This document shows, piece after piece, positions 1 to 64,000 of a stretch of 64,000 bases of DNA. Location: positions 90,107 to 154,106 of the forward strand of contig NW_003314264.1 in NCBI RefSeq assembly GCF_000143415.4. The letters run 5' to 3'. A program made the position numbers and the translations under genes. The DNA comes from Selaginella moellendorffii (Eukaryota; Plantae; Lycopodiophyta). Under the pieces are notes generated by a model. It worked only from the letters and a program-made list of their open reading frames with translations, had not been told where the DNA came from and did not search any database. Numbering within the stretch: the stretch's first letter is position 1; each line of letters opens with the position of its first letter.

Positions 1-1
1 C

Positions 2-1762
2 TTGTCAAAGCCCGACCTAAGAGGGAAACAAGGTCGGTGGGCCAATGCCTTGGCCGAGTTTGATTGCGAAATTCTGTATAAGCCTGGGAAGAGCAACATC
101 GTGGCGGATGCGCTAAGTCGAAAAGCGAGCTTGAAGTTGGCAATATCCAGCGCAACAGCAACCTTCTGGGACGATGTGCGGACAGCATATGAGAACGATG
201 GTCTAGCACAAGAAGTGTTGCTGAGGAATCTAGAGGCGCGGGAAGCTCACCAGAGAGGTGAGCTGCCAACGGAAGAGAAAACAGGCTATGCGGAACGCAA
301 CGGACTCATTTATTACAAGCAAACGAGGGTGTATGTTCCAGAAGGGGAACTAAGGAAGGTGGCCTTAGAAGAGTGTCATGACGGACCTCTTGCGGGACAC
401 GGCGGAGTGCCCAAGACGATGGGCTTACTCAAGAGGAAGTACCATTGGCCAGATATGGCTAAGGACGTCCAAGACTATGTAAAGACATGTCCAACATGTC
501 AGCAGGTCAAAGCCGTGACTAAGGCTAGTGGGGGCTTGTTGCAAAGCATCCCAATTCCAGATCGCCCGTGGAAATGTCTTACGATGGACTTCATCACGGG
601 ACTACCCCCAAGCGAGGGGTTCGATGCGATATTCGTGGTGGTGGACCGATTTTCAAAGATGGCACATTTCATACCCACCACAATGGACGTGGATGCGGAA
701 GGTGTGGCGAAGCTGTTCTTTGAACAAGTGGTTCGAGTGCGGGGAAGGCCGGAAGAGATTATCTCAGATCGAGATAAGATCTTCACTAGTAGGTTCTGGA
801 GGACACTCCTAGAACAGTATCGCACCAAATTGAAATTCAGCACAGCCTATCACCCACAGACAGGTAATGGGTATTAAGTCAAGATTGATGGCACTAACAC
901 TTCTTGACAGACGGACAAACGGAAAGGGTGAATAGGCAGCTGGAGGATTATTTGCGATGCTATGTCTCGGGAGACCAGACCGACTGGGTAAGTCATTTGG
1001 GACTTGCGGAAATGTGTTATAACAACTCACCACACTCAAGCATCGGGGTGAGTCCATGGGAAGTCATCAATGGGCGAGCTATTGAAGGTCCTGTGGAACT
1101 CGGCGTGGCCGAGTATCATGGAGAGTTACCCGCAGTGGAGGCATTCACGGCGGAAAGACTCAACATTTGGAATCTAGTGAGGGATTCCTTGGAACGGGCT
1201 CAACAAAGGCAAACTAAGTACGCGAACCAAAAGCGTCGGGATGTGGAGTTCCAAGCTGGGGAGAAGGTGTGGCTGAACACCAAGAACCTCAGCCTACCAA
1301 GCTGGATCAGCCGAAAGTTGACCCAAAGGTAAAGACGCATGAATTCCTGTAAATGAATTGATCTTGAGTTCCTTAAGCAGGTTCGCGGGGCCTTATGAAA
1401 TTGAGGCACGAATCGGTAAAGTGGCTTACCGACTCCGACTTCCTCGAGAGATGGGGAAGATGCACCCAGTGTTCCACGTGAACTTACTCAAGCCGTACTT
1501 TGAGGATCCGCTTCGCAAGGACCAAGTGAGACCTTTACCTGAGGTTATCCAAGGGGAAGAGGAATACGAAGTCGAGGCCATCCTCAATGCGCGCAAGAGC
1601 AAGCGACAAGGACGCGAGGTGAGAGAGTTCCATGTGAAGTGGAAAGGATTTCCACACTGCGAAGCAACATGGGAACCGGAGGAGAACCTAGCGAACGCAC
1701 GAAATCTAGTGGAGGAATTTCTGCAAGGCAGAACTTTATGTACTTATGCAAAATTCAATTAA
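2..1762 (+). CDS. pol: Pol polyprotein C-terminal part (RNase H-integrase-chromodomain), spliced: join(<2..863,911..1328,1381..1762)
   Basis: ORFs 2-877, 904-1332 and 1358-1762 join in frame when two GT-AG introns are removed, giving ...STAYHPQT-D-GQTERVN... and ...KLTQ-R-FAGPYEI...; no other stops or frameshifts. Confidence 0.9.
864..910 (+). other. Spliceosomal intron 1 in the integrase core (47 nt, phase 1)
   Basis: CAG|GTAATG donor, CACTAAC branch-point match at 892-898, TTCTTGACAG acceptor; excision rebuilds GAC (Asp) of HPQTDGQTE. Confidence 0.9.
1329..1380 (+). other. Spliceosomal intron 2 just before the GPY/F motif (52 nt, phase 2)
   Basis: AAG|GTAAAG donor, TTCCTTAAGCAG|G acceptor, AT-rich; excision rebuilds AGG (Arg) of KLTQRFAGPY. 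Confidence 0.88.
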
Positions 1763-2151
1763 AAATATCAATTTGCAAAGTTGAGCAAATGGCATATGTT
1801 GGGACCCGAAGGCGCGCCAAAGGTAAGCTAATTAGCATGGGTTGGATAGGTCGACCAGGCGTAGGGCACTACGCCCGACTCCCTGCGGGGATGTCGAATC
1901 CGTAGACGTATTCTACGGAGGTTGGGTTCGAGTCCCAACCCCCTAGTAAAGCAAGGCTAGGTTCAAGTCCTGACCCTATACTAGGGCGTGGTGAGGTGAG
2001 GAGTATAGGGACACCTATATTCCGTTGTCATGGGCTCTTGGCCGGGGAGGCTAACTTAGGCACACCGCTAAGTGGGGGGATGCCCCCGGAGACATGGACA
2101 ACAAGTCGTAGGATAAAACGAGACGTTCGATGTGGGCATCGAACTTCTTCT

Positions 2152-2165
2152 ATGGGTGGTGGAGT
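2152..2165 (+). other. Polypurine tract of element A
   Basis: ATGGGTGGTGGAGT immediately before the LTR TG; preceded by the hairpin GTTCGATG-TGGG-CATCGAAC at 2125-2144. Confidence 0.75.
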
Positions 2166-3313
2166 TGTAAGGAACCGACTCCCCGAGATGTCGTAGGCTA
2201 AAGGATCCCCAAAAGCTTGACCGAAGTGACAAAGAGTTCATCGGATGGGACCAAGTCGAGGATCGAGTCCAAGACCGACTCTAGGACCGAGTTCGAGATA
2301 GAGTCCGGAATCGAGTCCGAGACCGACTCGGGGACCGAGTTCGAGTCCGAGTTCGAGACCGAGTTCGAGACGGAGTCCGAGATCCGAAATCGGGTCCAAG
2401 ACCGAGTCCGAGGTCGAGTCCGAGGTCGGGTCCGAGATCGGGTCCGAGATCGAGTCCGTGATCGAGTCCGAACCCGAATCCGAAGTCGGATCCGAAATCG
2501 GGTCCGAGATCGAGCCAGAGACTAAGTCCAAATACTAATACGGGTCAAGGGGTGAAAGCCCAAAGCGTGCGTCTCCCAGGGGGGGGGGGCTGCAGGGGGT
2601 TCCAAAAGTATAGTAGGGATAGTGAGGTCCAGGAACCAGTTTTGAAGGGACTCTCCAATTGGGCTTCCAAACCGACTTGAGGTTGGGACTGGGACCGAGG
2701 GGCCTTGGGTGGGAGTGAGCATGGACTTGGCTGGTGCCGGAGGGGCCATCCAAGGAAGTGCTCAAGAGCAGCTCCCACTCCCGAAAGGGAAACCGATTGC
2801 GGTGCTCCCGGCTCATGTGGAGTGGTGCCCCACTTGAGTACCATGCGGCTCATTGGTCCTCGCCCTTCCTAGGGGCTTGGGCCTTCCTTCGGGATGGAAG
2901 TGGGGGGCGAGAGGTACCCATACCGGGCCGCTAGGCCACGGTGTTTCGCCCCGGCGTCCCGAAGCAAGTGTTGCACTCAAGACTTGGGATTTAGAGGGTC
3001 CCATGATCAAGTCTTGTGGTACCAAGGGATGTTAGGAACCTGGAAGCTTGGTGTGCTTGGCTGCTTGTGCTTGCGGGGAGTGTAGCCGAACCTTAAGTCC
3101 AGTCTAACCCGGGGAGGGGGATTGGGAGTGATTTGGGAATCCATGGAAGGATGGCCAACACTCCGTTGCTCGTGCAGTGAGTAGCTGAAACCAAGTAGGA
3201 GCTGGTACCATAGGCAAGAACCTTGGCGAGGGAACTTAGCAAAAGCCAAGGCAGTGTTGGACGGATAGGCGAGGTAAGCTGGCAAAGTGGAAAGGAAAAA
3301 TTTGTGGCTTACA
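2166..3313 (+). repeat. 3' LTR of element A (~1.15 kb)
   Basis: Begins TGTAAG after the PPT and ends CTTACA, a 6-bp terminal inverted repeat; contains the poly-G/GTATAGTAGGGA core shared with other LTRs in the window. Confidence 0.8.
2240..2525 (+). repeat. CpG-rich tandem array in LTR U3 (6/12-bp units, consensus ~GAGTCCGAGATC)
   Basis: Direct reading: GAGTCCGAGACC / GAGTTCGAGTCC / GGGTCCGAGATC repeated. Confidence 0.9.
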
Positions 3314-4166
3314 GGAGATTTGTTAGCCCTAAGAATGGCATCTAGGCCACTCAACCTTTGCACTTGGTCCAAGTGCTCCACGTGTCTGATCCCATGACCG
3401 ACACCCCAAAGGTACCACTAATATATCAGCCTGTTACGCTAAGGCCATGCATATTTGCCTTTGTCACATTGGTGATCCAACACCACCTACATCACAGTTT
3501 CGTCTCTCAAAGACTAGGCCATCCACCCATGAGTGATCATCCCAGATCCACTCCTTAGCATCCTCAAGATGCCCGTAGACATGGGGAACAACCTTCCCCA
3601 ACATCCCTTTTTCAATCCCTACCAAGTCCCTTTCTGTCCACGGCCGTATTCGCCAACATTGCCATTGGGGTCAAGGCCCATAGGCTCGACCACTATGCCC
3701 CACTGGCCACGGGGATTTCCTTGCCACATGACTACATCCTTGGTCACCACACAAAAGGACTGCTCTTCTTCCTTTCCACAATCCGGGACCTTGGGACAAC
3801 ATTTCGGAACACTGTGGCCCTATGTGGTCCTCTTGGGTACTCTCCCCACCTTCTGCCTTTGGGTGCTCTAGCCATGGGCTTAGAGCGAGGTTTCGTTGAG
3901 CCACACCAGATATCCAAGTAGGTAGTGCCACCCATGCTTGGACTGGGAGCATCGACCATTCGATCTCTCAGGAGAACTACAGTCGGCTCTTGAACACTTC
4001 ACCAAACTTCCCTGCTTGTCTGTCCGTATTCACTCTAGCTTTGGACTCCTCAATGGAAATATCATCACCCAACACCTAGGCATAGCCTTCTTGGGTCACA
4101 CTAAGCTTTCCTTTTACTAGGGTCCAACCCCCACACTCTCCCTACTATACTGTTGGAACCCCCTTG
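3314..4166 (-). mobile_element. Truncated LTR-like relic in opposite orientation, probable insertion target of element A
   Basis: Reverse complement of 4125-4165 reads GGGGGTTCCAACAGTATAGTAGGGAGAGTG, the same core as the other LTRs; GC-rich, no credible ORF. Confidence 0.55.
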
Positions 4167-4256
4167 TAGGTTTTTTTCCCTGTATTTTCAGACTCTATAC
4201 CTTGTTTCATCTCTCTTTCCTTGTTCATTTGTCTTCTTTCTTCTCTACTATCCAGC

Positions 4257-7200
4257 TTACATTATTTGAATGTTCTTTAATTTACATGCACATTCTTTTC
4301 CAGCTTTCAGGTCATGATTCTACTGCATCAGACCCTAGGTTATCCTCCAGTGGTCACCTATAGGAGCAAGCCATGGATTCCAAGCATACTTTTAGATATA
4401 CTCGGGATTATTCCAGGGTGTTTAGAGAAGATTCATTGTTGAGTCTGAATGATACAACAGATTCCTCTTGGCATTTACAATGTGTTTGGATGACATCTCG
4501 ATAGTGCAGTGAGGTTGTGAGCTAGCCTCGTAGCACTCTAATCCTTACTCTAAGTGAGAGATCTTATACCCAGATCTCACCAAAAGAAACTTCTCCATCG
4601 TCTTGTGATCCATTGTTGACTTCTTGTAAATTTCTGTGCCCATAAATAATTTGACCGGGGTCGACCTCACCTGGACTGGTTAATAAATCAAATGTAGATC
4701 AAAGAAAGAATCTAAAACCTTCTGATAGGTGAATGAGTTTGTTGCAGCCACAGCCAGAATCTGTTAAAAAGCTACTACTGGAACTAGTTGTAGAACCAGT
4801 TGTAGTGAGCAATGGTGAGGCAAATCCTGCAAAGAGTGTCAAGTTTCGGTTACAAAAATAGAGCACACATAGAAAACAAAACAGACCTTGCCGAAACGAT
4901 GAATTCAAGTAGCAATTTCTTGCAGTTTTTGGTCTGCCACAATACCTGGCTTTTGTAGATGTGCTTTCGAGCTCTTTTCCTCTCAACACCGCTGCTGCCT
5001 TGCGTTCCAGTTCTGCAAGGATCTTTAGGTCTTTCGACGCCAGCACTCGCCGTCCAAACAACAGAGGAAAATTTCCTCTTGAACCATGCTCCAGGCGTAC
5101 TTTAAACTTGGAAAACAAAATTCTTTGGTCGCGTGTATCTAGTACTCCATAATCAGACTCTAAACAGCCAGTAATGCCAGTTTCATTGACTTCTCGTTCA
5201 CCTAGCAGTTCTTTTCCTGGTAATGACTTGCTGTCCTCTTGTCTCCTAGTCTCTTTGCAAGCTGGCGATTCTTCTCTTGACACTAGTATATGCTCGTTGA
5301 TTGATTCTTTGTTTGCTGCCCCTTTGCCGTCACCGTAATTTTTGTGTAGGTCCCCATGCCATACCAAAGTCTCTGCCTCTTCCAAATTCAATACTCTGGT
5401 GGACCTTTGAGGCTCAATATAATCTACAAGATATGGATAACGGTCAATGAGCACGCTTTTCTAAACGTTTACTACCTCTATTTATTACTGGTGGAACGTT
5501 TTGTTTGCATCTCCAATGCTCCATATCCTCAATATTTAACGATCTTCCACTAGAAAGTGAACACCTTTCAATGCTTTGAACCAGGTCTGTAACAAAACGC
5601 CATTAAGATATTGTCAACACTTTCTCTGACCTTGAATGCCTTCCATGCGATATCTCGGGCTTGACTGGTTAGGGAATTGAGCCAGCTGGCATTTTTTCGA
5701 TTTATACACTGGATACAAAAAACAGTTAAGACAAATAATTTTTCCACAGCATACTTTGATCATCTTCATCCACATTTTCCGTGTTACATGGAATTTGAAT
5801 TGTCCTCTCGGAAAGCCCAGCGAGTTCTAGATAAAATTGCAGAGTTCTAGTATTTAACAATGATCAAAAGTGAACATGCACGTACCGTTCTTGGTTTCGT
5901 CCAAGTACTTCATGATATTTTCAGAGTGCTGTATAGTTGAAGGATCCAATGGTGGTGAGTTTCTTGTTCTGGCCTTTTTCGTTGTTATTAGGAGCGGACA
6001 TACCAAGTCCCTTCCGCTGGATTTTGTATGAGCTGCCATGGAAGGAATAGGCGTCAAGACTGCCTCAATCTGTGCTTCGCGTCCAGGACTAGAAACAGGA
6101 GAACTAGGAGTTGAAGGTGACGAAGAACTAGTCTCATTTACAGTCTGGATTTCTTTCCCATGAAACGCCGCAAACTGTTGCCCTGATGATGACGGTTCAC
6201 CAGCATAAGTCTGTCTGGAAAGTTCAGAATATAACTGAGACTGGATCGGTTGCTGTATCATAGGTATAACTACAGGAATTGGAACAGGTAAAATAACGGG
6301 TAGTCTCTCCTCAAAAACATTTGAGATTTGCAACCCAACCGTTCTCTGGACCTTCAGGGACGGTCTCCTGAGCCCTACAGAAATGTTCTGAATGCTACTG
6401 TGATCACTGGTAGATGCAACGGCAGATGCACTAGCTGCTTCACATTTTACTTGAGCTTCTTGTCCCAGAGGCTCTACCTCGTTTAATTTCTTTGGAAACC
6501 GTGAAACTTCAGTTTCCGATCTGTTACATAATAAAAGAAGACATGGCTAAAAAGCTCAATGAGAAGTTTACCTTTCTGTCGACTGGCGGTCTACAATTTC
6601 CACAGTGAGTTTTAGATCCGGCCTCGTGATCGATGTAACGTGTTGAACACCGGGAGATGAACCAAAACCGTGACTTACCTCCTGTAAAATCGCTGGGGCA
6701 ATTGCTGAGATCGGGGAAGGCGGCATAGGAATGTTGGAAGGCTGCGTAGCATATGAAGTAGAAGCTTCAGCTGAAACGTTATTTTTGACCCTGTTCTCTT
6801 CTTCCAATAAGTTCTTTAGTAAAACTTCCACCACCGACCGTTTGTAGAGTTCTTCTTCGAGGCTCTTTTTATAAGGGACTTCCGGCTTACAAACTAGACT
6901 GCTAGGACCAGGCAAAGTTACACGGTCAACCACGTGGAAGGAGTCAACCGGAAAGCTAGAAGATTCAACTCCTCTCCTTGCGACAGTCTGGGTGCAAGTA
7001 GCCAAAGCTTGATCTTTGACAAGCCCCTTCCCTCGGCCCTCGTGATTGTCTGTGGTTTGGTTCTCACTTATCTGGAGAAATTGGTCCTGTCTCACGTACT
7101 GTTTACTTGAGCCTTTCACTTTCTGTGTCTGAGATGCAATAATTCTTTCCTTGTCCGGATCTGCTCCTTTTTTATCCAACTCACTGATGCAAAAATCCCC

Positions 7201-9646
7201 AACCACGACCCAGTCTAGTTTTCGCTTGTCAGAAACTCTTTCCTGTGTTTCCGTGTCGTTTGTTATGCGCAGCGGTGGCTCACCCCTTGAAGTCTCAACT
7301 GGAGAATTCAAAGGTTTATAGTCACATTTTTCTCCTTTAAAAACATTGCGTCCTTTTCTCTTCAGGTCTACACTGTCGTCTTTGTTCCGGTGACTGTGCT
7401 GTTGGCTTAAAGCATTTGATAACCAGTTGTAGTGCTTCCCAGATTTAAATATGGAGTGTGGAGGTCGTACAGTTAGTCTTTTGACTGCCCCGGAAAGGTT
7501 AAACATATCAGGCTCCTCTTCCTTCTCCAAGTCCTGAAGGATGTCAGCTGTTTGTTTGTTCACAGTTATACGCCTCACCCATGCCGGTACTGTTCCCTTA
7601 TTGTTAAGATTTGTACTTTCTTCCCCGATGGCAGCACATGTGTTCAACTTTTTGACGCGACCCTCCAATTGTTTATGAGATTTGTACATTAATGGCTGAA
7701 TCTTACCAGAATTCGAGCGAAGAAGTTTGGATCCAGATTCTCGAGCAGGAGATCTTGTTGTGCGTGAGCGCTTGGATCCCAAAGCATTCATCTGGGCGTT
7801 TGTGCCGGAATTTAACACCTTTTCAAGGTCAAAACTACCGAAGGAAATCGATAAATGCTCCTGTTGGAACCTCTCCAGCTGAGTTCTCTCCACAGTAAAT
7901 TGCCCGAGTTCCTGCAACAACCAAACCAGAATAAAAATAAGAAGAACAAAGTCATAGCTAGCACCGTGCACCTCGTAAATGCGCTCGTAATCAAATTCTT
8001 TTTCGAATTTCATTTTCTCTTTGCCTTTCCTCTTGTTATCCACATTATTTTTATCTCTTCCTAAATTGTCACTCGGTTTCTTTGCAGTAGGTTGATCTTT
8101 GTAAGCCCCCGTGGTTTCCTTGAAATCTTCTGATGGAATTATCTACAGCCAGACAACACTTAGAAATTTGAGCAATAAATGAACCAGATACCTGGGGACT
8201 GCTGCTACACTCTCCATTCCCTTGTGGAGGAATAGGATCTCTTGCAAAAGCCTCTAGTATCCTGCATCCTGTCAGAAGGTCGCCGACTTTCTCTCGACAT
8301 CTCTCCATAAACTCATCTTTCAAATGCGTTCGTCGCACTAACGGTGGTTCCACAGCTTTGCCTTTATTGACTAATCTTCCAAGATACTTCTTCTGCTTCT
8401 TTGACGAAACATCACACACATGATGGTCGCCTGGATCAGACATTTGTGTTAATTTGGTCCCTGAGATAGCGTTGTTATGGTTTGGAATTGAAAATGTCGG
8501 TACTTCATCTGGAAGGACGCATTGGATTTCTTTATTTTCGGCACAAGGTTCTTCGTGTAAAAGGCAGCATTGAGTTTCTTTCGCCTGTGCACAAGAGTGT
8601 ATATGCAAATCATATTGACTCTAGCTTACCGGTCTTTGTTCAGGTGTGCTTGTAATTTCCCTAGAAAGCTCTTCAGTAATTTGAGATTCCGGTCGAGCTT
8701 TCACTTCAGACCCATTAACGGGCTTTAAATTTATGCAACCTTTCCTTTTAACAGGGGCGGTGATGTCTGTGAGAGCATGAGATGTTAATGCCGATACAAC
8801 TTCTTCCAAGTAGGCATGTGCCTCGTTTGTTCCGGACTCGACTATTGTGGATCCAAAAACAAGGCTATTAACAGGTTTCCCTGTGTCTAGTTTCTGCTTA
8901 TAAAAAATTAGACAGATGCTTAAGAGAGCATGATAAACCCAACCTCAAGAATGTTTTTAATTTTCCCTGTCAACCGTTTTCTTGTGACTGGCTTTATGTA
9001 TTGTCGACCGGCCTTTTTCAGCGATTCAGTTGGATAGTCAACTATTTTTTCTGGTGATGATACTCCAGTATCTTTAATGTGAACGTTCATAGAGCTCGAC
9101 GCAAGCACCATCTCTCCAGCAGGGAAACGCACTGAACTACTGCTATTTCCGTCACTTCTTGGCATGGGCTCTCTTGGCGACTTACTCGGGGGCAAAGTTA
9201 CTCGAGGAATATCTGAGATAACGTCTTCGTTCCTGCATTCCTCAACGAAAACTTGTCCCTGGTTTGCAGTGAATAAAGTAGTGGCAGTTATACGAACTCT
9301 TGGAGAAGCTTTGCTGGAATCACCAGCCTCCACATTGCTTTTGCAGTCAGTTGGTACTTTTGATTCAGGAAAGCAGTCCCAGGCTTTGACAGTAGACTTG
9401 GACAATTCCTGCTTTGTCTCCTCCAAGCATCCAATAGAATCCCACACCGACTGTTTCTCGTTGCAGCTATCCGAATCAGTGGCGGCAGCATTCTGTGAGA
9501 AGTTCGGGGTCCTAATGCTATCGATCTCGTTCTGAAACCTGTGATACTCGGCCCTAAGCTTGTCCAGGCCAAACTCTTTCTTCTTTCTGCAATCGCTAAC
9601 ACAATAATTTTTTTAAAACCAAATTTGCGTAGGCTTACTTCAGCAT
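4257..9646 (-). CDS. Large multi-exon host gene, Ser/Lys/Glu-rich, function unknown (boundaries approximate)
   Basis: Chain of long minus-strand ORFs (8920-9447, 8621-8809, 8069-8608, 6568-8043, 5854-6333, 4699-5454) separated by short GT-AG intron-like gaps; no domain recognised; may be more than one gene. Confidence 0.6.
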
Positions 9647-9951
9647 AATGCATCAGCTCCTTTCGTAAAATAATGGCTGATTGCACTGCGAGGCATGAAC
9701 AGAAGAAGTTTCTCTTTCTGCACTTTCTGTAACACTCTCCCATTGGTGCAAGAACATCCTGCTAAGAGCCCTAAAGACAAAATGGGCGGGAAAGAGTTTA
9801 AGGGGCAAGAAAAACCAGACTATTTTTGTCGTTTCGCAACCGAGCTTGAAACTTGCTAAATCATTTTCAAACTTGAGATTGGCGATATCTATTGGTAATT
9901 AAAGAATCTACTAGAAGAGCTTGTGATTTTTTTTTTCATGTTTGACACAGG

Positions 9952-11517
<1,566 letters not shown>

Positions 11518-12740
11518 CGCCTCTGGCCCAGCGGTTGCCACATGACGCTAAACCCTATTTGAGTATATAATAAAATACTATAGATTGAATTGGACTCTCA
11601 TCCCAATCGTGCGCAATCTTGAGCCATGCAAAAGTGGATTCCAATAGATTGTCTAAGGCAGGAACAGTGATCCTAAAATATGGACCTTTTTGACCTTTTG
11701 ATGCTCATACTAAAAAAGAAATTAATAAAAGTTATAGCTTGAGAAGTTGGCTGTTCTTTTGCATCCTTTGCAGCCGTAGTACCTCTTCTCAACTTCAAGC
11801 TCCAGAAAAGTGAGAAGAGGTAGTTGTGGCTTGTTGGTGGCCCAAGAGGTTGTTTAAGCAGTAGATTTTCTTGTTGCTAAAATAAGAATTGTCAGACTTC
11901 TTAAGATGGATCATTCTATGTGGGTGGAAAGAGTGTGGGAAGAGGCTATATTCTTTTTTATGTAGTTTATGTCTTATCTTCTTTTTTAAGAGGTTGTCTC
12001 TTGATGGCCTTTCCCTTTGAAACTTGTCATGCCATCAAGAACTTCAAAGAAAACCTTGTTGGGCCAAAAGACAATTGTTGGATGAATGAAAGACTGTTTC
12101 TATCACCAAAATTGTATGTGTCAAGTGACCAATGGTTTCATTTTTTCTAATACTTCATTTTTCTGCTTGGTAGAATGGACATGAGACTAGAGAACTAGAC
12201 AAGAAGCTTTTTGGCCGGCCGCATGAAACATTTTACTGGGAAAGCTCAAAGTTGCTCTTTCTTTGTACATCTCTAACAAGAACAGTGTTCGGAGTGTCAT
12301 GGCGTGAAATGAACGACTGTGTACGATACAACATTCCAAGATAATCTGGCAGAATTAAGCGGATTTGCTAACACATTTCGGATTACTATGGGTCATGAGA
12401 CCAGAGCTCCACTTTGGAAATGTTATCGAGTTATTGAGCTCTTAACTTGCATCTGGCTGAGAAGGATGCTGAAGGGATAGGTGAGTAGTATTGAGTTATA
12501 CTCAAGAGTTTCTTATAGATCAAAATCAATGGGGATATTGTTAGTTAATCAGGTATGGTTTTCTTACTGTCTAGCCGGTGTGAGGTTTCCTTGGAAAAAC
12601 CGACCATTCCGTTTGTTTGAAAGGACTCTGTCCGTTGTTCATCCGGAACGAGGCCAAGGAGAAAATGGGAGGAGGAAACAAGTGGCATTCCTGTGTCGGA
12701 GACATCAAGTCTCACGCTGGTTTTGGCTGGATGTGAGCAT

Positions 12741-12764
12741 CTCTCTCTCTCTCTCTCTCTCTCT
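12741..12764 (+). repeat. (CT)12 microsatellite
   Basis: Direct reading. Confidence 0.95.
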
Positions 12765-13151
12765 AATTCTCTATTTTTAATGGTTAGGCTCGGGAGGAAA
12801 ACTATATTGAACACTTATCCTAGCTTGAGTTGTTCACAAGACTCCATATCTGGAGCAGCTATAATGGCCCTCGCCCCAACTGGTGGAAGAAATGGATGCA
12901 TCCCACTGCCAGGCTGATGGGAGAGCCTACTCGTTTACCACCCAAGTTGTTCTTGACCTATGTTTTAAAAGATAGGTGTCTCATGATGGGCTTCCCCTAG
13001 GTGTCTACTACCGTCTCTACAAGCACTAAGGGTAGCTCAAGTATACTGGTGAGTATCTTGTAGTGCTGCTTGAAGAATGGAGGTGCCTACTTGACTTGTG
13101 ATCTTGTAGTTTTCTTTTGCTCGTTTAACTGTCACTTCTTCTTGGTTTCAG

Positions 13152-14663
13152 GTACAATCGAGTGGGTTTTTACAAGGCGTTTCTGTTCTGGCAGCCCACC
13201 GTCCTGGCTGCCACACCAGAGGTATGCAAATTCGTGCTCTCCAAAGACAGCTTTGAGACTGGATGGCCGGAGAGCGCTGTTGCGCTCATGGGACGAAATT
13301 TGTTTGCGGGATTAACTGGAGGGAGCCACATGAAGCTCCGGAAGTTTACCAAGCACGCTGTGAACAATCCCAAAGCTCTCAAGCAGTATGTTCCCCTCAT
13401 CGTCAACAACATAAATGCCTTGCAAGTTGATCTACACAGTACATGATCATTCTTCTTACCGAGATGAGAAGGGTAAGCGATACATCCTCTTTGCCTTAGT
13501 TTTCTTGTTGATACTGGTTTTTCTGATATGACAGTTCAAGTTTCTAACTGTCCTCTACCTTTATATGGGAAAGACTCCAGTCTCGACGGGAATGAAACTT
13601 TCTCCTTGTACTACATTGTCAACCAAGGCATTCAGGCTCTCTCCATCAACTTCCCCGGCACTGCCTACAACAAAGCCTTGAAGGTAAAAGCCATACGCAT
13701 TGTCCTACACAGCTTTGTGATGTTTTTCCCATTTTCAGGTGAGGTGAAAGCTCATCAAGCTTATCCAGGACGTGATCAACCAGTGAAGAGCTTCTGGAAA
13801 GCCGTAGAAAACAAGAATTCTTTTGTTGCTCATTGATCAGCTGGATGACAAAGGAGAGGCTCTGGAAAACGCTCAAATCATAGACGTGCTCAACATGTAC
13901 ATGAACGCTGGTCACGACTCGACAGCTCATGTCATCATGTGGCTGATGATTTCTTAAAGAAAGATCCTGATGTGCTCGAGAAAGTAAAGGTAAACCTTTG
14001 CAGTTTCATACAAACTTTCCTTCATATAATTTTTCTTCATGAGGCTGAGCAAAATGACATTGCTAAAAGCATTTCAGAAGGGAAATGCTCAACCTTTTAG
14101 ACATCAAAAGCATGTGCTACCTATCTAGTGTCAGTGCTGGCCATTTTCCCCTATTTTCATGCCTGAATTTGTCTTTTCTTTTTGCAGGTTGCCGATTAAA
14201 CACTAGAAGAGCCTGGGTAGCGTTGAGTTTAATGGTGAGTGTGCATCTTCTTTCAAGTGATTTTCAAGTGATTTGGCATGCGGAAGGACAAGTACACATG
14301 GATCCAAACGTCCACCCAGACCCAGAAAAGTTTGATCTAGAGTGCTGCGAGGTACAAAATTCTCAGCCATTCTCTGTAACTCTAGCTGGGGTTTTTCACT
14401 AGAAATATGGAACATCTCCATCACGTTCATACCCTTTGGGATTGAAAATCGGACTTGTCCTGGTAACGAGCTTGCCAAACTTTAATTCAAATCTTCAATG
14501 TCATCCATTACTTCATTACTGGCTACAGGTAAAGATCTATTATTTGTGCTATTATTACTTTATCTGGGCTTGTAACTGGACTGCATTGGATCCCAACAGC
14601 AAAGTTTCTTATTAGCCACATCCAGGAGACTTCTATTCTGTAAGAGTTTCAAAACTTCTGTAA
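13152..14663 (+). pseudogene. Cytochrome P450 CYP88 / ent-kaurenoic acid oxidase-like pseudogene, copy 1 (lacks first exon)
   Basis: YNRVGFYKAFLFWQPTVL..CKFVLSKDSFETGWPES, INFPGTAYNKALK, I-helix MYMNAGHDSTAH, VHMDPNVHPDPEKFD, heme loop PFGIENRTCPGNELAKL; introns retained; frameshifts and stops present. Confidence 0.85.
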
Positions 14664-17610
14664 TTATAAAGAAAAAAGTAATTTACTGAAATGTACAAGA
14701 TGATACCCTATGTATTCTTATGCCTCCACTATTCTAATTCGTCTCCATCACTTCTGCATCTGGAAGGAAACACTATTTATGTGTTTGATGAAAACTTTGA
14801 ATTTATGTTTACCCTTTGCTCGGACGGATCTATGATAACATGTTCAAGATAGACTCAAGCAGGTATTTAGAAGTGAACATCATCTCTTTAAGGGCAATAT
14901 ATGAGGTGCTTGTGAGGCTCTCAAGTATTAATCTCCTCTTAAGGATATCCTTCAATAGTGAGAAAAAAACCTTTTAAATATAAATGGAACTTTTTTTCTG
15001 CTTCTTTCATGTTTGATGGTAGTCAACTTATGAGAAATTAAAGCTTCTGGAATTCTACAAGCAGTGTGTAAGGATTGTCCAGGGAATGAGAAACTGTAAG
15101 GTGTAGTATGATATTTTCTTGATAGTAGTACATAGTACTGCCTGTTGTAGCCTTTGTGGCTTTGCTCGACTACAGCACAATGCTTACAAGGTTGGAATGA
15201 CATAAGTAGAGATTTTCTAATAGATGTCAGTCTGTTGCCACTTCACTCTCAAACAATGATATCAGATAAACGAGTCACCCAAGACAAAATCTGGAAGAAG
15301 AATAGAATTGGATTCGTCACTTTTGCAAATACCCACACAGACATGTATCCTCGCAAGAGGAAGTGATCTAATATCAATTGCCTCACACTAAACTAGGTGA
15401 GGCAAAACTTCTATTAGATATAAATTCGGGAGCTTCCTTCAAATGGCTTGTGGTGGGAGCGAGCATAGAAACATGAGTTTGGGCCACAGAGGTCACCATT
15501 TCAATCTTATTATTAAATGGTCCTTAACAAATGTGTTGCAGAACAAACACACTGACATTACAAATTCATGCAAATAATAGTGATCTGGATATCCTACAAT
15601 ACAATGTCCCTTTTCAATAGTCCAAACTGGCACATTATTGCATAGAAGAAGCTGAGACCTTGTATTGCTGAATAGTGAATTTTAAATATTGAAAAAGAAA
15701 TTTAGGTTTTTAGTTAAAAACAATATAATGGATTTGGTATTTGAAGCAAAAAAAAAAAGAAGAGAGGTTCTACTCTTTTGAAATACAAATTAGTATTAAT
15801 ATCAGAAAGTAATTTTTTTCCTGATACTTAGAGAAATCTTTGGTGATATGTATATCCAAATATGCAATTCTTGAGAATATCACAAAAATATCATTATCTT
15901 TTGAGAATCTTTAGAAGTAAGAATATTTTTCTAAATCATTTTTAGTCTTCAGAGAAGAGTTTTCTACAACATCCATCTTAAAATTAACATAAATTCCAGC
16001 TGTAAATATGTGAAATAAATGTTTCTTTTTTAATTTTCTTTGGAAAATATTTTCTACATTTTGTACTATATGTTGATAATGGTATTATGATACACTATAA
16101 AATTATTAAATATTATTTTATTATTCATGTACATAGTTATATGTTAGATCTAAGTTTTATTTTTATTATTATGTTCTTTATAATCTAAGTCTAATTTATA
16201 ATACAAGAGAATGAAAACTTAGAGAGGATAAATGCATAAATAACACTTTATTCACAATTGATAAGCTTGATGCAACAATGTATATTCTTTTAAAATAAAA
16301 ATACCAAAATTATAAAATATCTTTTATTATATATAAATAACGTGCTTTTATTATATGAATACAGTACCACATGAAAGATATAATAATGTTATTATGTATA
16401 TGGTAATGTGCTGGATCTAAGTTCATAATTACAATATTAATCTTCTTATAATCTAAGAAATTTATAATCATATTGTCCATTAGATAATTTCTGAATAGTA
16501 AGTACTGGTTAATCATTTAAGAGTAATATTTATTTTAAATTGAAATTTTCTAGATTTTTAGCTGAATATGATTTTAAAATCCTTTGGCTAGAGACAATAT
16601 TGTATAAAATTGTTAAAGGTTTTAAAATTTCTAAAATATTTTGAAATCATAACTTTCATATATAGCTTACTACCATTATATTACCTAATGATAATCCTGG
16701 TTAAGCATTTTTTTTAAATTTTTTAACTTTATTCCTACTAGTCTAGATATTTAATTTGGAGCTGTTGTACTACTTTTTAGCATAAATTACTTTATTGAAA
16801 ACTTCATATAAACAAAGGTATTTTTATTATCTTAAAATTTCCTTCCACTTATTTAAGTTTTTCTTTCTCAAGTATTTTGTCCCTTCATTATTTAATTTTC
16901 ATAACAGTTATCTTATATATAATAAGTTACAAAATGTCTTATGCACGATTGATATAGTAGTAAATTATGTTCTGATTAGAAAGGGTTTAGAGGTGTATTA
17001 ATATTTTATAATTTATAAATCATCTAATATAATTTGTTTTTAAAAAGTTTATTTTCTATCTTTCCCAGTAGAGTTGTATCATTGTCACAAATGTGACACA
17101 TAGTTGTGCTCTATTTGGAAACCATTAAGAAACTTCAAGTATTGTCTATCAAGTATTTATTACCTTTCACTAATCAAACTTCAGGTTTACTATCAGCAAA
17201 ACAGTGATAAAATATTATCTAACATAAATACTCTTAAATAACTTATAAAGTTAATTAATAAGCTTTTTATGTATAGTATTATATTGTATCATAGTGTTCC
17301 AGCTCTCAGTCTCACTAAAGTGATTAAACCAGGAGTAATAAATTTTTCATGATTTATCATTACAAAGTATTATTTCTACATTGGCCTTGAAGGTTGTTTA
17401 TCTATGATATAAGAACAAAAACCTTTTAGTACACAAGAAGAAAGGTACACAAACTACTTACTTTATGTAAATACACCACTAAAGCAAAAGTTTGACAGAA
17501 GTAATAAAGGATAGTTATTCATTTATGTATACAAATGTATGAAGAATCTGATGGTTCTCATGCACCATATAACTATAGCTCACATCTTGCTTTTGAAGTA
17601 TTGCCTATTT

Positions 17611-17972
17611 NNNNNNNNNNNNNNNNNNNNNNNNNNNNNNNNNNNNNNNNNNNNNNNNNNNNNNNNNNNNNNNNNNNNNNNNNNNNNNNNNNNNNNNNNN
17701 NNNNNNNNNNNNNNNNNNNNNNNNNNNNNNNNNNNNNNNNNNNNNNNNNNNNNNNNNNNNNNNNNNNNNNNNNNNNNNNNNNNNNNNNNNNNNNNNNNNN
17801 NNNNNNNNNNNNNNNNNNNNNNNNNNNNNNNNNNNNNNNNNNNNNNNNNNNNNNNNNNNNNNNNNNNNNNNNNNNNNNNNNNNNNNNNNNNNNNNNNNNN
17901 NNNNNNNNNNNNNNNNNNNNNNNNNNNNNNNNNNNNNNNNNNNNNNNNNNNNNNNNNNNNNNNNNNNNNNNN
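17611..17972. other. Assembly gap (362 N)
   Basis: Run of N. Confidence 1.
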
Positions 17973-18799
17973 TCCAACCCAGTTCTGAGCTTTTATTACA
18001 AAAGCAATGGCTTATGCATGCTGATAGGTGCTCAAATGCAATAGTTTTGGAGAGCCATTTGGGTATGAAAATGTGTTTGGGTTTGAGTTAGCATCTTAAC
18101 AAGTACCTCAAGATTTTTGGAACAGCTCTCAAACCTACATGTGAGTCTTCCTGGGCTCTACATGTGAATTTTTTCTTCGTTTCTCAAGTTCTTGATTGTG
18201 TTACTACAGTTGTGATGAGGATTGCCAAGTTCTAGAGAAACAAAGTTCCTCTATCAAGAAAGCTTCTTATTAGTATCCATAAAGGTACTAAGGTAAACAA
18301 TGTTTCATGTATTGTAACCACAGGCTTTTGACTTCCATAGATAGGGATTGGGGATATAGCCAGGACAACCAGGATGGCCTTTATTCTACAAGTATTGCCA
18401 TGTGTGAGTGCTTTGTTTGTTTTTCTCTCTCTCTCACTGTTGTGATAAGAAAAGAGAAAATCATACCTTATGCATGCTGCTTTGATCATGTCAATCTGTG
18501 CAGAATCAGAGGTGGCAAAAAGTAGCTTTGCTGGCTTCATGCCCTACACTTGCATAACCCATAAAGTCTGGAAAGCTTGCTTGAATCACTCATACCGAGA
18601 AGCAATCAGGGCACCCAACCTTGCCATGGAAAGATAAAAGTTGCAAAGAAGAAAGCACGAAAAAAAAATTAATGCAAGATAATTGTAGTGGCTTGGTTCT
18701 TAGATTTGAGAACTCTGACTTAAGCACGCAAATGAGAACAAAAAAAAGAAGTCTCCTGATTTTCCATGAAATCACCATAAGATTAATATGGATAACTTA

Positions 18800-19850
18800 A
18801 ATAACATAAATTCTAAAAGCATAAGTTGCAAAACTGGTATGAGCATCCGTAAGAACACAACACAAACTTTCAATGGCAGGAAAGCACTTCACCTGTTGCT
18901 TGGACTGAACAGTCAATGGTAAAGGTAGGGTTTTACTGAAGTTTCCCTCTGAAAAATCAGCCTCTTTCTGGATCATGCTGGCAAATCCAAAGGTAATACA
19001 ATAGCGACTAGTGGTAGTGTCTGTGGACTCCTTATGCATCCACTCTCCTCTGTCAAACTTATTGAAAGGTTTGATGTGTAGATCCTCATCTAGAAATACT
19101 GATACCTGCAGAAAAGATAATAAGACGTTGTCTAAAATTCAAATCTTTACCTGACTTCCAGATTGACTCCTTTTAAAGAACCTACAGAGATTAAAAAATT
19201 AGTTTTTAAAAATCTTTGATACCTCAGACTTAACAGTCAAAAGCACAAACTTGATGCCCCTCTAACCAGCAACTTCGGTGTACAAAGTTATGTTAGAAAT
19301 AAATAAAATCCAGTGTTTTTGTCTATACAAACTGGTTCTGGTATTTCACAGCCATAGCATGCTCTCTCTTAAGATGACAAATGAGCTTTGTCATGGCATT
19401 TTTTTCTTCAGATAGCACATGCGTTGCCTGGTCAAGCTCCAACACACATTTGACGAAAATCTTCCGAAAATGTTTAGCGTTCAGGTTTTCCAAATAGCCC
19501 TTGTTATAAGAAAAGAGAATGTAAGTCTCGGTTTCCTAGAGAATATTGTGAAGAGACAAAGAATATTGGAGGTCAATTTCCAGAATATAGGTGGCATTGT
19601 GAAAGTCATCTCTGCCAATGAGTTTTACAACACAAACACAATTGAATCTGTCACTACTCCAACATGTGTTAAAGACGCTGATAGAAAGCTTGGCCAGATA
19701 TGGCCATGGTCACTACTCACTGTAAACAGTATACATACCAGCCAAATGCTGTGCTATTTCACGAGTGAGTGAAGGTAATGAGCTTCACTCAAGCATGGGT
19801 CCATTGGAGCTGTACACTCATTAAAGAGAATCCATTCACTCTGAAAAAGA
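18800..19850 (-). pseudogene. Decayed multi-exon gene fragment, unidentified
   Basis: Splice-like signals (TTTCAG, CTGCAG acceptors) and a coding-like frame with stops (CVVKLIGRDDFHNATYILEIDLQY...). Confidence 0.3.
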
Positions 19851-20008
19851 AATAAAAGAATTCCTCACATGCTGCCTAGAACTCTCATGGCAGTCTAAAA
19901 AGATAGTTTTGTGCATTCTTCCAGTATTTGAGCATGGAGTTGGGACAGTAGCATTCTATGTGACAGCACCATTGTTGGGGATCTCAATATACATATGCTC
20001 AATGGCTC

Positions 20009-20225
20009 GATCAAGAAGATGTATGGAACCGCTCCAATGGAATTCTCCACATGGCGTGGGAGTACAAGTTTCACATTTTCATTTGTACTTGCAAAAGTTT
20101 ATACATGAATTATTTGCTTTGATCAAGAAGCTTTATGGAACCGCTCCAATGGAAATCTCCACATGGGGTGGGGGTACAAGTTTCACATTTTTATTTGTAC
20201 TTGCACAAGTTTATACATGAATTAT
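20009..20225 (+). repeat. Tandem duplication, two ~110-bp units
   Basis: GATCAAGAAG..TATGGAACCGCTCCAATGGAA..GTACAAGTTTCACATTTT..GTTTATACATGAATTATT occurs twice. Confidence 0.9.
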
Positions 20226-20591
20226 TCGACAAGAAGTTTTTCAAACAAGTTTAGTAACATATAGTTTGTTGATACGTTCAGGGAGATCATGTGTGAATTT
20301 CTTTCTGGCCAAGTACATGAAAATGAAAATGAAACTTCTACGACACTTCCAGAAGTAAAAATTTGGCCAAGTATACACTTGTACAAAATGAAAACACAAA
20401 TTCTTATGACTTATTCATAAAGTCCAAGTGTGTCCTGTACTCTGTCATGATCTTTATTGTCTCAGTGCAGGATGAAAGAAGATGGATGGTGATCATTTTA
20501 AGATCTTTGACATAAATGGGGAGGAAGGAGAAAGCACAACCAAACAGGCTGCTACAAATACATTTTTTCAGATTGAAACATTCTCTACTTC

Positions 20592-20618
20592 TCCCAGCGG
20601 AGCTGGGATCCCTGCTAG
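20592..20618 (+). mobile_element. Helitron-type 3' terminus
   Basis: Hairpin TCCCAGC-GGA-GCTGGGA followed 6 nt later by CTAG|T; related copies at 60943 and 63000. Confidence 0.65.
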
Positions 20619-23600
20619 TCATCATACTCTCTTATCATACTCCCTTATTTAAAAGTGCTATTGGCATATGGCATCTGGCATCTTTTATTCCATTTTTAGA
20701 ATATTTATGGATCCCAGCTCCACTGGGGGAGATAGTACACCAAAGCATAATAAATTACTTAAGATACAATTTTTATTACATTCATGAACAAATTTGTGGG
20801 GACACTGAATGGCATTAGAGAGAATATATGTTGGATCTAAGAAATATTTAATAATTTGTAGCAACAAATTGTTATGGATCAAAGATGAAACATTAGTTAT
20901 AAACACAATAATGGATTCATTCTTTAAAAGCAAGTTATATGGTGAATATGAACCATTAGATTACACATATATGGGAAATAATAAGTTTCTGTTATTGGTT
21001 GGTTAGTTGTGCAACTTTGGTTGTGTATGTATGTTGGACTTATATATAGTAAAGGGTACTTTGTGGCCAACCTAGAAATAACATCTATAATAATAAGAAC
21101 GAAGGGCCTAGACCCCACAGCTGTCTGATCCCAGGCCCAGGGCAGCCTTGGAAGCCATGGTTCTCGGGAAGGGGAGGCCACCCCAGGCCCGGGCCAAGGT
21201 CAGTGGCCATGGTTAGCATGTGTGGCCAGATAAAGAAGAGGGCATAGTGACAGGTGTTACACCATGCACTCTTAGGGCTCTATGGCTGCTCTGCTTGCTT
21301 GTGGTGCGTGAGCAGCACCACAGCATTTGCTGGGCAAATACTTGTTTTGTAATAAGAAATTGAGAAAACTATCAATGTCTTAATTTACCATTCACTTGTA
21401 AGGTTGTCTTGAGCATATACACACGCACACACTTTTTCTCCAACAATGGCAGAAAGAACTTTATATATACTTAAGCTAGAAAGTAATCAGTATAAAAGTG
21501 GAATTCTCTCCCTACTTGAGTAGTTTAAATAAACACTAGGCTTATTTTCATTAATAAAAAGAAAAAGAATCAGAAATACTTTTGAGAACCAAGTGTTTCC
21601 TTTTGGATTAGCCACTAAGTTACAGCTGTATGAAAATCTTTTCTCTTAGAGCACATGTTTGCAATGATTAACATGGCTATTATGGAAAAAATAATGCCAT
21701 GAGGGATTCTAATGACATGAAGTGTCCCATTTCCAAGCTACATCAAAAGCATTTAACTACATGAATCTGAGGAGTTATTGTGTTAATCACAAATTTAATG
21801 CCTTTTAATAAAATTAAGCATAGAAAAAAAATTATTTAGGGTTTACTTATTTATCTTTATCCTCCAAACAGTCTCGAAGAAATTAAAGTAAAAAGATTGA
21901 AGATCTTTTATTAAAGGTTGAGATTGACATCTTTTAGGAGTGCTTTGATTAATTGATAAATAAAAGCTTTATTATTTTATAAATAAATTTATTAAATTTA
22001 GAATTATTTACAAAGGATTATTGTTGTTTTATGGCTATGATGTTGTTTACTATTATTAGCATAGTAACTATTGAATTAATTTTAATCCAGACCACTCACT
22101 CCTGTATATAAACTAAGGTTTTTGGGCTAATTAAATACACTTCTATATTCCATGCACCCACATTGGTGGAGGTGAGGAGCAATTTTGGTTCTCCCTAAGA
22201 AGTGCTTAAGTTTGTGTGTTTAGTTTAGCTTTTGCATTGTCTAGATCTCTCTTATTCTTGTCTATTTTCCATTTCTTCTCTTTTGCTTTTCTTATTTTCA
22301 TTCATCTTTATGGCAGAATAAAATACTCCTCCTTTGGAGAAGTATCTTCCTCTTTTGACTCTAGAATAACAATTGATGCAATTGCTTGATGTTATATGGT
22401 TGCAATTGAATAATGAAACTTAGTTGATGGTAATCTTCATGGTGTATAGTGTAACTTCTTTTGCCTTTGATGCCAATCCTCATGTCTGGCTAAATTTCTT
22501 CAATAGGAATGTTGAGGATGATGCATACAATTGATTTGATCATTTTATGGTGACTGATGATGCTCAGCATTGATATGAGTTTCCCACATGTTTCAAGGGT
22601 AGCATTGTAATGGTACAATGGTTTGAGTGCAACCATTCATGTGAATTGGAGCTTTCTCCCTAACATGTAGAGCTAATATTTCAAAGTAGATCAAGTTGGG
22701 AATGTTATGCTCAGTACTTCGTCAAGATTTTATAAGACTTATACATGCACTTGCCCCAGGTACCCTTGATGATATTCTTTACCTAACATAATATTACGAG
22801 ATATCATATTTCCCACTTATAGTTGTACATGCTTCAACTCTACTTCCCATAGAAGATACTTTTGTTTTAATAGAGATGGATGTTGTTGCAAAGACAAGGG
22901 CGAAGATGTGGTTGTGGCCATGATATTTGCTACTAAGTGTGTGATAAGGTTGGCCACATATATTAGAGTTTTCAATGTTTTCTAAATTAACACTATCTAT
23001 TTACTGGGTTAAGGTCTTGGCATTAACATCATGTTAATACTATTGTAGTGGAAGGTTTTGACATAAAGATTTTTCAAGAATAAGGAGTCACATGAGTAGT
23101 GGAGAGTCCTTGTGTAAATAAGTCAATGACCTTTCCATCCTTTTAAGAGTATAATTCACTTAGCATCAATTTATCCAGTGTTTTCTTTCCAAACTCATTT
23201 TTATAACAAGAGGTCCCTTGTTATTTAGTTGATATAACTTAGAGTTTATCTTATATTACTCAATATATGTCATTTATAGTTGCATTATATGGTAGAATCA
23301 ATTTTCATTATTTATAGTAATGGCTGTACATATATACATATCTTTTTATTTTAGATTAAACTTCAAATTATTTAGCTTTAATTTTTTTTAAAAATTATTA
23401 ATCATAAAAATATCAAGCACTCTACCTTATAGAATTGCAATTAAAAGGAATTCAGCCAGATGAATGTGATACAATTGCAAAAGAAACTCATGGAGAGATA
23501 AGGTGAAATCCAAGGAATTCTTACTAATTTGTAGGTGGTCAAATTCTTATTGTGAAAATGAAATGGTTAGTTATATGGATCTCTAAGAAGCTTTAATGCC

Positions 23601-24653
23601 ACACTAAACTCTCAAGGCATTAATGTGTAAGCTAAACATAGTAGACATTCTTATTTAATGCAAATAGTGCATTTAATGTATTTAACTCCTTGATAGTCTG
23701 TAAGAATAATGACATACATTTATTCAATAACAACTAATGGTGTGTTAATTTCTTGTAGCCATTGAAATAATTTATCACGGGAAACTGTGTTGACTATGTT
23801 TTGTATATCAAGAAGATCTTCTATACCATATTTTTGAAATGTCCATGAAGTTGTAAGTTTCATTGCTAGAGCTATCATGTGGCACTCTATTTTTTTTAAA
23901 TGCTATTCCAAAAGGGAGGGATTCCTTTGACTTCAAAGAGTGCTAGCAACTATGCTAAGTTGGTACTTGAACTTATATAAAACACCTGTTGCTATAGGAT
24001 AGAATGTGATGGGCATAAAGTGCATTAGGAAGTCATTATTTGTTAATGAATATTTGTTTCATTCCTCTCTAAGAAGCAACACTTGTCCCATCAATTGCAC
24101 CCTTTTACTTTTTATAGTTGCAAATCTAAAAGAATGCCCTCTTGTGCCAATGATTCCTTCTTCCAATTAATACATCCTTTTAGCAACACACTTGTGAGAT
24201 ATATTTACCTTGTATCATAGGCTCACTTTAGAAAAAAAGAATACCTTTTCAAGGTAGTTTATTAACTATTAAGCTTAATTCCAGCAAGTAAAGCCAAACT
24301 GGAAGACTGTCACCAAGAATATATATTTTGAAATAGGGCTAGATTAAAGTAAAGTAAGGGAACCTCACATGAGAAGAATATCCTTGAGAAAATAAAAGAG
24401 ACTGTAAGCATTTGAGTTTTGATTTCTTATTTACCCATCACTCAAGTTAGTGACATAGCTTCCTAGATGCCCAAGATTATTTTAGTTTTATTTTATTTTA
24501 AATCAATAAATATTGTTGTATCAAGATTATCATTTGTGATTAAAGTGTTATTAGTATTTTATCCTCTGTAGTTCATTTTCTAAATTAGATTTTTGATACA
24601 TTCATTATAAAGAACTTAAAAAAGAAAACATAAACTTAGATTTAAAATATTAT

Positions 24654-27600
24654 TGTCACGAATGTGACTTCGGGTATCGAAAGATACTTGTCGGCTAGTC
24701 CTTATAGATACTCTTTCCTTACTGCCACGACAGCAAGAGGTCGATACTACTAGTTTGCTTTATGGTCTCCACCCAAGCTAATTGAGAAACTGGTCAACAC
24801 ATATGCACTTAGACTAGAAGGGCACTAAGAAAGGAAATCCTAAGTTGTTATCAAGTCAAGCATACTTGACACTTATTAGTATTGGGAACCCCCTGCAATA
24901 TTGAGACTAGTCCCTCAATATTCGCTAAATGATAGCTTACTGTGTCTGCCAAACACCCCCACTATCATATTCTTTGTATTAGTCTCATTTCGGTCCCAAA
25001 TGCTATTTATGGAAAGTGTCTAGATTCACTTATTTGGTATATCTATAGAATGTAGAGATTGGCTTGAACACAATAGTGTTTATCTCGTATCCAAATTCAC
25101 AATCTAGGGACATTCCATATTTAGCAAGTTTTGAGCTATAAGAACATTGTATGCATGTTCAGTTACTGATAGAGGCATGCATGCAGTTAGCGGGATGGTG
25201 AAAAGAAGCCATGCTGATAACGCTAAAACCTCTAAATGGGCGAATTGAGAGGAGGAAACACCTGCTAGAGATGCTGCAGAAGAGGCTGAGACTGAGTCAG
25301 AAGAGGAAGAGCCAGATGTTGCGGCGCTACAGTGTACGGCTCATGAAGTTGAGATCCAGAATTTGCGAAGGGAGATTCACAAATTGAAGAAGGAGAATAA
25401 GAAAAGGAAGAAAGAAGTTGAGGCAGCTAAACTAGCTAAACCTAAGCAACCAGACTCCTCTTCAAGTTTTGAGGACGATGAAGTTTTGCAACTGCCCCCG
25501 ATTGCATGAGTTTCAAAGTTCAAGCCTCCGAAACCACCAAATTTTAGAGGCATGCGGGACTATCAGGTTTTGGAAGACTGGGTCTATGATATGGAAAATT
25601 ATTTCATAGCGGCAGACGTAGATAATTGTACAAAAGTTGCATGCATGCAATCCTTTCTCACTGTTCATGCCAAAACTTGGTGGCACTAGGTGTGTGCTGA
25701 AAAAGGGTAGACTAGAAGTTGGACCAAGATGCGGTCTCGTATCCGTAAGGAATACTTGCCGGATGATCTTGGTCTGAGACTTCGCGCGGAGCTGCGACTG
25801 TTAAAGCAGTGAGGGGACCTCATGCATTACGTGAATGTGTTTGCTCATAAGCGCATTATGATTGCAAATATGAGTGATGAAGATGCTTAAAGTTATTTCC
25901 TGGAAGGTTTAAGTTCACTTTCTCGCAATGAGATTTTGAAGTTTAAGCCAAAGACGTACCTGGATGTAAGGAGGTAGTGTAGCAAGTTGCCTTTAGTCAC
26001 TCACTCATGGAACAATATCAGCAGTTATATGCTAGTACCTCGGACAAGAATAAGAATTCTGGGAATAAACAAGGTGACCAAAAACAAAGGGTGGAAGGCA
26101 AGTTCTACCCTAGAGGCTCTCAAGCTATGGTTAACAAAGGTGGTGGTGGTTAGAGACCACCAGCAGCTTCTTTTGGTCCTAGGCCCTTTGTTCCTCCTCC
26201 TGGTGAGTACAAGCAACAGTAACCTGCAAAACCTGCTCCTAGCAGAATGGGTAGTGTGGGTCATTGCTTCCATTGTGGAGAGTCAGGACATAGGCCCTTG
26301 GAATGTCCCAACAAGCATAAAACAAAGTCTCGTGTTAATGTCATGAGGGAAGATGGTGGTGGTGAAGCTGAAGGGGTTGACGAGTTAGTCAATGCAGACT
26401 ATGAGGAAGAGGAGGTGAGTTTCTTTTGTTGCTTTCCTCAAGCTTTTCTCGTAGTTAATATAAACACTAATCCATTAATGTATCTGGTAGGCTTTGTCCG
26501 CGGGCACCGAATCCGAGTGATGATTGACACAAGAGCTATGCACAGTGTGATATCTGAGGGCTTAGTTAAGTTGTTAGGATTGAATGCTGAGCAGATATCA
26601 CCTATGCACTTCTGGTTTGCGGAAGGTGGGCAAGTAGCCAGAAATTTTGTGAGTGATGTTCCAATAAAAATATCCAAGTGGAAAGAAAGAATGGACTTGG
26701 TAGTGTTGAAGATATCAGATTTTTAGATGGTGTTTGGTATGGATTTCTTCAACAGATATATAAAAGGGATTTATGGTGCTGGACAAAGTTGTATCACATT
26801 GAAGTCAGAAGGACATCCCGATATGTCCTTCCAGTTGCAAAAGCGCTCCTCAAAGGATTGGGATGCTAAGTTCCTGACTGTGAGGGCCACTCAAAAAGCA
26901 GCTAAGAAGGGATATCGGACCTTCTGAGTTCAAGTGATGGAAGCTAAGGGTGTCAATGACTCAGTTTGAATTGGTGACGGGGTTGATCTTGTACCAAAGA
27001 AGATATTAGAGTTGTTGGCGAGGAATTAGGATATCTTCCCGAAGGATTTACTGCTAGGGCTACCTCCTAGCCTTGAGCTTGATCATCGGATTGAGGTTAT
27101 TTCGGGTTCTAAACCAGCTACAAAAGCTCCATATCATTTGAATATTAAGGAGATGGCTGAACTCAAGAAGCAACTCATGGAGCTTCTTAACAAAGGTCAT
27201 ATCCGACCAAGCAAGTCACCTTATGGAGCATTGGTCTTTTTTGTTATGAAAAAGGATGGAACTATGAGGATGTATATTGACTATCGGGCACTCAACAAGA
27301 TCACGGTCAAGAACAGTTATCTTTTGCCACACATTGATGACTTGTTTGACTAGCTCTTAAAAGCTAAGTATTTTATGCAACTTGATTTGCGATCCGGGTA
27401 TCATTAGATATGAGTGGCAAATCAAAATGTGGAGAAGTCAACCTTTAAGACTTGGTACGGATCTTATGAGTTTCTTGTCATGCTGTTCGGGTTATGTAAT
27501 GCTCTGGCAATGTTTAGCACTATGATGGATATAATATTCAGAGATTATTTGGACACATTTGTTGTCCTATACATCGACGATGTTCTAGTCTTCAGTAAAA

Positions 27601-30600
27601 CGTTGGAGGATCATTTGAAATATTTGGAGCTGGTATTTCAGAAGTTGCACGAACACAAATTGTATGCTAAGGAAAGTAAATGTGCTTTTGGACAATTGCG
27701 CGTAAACTTTCTCGGATATATAGTTGGTGGTGGCGTAATTGAGGTAGATCCAAAGAAGGTGGAAGTGGTGAAGTCCTGGGAAGTTCTTACTACTGTATCA
27801 AATGTTCCTTTCTCGGTTTGGTGGGATACTATTGCAAGTTTGTCCGCAATTTTGCAAGAATTGCTCTTCCGTTGACTGAGTTGACAAAGAGTAGTATACC
27901 GTTTCATTGGACACCAGCTTGTCAGCGTGCTTTTGTATGGTTGAAGGAGATCTTGATTACGGTTCCTGTTCTCAGGATCCCAGATCTTGATAAACCTTCG
28001 AAGTGTATTGTGATGCATCTGGCTATGCTATTGGTGCCGTGTTATAGCAAGATTGTGATAAAGCGGTTGCTGTTATGCTAAGGCAACATGGTTGTTCCAT
28101 TGCATTCTATTCCAAGAAGTTGGATGAAACTCAATGAAGATGGCCAATGCATGAGAAAGAGATGTTTGCTATAGTGTCGGCCCTAGAACACTGGAGACAT
28201 TACTTGGGTGGACACACTAAGGTTTATACAAATAGTAACACATTGAGCTACTTTGCTATGAAGCCTAATCTTATGCCGAAGGAGGCTCATTGGCAAGAGA
28301 AGCTTGCTAGATATGATATTGAAATCATATATAAACCTGGTAAAGACAATATTGTTTCGGATACATTGAGTTGTCAAGATCAATTCTGGGCAATATCGGC
28401 AATCAGTTCGGATTGGTTGGAGGATGTTCGGGTTTTATATAGAAGTGATCTATTGGCGAAGGCAATCTTGCACCGTGCAAAGTTGTCAAAGTAGAACTCT
28501 GGTAGCAAAGTGGCGAAAGTTGCTAATCAAACCAATGTGAAGCTTCTCTTGTTAGTTCAGGATGGGCTTATATTCTATAAGTAAGAAAGATTGTATCTTC
28601 CCTCTAAGGATCTACAGCAATTGTTTTTGTGGGAACATCATGATGTTCCGGCAGCAGAACATGGTGGAAAGCGAAAGACTTTGGCTTCGTTTAAAAAGGG
28701 ATTTTTCTAGTTTGGTATGGAGGGTGATGTAGTGGACTATGTCCGTTCTTGCCCTATATGCTAGCAATGTAAGCGTAGAACTGAGAAGCAAGCTGAAAAG
28801 TTGCAGTGCATTCCAGCATTGGCATGGCCATTTCAAAGTGTGACACTTGACTTTATCACTTACTTGCCAAAGTCTAAGGGGTGTGATACTTTGATGGTGG
28901 GTGTGGATTGGTTGTAGAAGAATCCACACTTCATTTCAACTGTGGGAATTGTAAATGCGGAACAAGTAGCAAAGCTCTTTTTCCATGAAGTAGTGTGGGG
29001 TCGTGGGCTTCCCGAAGAGATGATCTCAAATAGAGATTCAAGGTTTATGGGGAAGTTTTAGGGCATACTGTTCCAATTGTTTGGTACCAAGTTAAAGTTT
29101 AGTACAGCTTATCATCCTCAAACTGATGGGTAGACTGAACATGTGAATGCTCAAGTTGAGGATTATCTACGGTACTATGTCGTGGTGGACCAATGCGACT
29201 GGGTTGAGCATTTAGACATAGCAAAAATTTGTTATAACAACACATTTCACAACACTATTAGCTGTTCTCCATAGAAGATGCTACAAGGGAATGCTCGTGG
29301 GGTGCCTCAACAGATTGTTGTACTGAAACCAATGTCCGAAGTGTTGGTCCCGGCCGTTAAGACTTATGCGGAGCAGCTACGCCAAAGTCGGATTAGAGCT
29401 ACTGAGGCAATGGGCAAAGCTCAGGATAGGTATCGATGTGATAAGGATCAGCATCAACAGGATGTATCCTATCAAGTGGGAGATCAGGTGTGGCTATCTT
29501 CCCAGAACTTGAACATTAAGGGATCTTTATCTTGGAAGCTTTTACCGAGATATGTTGGACCCTATCGGGTGTGGAAACGACTTGGTGATGTATCCTATCA
29601 GTTGGATATTCCACAAGAGATGTCCAGACTTCATGATGTGTTTTATGTCAGTTTACTGGCCTCATATCATGAGGATTCTGGCCGCTCTAAGGATGTTTAT
29701 CCAGCTCTGGATATTATTGATGGTGAACTGGAGTATGAGGTTGAGGCTATTCTTTTGTCTCATAAGGCATGTGGCGGTCGAAGCAAAGAATATTTAGTTA
29801 AGTGGAAGGGTTACCCATCTTGTGTATCAACTTGGAAACCTCTTAGGAATCTTACACATACTTGTGAGCTTGTCACGGAGTATGAAAATCATAATAAAGA
29901 ATAGTTTTGTAAATTTTGTAATAAATCTTGCAAATCAATAAAGTAATATCTTTTTATAAATGAAAGTTTTGTTTCTCTCATTAGTACTTGGGTTAGTTTT
30001 GGCAGGCTGACTTCGGCACTTTAGTGCATGGGTTCAATCCATAACCATGGGGATAACTATTATAGACTGATCATAAATCCCCACCTCTCTCTCGATGACT
30101 CATTTTTGAAAAGGGGGTGTGGTCGTGTAAACAACTTGTGTATTGAGATTAGTCCCTTAATATTCACTAGATGATAGCTTACTGTGTTTGCCAAACACCT
30201 CGCTATCATGCTCTTTTGTGTTAGTCTCATTTCGGTCCCAAATGCTATTTATGGAAAGTGTCTAGATTCACTCATTTAGCATGTTAACAGAATGTAGAGA
30301 TTTGCCTGAACACAATGGTGTTCATCCCGTGTCCAAATTCGCAATCTAGGGACATTCCATATTTAGTAGGTTTTGAGCTTGTCCCAGAGACTAACTCCTG
30401 GTACCTGGTACTAAGGGAGGCTTGGGGTAAAAGCCCAAAGTATGTGTTCCTCAAGGGAGGGGGGGGGATGGGGGGGGGGGGCGGGGCGGGGGGGTTCCAA
30501 ATGTATAGTAGAGATAGTGGTTGCAATGCATGTCCAACCACCTGAGACATTAATTTGGCTCTCACTAGGCTATGTTGCTCCTTGTTCTTCGTTCGGCTTG

Positions 30601-30817
30601 CGTCTAAGCCCAAGCTTCACGCTGCTCTAGTCAATGGGGTACCCTCCTCCTCGCGTTAGGCCACCAATATGCCAAAATTGTGCCAAACTCTGTCTGACAC
30701 TATTTTGCATGTAGATGCTAGATATGAGGAGTTGGTGCTCATGGGATTGTACTAAACCCTTGTTTCGTAGTGCAACAGGCTTGGAGTTCGGCTCCAAATT
30801 CATATCAAAACGCTACA
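24654..30817 (+). mobile_element. Decayed Ty3/gypsy chromovirus (element B) with internally deleted LTRs
   Basis: Starts TGTCACG, ends CGCTACA; flanks ATTAT/ATTAC form a near-perfect 5-bp TSD; internal gag-PR-RT-RH-IN-chromodomain order. Confidence 0.88.
25190..29904 (+). pseudogene. gag-pol of element B, many stops and frameshifts, intronless
   Basis: Zinc knuckle CFHCGESGHRPLEC, protease MIDTRA, RT ([23 protein letters not shown]), RNase H (HEKEMFAIV), integrase (STAYHPQTDG), KLLPRYVGPY, chromodomain (YEVEAIL..YLVKWKGY). Confidence 0.92.
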
Positions 30818-32312
30818 ATTACAATATACAAGAATAATATAATGAAATTTTTATATTTTTTAAAGTATAACATAATATAATTATCAACATATAATAAACT
30901 ATAAAATTATTTCCTAATGGATTTTTTTTAAAAATTACAATTCACATAGATATAGTTTTGATTTATATTAATTTTAATTTGATACTTTTTAAGGATTTTT
31001 ATAAGTGAGAATAATTTTCTTAAGTCTTCAAGTGTAGAGTTTTATAAAAAATAATGATATTTTCAGATATTCTTAAGAAGTGCATATTTGGAATATAGAC
31101 ATCACCAAAGATTTCTCTAAATAGCAAAATACAAATCTCCTTTTTGATATAAATAGTAATTTGTTTTTTGTAAGATTAGCAACCTTATTCTTTCTTGGTT
31201 CAAATACCAAATCCATTATATGGTTTTTCTCTAACATCCTTCTTTAGGCCAACTATCAATGTCTTATTTTTTCAATATTCAAAATTCACTATTCTGTAAT
31301 GGCTTACTATAAGGTCTCATCTTCTCTCCTTTGCAATAATGTGTTAGCTTGGACTATTAAAATAGGAGATTGTGACCCTAGGATACCATTATTTGCATGA
31401 ACATACGGTGTTAGTCTTTGTAGCAGTGGATTGTAACACATTTGTTAAGGACCATTTGATAATAAGTTTGAAATGGTGACCTTTGTGGCCCGAACTTATG
31501 TTTCTATGCTCCCTACCACCACAAGCCACTCTAAGGAAGCTCCTGAATCTAGTGTCAGGCAATGCAACTGATGTTAGATCTCTTCCTCTTGCAAGGATAT
31601 ATGTCTGTCTAGGTATTTGCAAAGGTGATGAATCCAATTCTATTCTTCTTCCACATTTTGTCTTGGGTGATTCATTTATCTGATTTCATTGTTTGAGAGT
31701 GAAGTGGCAAGAGATTGACATCTTTATGAAATATTTTCTTGTGTCATTCTGACCTTGTAAGCATTGTTTTGTAGTCAAGCAAAGCCACAAAGGCTACAAT
31801 AGGCAGTACAATGTACTACTATTTAACTATTTATTAGAGCAAGAAAATATCATACTACACCTTACAGTTTCTCATTCCCTAGACATTCCTCAGACGCTGC
31901 TCATAGAATTCCAGAAGTTGTAACTTGACTACCATAAAACATGAAAGAAGCAACAAAAAAGTACCATTCATGTTTTAAAGGTTTTTCTCCATTATTGAAA
32001 GATATCCAGAGGAGGTTAACACTTCAAAGCCTCACAAGCACCTCATAAATTTCCCTTAAAGAGATGATGTGCAGTTCTATAAGAGTTCTTTGGCAGGTTC
32101 TTTAAGAGTACCTGCCAGTTTGAATCTGTCTTGAACATGTCTTCGTTAGGTCCATTGGAGCAAAGGGTAAACATAAACGCAGAGTTTTCATAGCATTTCC
32201 TTCCAAAATACAGGTGAGTGGGGGATAAATTTGAATAATAGATGCGTGATGAATACATATAGATATCATCTTGTATGAGGTACAATTCACTAGAATACTT
32301 TTTTCTTTTTTA

Positions 32313-33467
32313 TTACAGAAGTTTTGAAACTTTTACAGAATAGTCTGGACGTGGCCTAAAGAAGAAAAACTGTATAAAGGGAAGTTTGTATGAAAGTGTA
32401 AGTGTTTATCTTCACTTTCTCGAGCACTTCAGGATTTTGCTTTAGGAAACCATCAGCCATCGAGTTGTGACCGGCGTTTATGAGCATGTCTATGATTTCA
32501 GCGCTTCCAGAGCCTCTCCTTTGTCATCCAGCTCATCCATGAGCAACGAAAGAATGCTTGTTTCCTGTGGCTTTCTGGAAGCTCTTCTCTGGTTGATCAG
32601 GTCCTGGATAAGCTTGATGACCTTTCACCTGGCCTGAGAATGGGAAAGCATCACAAAACTATGTAGGACAATGCATATAGCTTTTACCTTCAAGGCTTTG
32701 TTGTAGGCAGTGTTGGGGAAGTTGATGGGGAAAGCCTGAATGCCTTGGTTGACAATGTAGTGCAAGGAGAAAATCTCATTCACATCGAGACTGGAGTCTT
32801 TCCTATATAAAATGTAGAGGACAGTTAGATATGTGAACTGTCATATCAGAAAAAACCAGTATCAACGAGAAAAATAAGACAAAGAGGAAGTAAACATCAC
32901 TTACCCTTCTCATCTTGGTAAGAAGAACAATCTTATGCTGCGTAGGCCACCTTGCAAGGCATGCTGTTGTAGGGGCACATACTGCTTAAGAGCTTTGGGA
33001 TTGTTCACAGTGGACTCAGTAAGCTTCTGGAGCTTCAAGTAGCTCTCCAGTTAATCCTGCAAACAGATTTCGTCCAATGAGCACAACAGCGCTCTTTGGC
33101 CATCCTGTCTCAAAGCTGTCTTTGGAGAGCATGAATTTGCATGCCTCTGGTGTGGCAACCAGGACGGGTGGGCTGCTAGAACAGAAACGCCTTGTAAAAC
33201 CCACTCGATTATAGCTGAAACCAAAAAGTGACCCATGAAAAAGTATGGTTATCCAGACTTGAAGGCTCTGAGAAAAGCAGCCATGTTGATAAAGACGGGC
33301 CATCCAAGCGGACCCGGTGGAAGTGGAGGCTGTCCTGGCTTGAGCACCAGCTCATAGTACCACTTGTTTAAAAATCTCGAGAATGTCGGCCAAGCAGTCA
33401 CTGCCATGTTGCTTTCCAGTGAACAACTTGGAGGAGGAAGAACCCCATAATGGTACAGCATTGGCAC
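32313..33467 (-). pseudogene. CYP88/KAO-like pseudogene, copy 2 (has N-terminal Pro-rich exon, lacks K-helix to heme region)
   Basis: LPPGPLGWPVFINMAAFLRAFKSG and ATPEACKFMLSKDSFETGWPKS; inverted homology to copy 1 including introns and ~1.3 kb of 3' flank. Confidence 0.85.
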
Positions 33468-33913
33468 TCAACTATGGCGTCTGATTAATTGAGCGGCCAG
33501 TCACGTTCATATCAGTGGCTCCAGTGACGATAACTCGAGAGCACCACTGCTGTATTGGCAGTGCACTCCTTGTTGGGAAATTTCAAGCAAATACTGGATA
33601 TTTTGATCGGCTCCAAAACTGTAAAAAAAAAGTAATAAAACACAAAATTTCAGGATTGTATCCCATCCAGGTCACTGCAAGAATATGGCAACCACCTTTC
33701 ATGCTGAATCTCAGTCGTTTCCAATCAAAAGAACCAAAATAAATAAATCCCAGCCTTTCTGCCACTCCCGGGAATAAGAAGGGAGACCTGCAATAGGAAA
33801 AACAGCCTGTAAAACACACAAGCACCTCCAAAAGCTCTTTCATTGGAAATAAGAACAACTGCTTTTTCTAGAATTTGACATATTCTACTCTACCATAAAT
33901 TACTTGGACATAG

Positions 33914-36900
33914 TGTCATGAGTTTAAGGTTGATTAAACCTGTAATCCTTACTATTACTAGTAGGGAATCCTTGTGTATTGAGATTAGTCTTTCAATATC
34001 GCTAGATGATAGCTTATTGTGTTTGCCAAACACCCTTGCTATCATGCCCTTTGTGTTAGTCTCATTTCGGTCCCAAATGCTATTTATGGAAAGTGTCTAG
34101 ATTTGCTCATTTGGCATATCTACAGAATGTAGAGATTGGCCTGAACACTATGGTGTTCGTCCTGTGTCCAAATTCGCATTCTAGTGCCATTCCATATTTA
34201 GTAAGTTTCAAGCTTGTCCCAGAGACTAACTCCTGATACTAAGGGAGGCTTGGGGTGAAAGCCCAAAGCATGTGTTCCTCAAAGAGGGGAGGGGGGCTAT
34301 AGGGGGTTCCAAATATATAGTAGGGATAGTGGGTAGGTCAGGCATGGCCGACCAACCTAAGGCATAGTTTAGCTCCCGCTTGCATTCCTGTTCTTGTTCT
34401 GCATCCGGCTTGGGTCTAAGTCTAAGTTCCACACCATGCTAGCTGGTGGAATACCCATGTCCTTGTGTTAAGCCACCGGTATGCCAAAATAGAGCTAAAC
34501 TCCGTTTGGCTCCGTTTTGCATGCTGGTCCTGGCATTGGGATGTTAGTTGCTCTAGGACTATTCCAAGTCATTCCGGGCTCCTGTCCCTTCGCTCCTTGG
34601 GCTGTATGCTCAGGAGTTGCTCTGTGGTCTTGTTCCATCACTCCTTGGCTCTATGCTTGGGAGTTTGGCACTATTCTTTCGTTCAGTGGCCTAAGGCCTT
34701 GAACCTTGGGTTCCACACCATTGTCCTATGGACACGTGGCATGTGACACATGGCATATAACACGTGGCACATGGGTTTAGGTTCCACTTGGTGGTGTTAT
34801 CCTATGGTAAATCACCATAGGATAAAGGGTAAAAACCACGTGCGCTACATTTGGTATCAAAGGATGAGTTTCAGCAAGTACTATTCAATGAGATTGGGCA
34901 ACTAGTCTCGTTACATACGTAGAGATGAAAATGATGATTCGAGTGGGTACACGTTTGGGTGCTAAGACTTCGCAATTGTTTCTTAGGTATAGATTTGGGT
35001 ACCATTTTGTACTATATTATATGAGCTTGCTCTTAGGCTTATAAGAAGGATTGAGTTGTTCCGTTTGCACAAGTTTGTGCTTGGGCTCGTGAGTGAGGCA
35101 TATTAGCAACTCAAGGTTACACTTTGAGTTGGCAGGATTAATGTTAGCCTATCGATGGTTCCATAAGTTGTTCCTAGTACCATGGGTAAAAGTAAACCTT
35201 CCCTAAGTTTTCTGTGAGTGGCAAATAGGCTGGTCCGTAGCTGTTTAGCACGGCACTAGTGGATCCTTCCTAGGCATGTTTACAAGTGGATCAATCAAGA
35301 CTATAGGGATTAGTCTATTGGTTCAAGTAGTCATTGTGGTGCTCTCTTATAAACTTTTCTTGGATTGGACTGAAGGCAGTGTAAAGGCAAGTTTGAGGTT
35401 TAGTCAAAGATGAGACCGAAAAGAGAGTCGTTAGGGATGAAGGATTAAACAGGTAAATCATTTTCTCTTCTTGAGAGATGATTTGCAATGAGGTGTGACT
35501 CATTGCTCTTGTTCACAGTATGCAATCAAGAGTCCATATCTTGATGCATATTGGAAGTGATGGTCTTACAAGTAGTGAGTTATAGGATGGATAGTGGTGA
35601 AGCGCTAAACCATTTTGTCTAGGCTTGCCATTGGAAGACTTGGGTTATAATGCTCAATTCTTTTCCGGGGAACCTTGCTATTGCTCCTTTAGTAGCTTGG
35701 TGTTGGATTAGTTTTGAGTTTGGTCGGAAAGAGAGTGGCATGAGCTTGTCCATGTTGTGAACAAAAGTTAGTGGTGTTGGGTGTTGTAAGTCTCTATAGT
35801 AGAGTGTGGCATTTATGTTGCATTTTGTCCAATTGAGTTAGCACTTGATAGTCACATAAACCTTTGAAGTAATGACATTAGCATTGCTCGTGGTGTTACT
35901 CAATTGATGATTAAGTCATTGTGATTCTCATATCATATCCATGTGATAGTGAGCAATGTGTTTACAAAGTTGCTTGGTTAAATGATAATCAACCCCAAAG
36001 TGGTTGATAGTGAAGCTAATCTACTTGCACGAAGTAACATTGTAGTAGCTTTGACTGAATTCTCGATGGTGGTCCATTATACTAAGCTTAAGTTGGTACG
36101 TTGTTTCCTTGAGGGTTGGCCCATAAGGTGTTGGAAAAAGGTTGTAGCATTCATTTGCTATAGCTCATCAGTTGATCCGTTAGCACTTGGAGTAGATTAT
36201 TGGATGGAGAAAGTGTGTAGTTGAGGCATTTATATTACTAGCACTTGTGTTAGTGGAAGTGACATTGTTGATTCAACTGATGAGGAATTTTTCTTAGAGC
36301 TTGATTTTCCATGTCATTTTTCTTGTTAGTGTTTTGGCTTCACATTGGATCTTGAAGGTGATTGAAGAAGAGTGTTAGTGCAATATGGATATCCGAAGAT
36401 GTGGTCTTCATGATCAAGCCTTGGATGTTCATTTTGCACTTTGCGGATGTCCATGTTCGATATCAGTTAGATGGGCAAAGATGTTCGATGTTTAAGCATA
36501 TTATGGGTCATGAGAATTTGTGTTGAGGTGAACCTGTGTAAAGTTGTTTGTAGGAGGAAGTTGGTTAAATCTTGAAAGTTTGCAATCCTGAACCGAAAGA
36601 CATTGTTTCTCTAGGATGGAAGATTTTTCCACAAATTTTCTTAGACTTTTCCAATGGTTGATCTATTGATCACTTTGCTCGAAAACCATTCCATTTTCGT
36701 AAGCTAATACAAACTAGTGAAGGGGTTGAAGTTGACTTTGGTTAGCTTAAATCTTAGTAAATAGTTTGTATGATACGGCCCGAAAGGGATGCTGACTTTT
36801 GGGGCTAAGGCAATTGAGTTGGATAGAGTCTAGAGTTGGTATAGAGAAGTGGCCGTTACGCTTTTCTAAGAAGGGTGACCTTTGTGCCTTTCTTTTATAG

Positions 36901-39900
36901 CGTTATGCTTGGTGGCAAGTTCCACCTTGTATTTCGTTTAGACTCTATGAGAGTAGTGAGCTCTCACTAATCCTAACTTGGTCTTAGTGGCCCTACGCCT
37001 TAGCTAAGGATGGTGATGTCCACCTTACTTGTTTGAGTTTGAGATGTTAGTACCCATACTATAGCTTTGTCTAAGAGGAAGTTGTGTACCAATATGAGTC
37101 CATCTCATGGTCTTCACTTTAGTTTCAACTAAGTGTTGATCATGCATAGCTAGCCTCTTCAAAGCTTGTTCAGAGCTATTGGCTAAACAAGTTGGTGAGC
37201 TTATTGTGGATGAGTTGGATTTGAGTGGTCATTTAGTTTGTGCTTGTTTATGAACCTTTATCTCGTACCTGGGGTATTACGTTCATGTTGGACAAGTATG
37301 TGACTCGATGACATGAGTTTAGTGTTCGGGTCTTGTGAAGGCAAGTTGAAGGGTGATTGTTAGTTGCTTTGCGACTAGTGATTACTTATAAACTTTGCTA
37401 AGGACTGTTGACACTTGCTTCACTCGATAATGATTTAGCAGTGATGGGCTTGCTTTACCAGATGGTGTTGCGGAGGATTGTGTAGTTAAACTTATATAGG
37501 TTTTCCATGTTAGCATATCAATTCTACCTTTGTCGATATCATTTGGTGACATTTAGTCTATGGTGTTAGATTTCATTGAATCTTGGATGTGGTGATTCAT
37601 TCCTTGATGATGTGTTATTTGAAACTGAGTATTGTTGAAGGATTGGTCTCAGATACTAACTAAGGTATCTTTGACTTTGGTTAGCTTAGTTGTTAAAGAG
37701 TTTTGAGTGGTGATTCACTCATGCTTTCTTTTAGCTTTGTTATGGTGTTGATGGCATTGAAGTGATGCCTTATTGTTGACATTGTTGATATTGAGATTTG
37801 AGTGAAATGAGATATCCTTCCAAGGATTGATATTGAGTTTCATTAGTCTTGATTAAAATAGTGTTGATGATTTGGTTTCTTTGTGTTGTTGGCATTCATG
37901 CATTTGCTAGTTAGCAACTGTGTTGACGTTCAAACGAACTGAGTGGCAAGTTTGAGTTAGTTGTGTTTTAGATGCAATTGCTTAGTAGGGGTTGAGCTCT
38001 AGCTTTTCCTTAAAAAGTGATTCTGTCATTGACTATGCTAACTCTACAAGAGGAAGAGTTAGTGATCGATATTAGAATGGTTGAGTCCTTATTGGATTTG
38101 AGTTCGGGATATATCGATCATTGATGATTCTCTTTATGCTTGTTACAAAGTGAGTTACATCTTACTATAGATGGATTTATGGAGGATCATTTAGTGATCA
38201 CTTGTTGAGCATAGCATCATTGTGTTTGGCTTTTGGATTTATGCAGATATACTCTTCATTAACTTTAGCATTATGAAATTTGGCTTATGGATGTGTTGAG
38301 GAGGATATTGTGGGTTGCATCATGATTTCTTCTTTAGCATTGAAGTTAGTTCATGCAAGACTTGTGATCATTGTTAGGCATGACTTAGCTATAAGCTTCT
38401 TTGAACTTTTGGTTCCTTGAGTTTTCATGCTCAATGTTCCATTTGTTAGAAGTTGTTGGGGAATGTATTTTGGCTTTTAGCTTTGATATTGAAGTTGGCT
38501 TTTGCGTCTAGCAATCATTGATGATGATTGACTATCATCTAGGATAATTGATTATCCTTGTTGAAGGTTTTGCTTGATTATTGTTGATCTAGAATGATTT
38601 GCTATTCTTCAAGATGGTGGATTTCTTCTTAGACGATGATTCTGCATATATCTTTTTGATGGGATGATTGATAATCTTTTATGATGGTTAGTTGTTCTTT
38701 TTAATAGTTTATGGCTTTTTGAAATACCACATGTTCTTTGTGGTTTACTCTAGATTGGTCTCTTGGGTTTGAGACATCAGTAGGATGTTGCTGACATTTG
38801 CTTGAGCAACTCTAGTTCCTTAGTATTATTAGCTATGATCTATTCAGATTAGCTATTGCAATAGTTGGCATGACAAAGTGTTTGTTGGTTTTACTACATT
38901 CATTTTGTTCTATTGATTGTTACTTGAGTTAGTTCTGATAGGTTGGGATGTATTTCCTTCGGGTGATACATTTGCGAGTATTGTGCTTGTCAGTCAATGA
39001 TACTTTGTGTTCTTTGAGTTATCTTTAGTACGTTGTTTGACATACTATCTACAATCTTTGATAGTTAAGTTTTATTATTGAGTTTACTTGATGGTATATG
39101 TGCTATTGAATTTTTGGGGGATAGTGAATCCTATGTTTTCCAACCATGATGATCTTGTTAGTTTCTATATTATAATACTAGTTTATCAAATGATAACTTA
39201 CTTGGAATACTTTTGTGTTCTAATTTAAGCTTTATTCACTGATAATTAAATCTCTAGGATATCATTGTTTATGACTTTGATATAGTCCATTTATTAATCT
39301 TTGAGTTTGGGCCAATATAGGCAGACTGGCTTCGGCACTTCATATGCATGGTGAAATCTCTAGTCATGGGGTAGCTACTGTCAACTGGTCATATAACCTG
39401 CCTCTCTGTCGATGATCCTTGTTCCGTTAAAAGGGCGTGACCGTGTAAACAACTCTAACTGCCTGTTTACAGTAGTCTATCTAAACCTTACCAACTGGTT
39501 TGGTTTCTTTGCTCAGGAGGGTTGGGGCCTTTGGCTCCTCTCTCTATGTCTTTGCAGGCAGGTGTATCACACTTTTGTAGCTGGGTGACACCCAGAGCAG
39601 CAAGGGTGGCTGACTTCGTTGGTCATTTCCTTGTCGGCGACGGCCGGAAGGTGTCTAAGTTGGTAGCACATCCGCGTTAGACAATGAGGTTACTCCTAAC
39701 TCATTTAAGTTGGTGCATTTCTCACATAGTGTGAATACCGTGAACTTTTTCTGGAATTGTTTCCTTGACGGTATTCTAGACTGGAGTATGCATCGACGAG
39801 GACGTCGATCTTCCCTAGGGAGGGAGAGTGTCGCGAATGTGACTTCGGGTATCGAAAGTTACTTGTCAGCCAGTCCTTACGAACACTCTCTCCTTACTGC

Positions 39901-40816
39901 CACGATGGCAGGAGGTCAGTATTGCCGGTTCCCTTTATTAGCCCCTCTTGTTCAAGTGTTAGTTTACTGGGCTTAGCACCTGTACTTAGCCAGATGGATA
40001 TAAGGTAGGAACTCCTATGTGTTTCTAGCTAAGCATACTCGGCCTGGCTCTTAGTTCTCTTTTGCTTTGTCTTGCACTGGCTTGACAAGAACCCTCGCGT
40101 ATTGAGATTAGTCCCTCAATATCGCTGGATGATAGTTACCGTATTTGCCAAACACCCTCGCTATCATGCCCTTTGTATTAGTCTCATTTCAGTCCCAAAT
40201 GCTATTTATGGAAAGTGTCTAGATTTGCTCATTTGGCATATCTATGGAATGTAGAGATTGGGCTGATGGGGGGTTCTAAATGTATAGTAGGGATAGTGGG
40301 TAGGTTGGGCATGGCTGACCAACCTGAGGTATAGTCTAGCTCCCACTTGCGTTCCTATCTTTGTTCTGCGTCCGGCTTGGGTCTAAGCCAAAGTTCCACA
40401 CCATGCTAGCTGGTGGAGTACCCATGTCCTTGCGTTAGGCCACCGGTATGCCGAAATAGTGCCAGACTCCATTTGGCTCCGTTTTGCGTGTTGGTTCTGG
40501 CATTGGGATGCTGGTTGCTCTAGGACAATTCCAAGTCGCTTCAGGCTCATGTCCCTTCGCTCCTTGGGTTGTATGCTCAGGAGTTGCTCCATGGTCCGGT
40601 TCCATCACTCCTTGGCTCTATGCTTGGGAGTTTGGCACCATTCTTTCGTTCAGTGGCCTAAGGCCCTAAACCTTGAGTTCTACACCACTGTCCTATGGAC
40701 ACGTGGCATATGACACATGGCATATAACACGTGGCACATTGATTTAGGTTCCACTTCGTGGTGTTATCCTATGGTAAATCACCATAGGATAAAGGGTAAA
40801 AACCATGTGCGCTACA
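33914..40816 (+). mobile_element. Non-autonomous LTR element (element C): two related LTRs, PBS, heavily decayed gypsy-like interior, PPT
   Basis: 5' LTR ~33914-34849 ends GCGCTACA, followed by TGGTATCAAAG (tRNA-iMet PBS-like, 34852). PPT AGGGAGGGAGAG at 39817-39828. 3' LTR 39829-40816 (TGTCGCG..GCGCTACA). RT ghosts near 38095 (DLSSGY) and 38270 (MKFGL). No TSD match found. Confidence 0.82.
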
Positions 40817-41960
40817 CTGCCATAAGCAGTGACATATTTTATCAATGTGTTAAAAAGGTTTGATTTCCTTGTGCCTCCCACACCATCAACAAAGAATAAT
40901 CTGCTTGTTTCCTTTTTGTTTTGTATTGCATTTAAAACGTTGTTAAATATGTGAAGCTATTCCATGTTCAATCTGGTTTTTAGTAATTCAGTTTCATTAG
41001 GTGTGTATGGCACACAGCTTGTTTCAGTTGTTTCATTATCTCCTATAAACTCTTGATCTAGTAACTCGTAGTTGGATAGTTTCTTGCCATGTTCCTGGAG
41101 TAATATTGACATTTCATGCAATCCATGTTGCATTGCTGCTTCATAGTTGTTGTGATCTCAGACCAAGTCTTCAAACATGCCTTATTATCCCATAGTTTTT
41201 GGGATCATGAGCTCGCAAAACAAACACATGACACTGAATAGATACTTACTTTTGCAGGCATTTGAAATGTCAATGACTCTTCTAAACATTTCTCCCACTC
41301 ATAATCATCCTGTAGAAGTTCCCATTTCTTGTGTAGTAGAACAGTATGTGTCACCGTTTAATACCTTTAAATCACTAAAACTTGTAGCACCTTTTATGTA
41401 GAGTAGGAGCATACATAGGTAGAAACGTTCAGAGTCATGTGGTGATACAGTGTACATTCTACCGACCACCTCGAATGCACGTTGGCGTAGTGTCCACTTT
41501 CTGTTTCTTGGATTCCATGTATACCACTCACGAATCTCATGGTGCAAGAATGTCCTTGGAAATTCATCAATCTTGTTTAGTTCAAACCATCCTGTCAATT
41601 TGGTTTTATGGCCTCTTTGTAATGCAATCTCTTCCTCACCATCCTTGAAATAAATATTTTGAAGGTTTTCCAGGTGGATGTCCAGTCTCTCAATAGAATG
41701 TGATCTCCCATGTAAGTCATATCCATAAATCCTCCATATTCTTTCTGATGCGGAGACATAGCGGCAGTTTCTAAAAGCCTCTATTTTGTCTCAGTCTAGT
41801 AATTGTTCAAGTGTTGAGTTCTCATCCCTTTGAAGGCGTACCTCTGACAATCATGTCCCTTGTATATGTATTTGAATATATACTTGACACTTTTTACAGT
41901 GGAACACACCTCGGCATTTATATGTGCTCTGTATTTACTCACTCCTTGAGAGGAATAATG
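40817..41960 (-). mobile_element. Helitron Rep/helicase relic, truncated by element C
   Basis: SVKYIFKYIYKG, RYVSASE..WRIYGYDLH, TGWFELNK..VGRMYTVSPHDSERFYLCMLL..KGATSFSDLK, and decayed Walker A LFFVDGVGGTRKS at the junction. Confidence 0.88.
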
Positions 41961-44361
41961 AATCTTAGTTCCACAATTTGCATAGATTATCTAGTTTAGA
42001 CTATCAAGAATCAAGAACAGACCTAAAGTATTTTCTCTTGCACAAGAGTGATTTTAGAGTATCATTTATGGATAAGGGAAATAGCCATATATGTTCCATT
42101 TGAGTGATAAAATAACAAACTCTGGTAAGTGCTTCTCTATCGTTGTTTTTTTATTTTTTCTTTGTTTTATCTATCTAAATTTAGCAGTGTGAGTTATAAA
42201 AGACACAATCTAAATCAGCTCGGTAGATGAGTTTCAAGAATTTTACTCTTAACAAAGATGGTGCATTTTGTGTTGCAAAACTTTTATAGAAGAATCTGAT
42301 ACTACCTGTAGAAATTATAAGAAAAGTTCATTGCCATTCATACAGATGCTAGGCCTTCTACTGTGACAATGACCAAAGCATCTGAATTTGAATGTGAATT
42401 CGGTGAAAACCATTTCTTCTATTTGCAGAAAAGATATCCTTCCTAATGCTAAGTTAGGTTTTATTTGATCAGTGCATATCTTTGTCTGATTACGCCGTGA
42501 TCCATCTCTCCCTGGGACAATGTAGAGTGTATCATTGCCACAATACCTATAGAAACTGTTGGACCAATAACACTGCATTGCCATACTCAAAATTTAATTT
42601 AATTTTGAAATTTACACTCATCCAACTTAACATCTTTGTGAAGTGTGTGTTTATTATTATCTTCTTTAATCTCTCTTTTATATATGGCCTTTATTGTCTT
42701 CAGTCTTTATTAGTTTATTTCCTTGTCATATTTGGTTATGCTAGATAATCAAAAAATTTCCAAATTCTGAAGATGTAACAATAATAAGTATAAATAAGAT
42801 AAGAAAGAGATTAATAGAGTAAAAATTACTGTTTCTTCAAGCTCCTAAGTTTGGAAAACCCCTACTTGTAACTGTGACTCCATTCTAAAAAGGATAGTTA
42901 GCAACTGTTTTAAAAAAAATAAACACAAGCATGGAAAGTAAAACATTTATCCTTTCCTCATGCTCCCTCAGTTGATGAATAGCTTTAGTATCATTTATTG
43001 TACAAGAGTTAATGATATAGAAAATAGACCTATCTTATTCCTTATATGGAATCTTATATGGAATTTTATATGGAAATAAAAATGTTTTCTATTCTATGTC
43101 TTCTTCCACAATCGTACAACTAGCCTCTTCCAGAATAAGAGTTCTATCTTTGGAAGCATGCAAAAATTGATTTCAGTTCTGATGAAAACTGGGTTCTCTT
43201 TGGTTCAAGAGAATGTATATCTATAGTTCCTGGATTAACCACACTAATTTTTTGCTGATTGTGACATTTGAATAACATATCATATATGTTTCAAAAGTAT
43301 TACATTCCAAGACTTTATTTGCTGCTAAATTAGTATTTTGGAAAATAAGTCTGTTATCATGATTATTTAGAGCATTTAATGAGTCATCGATTGTATCAAC
43401 ATCCTTCAATGTTCAAACATTATGGATGATGTGTTTTGACTGAGCTTCAGCTTGTTCAGATCTAAATTCTAGTTTTTAAATTAATCTACACATAACAATT
43501 ACATAAATCTAGTTTTTCTTGTAAATTTTTTTATTTATTTGTAACTTGACCTTTTGAGAATTTCATTGTTTGTTTTCATCATCCAGTAGTGATGATATGT
43601 ATCTTTCAGAACTTTGTCTAAAATTTATAATTGCCTTTTTAGTGTAGAGATTGATAGTTATACCTTGGAGATCATCAAACTCCACAAATACTTTTATATG
43701 GGAATGGAACATTTTCTTTGTATATAGCCTTTCTTTTTTTGGTAACAAAAGTAATATAAGCAGATGGTCCCTCATATCCTATATTGTTGCAATTATTATT
43801 ACTGTATAAGAAGTTATTACAAAAATTTAAAATTATAGAAAGGATTCTAACCAAAATCTTTTATGTATAACTTGCAAGTGGTGTTCTAGTCATTAAATAT
43901 TAAGTTTTTTTTCAAATACTTGTTTATTATGTGTAGAATCCATAAACTTTTCTTCAAAAACTCCTAAACCATCAGAATTAGAAATGTTAGAAAGTACTAA
44001 AATGAGTAACAAAACTTGTCAAGAACACCATATCCGTTGCTATTTGATGAATTCCATATTCTTCGGAATAACATGTCTTTTGTCCCTACAAAATCACACA
44101 AAACTCTTGATCTCTCAAATTTCAGAAAGAATTTATCCCCTTTATGCTGTTTTGATAGTTTTGCAGTGCTAGACTTGAAGCAAAAGACTGAATTGAAAAG
44201 AAGATATTTGTGAAACTTTGAATTAGAGCATTTAATAATTATATTGTCCTCTCCATATTTATAGCTATTTACTGTGCCTAAATCTTAGAAATAAGTTTAA
44301 GATTATAATAGTAAAGTGATATACTATAATAAGTGTAATAATAAGCCTATATCTTGCTCAT

Positions 44362-45470
44362 TGTAGTGCACATAGTTTTTTCCCTTTATCCTATAGTGAT
44401 TTACCATAGGATAACACCATAAAGTGGAATATAAACCCTCAATATGCCACGTGTCATATGCCACGTGTCTATAGGACAATGGTGTGGAACCCGAGGTTCA
44501 AGGCCTTGGGCCACTGAACAAAAGAACGGTGCCAAACTAGTATGGAGCTAAGAAGTGATGGAACCGGATCATGGAGCAACTCCCAAGCATACAGCCCAAG
44601 GAGCAAAGGGACAAGAGCCTAGAGCAACTTGGAACAGTCCTAGAGCAACCAGTATCCCAATGCCAAGACTAATACGCAAAACAAAGCCAAACGGAGCCAA
44701 ATGGAGTCTGATGCTATTTTGGCATACAAGTGGCCTAATGCAAGGACATGGGTACTCCACCAACTAGCATAGAAAAGAACTTGGGCTTAGACCCAAGCCA
44801 GACACAGAACAAGGACAGACATGCAAGTGGGAGCTAGACTATGCCTCAGGTTGGTCAACCATGTCCAACCTACCACTATCCCTACTATACATTTGGAACT
44901 CCCCATNNNNNNNNNNNNNNNNNNNNNNNNNNNNNNNNNNNNNNNNNNNNNNNNNNNNNNNNNNNNNNNNNNNNNNNNNNNNNNNNNNNNNNNNNNNNNN
45001 NNNNNNCCCCCCCCCCCCCCCCCCCCCCCCCCCGAGGAACACATGCCGAGGAACACATGCTTTGGGCTTTCACCCCAAGCCTCCCTTAGTACCAGGAGTT
45101 AGTCTTTGGGACAAATTCAAAACTTACTAAATATGGAATGTCTTTAAATTGCAAATTTGGACATGGGACGAACACCATTGTGTTGAGGACAATCTCTACA
45201 TTCTGTAGATATGCCAAATGAGCAAATCTAGACACTTTCCATAAATAGTATTTTGGGACCAAAATGAAACTAACACAAAGGGCATGATAGCAAGGGTGTT
45301 TAGCAGACACGGTAAACTATTATCGAGTGATATTGAGGGACTAGCCTTAATACACAAGGGTTTTTGTCAAGCCAGTGCAAGACAAAGCAAAAGAGAACTA
45401 AAATGTCAGGTTGAGTATGCTCAGCTAAATAGACACTTAGGAATTCCTTCCTTATGCTCATCCGGCCAAG
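44362..45470 (-). repeat. Solo or truncated LTR of the element C family
   Basis: Reverse-complement match to 39990-40816 and 33970-34849, with end TGTAGTGC at 44362; contains a 100-N gap (44907-45006) next to the poly-C tract. Confidence 0.9.
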
Positions 45471-46449
45471 TATCATTTGTGGCTTTCAGTACAGAATCAG
45501 GAACTGAAAATAAAAAGTGCAAGGCATGAAACTATTTTTTGTCAAGAGTATCAGGGACATCGAGCTTCTTAATATAAGAAAAATCCAGATGGTTCTGAGT
45601 GAATACACTGTCAAAAATGGATTTCTTTTTCAAATCAAAGATTTGTATGGCAGAAAGATGAATCAGCAGATATAGTGAATGTAAGAATAAAAAAAATCAA
45701 TTGAGGATAAAAGGATCTAGATTTTACAATCGAAACTGGAACTCAGGTAGGACTATAAGAGCCTGATGAGTTTTTTATCACTATATGGAAAATTTCCAAG
45801 TACATTTCTTTCAAAGCGTTATAGAGGGTCCTGTGAAACAGGTGTCTTTGAGTTCATGTATTTAAATTAACTGCTTGATAGAGTACTCATGTATTCATGC
45901 GTGCAAATGAAGATCAAAAGCTTGAAAATGAACATTGTCTATTAAGAGTACACTATATATCTAAAACTTATCTCATACCAGATTATGTCTACTATGAAAC
46001 ACTGGTTTAGTTTGTCATCTTAACCTGTGCATCACATTCTATGAGATTTTTTATTGCATTGAAACTATTTGCTAAACATTCAATTAAGTTTACTGGAACA
46101 CTGCTTGATTCTTATTATAATGAGGCTTATAACATTAACTTTGGCCAATCTTGCTAAACAATAGACTATGGCCGGTTTAGTAAAAGGGTGATAAAACGTG
46201 TGTGGTTGTAAAAGTCAGTTCTTATGAGATTCTTACAACTTCTGATTTTCCACGATGGTATCATGTGGAGCATGGTCACAAGTTTGAGTTTCTTTGTATT
46301 GTTTTGCCAAGATGAAACTTAATCTTTGTTTCTTCTATTAGAATATGATTGGTCGCTGCTGAGTAAGAGCTCGCAATGAGCTTACTTTTTTACTAATCCT
46401 CTTAATTGATTATTCAACTTTTCTATTTCAGCTTGAGCTTCCAAACACA

Positions 46450-47410
46450 TTCACTCTACCTAAAGTTCATTTTAAGAAGATGTAACATAAGGAACAGTTC
46501 TACCTCCTTCTTATTCTTCATGAGGGACAAGGTCATTACTCGTTGAGTGTCAAGCTGATCAGTAATTGACTCCAAATCTTGGAACAACTCGTTTTCTTTG
46601 TTTTTTCTTCCCTCAACAAGTCTGCTGTAGCCACCTGTTGATTTGATGAAATTAATATATGAGGAGACTAAAACCAACCTTTAGTTCTTCTAAAAGATTT
46701 TGATGTTTTTCTGTCATTACCATGAGCTGAGAAAATTCAGATGACTTTTGAACTGCTTAAAGCCTGCCTTTTACTCTGTCAATGGTGCTCATAAGACTTT
46801 GATTTTGGATTCAAATATGGTGTTTCTTAGATGATTCTTGTTCTAATGTCTTAGAAAAGATTCTTTTCTCCTCTTCAAAAAATTTGCAGACATCCAATTT
46901 AACAGCTAAACCTGTCCTCGAGGTGTTGTTTCACAGCACTGGTAGTGCTCACAGTGTTTGTCAACCCTGTAGTTTGTTCACACATTCTTCCATTCAAATC
47001 TCTTGCTGCCTGTGCAATTTCTGAAGCTCAATTTCACAGGCCTGTGCCTACACTTCCACATTAGAGCCACTTAGCATGCATGAAAATAAGTTGAGTTAAA
47101 CCTTGTCCAAACTATTCCTAACAGCAGCTTCGATCTCAGCAGAAGCTTCCTGTTCCTGTAGAAATCAACGAGTGGAATGATAAACAAAAGCAACAGAGAG
47201 AATACACCTGCTTCTGAAAGTTTTCATGTTTTGCCTTTGTGCTTCACAAATCTTCCTCAGCTTGCTTGAGCTGTATAAATAGGAACGACGTCTGTCATAT
47301 GTAACGTTAAAAACAACAACCTTCAAGGGATGCTCTTGTCAGGAATTGAAGGAGCAAAATCCTTGAGGATCAATGCATTAGTTTTGGCAGGGTTGGCAAC
47401 CACCAATTCC
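46450..47410 (-). pseudogene. Exon fragments of an unidentified coiled-coil gene
   Basis: Short GT-AG bounded exons (LKQAEEDL*STKAKHENFQKQ|EQEASAEIEAAVR; ENELFQDLESITDQLDTQ) with stops. Confidence 0.35.
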
Positions 47411-47457
47411 AAATTCCAAATGCTGATACGTTTTCTATTTATATGTTAACTAACCAC

Positions 47458-47557
47458 NNNNNNNNNNNNNNNNNNNNNNNNNNNNNNNNNNNNNNNNNNN
47501 NNNNNNNNNNNNNNNNNNNNNNNNNNNNNNNNNNNNNNNNNNNNNNNNNNNNNNNNN
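47458..47557. other. Assembly gap (100 N)
   Basis: Run of N. Confidence 1.
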
Positions 47558-48239
47558 GACTTATAGATGGAGATAGACTATGATTGATGAGAGCAGCGAA
47601 CCTCATGGCACGGTGAAATGATGAATTACATAAGCGCTTCTGGAAAAATGCTTCGAAAAAACTGGTTTACCCTAAAAACTAAAAATGTTCCACTCTCAAC
47701 TGTTTTTTTCCCACGTGTCTTCATCTCCACTATTAAGCTCAAAAAGAATCTCAATTGAATATGTCGCCCTTACTCTTTTAAATCATCCTGAAGGATGATG
47801 TGCTGAGATTGCTTCATTTTCACATCTTCATTTTCCAATCCATCTTTTTTCCTACACAAACATCAAACATCAGTAAGTGATCCACATAAATGAGAAAGAA
47901 AAGTGCCACAAAGATATCAGAGTCAATAACAATAAAAAAGAATAATTGTATTGATTGTGAGCCATTAGCTTGAATGCCATAGCAGTTTGTAAAAATAATC
48001 ACAAGACTGGATGTGTAGTTTACAATGGCACAAAAGGGAAGAAACCTCTCTTACCTCACTCATTTGATCGAGAAAAACATGACTTGTCATCTTTCTCTCT
48101 GGAACATACACAAAGTGAGCAAATGAAAGGAGTTGAGAATGTAAAGGCACACATACCGGGTGAGCTCGATGACACAGCAAAAGTGTCCATGCCAACATCA
48201 ATCCTAGAGGCCCCACCTTGATCAGGCTGCTCGCATTCT

Positions 48240-48965
48240 AAGGACAAAGGAGACGTTGAGAGCTTTTGCTCAACTTTGGACCTGATGAAGTTCTTACCTA
48301 TGGCAAAGGTGCAACATCAGTTATTAAAGAGTGAAAAGCTACATACCTGGACATGGTTCAGATAGTGGTTCCCTCCAATCACGAACATCTTATCATGTAC
48401 AACCGCTGCTGCATGCTGCACACCAAGGTTTACAATGTTCTTGTTCTAGTTTCACACACAAAAAAAAGACAAACCTGAAGGATCTTGTTCCTGCAAGCAA
48501 AAGTGAAAGTCCCCGTATCAAAAGCATGAACTGGAGATAGAGAGCACTGATGTGAGATGGATCTCAAAGCTCCTCTGCATTACATTAACCTGAGACAGAG
48601 TCAGGGGAGTTTTTTTGAGTGGCCACCCACAACAAACAGCATCCTGTTCTTTCAAATATGAAAACACTCGGGAATATTGTAAGATGAATGTATAAAGCTA
48701 GAAAGATTACCAGGCTATGACCGGCACAAGGTGACAAAATCTGATTTGAAGGGATAAGTGGCATGGACGAGGACAAAAGAGACGTTGGGAGCTTTTGCTC
48801 AGCTTTGGACCTGGTGAAGTTCTTAGATCGAGCACCTACAGCAAAGGTGCAACATCAGTTATTAAAGAGTGAAAAGCTACATACCTGGACATCGTTCACA
48901 TAGTGGTTCCCTCCAATCATGAACATTTTATCGTGTACAACCGCTGCTGCATGCTGCACACTGAG
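48240..48965 (-). pseudogene. ACBP4/5-like kelch-repeat gene fragment with a duplicated exon block
   Basis: QHAAAVVHDKMFMIGGNH..VQ|VLDLRT..LSPCAGHSL|..MLFVVGGHSKNSPDSVS resembles the first kelch repeats of plant ACBP4/5; 48240-48423 repeats 48771-48961. Confidence 0.7.
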
Positions 48966-49018
48966 GCTGAATTTGAATTAGCGACAGGGATGAATTAGAA
49001 TAGTGGAGGCTACATAGG

Positions 49019-49664
49019 GTATCATCTTGTATGAGGTACAATTCAGTAGAATACTTCTTTTTTTTTTTAATTGCAGAAGTTGTGAAACTTAGTCTGGACG
49101 TAGCCTAAAGAAGAAAAACTGTATAAAGGAAAGTTTGTATGAAAGTGTAAGTGTTTATCTTCACTTTCTTGAGCACTTCAGGATTTTGCTTTAGGAAACC
49201 ATCAGCCATCGAGTTGTGACCAGCGTTTATGAGCATGTCTATGATTTCAGTGCTTCCAGAGCCTCTCCTTTGTCATCCAGCTCATCCATAAGCAACGAAA
49301 GAATGCTTGTTTCCTGTGGCTTTCTGGAAGCTCTTCGCTGGTTGATCAGGTCCTGGATAAGCTTGATGACCTTTCACCTGGCCTGAGAATGGGAAAACAT
49401 CACAAAACTATGTAGGACAATGCATATGGCTTTTACCTTCAAGGCTTTGTTGTAGGCAGTGTTGCGGAAGTTGATGGGGAAAGCCTGAATGCCTTGGTTG
49501 ACAATGTAGTACAAGGAGAAAATCTCATCCACATCGAGACTGGAGTCTTTCCTATATAAAATGTAGAGGACAGTTAGATACGTGAACTGTCATATCAGAA
49601 AAAACCAGTATCAACGAGAAAAATAAGACAAAGAGGAAGTAAACATCACTTACCCTTCTCATCT
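49019..49664 (-). pseudogene. CYP88/KAO-like fragment, copy 3
   Basis: Near-identical to ~32262-32914, including the same internal deletion; cut off at ~49665 by a gypsy relic. Confidence 0.88.
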
Positions 49665-49669
49665 ATTGG

Positions 49670-50530
49670 AATTGATATTCCAATGTTTTGTTCAGCCAAA
49701 CACTTGTCATATGCTGGATCTTTGAAAGGATGGCATTCCATTTGGGCACTACTAAAAGTTTTTTGTGACGAAAAATGTTGGACATGTAATTTGAAGTAAT
49801 AACCATGGCATCTTGGTCACTAAATGCTACTCAAAAAATATGAGTGCTTGATTGGGAAAAACAATAATAGCATCATGAGCCTAAGCATGCTCAACCAACT
49901 ACATAAACTTGTTGACCATTTTACTCATGGTGATAAAACCATGTCCATAACTCTGTTACATGATGAACATGCAATAAAGCATCCACTACCACATTTAATT
50001 TCCCTGGACAATTCTTGAAAGGAAACTCCTTAAAATCCATTAATTTGACCATCTAATGAGTTTGCCTAGTGTTCAACTCCTTATGTGTGAATAGATATAT
50101 AAGAGGTTTGTGAACTGTCAACACCACAAACACTACACTATAATAAAAATAGTGCCACCATATCCACAAGGCATGAACAATTGAAAGCAGTATTATTTCA
50201 TACATGGAATATTGTTGCTCCGCAAGATTCAAAGTCAGATTTTTATATGCAATAAGTTGTTGTCTTGTAGCTCCTTCCATTCAAATGGCACATGCTTATG
50301 TAAATACCATATCAAAGGAATAATCACCTTCACAAACTTGGGTAGTAATAAATAGGCATACCAAGGAAATTGCTTGACTCAGCCACTAAAGTTGGTGTAG
50401 GCCAGCTCACCACCACAGTCATCTTGCTTGAATCTATCTTTACACTTAAATTTTGTGATATTCTTCTCTTCCCAAAACTTCTATCTTGGTAGGTTTTCAA
50501 GTAAAGGAGCACAAGGTATTGCCATTGCGA
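49670..50530 (-). mobile_element. Ty3/gypsy pol relic (RT end, RNase H, integrase fragments)
   Basis: WPTPTLVAESSNFLG; IAY..LNLAEQQYSMYEIILLSIVHALWIWWHY..TVHKPLIYLFTHKELNTRQ. Confidence 0.75.
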
Positions 50531-50960
50531 GTTTACTATCTTTTATTACTAAGGGCGACTTTAGTAAATAGAAACTAGAATGTCTTAGATGCTGAATCTA
50601 TAAGAATGGCCTAGAACAGCAAGAAATTTGGTACGTAGAATTTTAAAGACAAGAAAAAGGATAGAAATGCCAGGAAGAGAAAAGGAAAGAAAATCAGTGG
50701 TTAGTTAGCTCTTTTCCATGAACTTAGAGGTTGAGATTCAGGAGAACATCACCTTTTGAGCACTGGGGAACACGAGCCTTCTTTGGTGTTCCAATGTGGA
50801 AAGTAAGCTAGAAAGATTTTTGGCTTCTTGTGTGAAGCTTAGAACCTATGAAACACTAACATTGATTCAAATAAGAGAAAACACTCCTGGCCATCGTCTA
50901 ACCATTAAGCAGGCCTGTACATGCAAATACACATGTGATCAATACATAAGGAGAGTAAGA

Positions 50961-53460
50961 TCAATCTGATGAGCTGGTTTCTCTGACAGTTTTCCCATCC
51001 CTTAATTCAGCTGTTCTTTGTCAGGTCATGCAAACATTTACTTGCAAAAGGTGTTCGAAGAGGTTAGCTGTCTTTTGCCCTCCGTAGAACTCTCTGTTTG
51101 GAACGACAAACCCTTAATCCATGTGGTATAAAATCCATGATGACATCTCTTCGCCGTTAACCTCAAAAAAGTAACTCACTTTATAACAATATGCTCCACA
51201 GAAAAGTTTACTTTTGGCTCCCATAGTACATCGTTGTAGCGGGTTCCTTTAGTCGCGGATATGCCCTTTTGGAGCTTTGACCGATGACCTGGCAGGGTGG
51301 GACACGGGGCACAGCAAGCGGTTGTGACCAGGAATGGGGACCACGTAGACGAATGTTTATTGGTTCTTGGCGAAAGCGAATCTTGGCAGGTTGGGCATGG
51401 GTTTTAAGGAGGTTGGAGGGCGAAGGGTGGAGGGATGATTGAAAAGCAAGAAGTGTAAGGCTGGTTTTGGAGCTCATTTGAGTTTCTGTAAGCCCTTTTC
51501 TGTATCCATGGACCTCGCTTGGGCACACGTCCAACGTTAAACCGCTACATTGTTCGGCTGTTTACTAAACTATTTCTTTGTAATCCACTGTGCATTACCC
51601 AATTTGAGCATGCATAAGAAAACTATTTTGGCTAATAAGATTTTATTCTTCAGCATAATTTTATGTTGTTTCTGTTTCTATCGTCTAAGGGACCGCATGA
51701 TTTTCTTTTGTCCTTGTCCTGCCATAAACACATATAGCTTCTGTGAATATAATGAAAAGTAGAGTGAACCTCAGTTGGAGATAAACTTGCATATGCAAGC
51801 CTGTCACATGCTAGTCTTAGCTCAGACTTTGCGATTGTTTTTGTGGACCACTGTTTGCGGTTAAGATGCCTTCCTGAATTTGTCCTTGATTGTGGTGTCA
51901 GTAGTTCGATATTTGATGATCTAGGAGGAGGCCCTGGCACCATAATTCTCACTCTTTTATGGCCAGAAACGTTTAGTTCAATGCTTTCTTCCTCCAGTTT
52001 TACATTAGCATCTTGAGCATGTAAAACTAATTAGCCATCCAATAGTCTAAGCGACTTACCAAAACGTGGTGTAGACGTGTCACAATCGGGCCTTGTCACC
52101 TTACCAAGCAAAGTACGCAATTTCCGTTGCTTCTCTAGGTGCTCTGTACGTTCGAGCTCTCTCTCCAACTCTTTGACTTTCTGCAGGCACAAAATGAGGT
52201 AAACTCGACTCCACTCTTCCACCAGCTTACCTTTTTCATCAAGGCCCGCGACTGAGCAGCCTGGCCTCTCAAAAAGACCCGTCGTTTAAGCATATTAGTA
52301 GCATCAAATTGCATTGCTTTTTGAAATAGCAGAGACTGTGTCTGGGCAGATGCAGCCTTCCAAGCATTCAGTCTCTCTGGCTGAGGGTTTGGAAATGGCA
52401 AAGCATGAAAAAATGTAAACTTGTATGTGCTTGGCTTGAAAGGGTTTGCCACACCTGAAGCTAAAAAGGGTGTGAATGTTATCACTATAAATAAATTAAT
52501 GGCATACCAATGTGCATTTCGCGGTTTTTCGACCGTGAAGAATGCCTTGCGAACCTAACGATGCTTCTTTCTAAGCAGGCGGCAACTTCCTTAATCTTTT
52601 TTCTCTTATTTGCAATCCTCAGGATTTCTTGTAAATTTTCCATCCTATCATGCTCCTTTCCCAATATCAGGTGTTAGCAATAAGTTTGAATGCCTGTCAA
52701 GAAAAAAAAACCTTTTGCAGTGCTTTCATAAACCTGTGACGCACAACAGCTCTGGCCTCTTCAGCGTACTTTTGCAGGAAATTAACATTTTTCATCTTTA
52801 AGGAGCAACTCGTGAGGGTGATAATAATGCGTATAAGTACTCACTTTGTCCAACATAAGTACAGCAGCTGCTCTATGGCCATCACCAACGTTATTCAGCG
52901 CACATACGCATCTGTTTTCGAGTTCTTTCAGACGATAGTTATGATTTTGCTCCCAATCTTCCTGCAAGGTGGAATCAAGGACACATCGGTTGAAACTACG
53001 AGTACCTTCAGCTGGGTGAAGAATGCTTTTAAGTTCTCTTGCCTCCTCTGCAGATACCGTTGTACTTCCTGTGATGAAAACTGGCGTTCCTGGTCCCGCA
53101 CCTGAAGGACGCACAATCTTTGTCTACCAAAATCACATCAAACGTAACCTGCATCATTCGGGCTTTCCTCATCTTCTGCTGGCAGGATCGCAAATCAGAT
53201 TCCTACTGCTCTTTGGTCATGCGATATGCCATGATGCCACTGTTCTTGAAATGGACTCTGACTACCCAAGAATTGCTTCCAAGAATATTCTTTATCATAA
53301 TCTTGCAAACAATAAAATAGTTTTTTAATCTGTGCTTCACTAGAAGCCTAGCAACAATTTACATTACAATCTTATGAGAAACCTGACACGATGGCGACAG
53401 ACTGCTGCTAATACCAGAAGAAAACCGATTTAAGGCGTCTTTGAATTTTTGAATCGGCAT
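50961..53460 (-). CDS. Multi-exon gene with a CEP295/Ana1 (DDC8-like) N-terminal coiled-coil domain (3' end approximate)
   Basis: Spliced: KMRKARMMQ|VRDQERQFSSQEVQRYLQRRQENLKAFFTQLK|EDWEQNHNYRLKELENRCVCALNNVGDGHRAA, resembling the CEP295 N-terminus (RLLQVREQER..LRAEWE..SLRSMGEGHRQA, from memory); ATG at 53460. Confidence 0.65.
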
Positions 53461-53655
53461 TTGGAATTCTTCCACAACTTTGTTCTATTTTCTCTTTCAC
53501 AAATATCTAGAAGTTCAGGGTTTGAGCTTTTTTGCAAAAAGCCCAGCATGTGGAGTTTACATATGCAATATACATAAATGTCATGCACAAATAAACAATA
53601 TCGCGACCAGTCCTTTTTTATTAACTGCCAAATAGGGTTTTGCAGTCAAGCGGCA

Positions 53656-55118
53656 ATGGAAGTGCTAGGTTCTAAGCAGGACAAATCTGCTGCCATGAGT
53701 TCCAAAGTCATGGTACGCACAGCCGCTGGCAGCAAGTAGAAATTCTAGTCATGTGTTTTAGGCATTGCTGCGAAAGCTGTCCATTGACACTTGGCTTAGA
53801 GCGCATGGAAAATCTGTACGCCCTGAGTTGACGAAAAAGCAAAAGCAGGAGCTGAAAGAATGTTTTGAGCTGATTGATTTAGAAGGATCAGGTGGCAAGT
53901 CTTTTCCCATTTTAATGGCTGTTGAGGAACATTTGCAGGTGCCATTGACGGTGGTGAGCTCATGGCAGCATTTAATGTTTTAGGAATGCATGTGACTAGG
54001 TCCGAAGTAGATAGGCTTTTGGACGAGGTGGACGAAGCCAAATGTGGTGAGGTTCGAACTTTTGCTTTTTCCGGGTAGAACCTTGATAGTTTTTGTCCAG
54101 GTTGAGTATCCTGACTTTGTTCGTATTATGAAGTCCAAGCTCGAAACCCAATCTGAAGACTCTAATGATGAAGATTGTAAAAACACAACTTTACTCCTTT
54201 CCTAGAGTATCAATGTTGTTCCATCTAATTTAGCGAAGCTCAAAAGCCAACAGCTTCCATTCCAGCTTCTTGCACGCGCATATCGGCGCAAGAAGGTTTG
54301 AGTAAATTAATTAAATTATATTTTGCCTATTTTTAATTTTCAGCTTATCGAGGCAGTGATGATTGGCGATAAAACTGCTCAAGAACGCTTGAGAGCAAAA
54401 GCTCTTGAAGCTGAGGCAGAACACCTGTCTGTGCTGGCTGCTATGGAAGCAGAAAGACAAAATCCGGTCTGTTTGGAATTTTCATCTATTAGAGATTTTC
54501 TTTTTTAGTTGCCCCAGACTTTGGCTTATGACGAAAAGGACTTGCGGACAATGTCTGACATCAACTACCAGGTTGGTAGCATATATGAAGATGACTTTTC
54601 TCTTATCTTTGGCATACAGAAACTGAGGCAGGCTCAAGTTCGAGACAAGCACATCAGTACGCTTTGATCTTCGTTCAGGTAGCTAGTTACCTCTGCATCC
54701 GTTGCAGATCGCTCGTTTCCAAGCTACGTTGTGGATAGCCTTGACGAAGATGTAAAGAAAGTACTCTATGGAGTTCAGGAAAACGAAATTCCAGCTGCCA
54801 CTGACGAAGACAGCTCGTTTGCGGGTAATGATACACATTAGTCAAAAACTGAAATGCATAATGGTTCAGCTGTTTTCATACAACCCGGGCAAGAGATAAA
54901 GCCTATCAGTTTGAGCAAGCAGATAAAAGACTCTTACAAGACAGAGCTAGCAGATGTCAGTCAGCGCCATTGCAAAGTTGGGCATTTGACTTTATTTTTC
55001 TAAAGGTAGAGTAAAGTAAAAAACACAGGTTCGGCATAAGCCCGTGCTTGAGCAGCAGATGATTCACCTGAAGGCACTCAAGTCTTTGCAAGAAGCTCAA
55101 CAAAGAAAAAGTTTGTAA
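53656..55118 (+). CDS. Centrin/calmodulin-like EF-hand protein with C-terminal extension
   Basis: ELTKKQKQELKECFELIDLEGSG|AIDGGELMAAFNVLGMHVTRSEVDRLLDEVDEAKCGE|VEYPDFVRIMKSKL (one EF-hand pair), then LPFQLLARAYRRKK|LIEAVM; short GT-AG introns; TAA at 55116-55118. Confidence 0.8.
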
Positions 55119-56269
55119 GAAGGGGGAACAACTATTATCCTCGACTATGTATCCTTTGCCACTAATACTATGTTGCTGGCATGGATCCCTGGGTAAAGTG
55201 GATTTGAAATTTAAAAGTGGACTTTAATTTCTCTCAGCGACTCGCACTTCACCCCAACAGACTTCCCTCTACTGTGAACATTGGTGAGGCTGGGGCCGTC
55301 CATGCAGACACCGGTGGAATATGCTGCTGCGGAGAACGTCGCACCTCCTGGAAATGCCGTCATCCTATGGGAGTTTTTGACAAGTCATCCATGGTATAGA
55401 TTCTACAAACTCCGTTCTTGACAAGGGAAATGGCACATTGGACTGCACGCGCAATCACCCAAGCGCTATTTCCATGACGAGGTGCACCACTGCAAGAAGA
55501 GAGCCCGTTCCGTTTGGTTAACCGAGTAGAGCGACCTCTCGCACAGGAAAGAAGCAGATGGAGGTAAGGGGGCTCTGTATTCTAAGTGGAAAAAGCAAGG
55601 CTTTTTCGTCTCGTTGAGGGACCAAGTACCGGGGGCATGGCATTCTCGGTTCTTCATGGTCGGAAGAAGCCGCCTGCGACATGGGCTGAAGAATCTTCCG
55701 AGGAGGAGACCAACATTCTGTCACTGTCTTTGGAGGAACTTCATGGAGAGGTAAGCGTCTTGCATCAGCAGGAGCTGAAAGACGCTCAAGGTGGTCAAGG
55801 GATCCAGGAGGATGGAATGGCCTATAGGCGACAAGAGGATCTTGAACGACAAATGGAAGAAAGGATGCAAAGGAGCTACTGAGGTGTAGCCGATCCAAGA
55901 ACACCAGGCCGGCAAGCATCCGGGGTGCAGGACGTTCACAAGGAGTGGGTTTCCGGGATCTCGGACAACTAGAAACTTCCTTTTTTGGGAATGTTGGCAT
56001 AGACTTTGATCCAGGCGTCTTCTATGCAACTTCTGAAAGTATGAGAGGTAGCTCAGAGCAATCGTGCACCATGGCTGTGGGACATATAAGCGATCTTAAC
56101 AGCTGGAACAGCCAATCATGTTGCTGAAGTCGAGAGAATTCCCAATGTACAATGCGGGACAAGAAGGGAAAGAAGGAATTGGCCAGAGCGGGTCAAGGAA
56201 GAAGAGGAGAGAGAAAGATGTAGGAAAATGAGAGACACAACCTACCTTCAGCCACTCCTTTATATCGTG

Positions 56270-56560
56270 TGCTCGTACCAAGAAGTGGCTGTTTCCTTTA
56301 CCAAGCTCTTCTCCTTTAGCTTCAGGTGCTGGATTCTTTGTTCAGCCGGTGTCTTCATGGCATCACTCATGGAAGCATCATCCACCAAGCCAGTGGGGCA
56401 AACAGTCAGTGATCGGGGTGTTTGGTCCTCTTGATATTTTCACTCCAAGAAAGCTGCTGCTATGGGCGTTTCCGTTGGTTCACAGCCGAGCAGCGATAAT
56501 TGCCAAAGCAAACGTTCTATTGATAAACCAGATTTTATCTCACTCTCACAGCTTTGATTT
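56270..56560 (-). pseudogene. PLS-class PPR gene relic
   Basis: LSLLGCEPTE.., SLTVCPTGLVDDA (cf. LSACSHAGLVDEG), LKEKSLVKETATSWYE (cf. E-motif MKEKGLKKEPGCSWIE); in-frame stop. Confidence 0.4.
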
Positions 56561-58399
56561 TCACACGAGGCTCAACAAATGGCCCAATGCTGCTGAGCTC
56601 TTCAGATCAGTGGCACCCAACCTGGTCTACTTAGAAGGGAGAAAACTCTGTAGGGATGATCCTCAGAATAGTCTCCTCCTATGCAAGTATTTCTGTGACT
56701 AAGTACGACAAACACTGTGACCAAGTAACAAGCCTTTGAACATCATATTCTTGACCACATTGGAACAGAAAAACAAAAAGAAAAGGTTTAGCCACAGCTG
56801 GGCTCGCTCACTTTCATACCATCCAGTGAGATTGCACCATTTACAAAAGTGATATCTGCGAGAACTAGAAAACGATGCAAGTGTTCGCGAGAAAAGAAAA
56901 GTATATTTGTTGTAAAATGATTTATGCCAACCTGTAACAAGACCCTAAGCCAACTGGCTAAAGGGGTGATCAGACCTGGTGCCTAACATGCAGGGCTTTG
57001 AAACCAGTGGCAGAAAGATTCAAGGCTCAGGAAAACTTCACATATCCCAAGTTTTCCTTCAAGGACAACTTGTGGTGGGGACATTGCATCCGCAACTGCT
57101 AACAGGTTTTCCAAGAATGCCATGAGGGAGCTTTGGTGACACATAGTAGAAAAATCTTTGTGCACTACTAACTTTTTATTGAATTTTCTTTTTTCTCATA
57201 GATATTGAGAATGTAGAAAGCTCAAAATCAATACTGCCTCGAAGAGCTCTAGCGTTTTCTTGCTTGGGCATTCCCCATGTTCATTGCATTCCAGAGTACC
57301 AAGTGGTCCATGTCTATCGGATTGAATCGTTCAAAGTCGCGAACACTACAAATATGGCCTGCCTCTTCAAAACGCTACCCATAAGATTCAAAGCAAACTT
57401 GCACACACAATAATTTGTCCCAATTCATGCACATCAATTCGTTCAAAAGGATAACAAAAGTGGGTCCTTTCTGTGCATGGTTGTGGCAAGACGCATGAGC
57501 ACCACCGGGAAGAGATCCAGGTTCTGCCATGAGAAAAAGTTGATAAAGATCACTAAGAAAAAGATTATAAAACAATCACTCATGTTACCTCACAACAAAG
57601 ATTTCTGGCTATCAATAGCACATCTTGCTTGACTTGATGAACAACGGCTGCTTCTGGTGTTTACTCCCTTGGTTACTATTGTAGCCAGGGCAGTCCCTTG
57701 TGGCAGCATTGCCTGGTCGTAGTGCAGTATTGTAAACAAGTTAACAAAACCATCACTCATATCCCGACAGGTTCCAGTCCATTGGAGAAAATAAAAAAAT
57801 CTTTCAACAATGTACTAAAAAGAAAAACAAGAAGCTACCTTGGTCGCCAGTGGTTCAATATGGTGCTTAAATTCCCCCCTAGGACTTGAGAATCTTTGGC
57901 ACTCAACGAATGGGCACACAAGAACTTGGTCGTATCTACACTATTCAATGGTGATACCCGAGGGCTTAGAGGCAATTCTATATAAAGTTGACCATTAAGT
58001 AGCAACACATATGAAGTTAGAGGAAGAAGTATATGGAAAGCATCACAACACACATCTTGCTTGCTCTACCTTGTTTGGCAAATGCTCAACCTAGATTCCT
58101 ACTCCATACATCACCATAGTTATCATATTAGTGTCAACCATCAGATTGGTATGAGCTCTAGAAATAGTTTAGCATATTTGAAGTTAAACAAAGAGCAATG
58201 TTAAGCAAAGAATCTTACTATGCTATTATAAAGAACTACAAAACAATATTTTTAAATAAAATATTTATTTACCTGTTTATGTTTTTGCAATATCTCCTTA
58301 TATATCACATTCATGTGTATGTTGTGCTACTTTGCTTATCAAGACATTGACCCTTATATTCATCAATACACAATTACTTTATCTTTTCTTTATAATGCT

Positions 58400-60400
58400 A
58401 CATATAATTTTTCATGACCAAAAATAGGCTTACGCAAATATATGCTTATATTGCTCAGTGTTTGACTCTGTGTAGCAAAAACAAAGCAAATCATTTTGGA
58501 AATTAGTGTCTCTTTAATACAAATGGCATGTCCCCTTTAGTTAATTTGAGAACAATCCTTGGTAACAAAACCTTTTTTCCTTCTCTATTTTCTTGTAAGA
58601 GTCTTGCTTCCAAAATATTATATAGTATGTCATTATTAGTTTCATGCCATTGCCACTTTTTGTGTCAAGTTTCTTAGAAATGCTCCCAACTTTTATATTT
58701 AGATTGTGTAGTGGCATTCCAGACAGTGTGATTGAGTTAAGAAACTTCACAGGATAATTCAGAGTTTTTTCAAAGAAAAATCTTCATGGCATAGAATAAG
58801 ATAGAGGTCAAAAAGGAGGTGAAAGATGGTGGTTTAGCAGGGAATCTTGTCCAAAAAGTGTGACAATTTTTAAAACTAATGAGTTTTACAAGAGTAGTAG
58901 GAGAAAAAATAGGCTATGAAATTTCAACTATAGCAGATTCCTCAATTGAATCACTTTCAAATGTATTTATGTTTCTAAAAGTCATTAACCTCCCTCTTTA
59001 AGACTTGTTCATTCAAATCTAAAGAATGGTCATTTAATATTCTTAGTCTTCTAACTGCAGTTAGTATAATCTCTCTTTTCAAAACATGGTTTATCATTTT
59101 ATCTTTGATTTGCACTTTATTGGCAATTTTTTCACTTGGTCCTTATGTCCTTGTAGAGAGGGTAATTATCCATTACCCAACTTCATTAATCACTCTGACC
59201 ACTCTTTCTCATCCATATTTATATGTATTTTCCTTTTTAAAGTAAATATAATAATTGATGACTATAATGGACTGGACTTAATGCTATTTTGTACAATTTA
59301 ATCCCATCTTTTTGCTTTTTAGAACTGGTAGTGTTTGTCTAAAATCACCAAAATAAAATAAAATATTTAATTATTTAAACTCTTTATCTTCTTTTTTATA
59401 TCACAAGTCAGCCACTCCAGAGCTCTAAAAGAATGTGCAAGTACTATACTTATTTCATTATAAATGAGGAAATTGGTATTTTTAATATGTTTAATAGCAC
59501 TTGAATTTTCTGTCACATCAAAAGTGCATATTTTAGTTATTGATATAAGTAGTTTAAATGTTTAATAAACAATTCATCTGTTGATAAATAATGTACAAGC
59601 AACATATCTATAGAATTTAGAGATTATCCCGAACATAATGGTGTTTGTCCCATGTCCAAATTCACAATCTAGAGACATTCTATATTTAGTAAGTTTCAAG
59701 TTTGGCCCAGAGACTAACTTTTGGCACTAAGGGTAGCTAAAGGCAAAAACCTAAATCTTAGTCTATACAACTACTATCACATTCTTTCCTATAGATTTAC
59801 ATGTAATAGTATTATTTTGAATAAAATTGATTTTTTAATACCTCTAACATCACCAATAAAAATTAGTTGTGGTTTACTCTTGTCATAGAGAGATATAATA
59901 TATGTGTCAAACATTTTTGCATTAGTCACTATTTAAACTGCTAAAATTTTATGCAAATCAAACTCTCAAATTACATCATATTATCTTCAAATATAACCTT
60001 GCATTCACATGAAAATTGTGGGATATCTTTAATACTAAGTCAAAATCTTGTATTGTTGTTCAAACATTTAAGATAAGATTTTTGTACCATCATAAAGTGA
60101 TAATACTGTTTTTAAAACTAATAATGTATGCATTGATACATGGAAAACATATAAAAAAATCTAATGACATACAAATAAAAATATGATTGATACAAGATTA
60201 GACACAATACAAAAGGCTACAATTTGAAAAAAATGTCATTCCATAAATTAAAAGATTATGCATCATCAATACCCTAATATATGAGTAAAACCTTACCTTT
60301 CACTGAAAACTTTTGGCCTTAATAACATTGTTATATTGCCATAAATTTGAATTAAAAAAGGAAAAATATAGATAATAATCTTAATTTATATAAGCATTAT
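58400..60400 (-). mobile_element. AT-decayed Helitron PIF1-like helicase, interrupted by an LTR fragment
   Basis: QLIFIGDVRGIKKS (decayed Walker A, ~59850), HSFRALEWLTCDI, GDFRQTLPV (~59325-59349), EWSE*LMKLGNG, FLNSITLSGMPLHNLNIKVG. Confidence 0.78.
59605..59750 (+). repeat. LTR fragment of the B/C family
   Basis: CATATCTATAGAAT..TCCAAATTCACAATCTAG..CCCAGAGACTAAC matches 34115-34260. Confidence 0.8.
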
Positions 60401-61099
60401 CTCTATACAAAAACATGTACAGAAATAATATTAATGATATGTAATATAATACTTTAGCATTTAATAAGTACTAAAAATCATAACAATATTTATATTTTTT
60501 AAATTTATAAGATGTATATAATTTAAGTGAGTTTTAAATCTATATTTTTTAACATTATTATATTTTAGTGCACTTAAAGTAACACTTTATTAAATGGAAA
60601 ATTTGTAGTGTTGAATGAATCATCAAGTGATAATAATTTTTATTAATTATATAGTTTGCAAATAAAAGAAAAAATTAGTTACCAAACCTCAAATTCTAAA
60701 TCACTCATCTGGCCATGGAATTCCATAGTGAGCAATTCCATTTATAAAAGATCCAAGACTTCACTTAACAATCAGGATTTTAAATGTGATATTATGTTAT
60801 GAGTGATATTTATTATGTTCTGATGTGTGTTGGTGATAGAGTCAATTGTAGAAGGGATTTTTAATATAAAGATTATATATTTTTAACTATATATGATTAC
60901 AACTCTTTGAAATTACTAAAACATCAGGAATAAACATGATGGTCTCAGTGTAGCTGAGACTTTAGTCACTAATTTTCATCACTCCCAGCAATGATAATGT
61001 TATTATACTATACCATAATCAAAATATAATAATATTAAATTTTAGATGCTACATCTAAATTTATTAAAATTATTAATTTTTTAATGATCTATGTTTTTC

Positions 61100-62480
61100 G
61101 ATAATCATGTTCTCCTTTAGATAATTTCTGGTTTTAAAAAAATTAATTTTAATATTATATTTGAACTGAAATTTTCTAAATTGTTAGCTCTATATGATTT
61201 AAAATCCATTGGCTAAAGACAATATGCAATAAATTTATTGCAAGTTTAAAAGTTTATTAAAGCTTTTGAAGTCATAACTTCCATAAGCTTTTATAATCAT
61301 AACTTCTAATATGATATCACCTAATTATAATCCTGATGAAGCATAGTTTATTATTTTCAATTTTATATATTTAAATTTTAGTGTTTCTACTACTTTGTAA
61401 TCTGAATTTCTTTTCATAAGAAGTTCATTTAGACCACTCTTTTTAACATTTTTTATTCTTATTTCTAAAAATTTTCCTTCTTATTCAATATTTTTTCTTA
61501 AGCAAATTTTTTCATCATTTATATTTCATAATATTTATCTTTTATATTATAAGTTACAAATGCCTTACACACTCTTGATCTGCTGGTAAAGTATGTTCTG
61601 TATTATAGGTGTATTAATATTTCTTATTATATAAAATACATAATATAAATATTTCTAAAAATATTATTTCTATATTTCCCAGCAGAGTTGTATTTATCTC
61701 AAAAATGTGACATATAAGTTTTCTGTATATATAAACCTTTACTTTGTATTTTTTAAATACTTAATTTATCAGTTTGAACTAAGAAGATATTTTTCTTATG
61801 TTTTGATAGGGATTGAGATAATACAAATGCAGAAAAATTCTAGAGAAAAATCATAAGACATATATAAACCTTATGTTTTAACTATAGAAAATAAATCATT
61901 GTGTCAATATTGAGAGAAAAGATAAACCTCATGTAAAGCTGCTGGTAGATTTAAGTAAGATTATGAGTAAGAAGACCAATTAAAAATATAAAAGACTTTG
62001 CTAATTTTTGAGATATTATTAAGATATGGATTTGATATTTGTATATGTATGAAATATCTTAAACAGTATTAGATACCATATCATATATGAGACATGAATG
62101 CATAGTTTTATCATGAAGCATTTGTACAGGTGTGTCTTAATACAAATATTATATCTCTAATGCAATTATTATCTTTGGATGAAGATAAAAGAGAATATTA
62201 GTTTAAGAAGATCTATAAATTTTCTCTTATTTAAAAGTTGCTTGAAACAGTTTTTCTATCTTTGGATGGATGGTAAAACAAGTGCATTGATGTTTTATTT
62301 TATCTTTTCTTATCTTCCATAATTTGTCATTGTAAGTATTATTTCTACAATGGCACAGAGGAGCCCAAAAGGTTGTATATCTATGATATAAGAACAAAAA
62401 CTTCTTAGTATATAAGGAGAAAGGTGAACAAGAAATACAAGCTTAGGTCCTTTATACATACACAACTAAAGCAAAAACTT
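61100..62480 (+). repeat. AT-rich dispersed repeat homologous to ~16480-17500
   Basis: Collinear shared blocks such as TAGATAATTTCTG, AAGTTACAAA.TG.CTTA, TTCCCAG.AGAGTTGTAT, TCTATGATATAAGAACAAAAAC. Confidence 0.7.
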
Positions 62481-62949
62481 TGATACAATTAATAGCAAAA
62501 TGCAAATTAAAAACACTTGATGCTACATACTTATATTTAATTGACTCCAACTACAGTTTTAAAAATGACTTAAAACGGCTCTATAAAGTATATAGAATGT
62601 ATGGACAAACTAATAATTATCTATCTATTAAAATAAACTACTCATTGCTATCTCTCATGGTATGACATCCAGATGACAAATATTCCAAACCATCTTAAGT
62701 TCCACCAACTAATAAATCATAATGATATAACAAATACATGATGTAATGAATATAGATGGTAGTAAATTCTTGAAAAAAATAACCTTGTATGCATTTAATA
62801 TAGTAAGTTTGCCAACCAAGATACATTCCTAGTCATCATACTCATATATTTAAATAAAAGAACTGATATAATAATAGCATATACTGGGGATGCTTATTCT
62901 AGGTATATGCCAAAATCTAATGATTATTATTATGTTAAAAATTACAATT

Positions 62950-63026
62950 ATGATCACAACTCTTTGAAATTACTAAAACATCAGAAATAAACACGATGCT
63001 TCCAGTGTAGCTGGGACTTTTGCTAG
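62950..63026 (+). mobile_element. Helitron-type 3' terminus (second copy at 60892-60966)
   Basis: ~75-bp duplicated block ending in hairpin TTCCAGT-GTA-GCTGGGA and CTAG|T. Confidence 0.6.
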
Positions 63027-63324
63027 TACTCCCTTATTTAAAAGTGCTATTGGCATATGGCATATGGCGTCTTTTATTCTATTTTTAGAATATTATTTGT
63101 GAATATACTTATAATCTAATGGTTGAAATTCAAAAAATTTAAATAAATAGGCTTTTGGATTGATGCAAAAAACTTTGGCATTATGAAGTTTAACTTTTGG
63201 ATGTGTTGAGAAGGATGTTGTGGATTGTACTATGATTTCTTCTTTGGCATTAAAATTGGTTTATGTGAGATTTATAATCATTATTAAGCAAAACTTGGCT
63301 ATAGGCTTCTTCAAGTTTTGGCTA

Positions 63325-63900
63325 ACTTGAAACTTACTAAATATAAAATGGCTTTAGATTGTTAATTTGGGCATGAGACAAACACTATTGTATTCAGGAT
63401 AATCTCTACATTCCATAGATATACCAAATTAGCAAATCTTGACACTTTCCATAAATAGAAATTGGGATCAAATGGAACTAACGCAAGGTGCATGATAGCA
63501 AGAATGTTTGGTAAACACAGTAAGCTATCATTTAGTGAATATTGAGGGACTAAGCTTAATATTGTAAGGGTTTCTATAGCGCAAATGAATTTGGAGCCGA
63601 ACTCCAATTATTCCGCTACAAAACGAGGGTCTGGTACAATCCCATGAGCACCAGCTCCCCGTATCCAGCACCTGCACGCAAAATAGTGTCAGACAGAGTC
63701 TGGCACAATTTTGGCATACTAGTGGCCTAACGCAAGGAGGAGGGTACCCCACTGACTAGAGTAGCATGGAGCTTGGGTTTAGACCTAAGCCGAATGTAGA
63801 GTAAAGAGTGACACAGCCCAGCGGGAGCCAAACTAATGTCTCAGGTGGTCAGACATGCATTCCAACCACTATCTCCCTACTATACATTTGGAACCCCCCA
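63325..63900 (-). repeat. Two joined LTR fragments of the element B family
   Basis: 63575-63900 matches 30490-30817 (LTR 3' part); 63325-63575 matches 30140-30380 (LTR middle). Confidence 0.85.
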
Positions 63901-64000
63901 CCCTTGCCACCCTTGCTACTTCGAGTATGTAAGCAACCAAAGAGAACGACTTGAGAGACCCTTGGTCTCGGTCATTCTGGTTCGCGTATTTGGTTTGCCT

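Follow-up and report, generated by a model that had tools for sequence, protein, structure and literature searches.

The window, by which we mean the whole stretch of 64,000 nucleotides that was analysed, opens inside the pol gene of an LTR retrotransposon, whose 3' non-coding region is predicted to fold into a dense block of hairpins between the pol stop codon and the polypurine tract (PPT). The encoded protein shows a Ty3/gypsy order of domains, with integrase zinc finger and core followed by an SH3 (GPY/F) domain and a C-terminal chromodomain (Pfam), and pol is succeeded by a PPT and an LTR with TG..CA ends, as in Ty3/gypsy chromoviruses. The element that carries the folded untranslated region (UTR) is a high-copy, intron-bearing Ty3/gypsy chromovirus with the following parts in the window:

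1 to 863, plus strand: pol exon with the end of the RNase H region and the integrase zinc finger and core (Pfam PF17921, PF00665; aligns with Ty3/gypsy Pol)
864 to 910, plus strand: intron 1, 47 nt, GT-AG, skipped in RNA-type contigs of X16 and X18 (858 to 906)
1329 to 1380, plus strand: intron 2, 52 nt, GT-AG, skipped in the same contigs (1326 to 1379)
1381 to 1762, plus strand: final pol exon with SH3 (GPY/F) domain and chromodomain (Pfam PF24626, PF00385)
1730 to 1800, plus strand: stretch of 75% AT around the stop, by its composition a candidate internal poly(A) region
2154 to 2164, plus strand: PPT, from its sequence and its alignment to the PPT of relatives
2166 to 3313, plus strand: 3' LTR, 1148 bp, TGTAAG...CTTACA, delimited by diverse flanks that meet before 2166 and by its terminal repeats
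2248 to 2529, plus strand: 12-bp tandem array within the 3' LTR
2579 to 2589, plus strand: G11 tract within the 3' LTR

The start of the LTR at 2166 is marked by unrelated upstream flanks in 40 DNA contigs (agreement 0.37), and at its end the CTTACA at 3308-3313 answers the initial TGTAAG. With the pol stop TAA at 1760-1762, the placement of the folded region between pol stop and PPT in the first-pass annotation is correct. The G-tract at about 2579-2589 was considered as PPT and discarded because it lies inside the LTR, and identity with GingerRoot was rejected since RNase H sequence, PPT and LTR are all present here (judged against the accessible part of PMC6839031). In one DNA run (X1) the element is very abundant, with a summed depth near 10^6, which is not a copy number. 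The two common variants in the tail of the last pol exon, at 1736 and 1753, are synonymous as judged by eye. Downstream of the 3' LTR, at 3314-4168, comes an LTR-like segment in inverted orientation, the end of which matches 2594-2627 at 91% over 34 nt; judging from this segment, the element probably landed within a different LTR belonging to a related family. The neighbouring host gene (11545-4700, minus strand) encodes a CH_2 sperm/cilia domain (PF06294) and has introns of about 48-49 nt, which suits a plant that has very small introns and sperm with flagella.

Both introns of the element are skipped at their exact lengths in X16 and X18, which come from two studies, and retained in X15 from a third; X15 to X20 were called RNA by guess, no run being recorded as RNA. 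The earlier premise of an element that retains introns is thereby upheld. Because the introns are kept in the element and skipped in RNA-type contigs, the genomic RNA must be unspliced, and the element must therefore sort two pools of RNA. Around intron 1, the coding window 751-1037 (plus strand) folds with z=-4.8 and long-range helices bracket the intron, a predicted fold that may control splicing.

Where these RNAs end is indicated by the contigs in part. Spliced contigs of X16 and X18 and a contig of X17, whose splice state is unseen, end at 1719, 1714 and 1709, ahead of the AT-rich stretch around the stop and with no loose end among those listed, and a contig of the intron-retaining X15 reaches 1876. 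This shared stop at 1709-1719 in two studies is a weak hint, which would fit a spliced mRNA that ends after pol and leaves the hairpin block to the genomic RNA; absent RNA-type cover over 1877-2123 counts as no evidence, and X19 contributed no contig. Sixty nucleotides past the pol stop stands a strong donor-like site, AAG/GTAAGC (1820-1828, plus strand). In the contigs examined there is neither splicing from this site at 1823 nor a third intron after the chromodomain, and the DNA joints seen from 1843 are single contigs beside two mismatches. By its sequence the site could bind U1 and so affect the choice of 3' end.

The block itself was analysed within the borders picked in the first-pass annotation (1858-2144), and all stems named there occur at their positions in the minimum free energy (MFE) fold:

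1858 to 1919, plus strand: hairpins H1-H3, back to back (1858-1875; 1876-1896 with one bulge; 1899-1919), pair probability 0.79-1.0 in four contexts
1920 to 1940, plus strand: T-arm 1, 7-bp stem with loop TTCGAGT (MFE fold, consensus match)
1941 to 1986, plus strand: helix enclosing T-arm 2 (inner stem 1959-1971, loop TTCAAGT at 1962-1968; MFE fold, weak here)
2000 to 2023, plus strand: H6, 10-bp hairpin, pair probability about 1.0
2024 to 2102, plus strand: multibranch domain with inner hairpins 2039-2053, 2054-2073 and 2074-2087 (MFE fold, pair probabilities)
2125 to 2144, plus strand: pre-PPT hairpin common to other chromovirus families (compensated pairs across lineages)

About nine helices thus stand back to back with almost no linkers. 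Across four flanking contexts, most of them keep a pair probability of at least 0.8. In this copy T-arm 2 and the helix around it pair weakly, at probabilities of 0.1-0.6 that vary with the flanks, and T-arm 1 drops to about 0.5 when upstream sequence is added.

The claim of dense folding is well supported. With an MFE of -128.9 kcal/mol the region folds better than all of 200 shuffles (z=-5.28), and it contains six local hairpins whose stems pair perfectly over 6 bp or more, compared with at most five in any other window of the scan (3157 windows of 287 nt that do not overlap the region, 20-nt steps). This is the highest hairpin density in the 64 kb, reached by none of 500 shuffles (mean 0.5). 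Energy alone is less distinctive, as values of z=-3.3 to -4.8 occur in coding windows of this element in a run in which the region scores -4.6; the window at 2166 and five LTR or flank windows from 2591 on lie between 0.4 and -2.4. The suggestion that G-U pairs favour a structure in plus-strand RNA did not hold, with four such pairs in the plus-strand fold and three in that of the minus strand. The minus strand folds equally well (z=-5.39 vs -5.28), and the plus strand also folds strongly as DNA (z=-7.4). Since folding is strand-symmetric, the strand can be argued from the T-loop words alone, which are in plus orientation. Just 5' of the block lie two GC-rich 8-nt palindromes on the plus strand, GGCGCGCC (1811-1818) and GGTCGACC (1849-1856), whose sequences make them possible dimer-initiation sites.

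The resemblance of the two loops to a Pol III B-box was confirmed: both match the B-box/T-loop consensus GGTTCRANTCC and are its sole two matches in the 64 kb, where 0.16 would be expected. The two belong to an old duplication of 35 nt, in which 1917-1951 and 1952-1986 are identical at 23 of 35 positions, and the T-loop core is retained in both halves at this low level of likeness. Judged from this alignment, the two T-loops are not independent, and T-arm 2 is an old duplicate of T-arm 1. The 17-nt core of T-arm 1 recurs in phage contigs: of 120 matches there, 77 fall inside a tRNA called by ARAGORN, 7-11 nt from its 3' end, with 18 tRNA types among the matches listed; the core is thus genuine tRNA T-arm sequence that is not tied to one tRNA. 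A related repeat that diverges after 1947, present as a loose end in 23 DNA contigs, forms a further T-loop hairpin by eye. This hairpin has the same T-loop core and different outer arms that nevertheless pair, and another T-loop begins after it. That pairing extends beyond the GG/CC of the B-box speaks for a hairpin more than for a site in DNA.

Searches for more of a tRNA or of a known RNA gave little. ARAGORN called no gene in the window, and Rfam returned no match, tRNA included, within 1858-2144 at E values up to 10; elsewhere in the window it gave sub-threshold miRNA and lncRNA matches. Models of self-cleaving ribozymes as in retrozymes (hammerhead, HDV and twister) had no match. A strict A-box is missing from 1781-1960, as is any plus-strand run of four or more T from 1760-2600, and a Pol III promoter, to which the earlier mention of the B-box might lead, is therefore reduced to its B-box. 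An exact 25-nt search of metagenomes gave 0 matches. A double B-box search of phage contigs found tRNA clusters and simple repeats and no relative; among 120 such loci, both boxes lay in tRNAs in three, one box in 67 and neither in 50. Several of the phage loci (L003, L004, L030, L040, L048, L059, L064 and others) contain tRNA-sized units uncalled by ARAGORN with two T-loop words 18-45 nt apart; several of these units lie near tRNA genes and some are simple repeats.

One upstream segment is predicted to compete with the first T-arm:

1798 to 1810, plus strand: segment that could pair with T-loop 1 and its 3' arm, 12 of its 13 positions being complementary (predicted alternative fold)

The alternative fold lies above the T-arm fold by 2.9 kcal/mol (MFE) or 1.8 kcal/mol (ensemble), and a long-range match of this kind arises in 6 of 300 shuffles. 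As a lead from modelling, the segment could hide T-loop 1 and act as a switch.

For variation among copies, the source was a single DNA run, in contig tables weighted by depth that give no linkage or copy number; variants were counted at 4% or more. The covariation by which the first-pass annotation proposed to judge the structure, like constraint on the stems, is not visible within the family: variants touch at least 15 of the 194 paired positions and at least 10 of the 93 that are unpaired (p=0.38 by Fisher's test, from 40 of 49 variant places), so that stems in 1858-2144 are not spared. A young family has little power to reveal such constraint. Among the variants listed, low-frequency changes are mostly CpG or CHG transitions, and CpG variants in the T-loops reach 6-8%. 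Listed paired non-CpG variants that keep the pair stand at 1937, 1942, 1972, 2002 and 2003, and both listed variants in H6 preserve pairing; those at 1977 and 2098 break or shift a pair, the latter in the multibranch stem at a position where most copies differ from this one. At 1937 and 1942 the variant letters are those found in the duplicate arm, and cross-mapping may account for them. The single double change among those listed, 1959/1971, is A-U here and G-C in most copies. It falls on CHG and CpG sites, and methylation decay therefore explains it equally well.

Relatives of the element date the parts of the UTR differently. The best protein matches are 47-53% identical, and the 80 metagenome loci fetched through them include 35 with a chromodomain match. 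All 35 are intronless at both intron sites, intron 1 being absent from relatives, and in 33 of them the stop codon stands at a small hairpin that leads through a pyrimidine tract to the PPT, without a UTR. In the stretch of up to 700 nt downstream, none of the 35 has two T-loop words (34 have none, one has one). Thirty-one of these loci align as one family, which we infer to be probably from a moss. A blastn search with the UTR gave no match in the 80 metagenome loci and short chance matches in the window. In an integrase tree of 33 rows no starred set contains the window element, and its closest kin is left unresolved.

The window contains two further elements of relevance. A sister chromovirus (28261-30125, plus strand) is decayed and intronless, with 39-46% protein identity, and its UTR of 222 nt is unstructured (z=-0.09). 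AATAAA words directly follow its stop, and one imperfect T-loop-like word lies at 30030-30040. The link between introns and a folded UTR thus compares one intron-bearing lineage with two intronless ones. The second is represented by its end:

39788 to 39836, plus strand: end of another LTR element with the same order of hairpin, pyrimidine tract and PPT, and with compensated pairs

An alignment of 12 sequences from three lineages, comprising the hairpin at 2125-2144 in this copy, its counterpart at 39788 and those in 10 among the 33 loci, shows changes on both sides in three of six pairs. Pairing is kept in 95.8% of cells, and 4 of 500 shuffles reach as many pairs. The compensatory changes that the first-pass annotation had called for were thus found across three lineages for this hairpin, but not within the family for the other stems. 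As far as these sequences tell, the last hairpin is ancient and roughly 360 nt upstream of it are lineage-specific. At 2124-2168, contigs of RNA type from X15 and X20 have the pre-PPT hairpin and the PPT in common with this element and then enter a different LTR, which suggests an expressed sibling family.

The first-pass annotation had read the region as an export or packaging signal of unspliced genomic RNA, analogous to retroviral constitutive transport elements and those of IAP and MusD. The need for unspliced RNA and the absence of the UTR from intronless relatives make a cis-acting signal of the genomic RNA plausible; in mechanism, which for those elements involves NXF1 and for the MTE a kissing loop, the analogy is weak. 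We tentatively favour, as a reading that we place just short of probable, a tag for selection or packaging in which T-arms displayed by the folded 3' non-coding region would mark the unspliced full-length RNA. The spliced pol mRNA would end near the stop codon, and only read-through genomic RNA would carry the hairpin block. Gag, possibly with a host factor that binds or modifies tRNA, would read the T-loops, and the element's proteins would take the tagged RNA into packaging and reverse transcription. The segment at 1798-1810 may hide or show T-loop 1 as a switch, and the hairpin at 2125-2144 would be a separate and much older pre-PPT element. We favour such a tag because two RNA pools need to be sorted, because the block sits where read-through RNA alone would carry it, and because a T-loop hairpin of brome mosaic virus (BMV) sets a precedent. 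On the other side, most retroelements have their packaging signals close to the 5' end, a part not included in this window. A wider scenario, in which the element that gained introns also gained a T-arm switch that licenses both export and packaging of unspliced read-through RNA only, appears doubtful to us.

The same features could instead serve nuclear export of the intron-retaining RNA through TREX/ALY/MOS11, an element-encoded adaptor or export factors that handle tRNA, which we judge unlikely. The region lies at the site of a 3' transport element, as such elements occupy the corresponding location in retroelements, and the unspliced RNA needs exporting while the intronless relatives do without the UTR. 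Exportin-t requires mature tRNA ends, but the T-arm here is internal, and no Rfam family matches 1858-2144. A structured leader of CaMV recruits TREX in plants, yet CTE, RTE and MTE act via NXF1, which plants reportedly do not use (both in the accessible passages of PMC12786077); the MTE moreover needs a kissing loop (as described in part of PMC3362945), and the longest complement between unpaired stretches here is 4 nt. Control of the 3' end or of reverse transcription seems quite improbable as the main role: the block would suppress polyadenylation near the pol stop, with U1 bound at 1823, or pace the reverse transcriptase before the PPT. RNA-type contigs do end just 5' of the region, near the strong donor-like site, the DNA fold is stable, the terminal hairpin is conserved beside the PPT, and U1 represses early termination in EVD (PMC5580714, from the text available). 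Such control leaves two canonical T-loops unexplained, however, and the contigs examined hold neither a poly(A) tail nor a joint from 1823.

That the block is neutral or nearly so, formed by inverted and tandem duplications and a captured tRNA fragment in a young, expanding family, strikes us as rather unlikely. Stems not depleted of variants, strand-symmetric folding, an element that folds well as a whole and a second T-loop explained by duplication would all be expected under neutrality. The nearly linker-free adjoining of about nine helices would not, nor would the survival of the T-loop core in diverged duplicates and in the related repeat, and constraint is hard to see in a young family. 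We regard it as highly improbable that the loops act as DNA B-boxes which bind TFIIIC, as a Pol III promoter or chromatin boundary, with folding incidental. Two exact B-box matches in one orientation, the sole ones in 64 kb, speak for it; against it stand the missing upstream A-box, T4 run and ARAGORN or Rfam tRNA, the stems that run past the box, and the literature searched, in which B-boxes inside plant LTR elements were not found.

Both structured cis-acting elements in the genomic RNA of retroelements and T-loop mimicry by viruses have precedents, and the export of RNA from plant LTR retrotransposons has not been directly studied according to the accessible part of a review (PMC12786077). 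A T-loop hairpin in the 3' UTR of an LTR retrotransposon was not found in the literature searched, outside which most subscription papers lie. The compact, lineage-specific module of two T-arms is thus a small and mutable candidate for the selection of genomic RNA in a plant retroelement, and bears on the question of whether mimicry of tRNA arose anew beyond RNA viruses. Should it be neutral, the region is merely an unusually hairpin-rich UTR.

Among described elements, the one at hand resembles SM1-Galahad of Selaginella moellendorffii (Galadriel clade, PMC3350952), with which it was compared by description only. It fits in LTR size (1076/1146 bp there, 1148 bp here), in the poly-G tract of the LTR (11-25 nt there, G11 here), in TG..CA ends and PPT, and in a split Pol: the Pol ORF of SM1-Galahad stops in the integrase and is followed by two further short ORFs, the last with a chromodomain (PMC3350952). 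These short ORFs, of 316 and 309 bp, are unlike the exons here in size, and the available sections of that paper make no mention of introns, hairpins or a UTR.

Parallels for separate handling of genomic RNA come from other retroelements. In EVD, a Ty1-copia element with shGAG RNA, splicing and early 3'-end formation likewise separate an mRNA from the genomic RNA, but its intron sits where gag ends, and Gag is the product of the short RNA (in the accessible text of PMC5580714); here the introns lie in the integrase and the short RNA would end after pol, an end that is only hinted at. The MusD MTE, IAP RTE and retroviral CTE are structured parts of LTR retroelements that serve unspliced genomic RNA (PMC12786077; PMC3362945, in the passages available), whereas T-loops are not mentioned in those passages and plants use TREX instead of TAP/NXF1 (PMC12786077). 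Neither an Rfam family match nor a kissing-loop complement longer than 4 nt between unpaired stretches marks the present region as one of them. The tRNA-like structures that confer mobility on plant mRNAs also consist of tRNA parts, with T-loops reportedly important, and reside in 3' UTRs near the gene end; they differ as full or partial cloverleaves in cellular mRNAs (from the accessible portion of PMC10226581), of which ARAGORN found none here.

A closer functional analogy is box B of BMV, which is conserved with the tRNA T-loop and required for recruitment by protein 1a (PMC4083346; PMC5869524, as far as their accessible text goes). There, an internal non-coding element of about 190-250 nt presents a T-loop stem-loop that selects RNA for replication (same sources); here, a T-loop consensus likewise sits in the loop of a predicted stem in non-coding RNA. 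The two differ in that BMV, an RNA virus, carries a single box B in each RNA and uses protein 1a, whereas the retrotransposon has two tandem T-arms. The likeness is one of working, with no shared ancestry implied, and on the side of the retrotransposon it is known from sequence and predicted fold. If true, the T-arm switch would be a convergence with the bromovirus box B and a mappable signal for the selection of genomic RNA in a plant retroelement.
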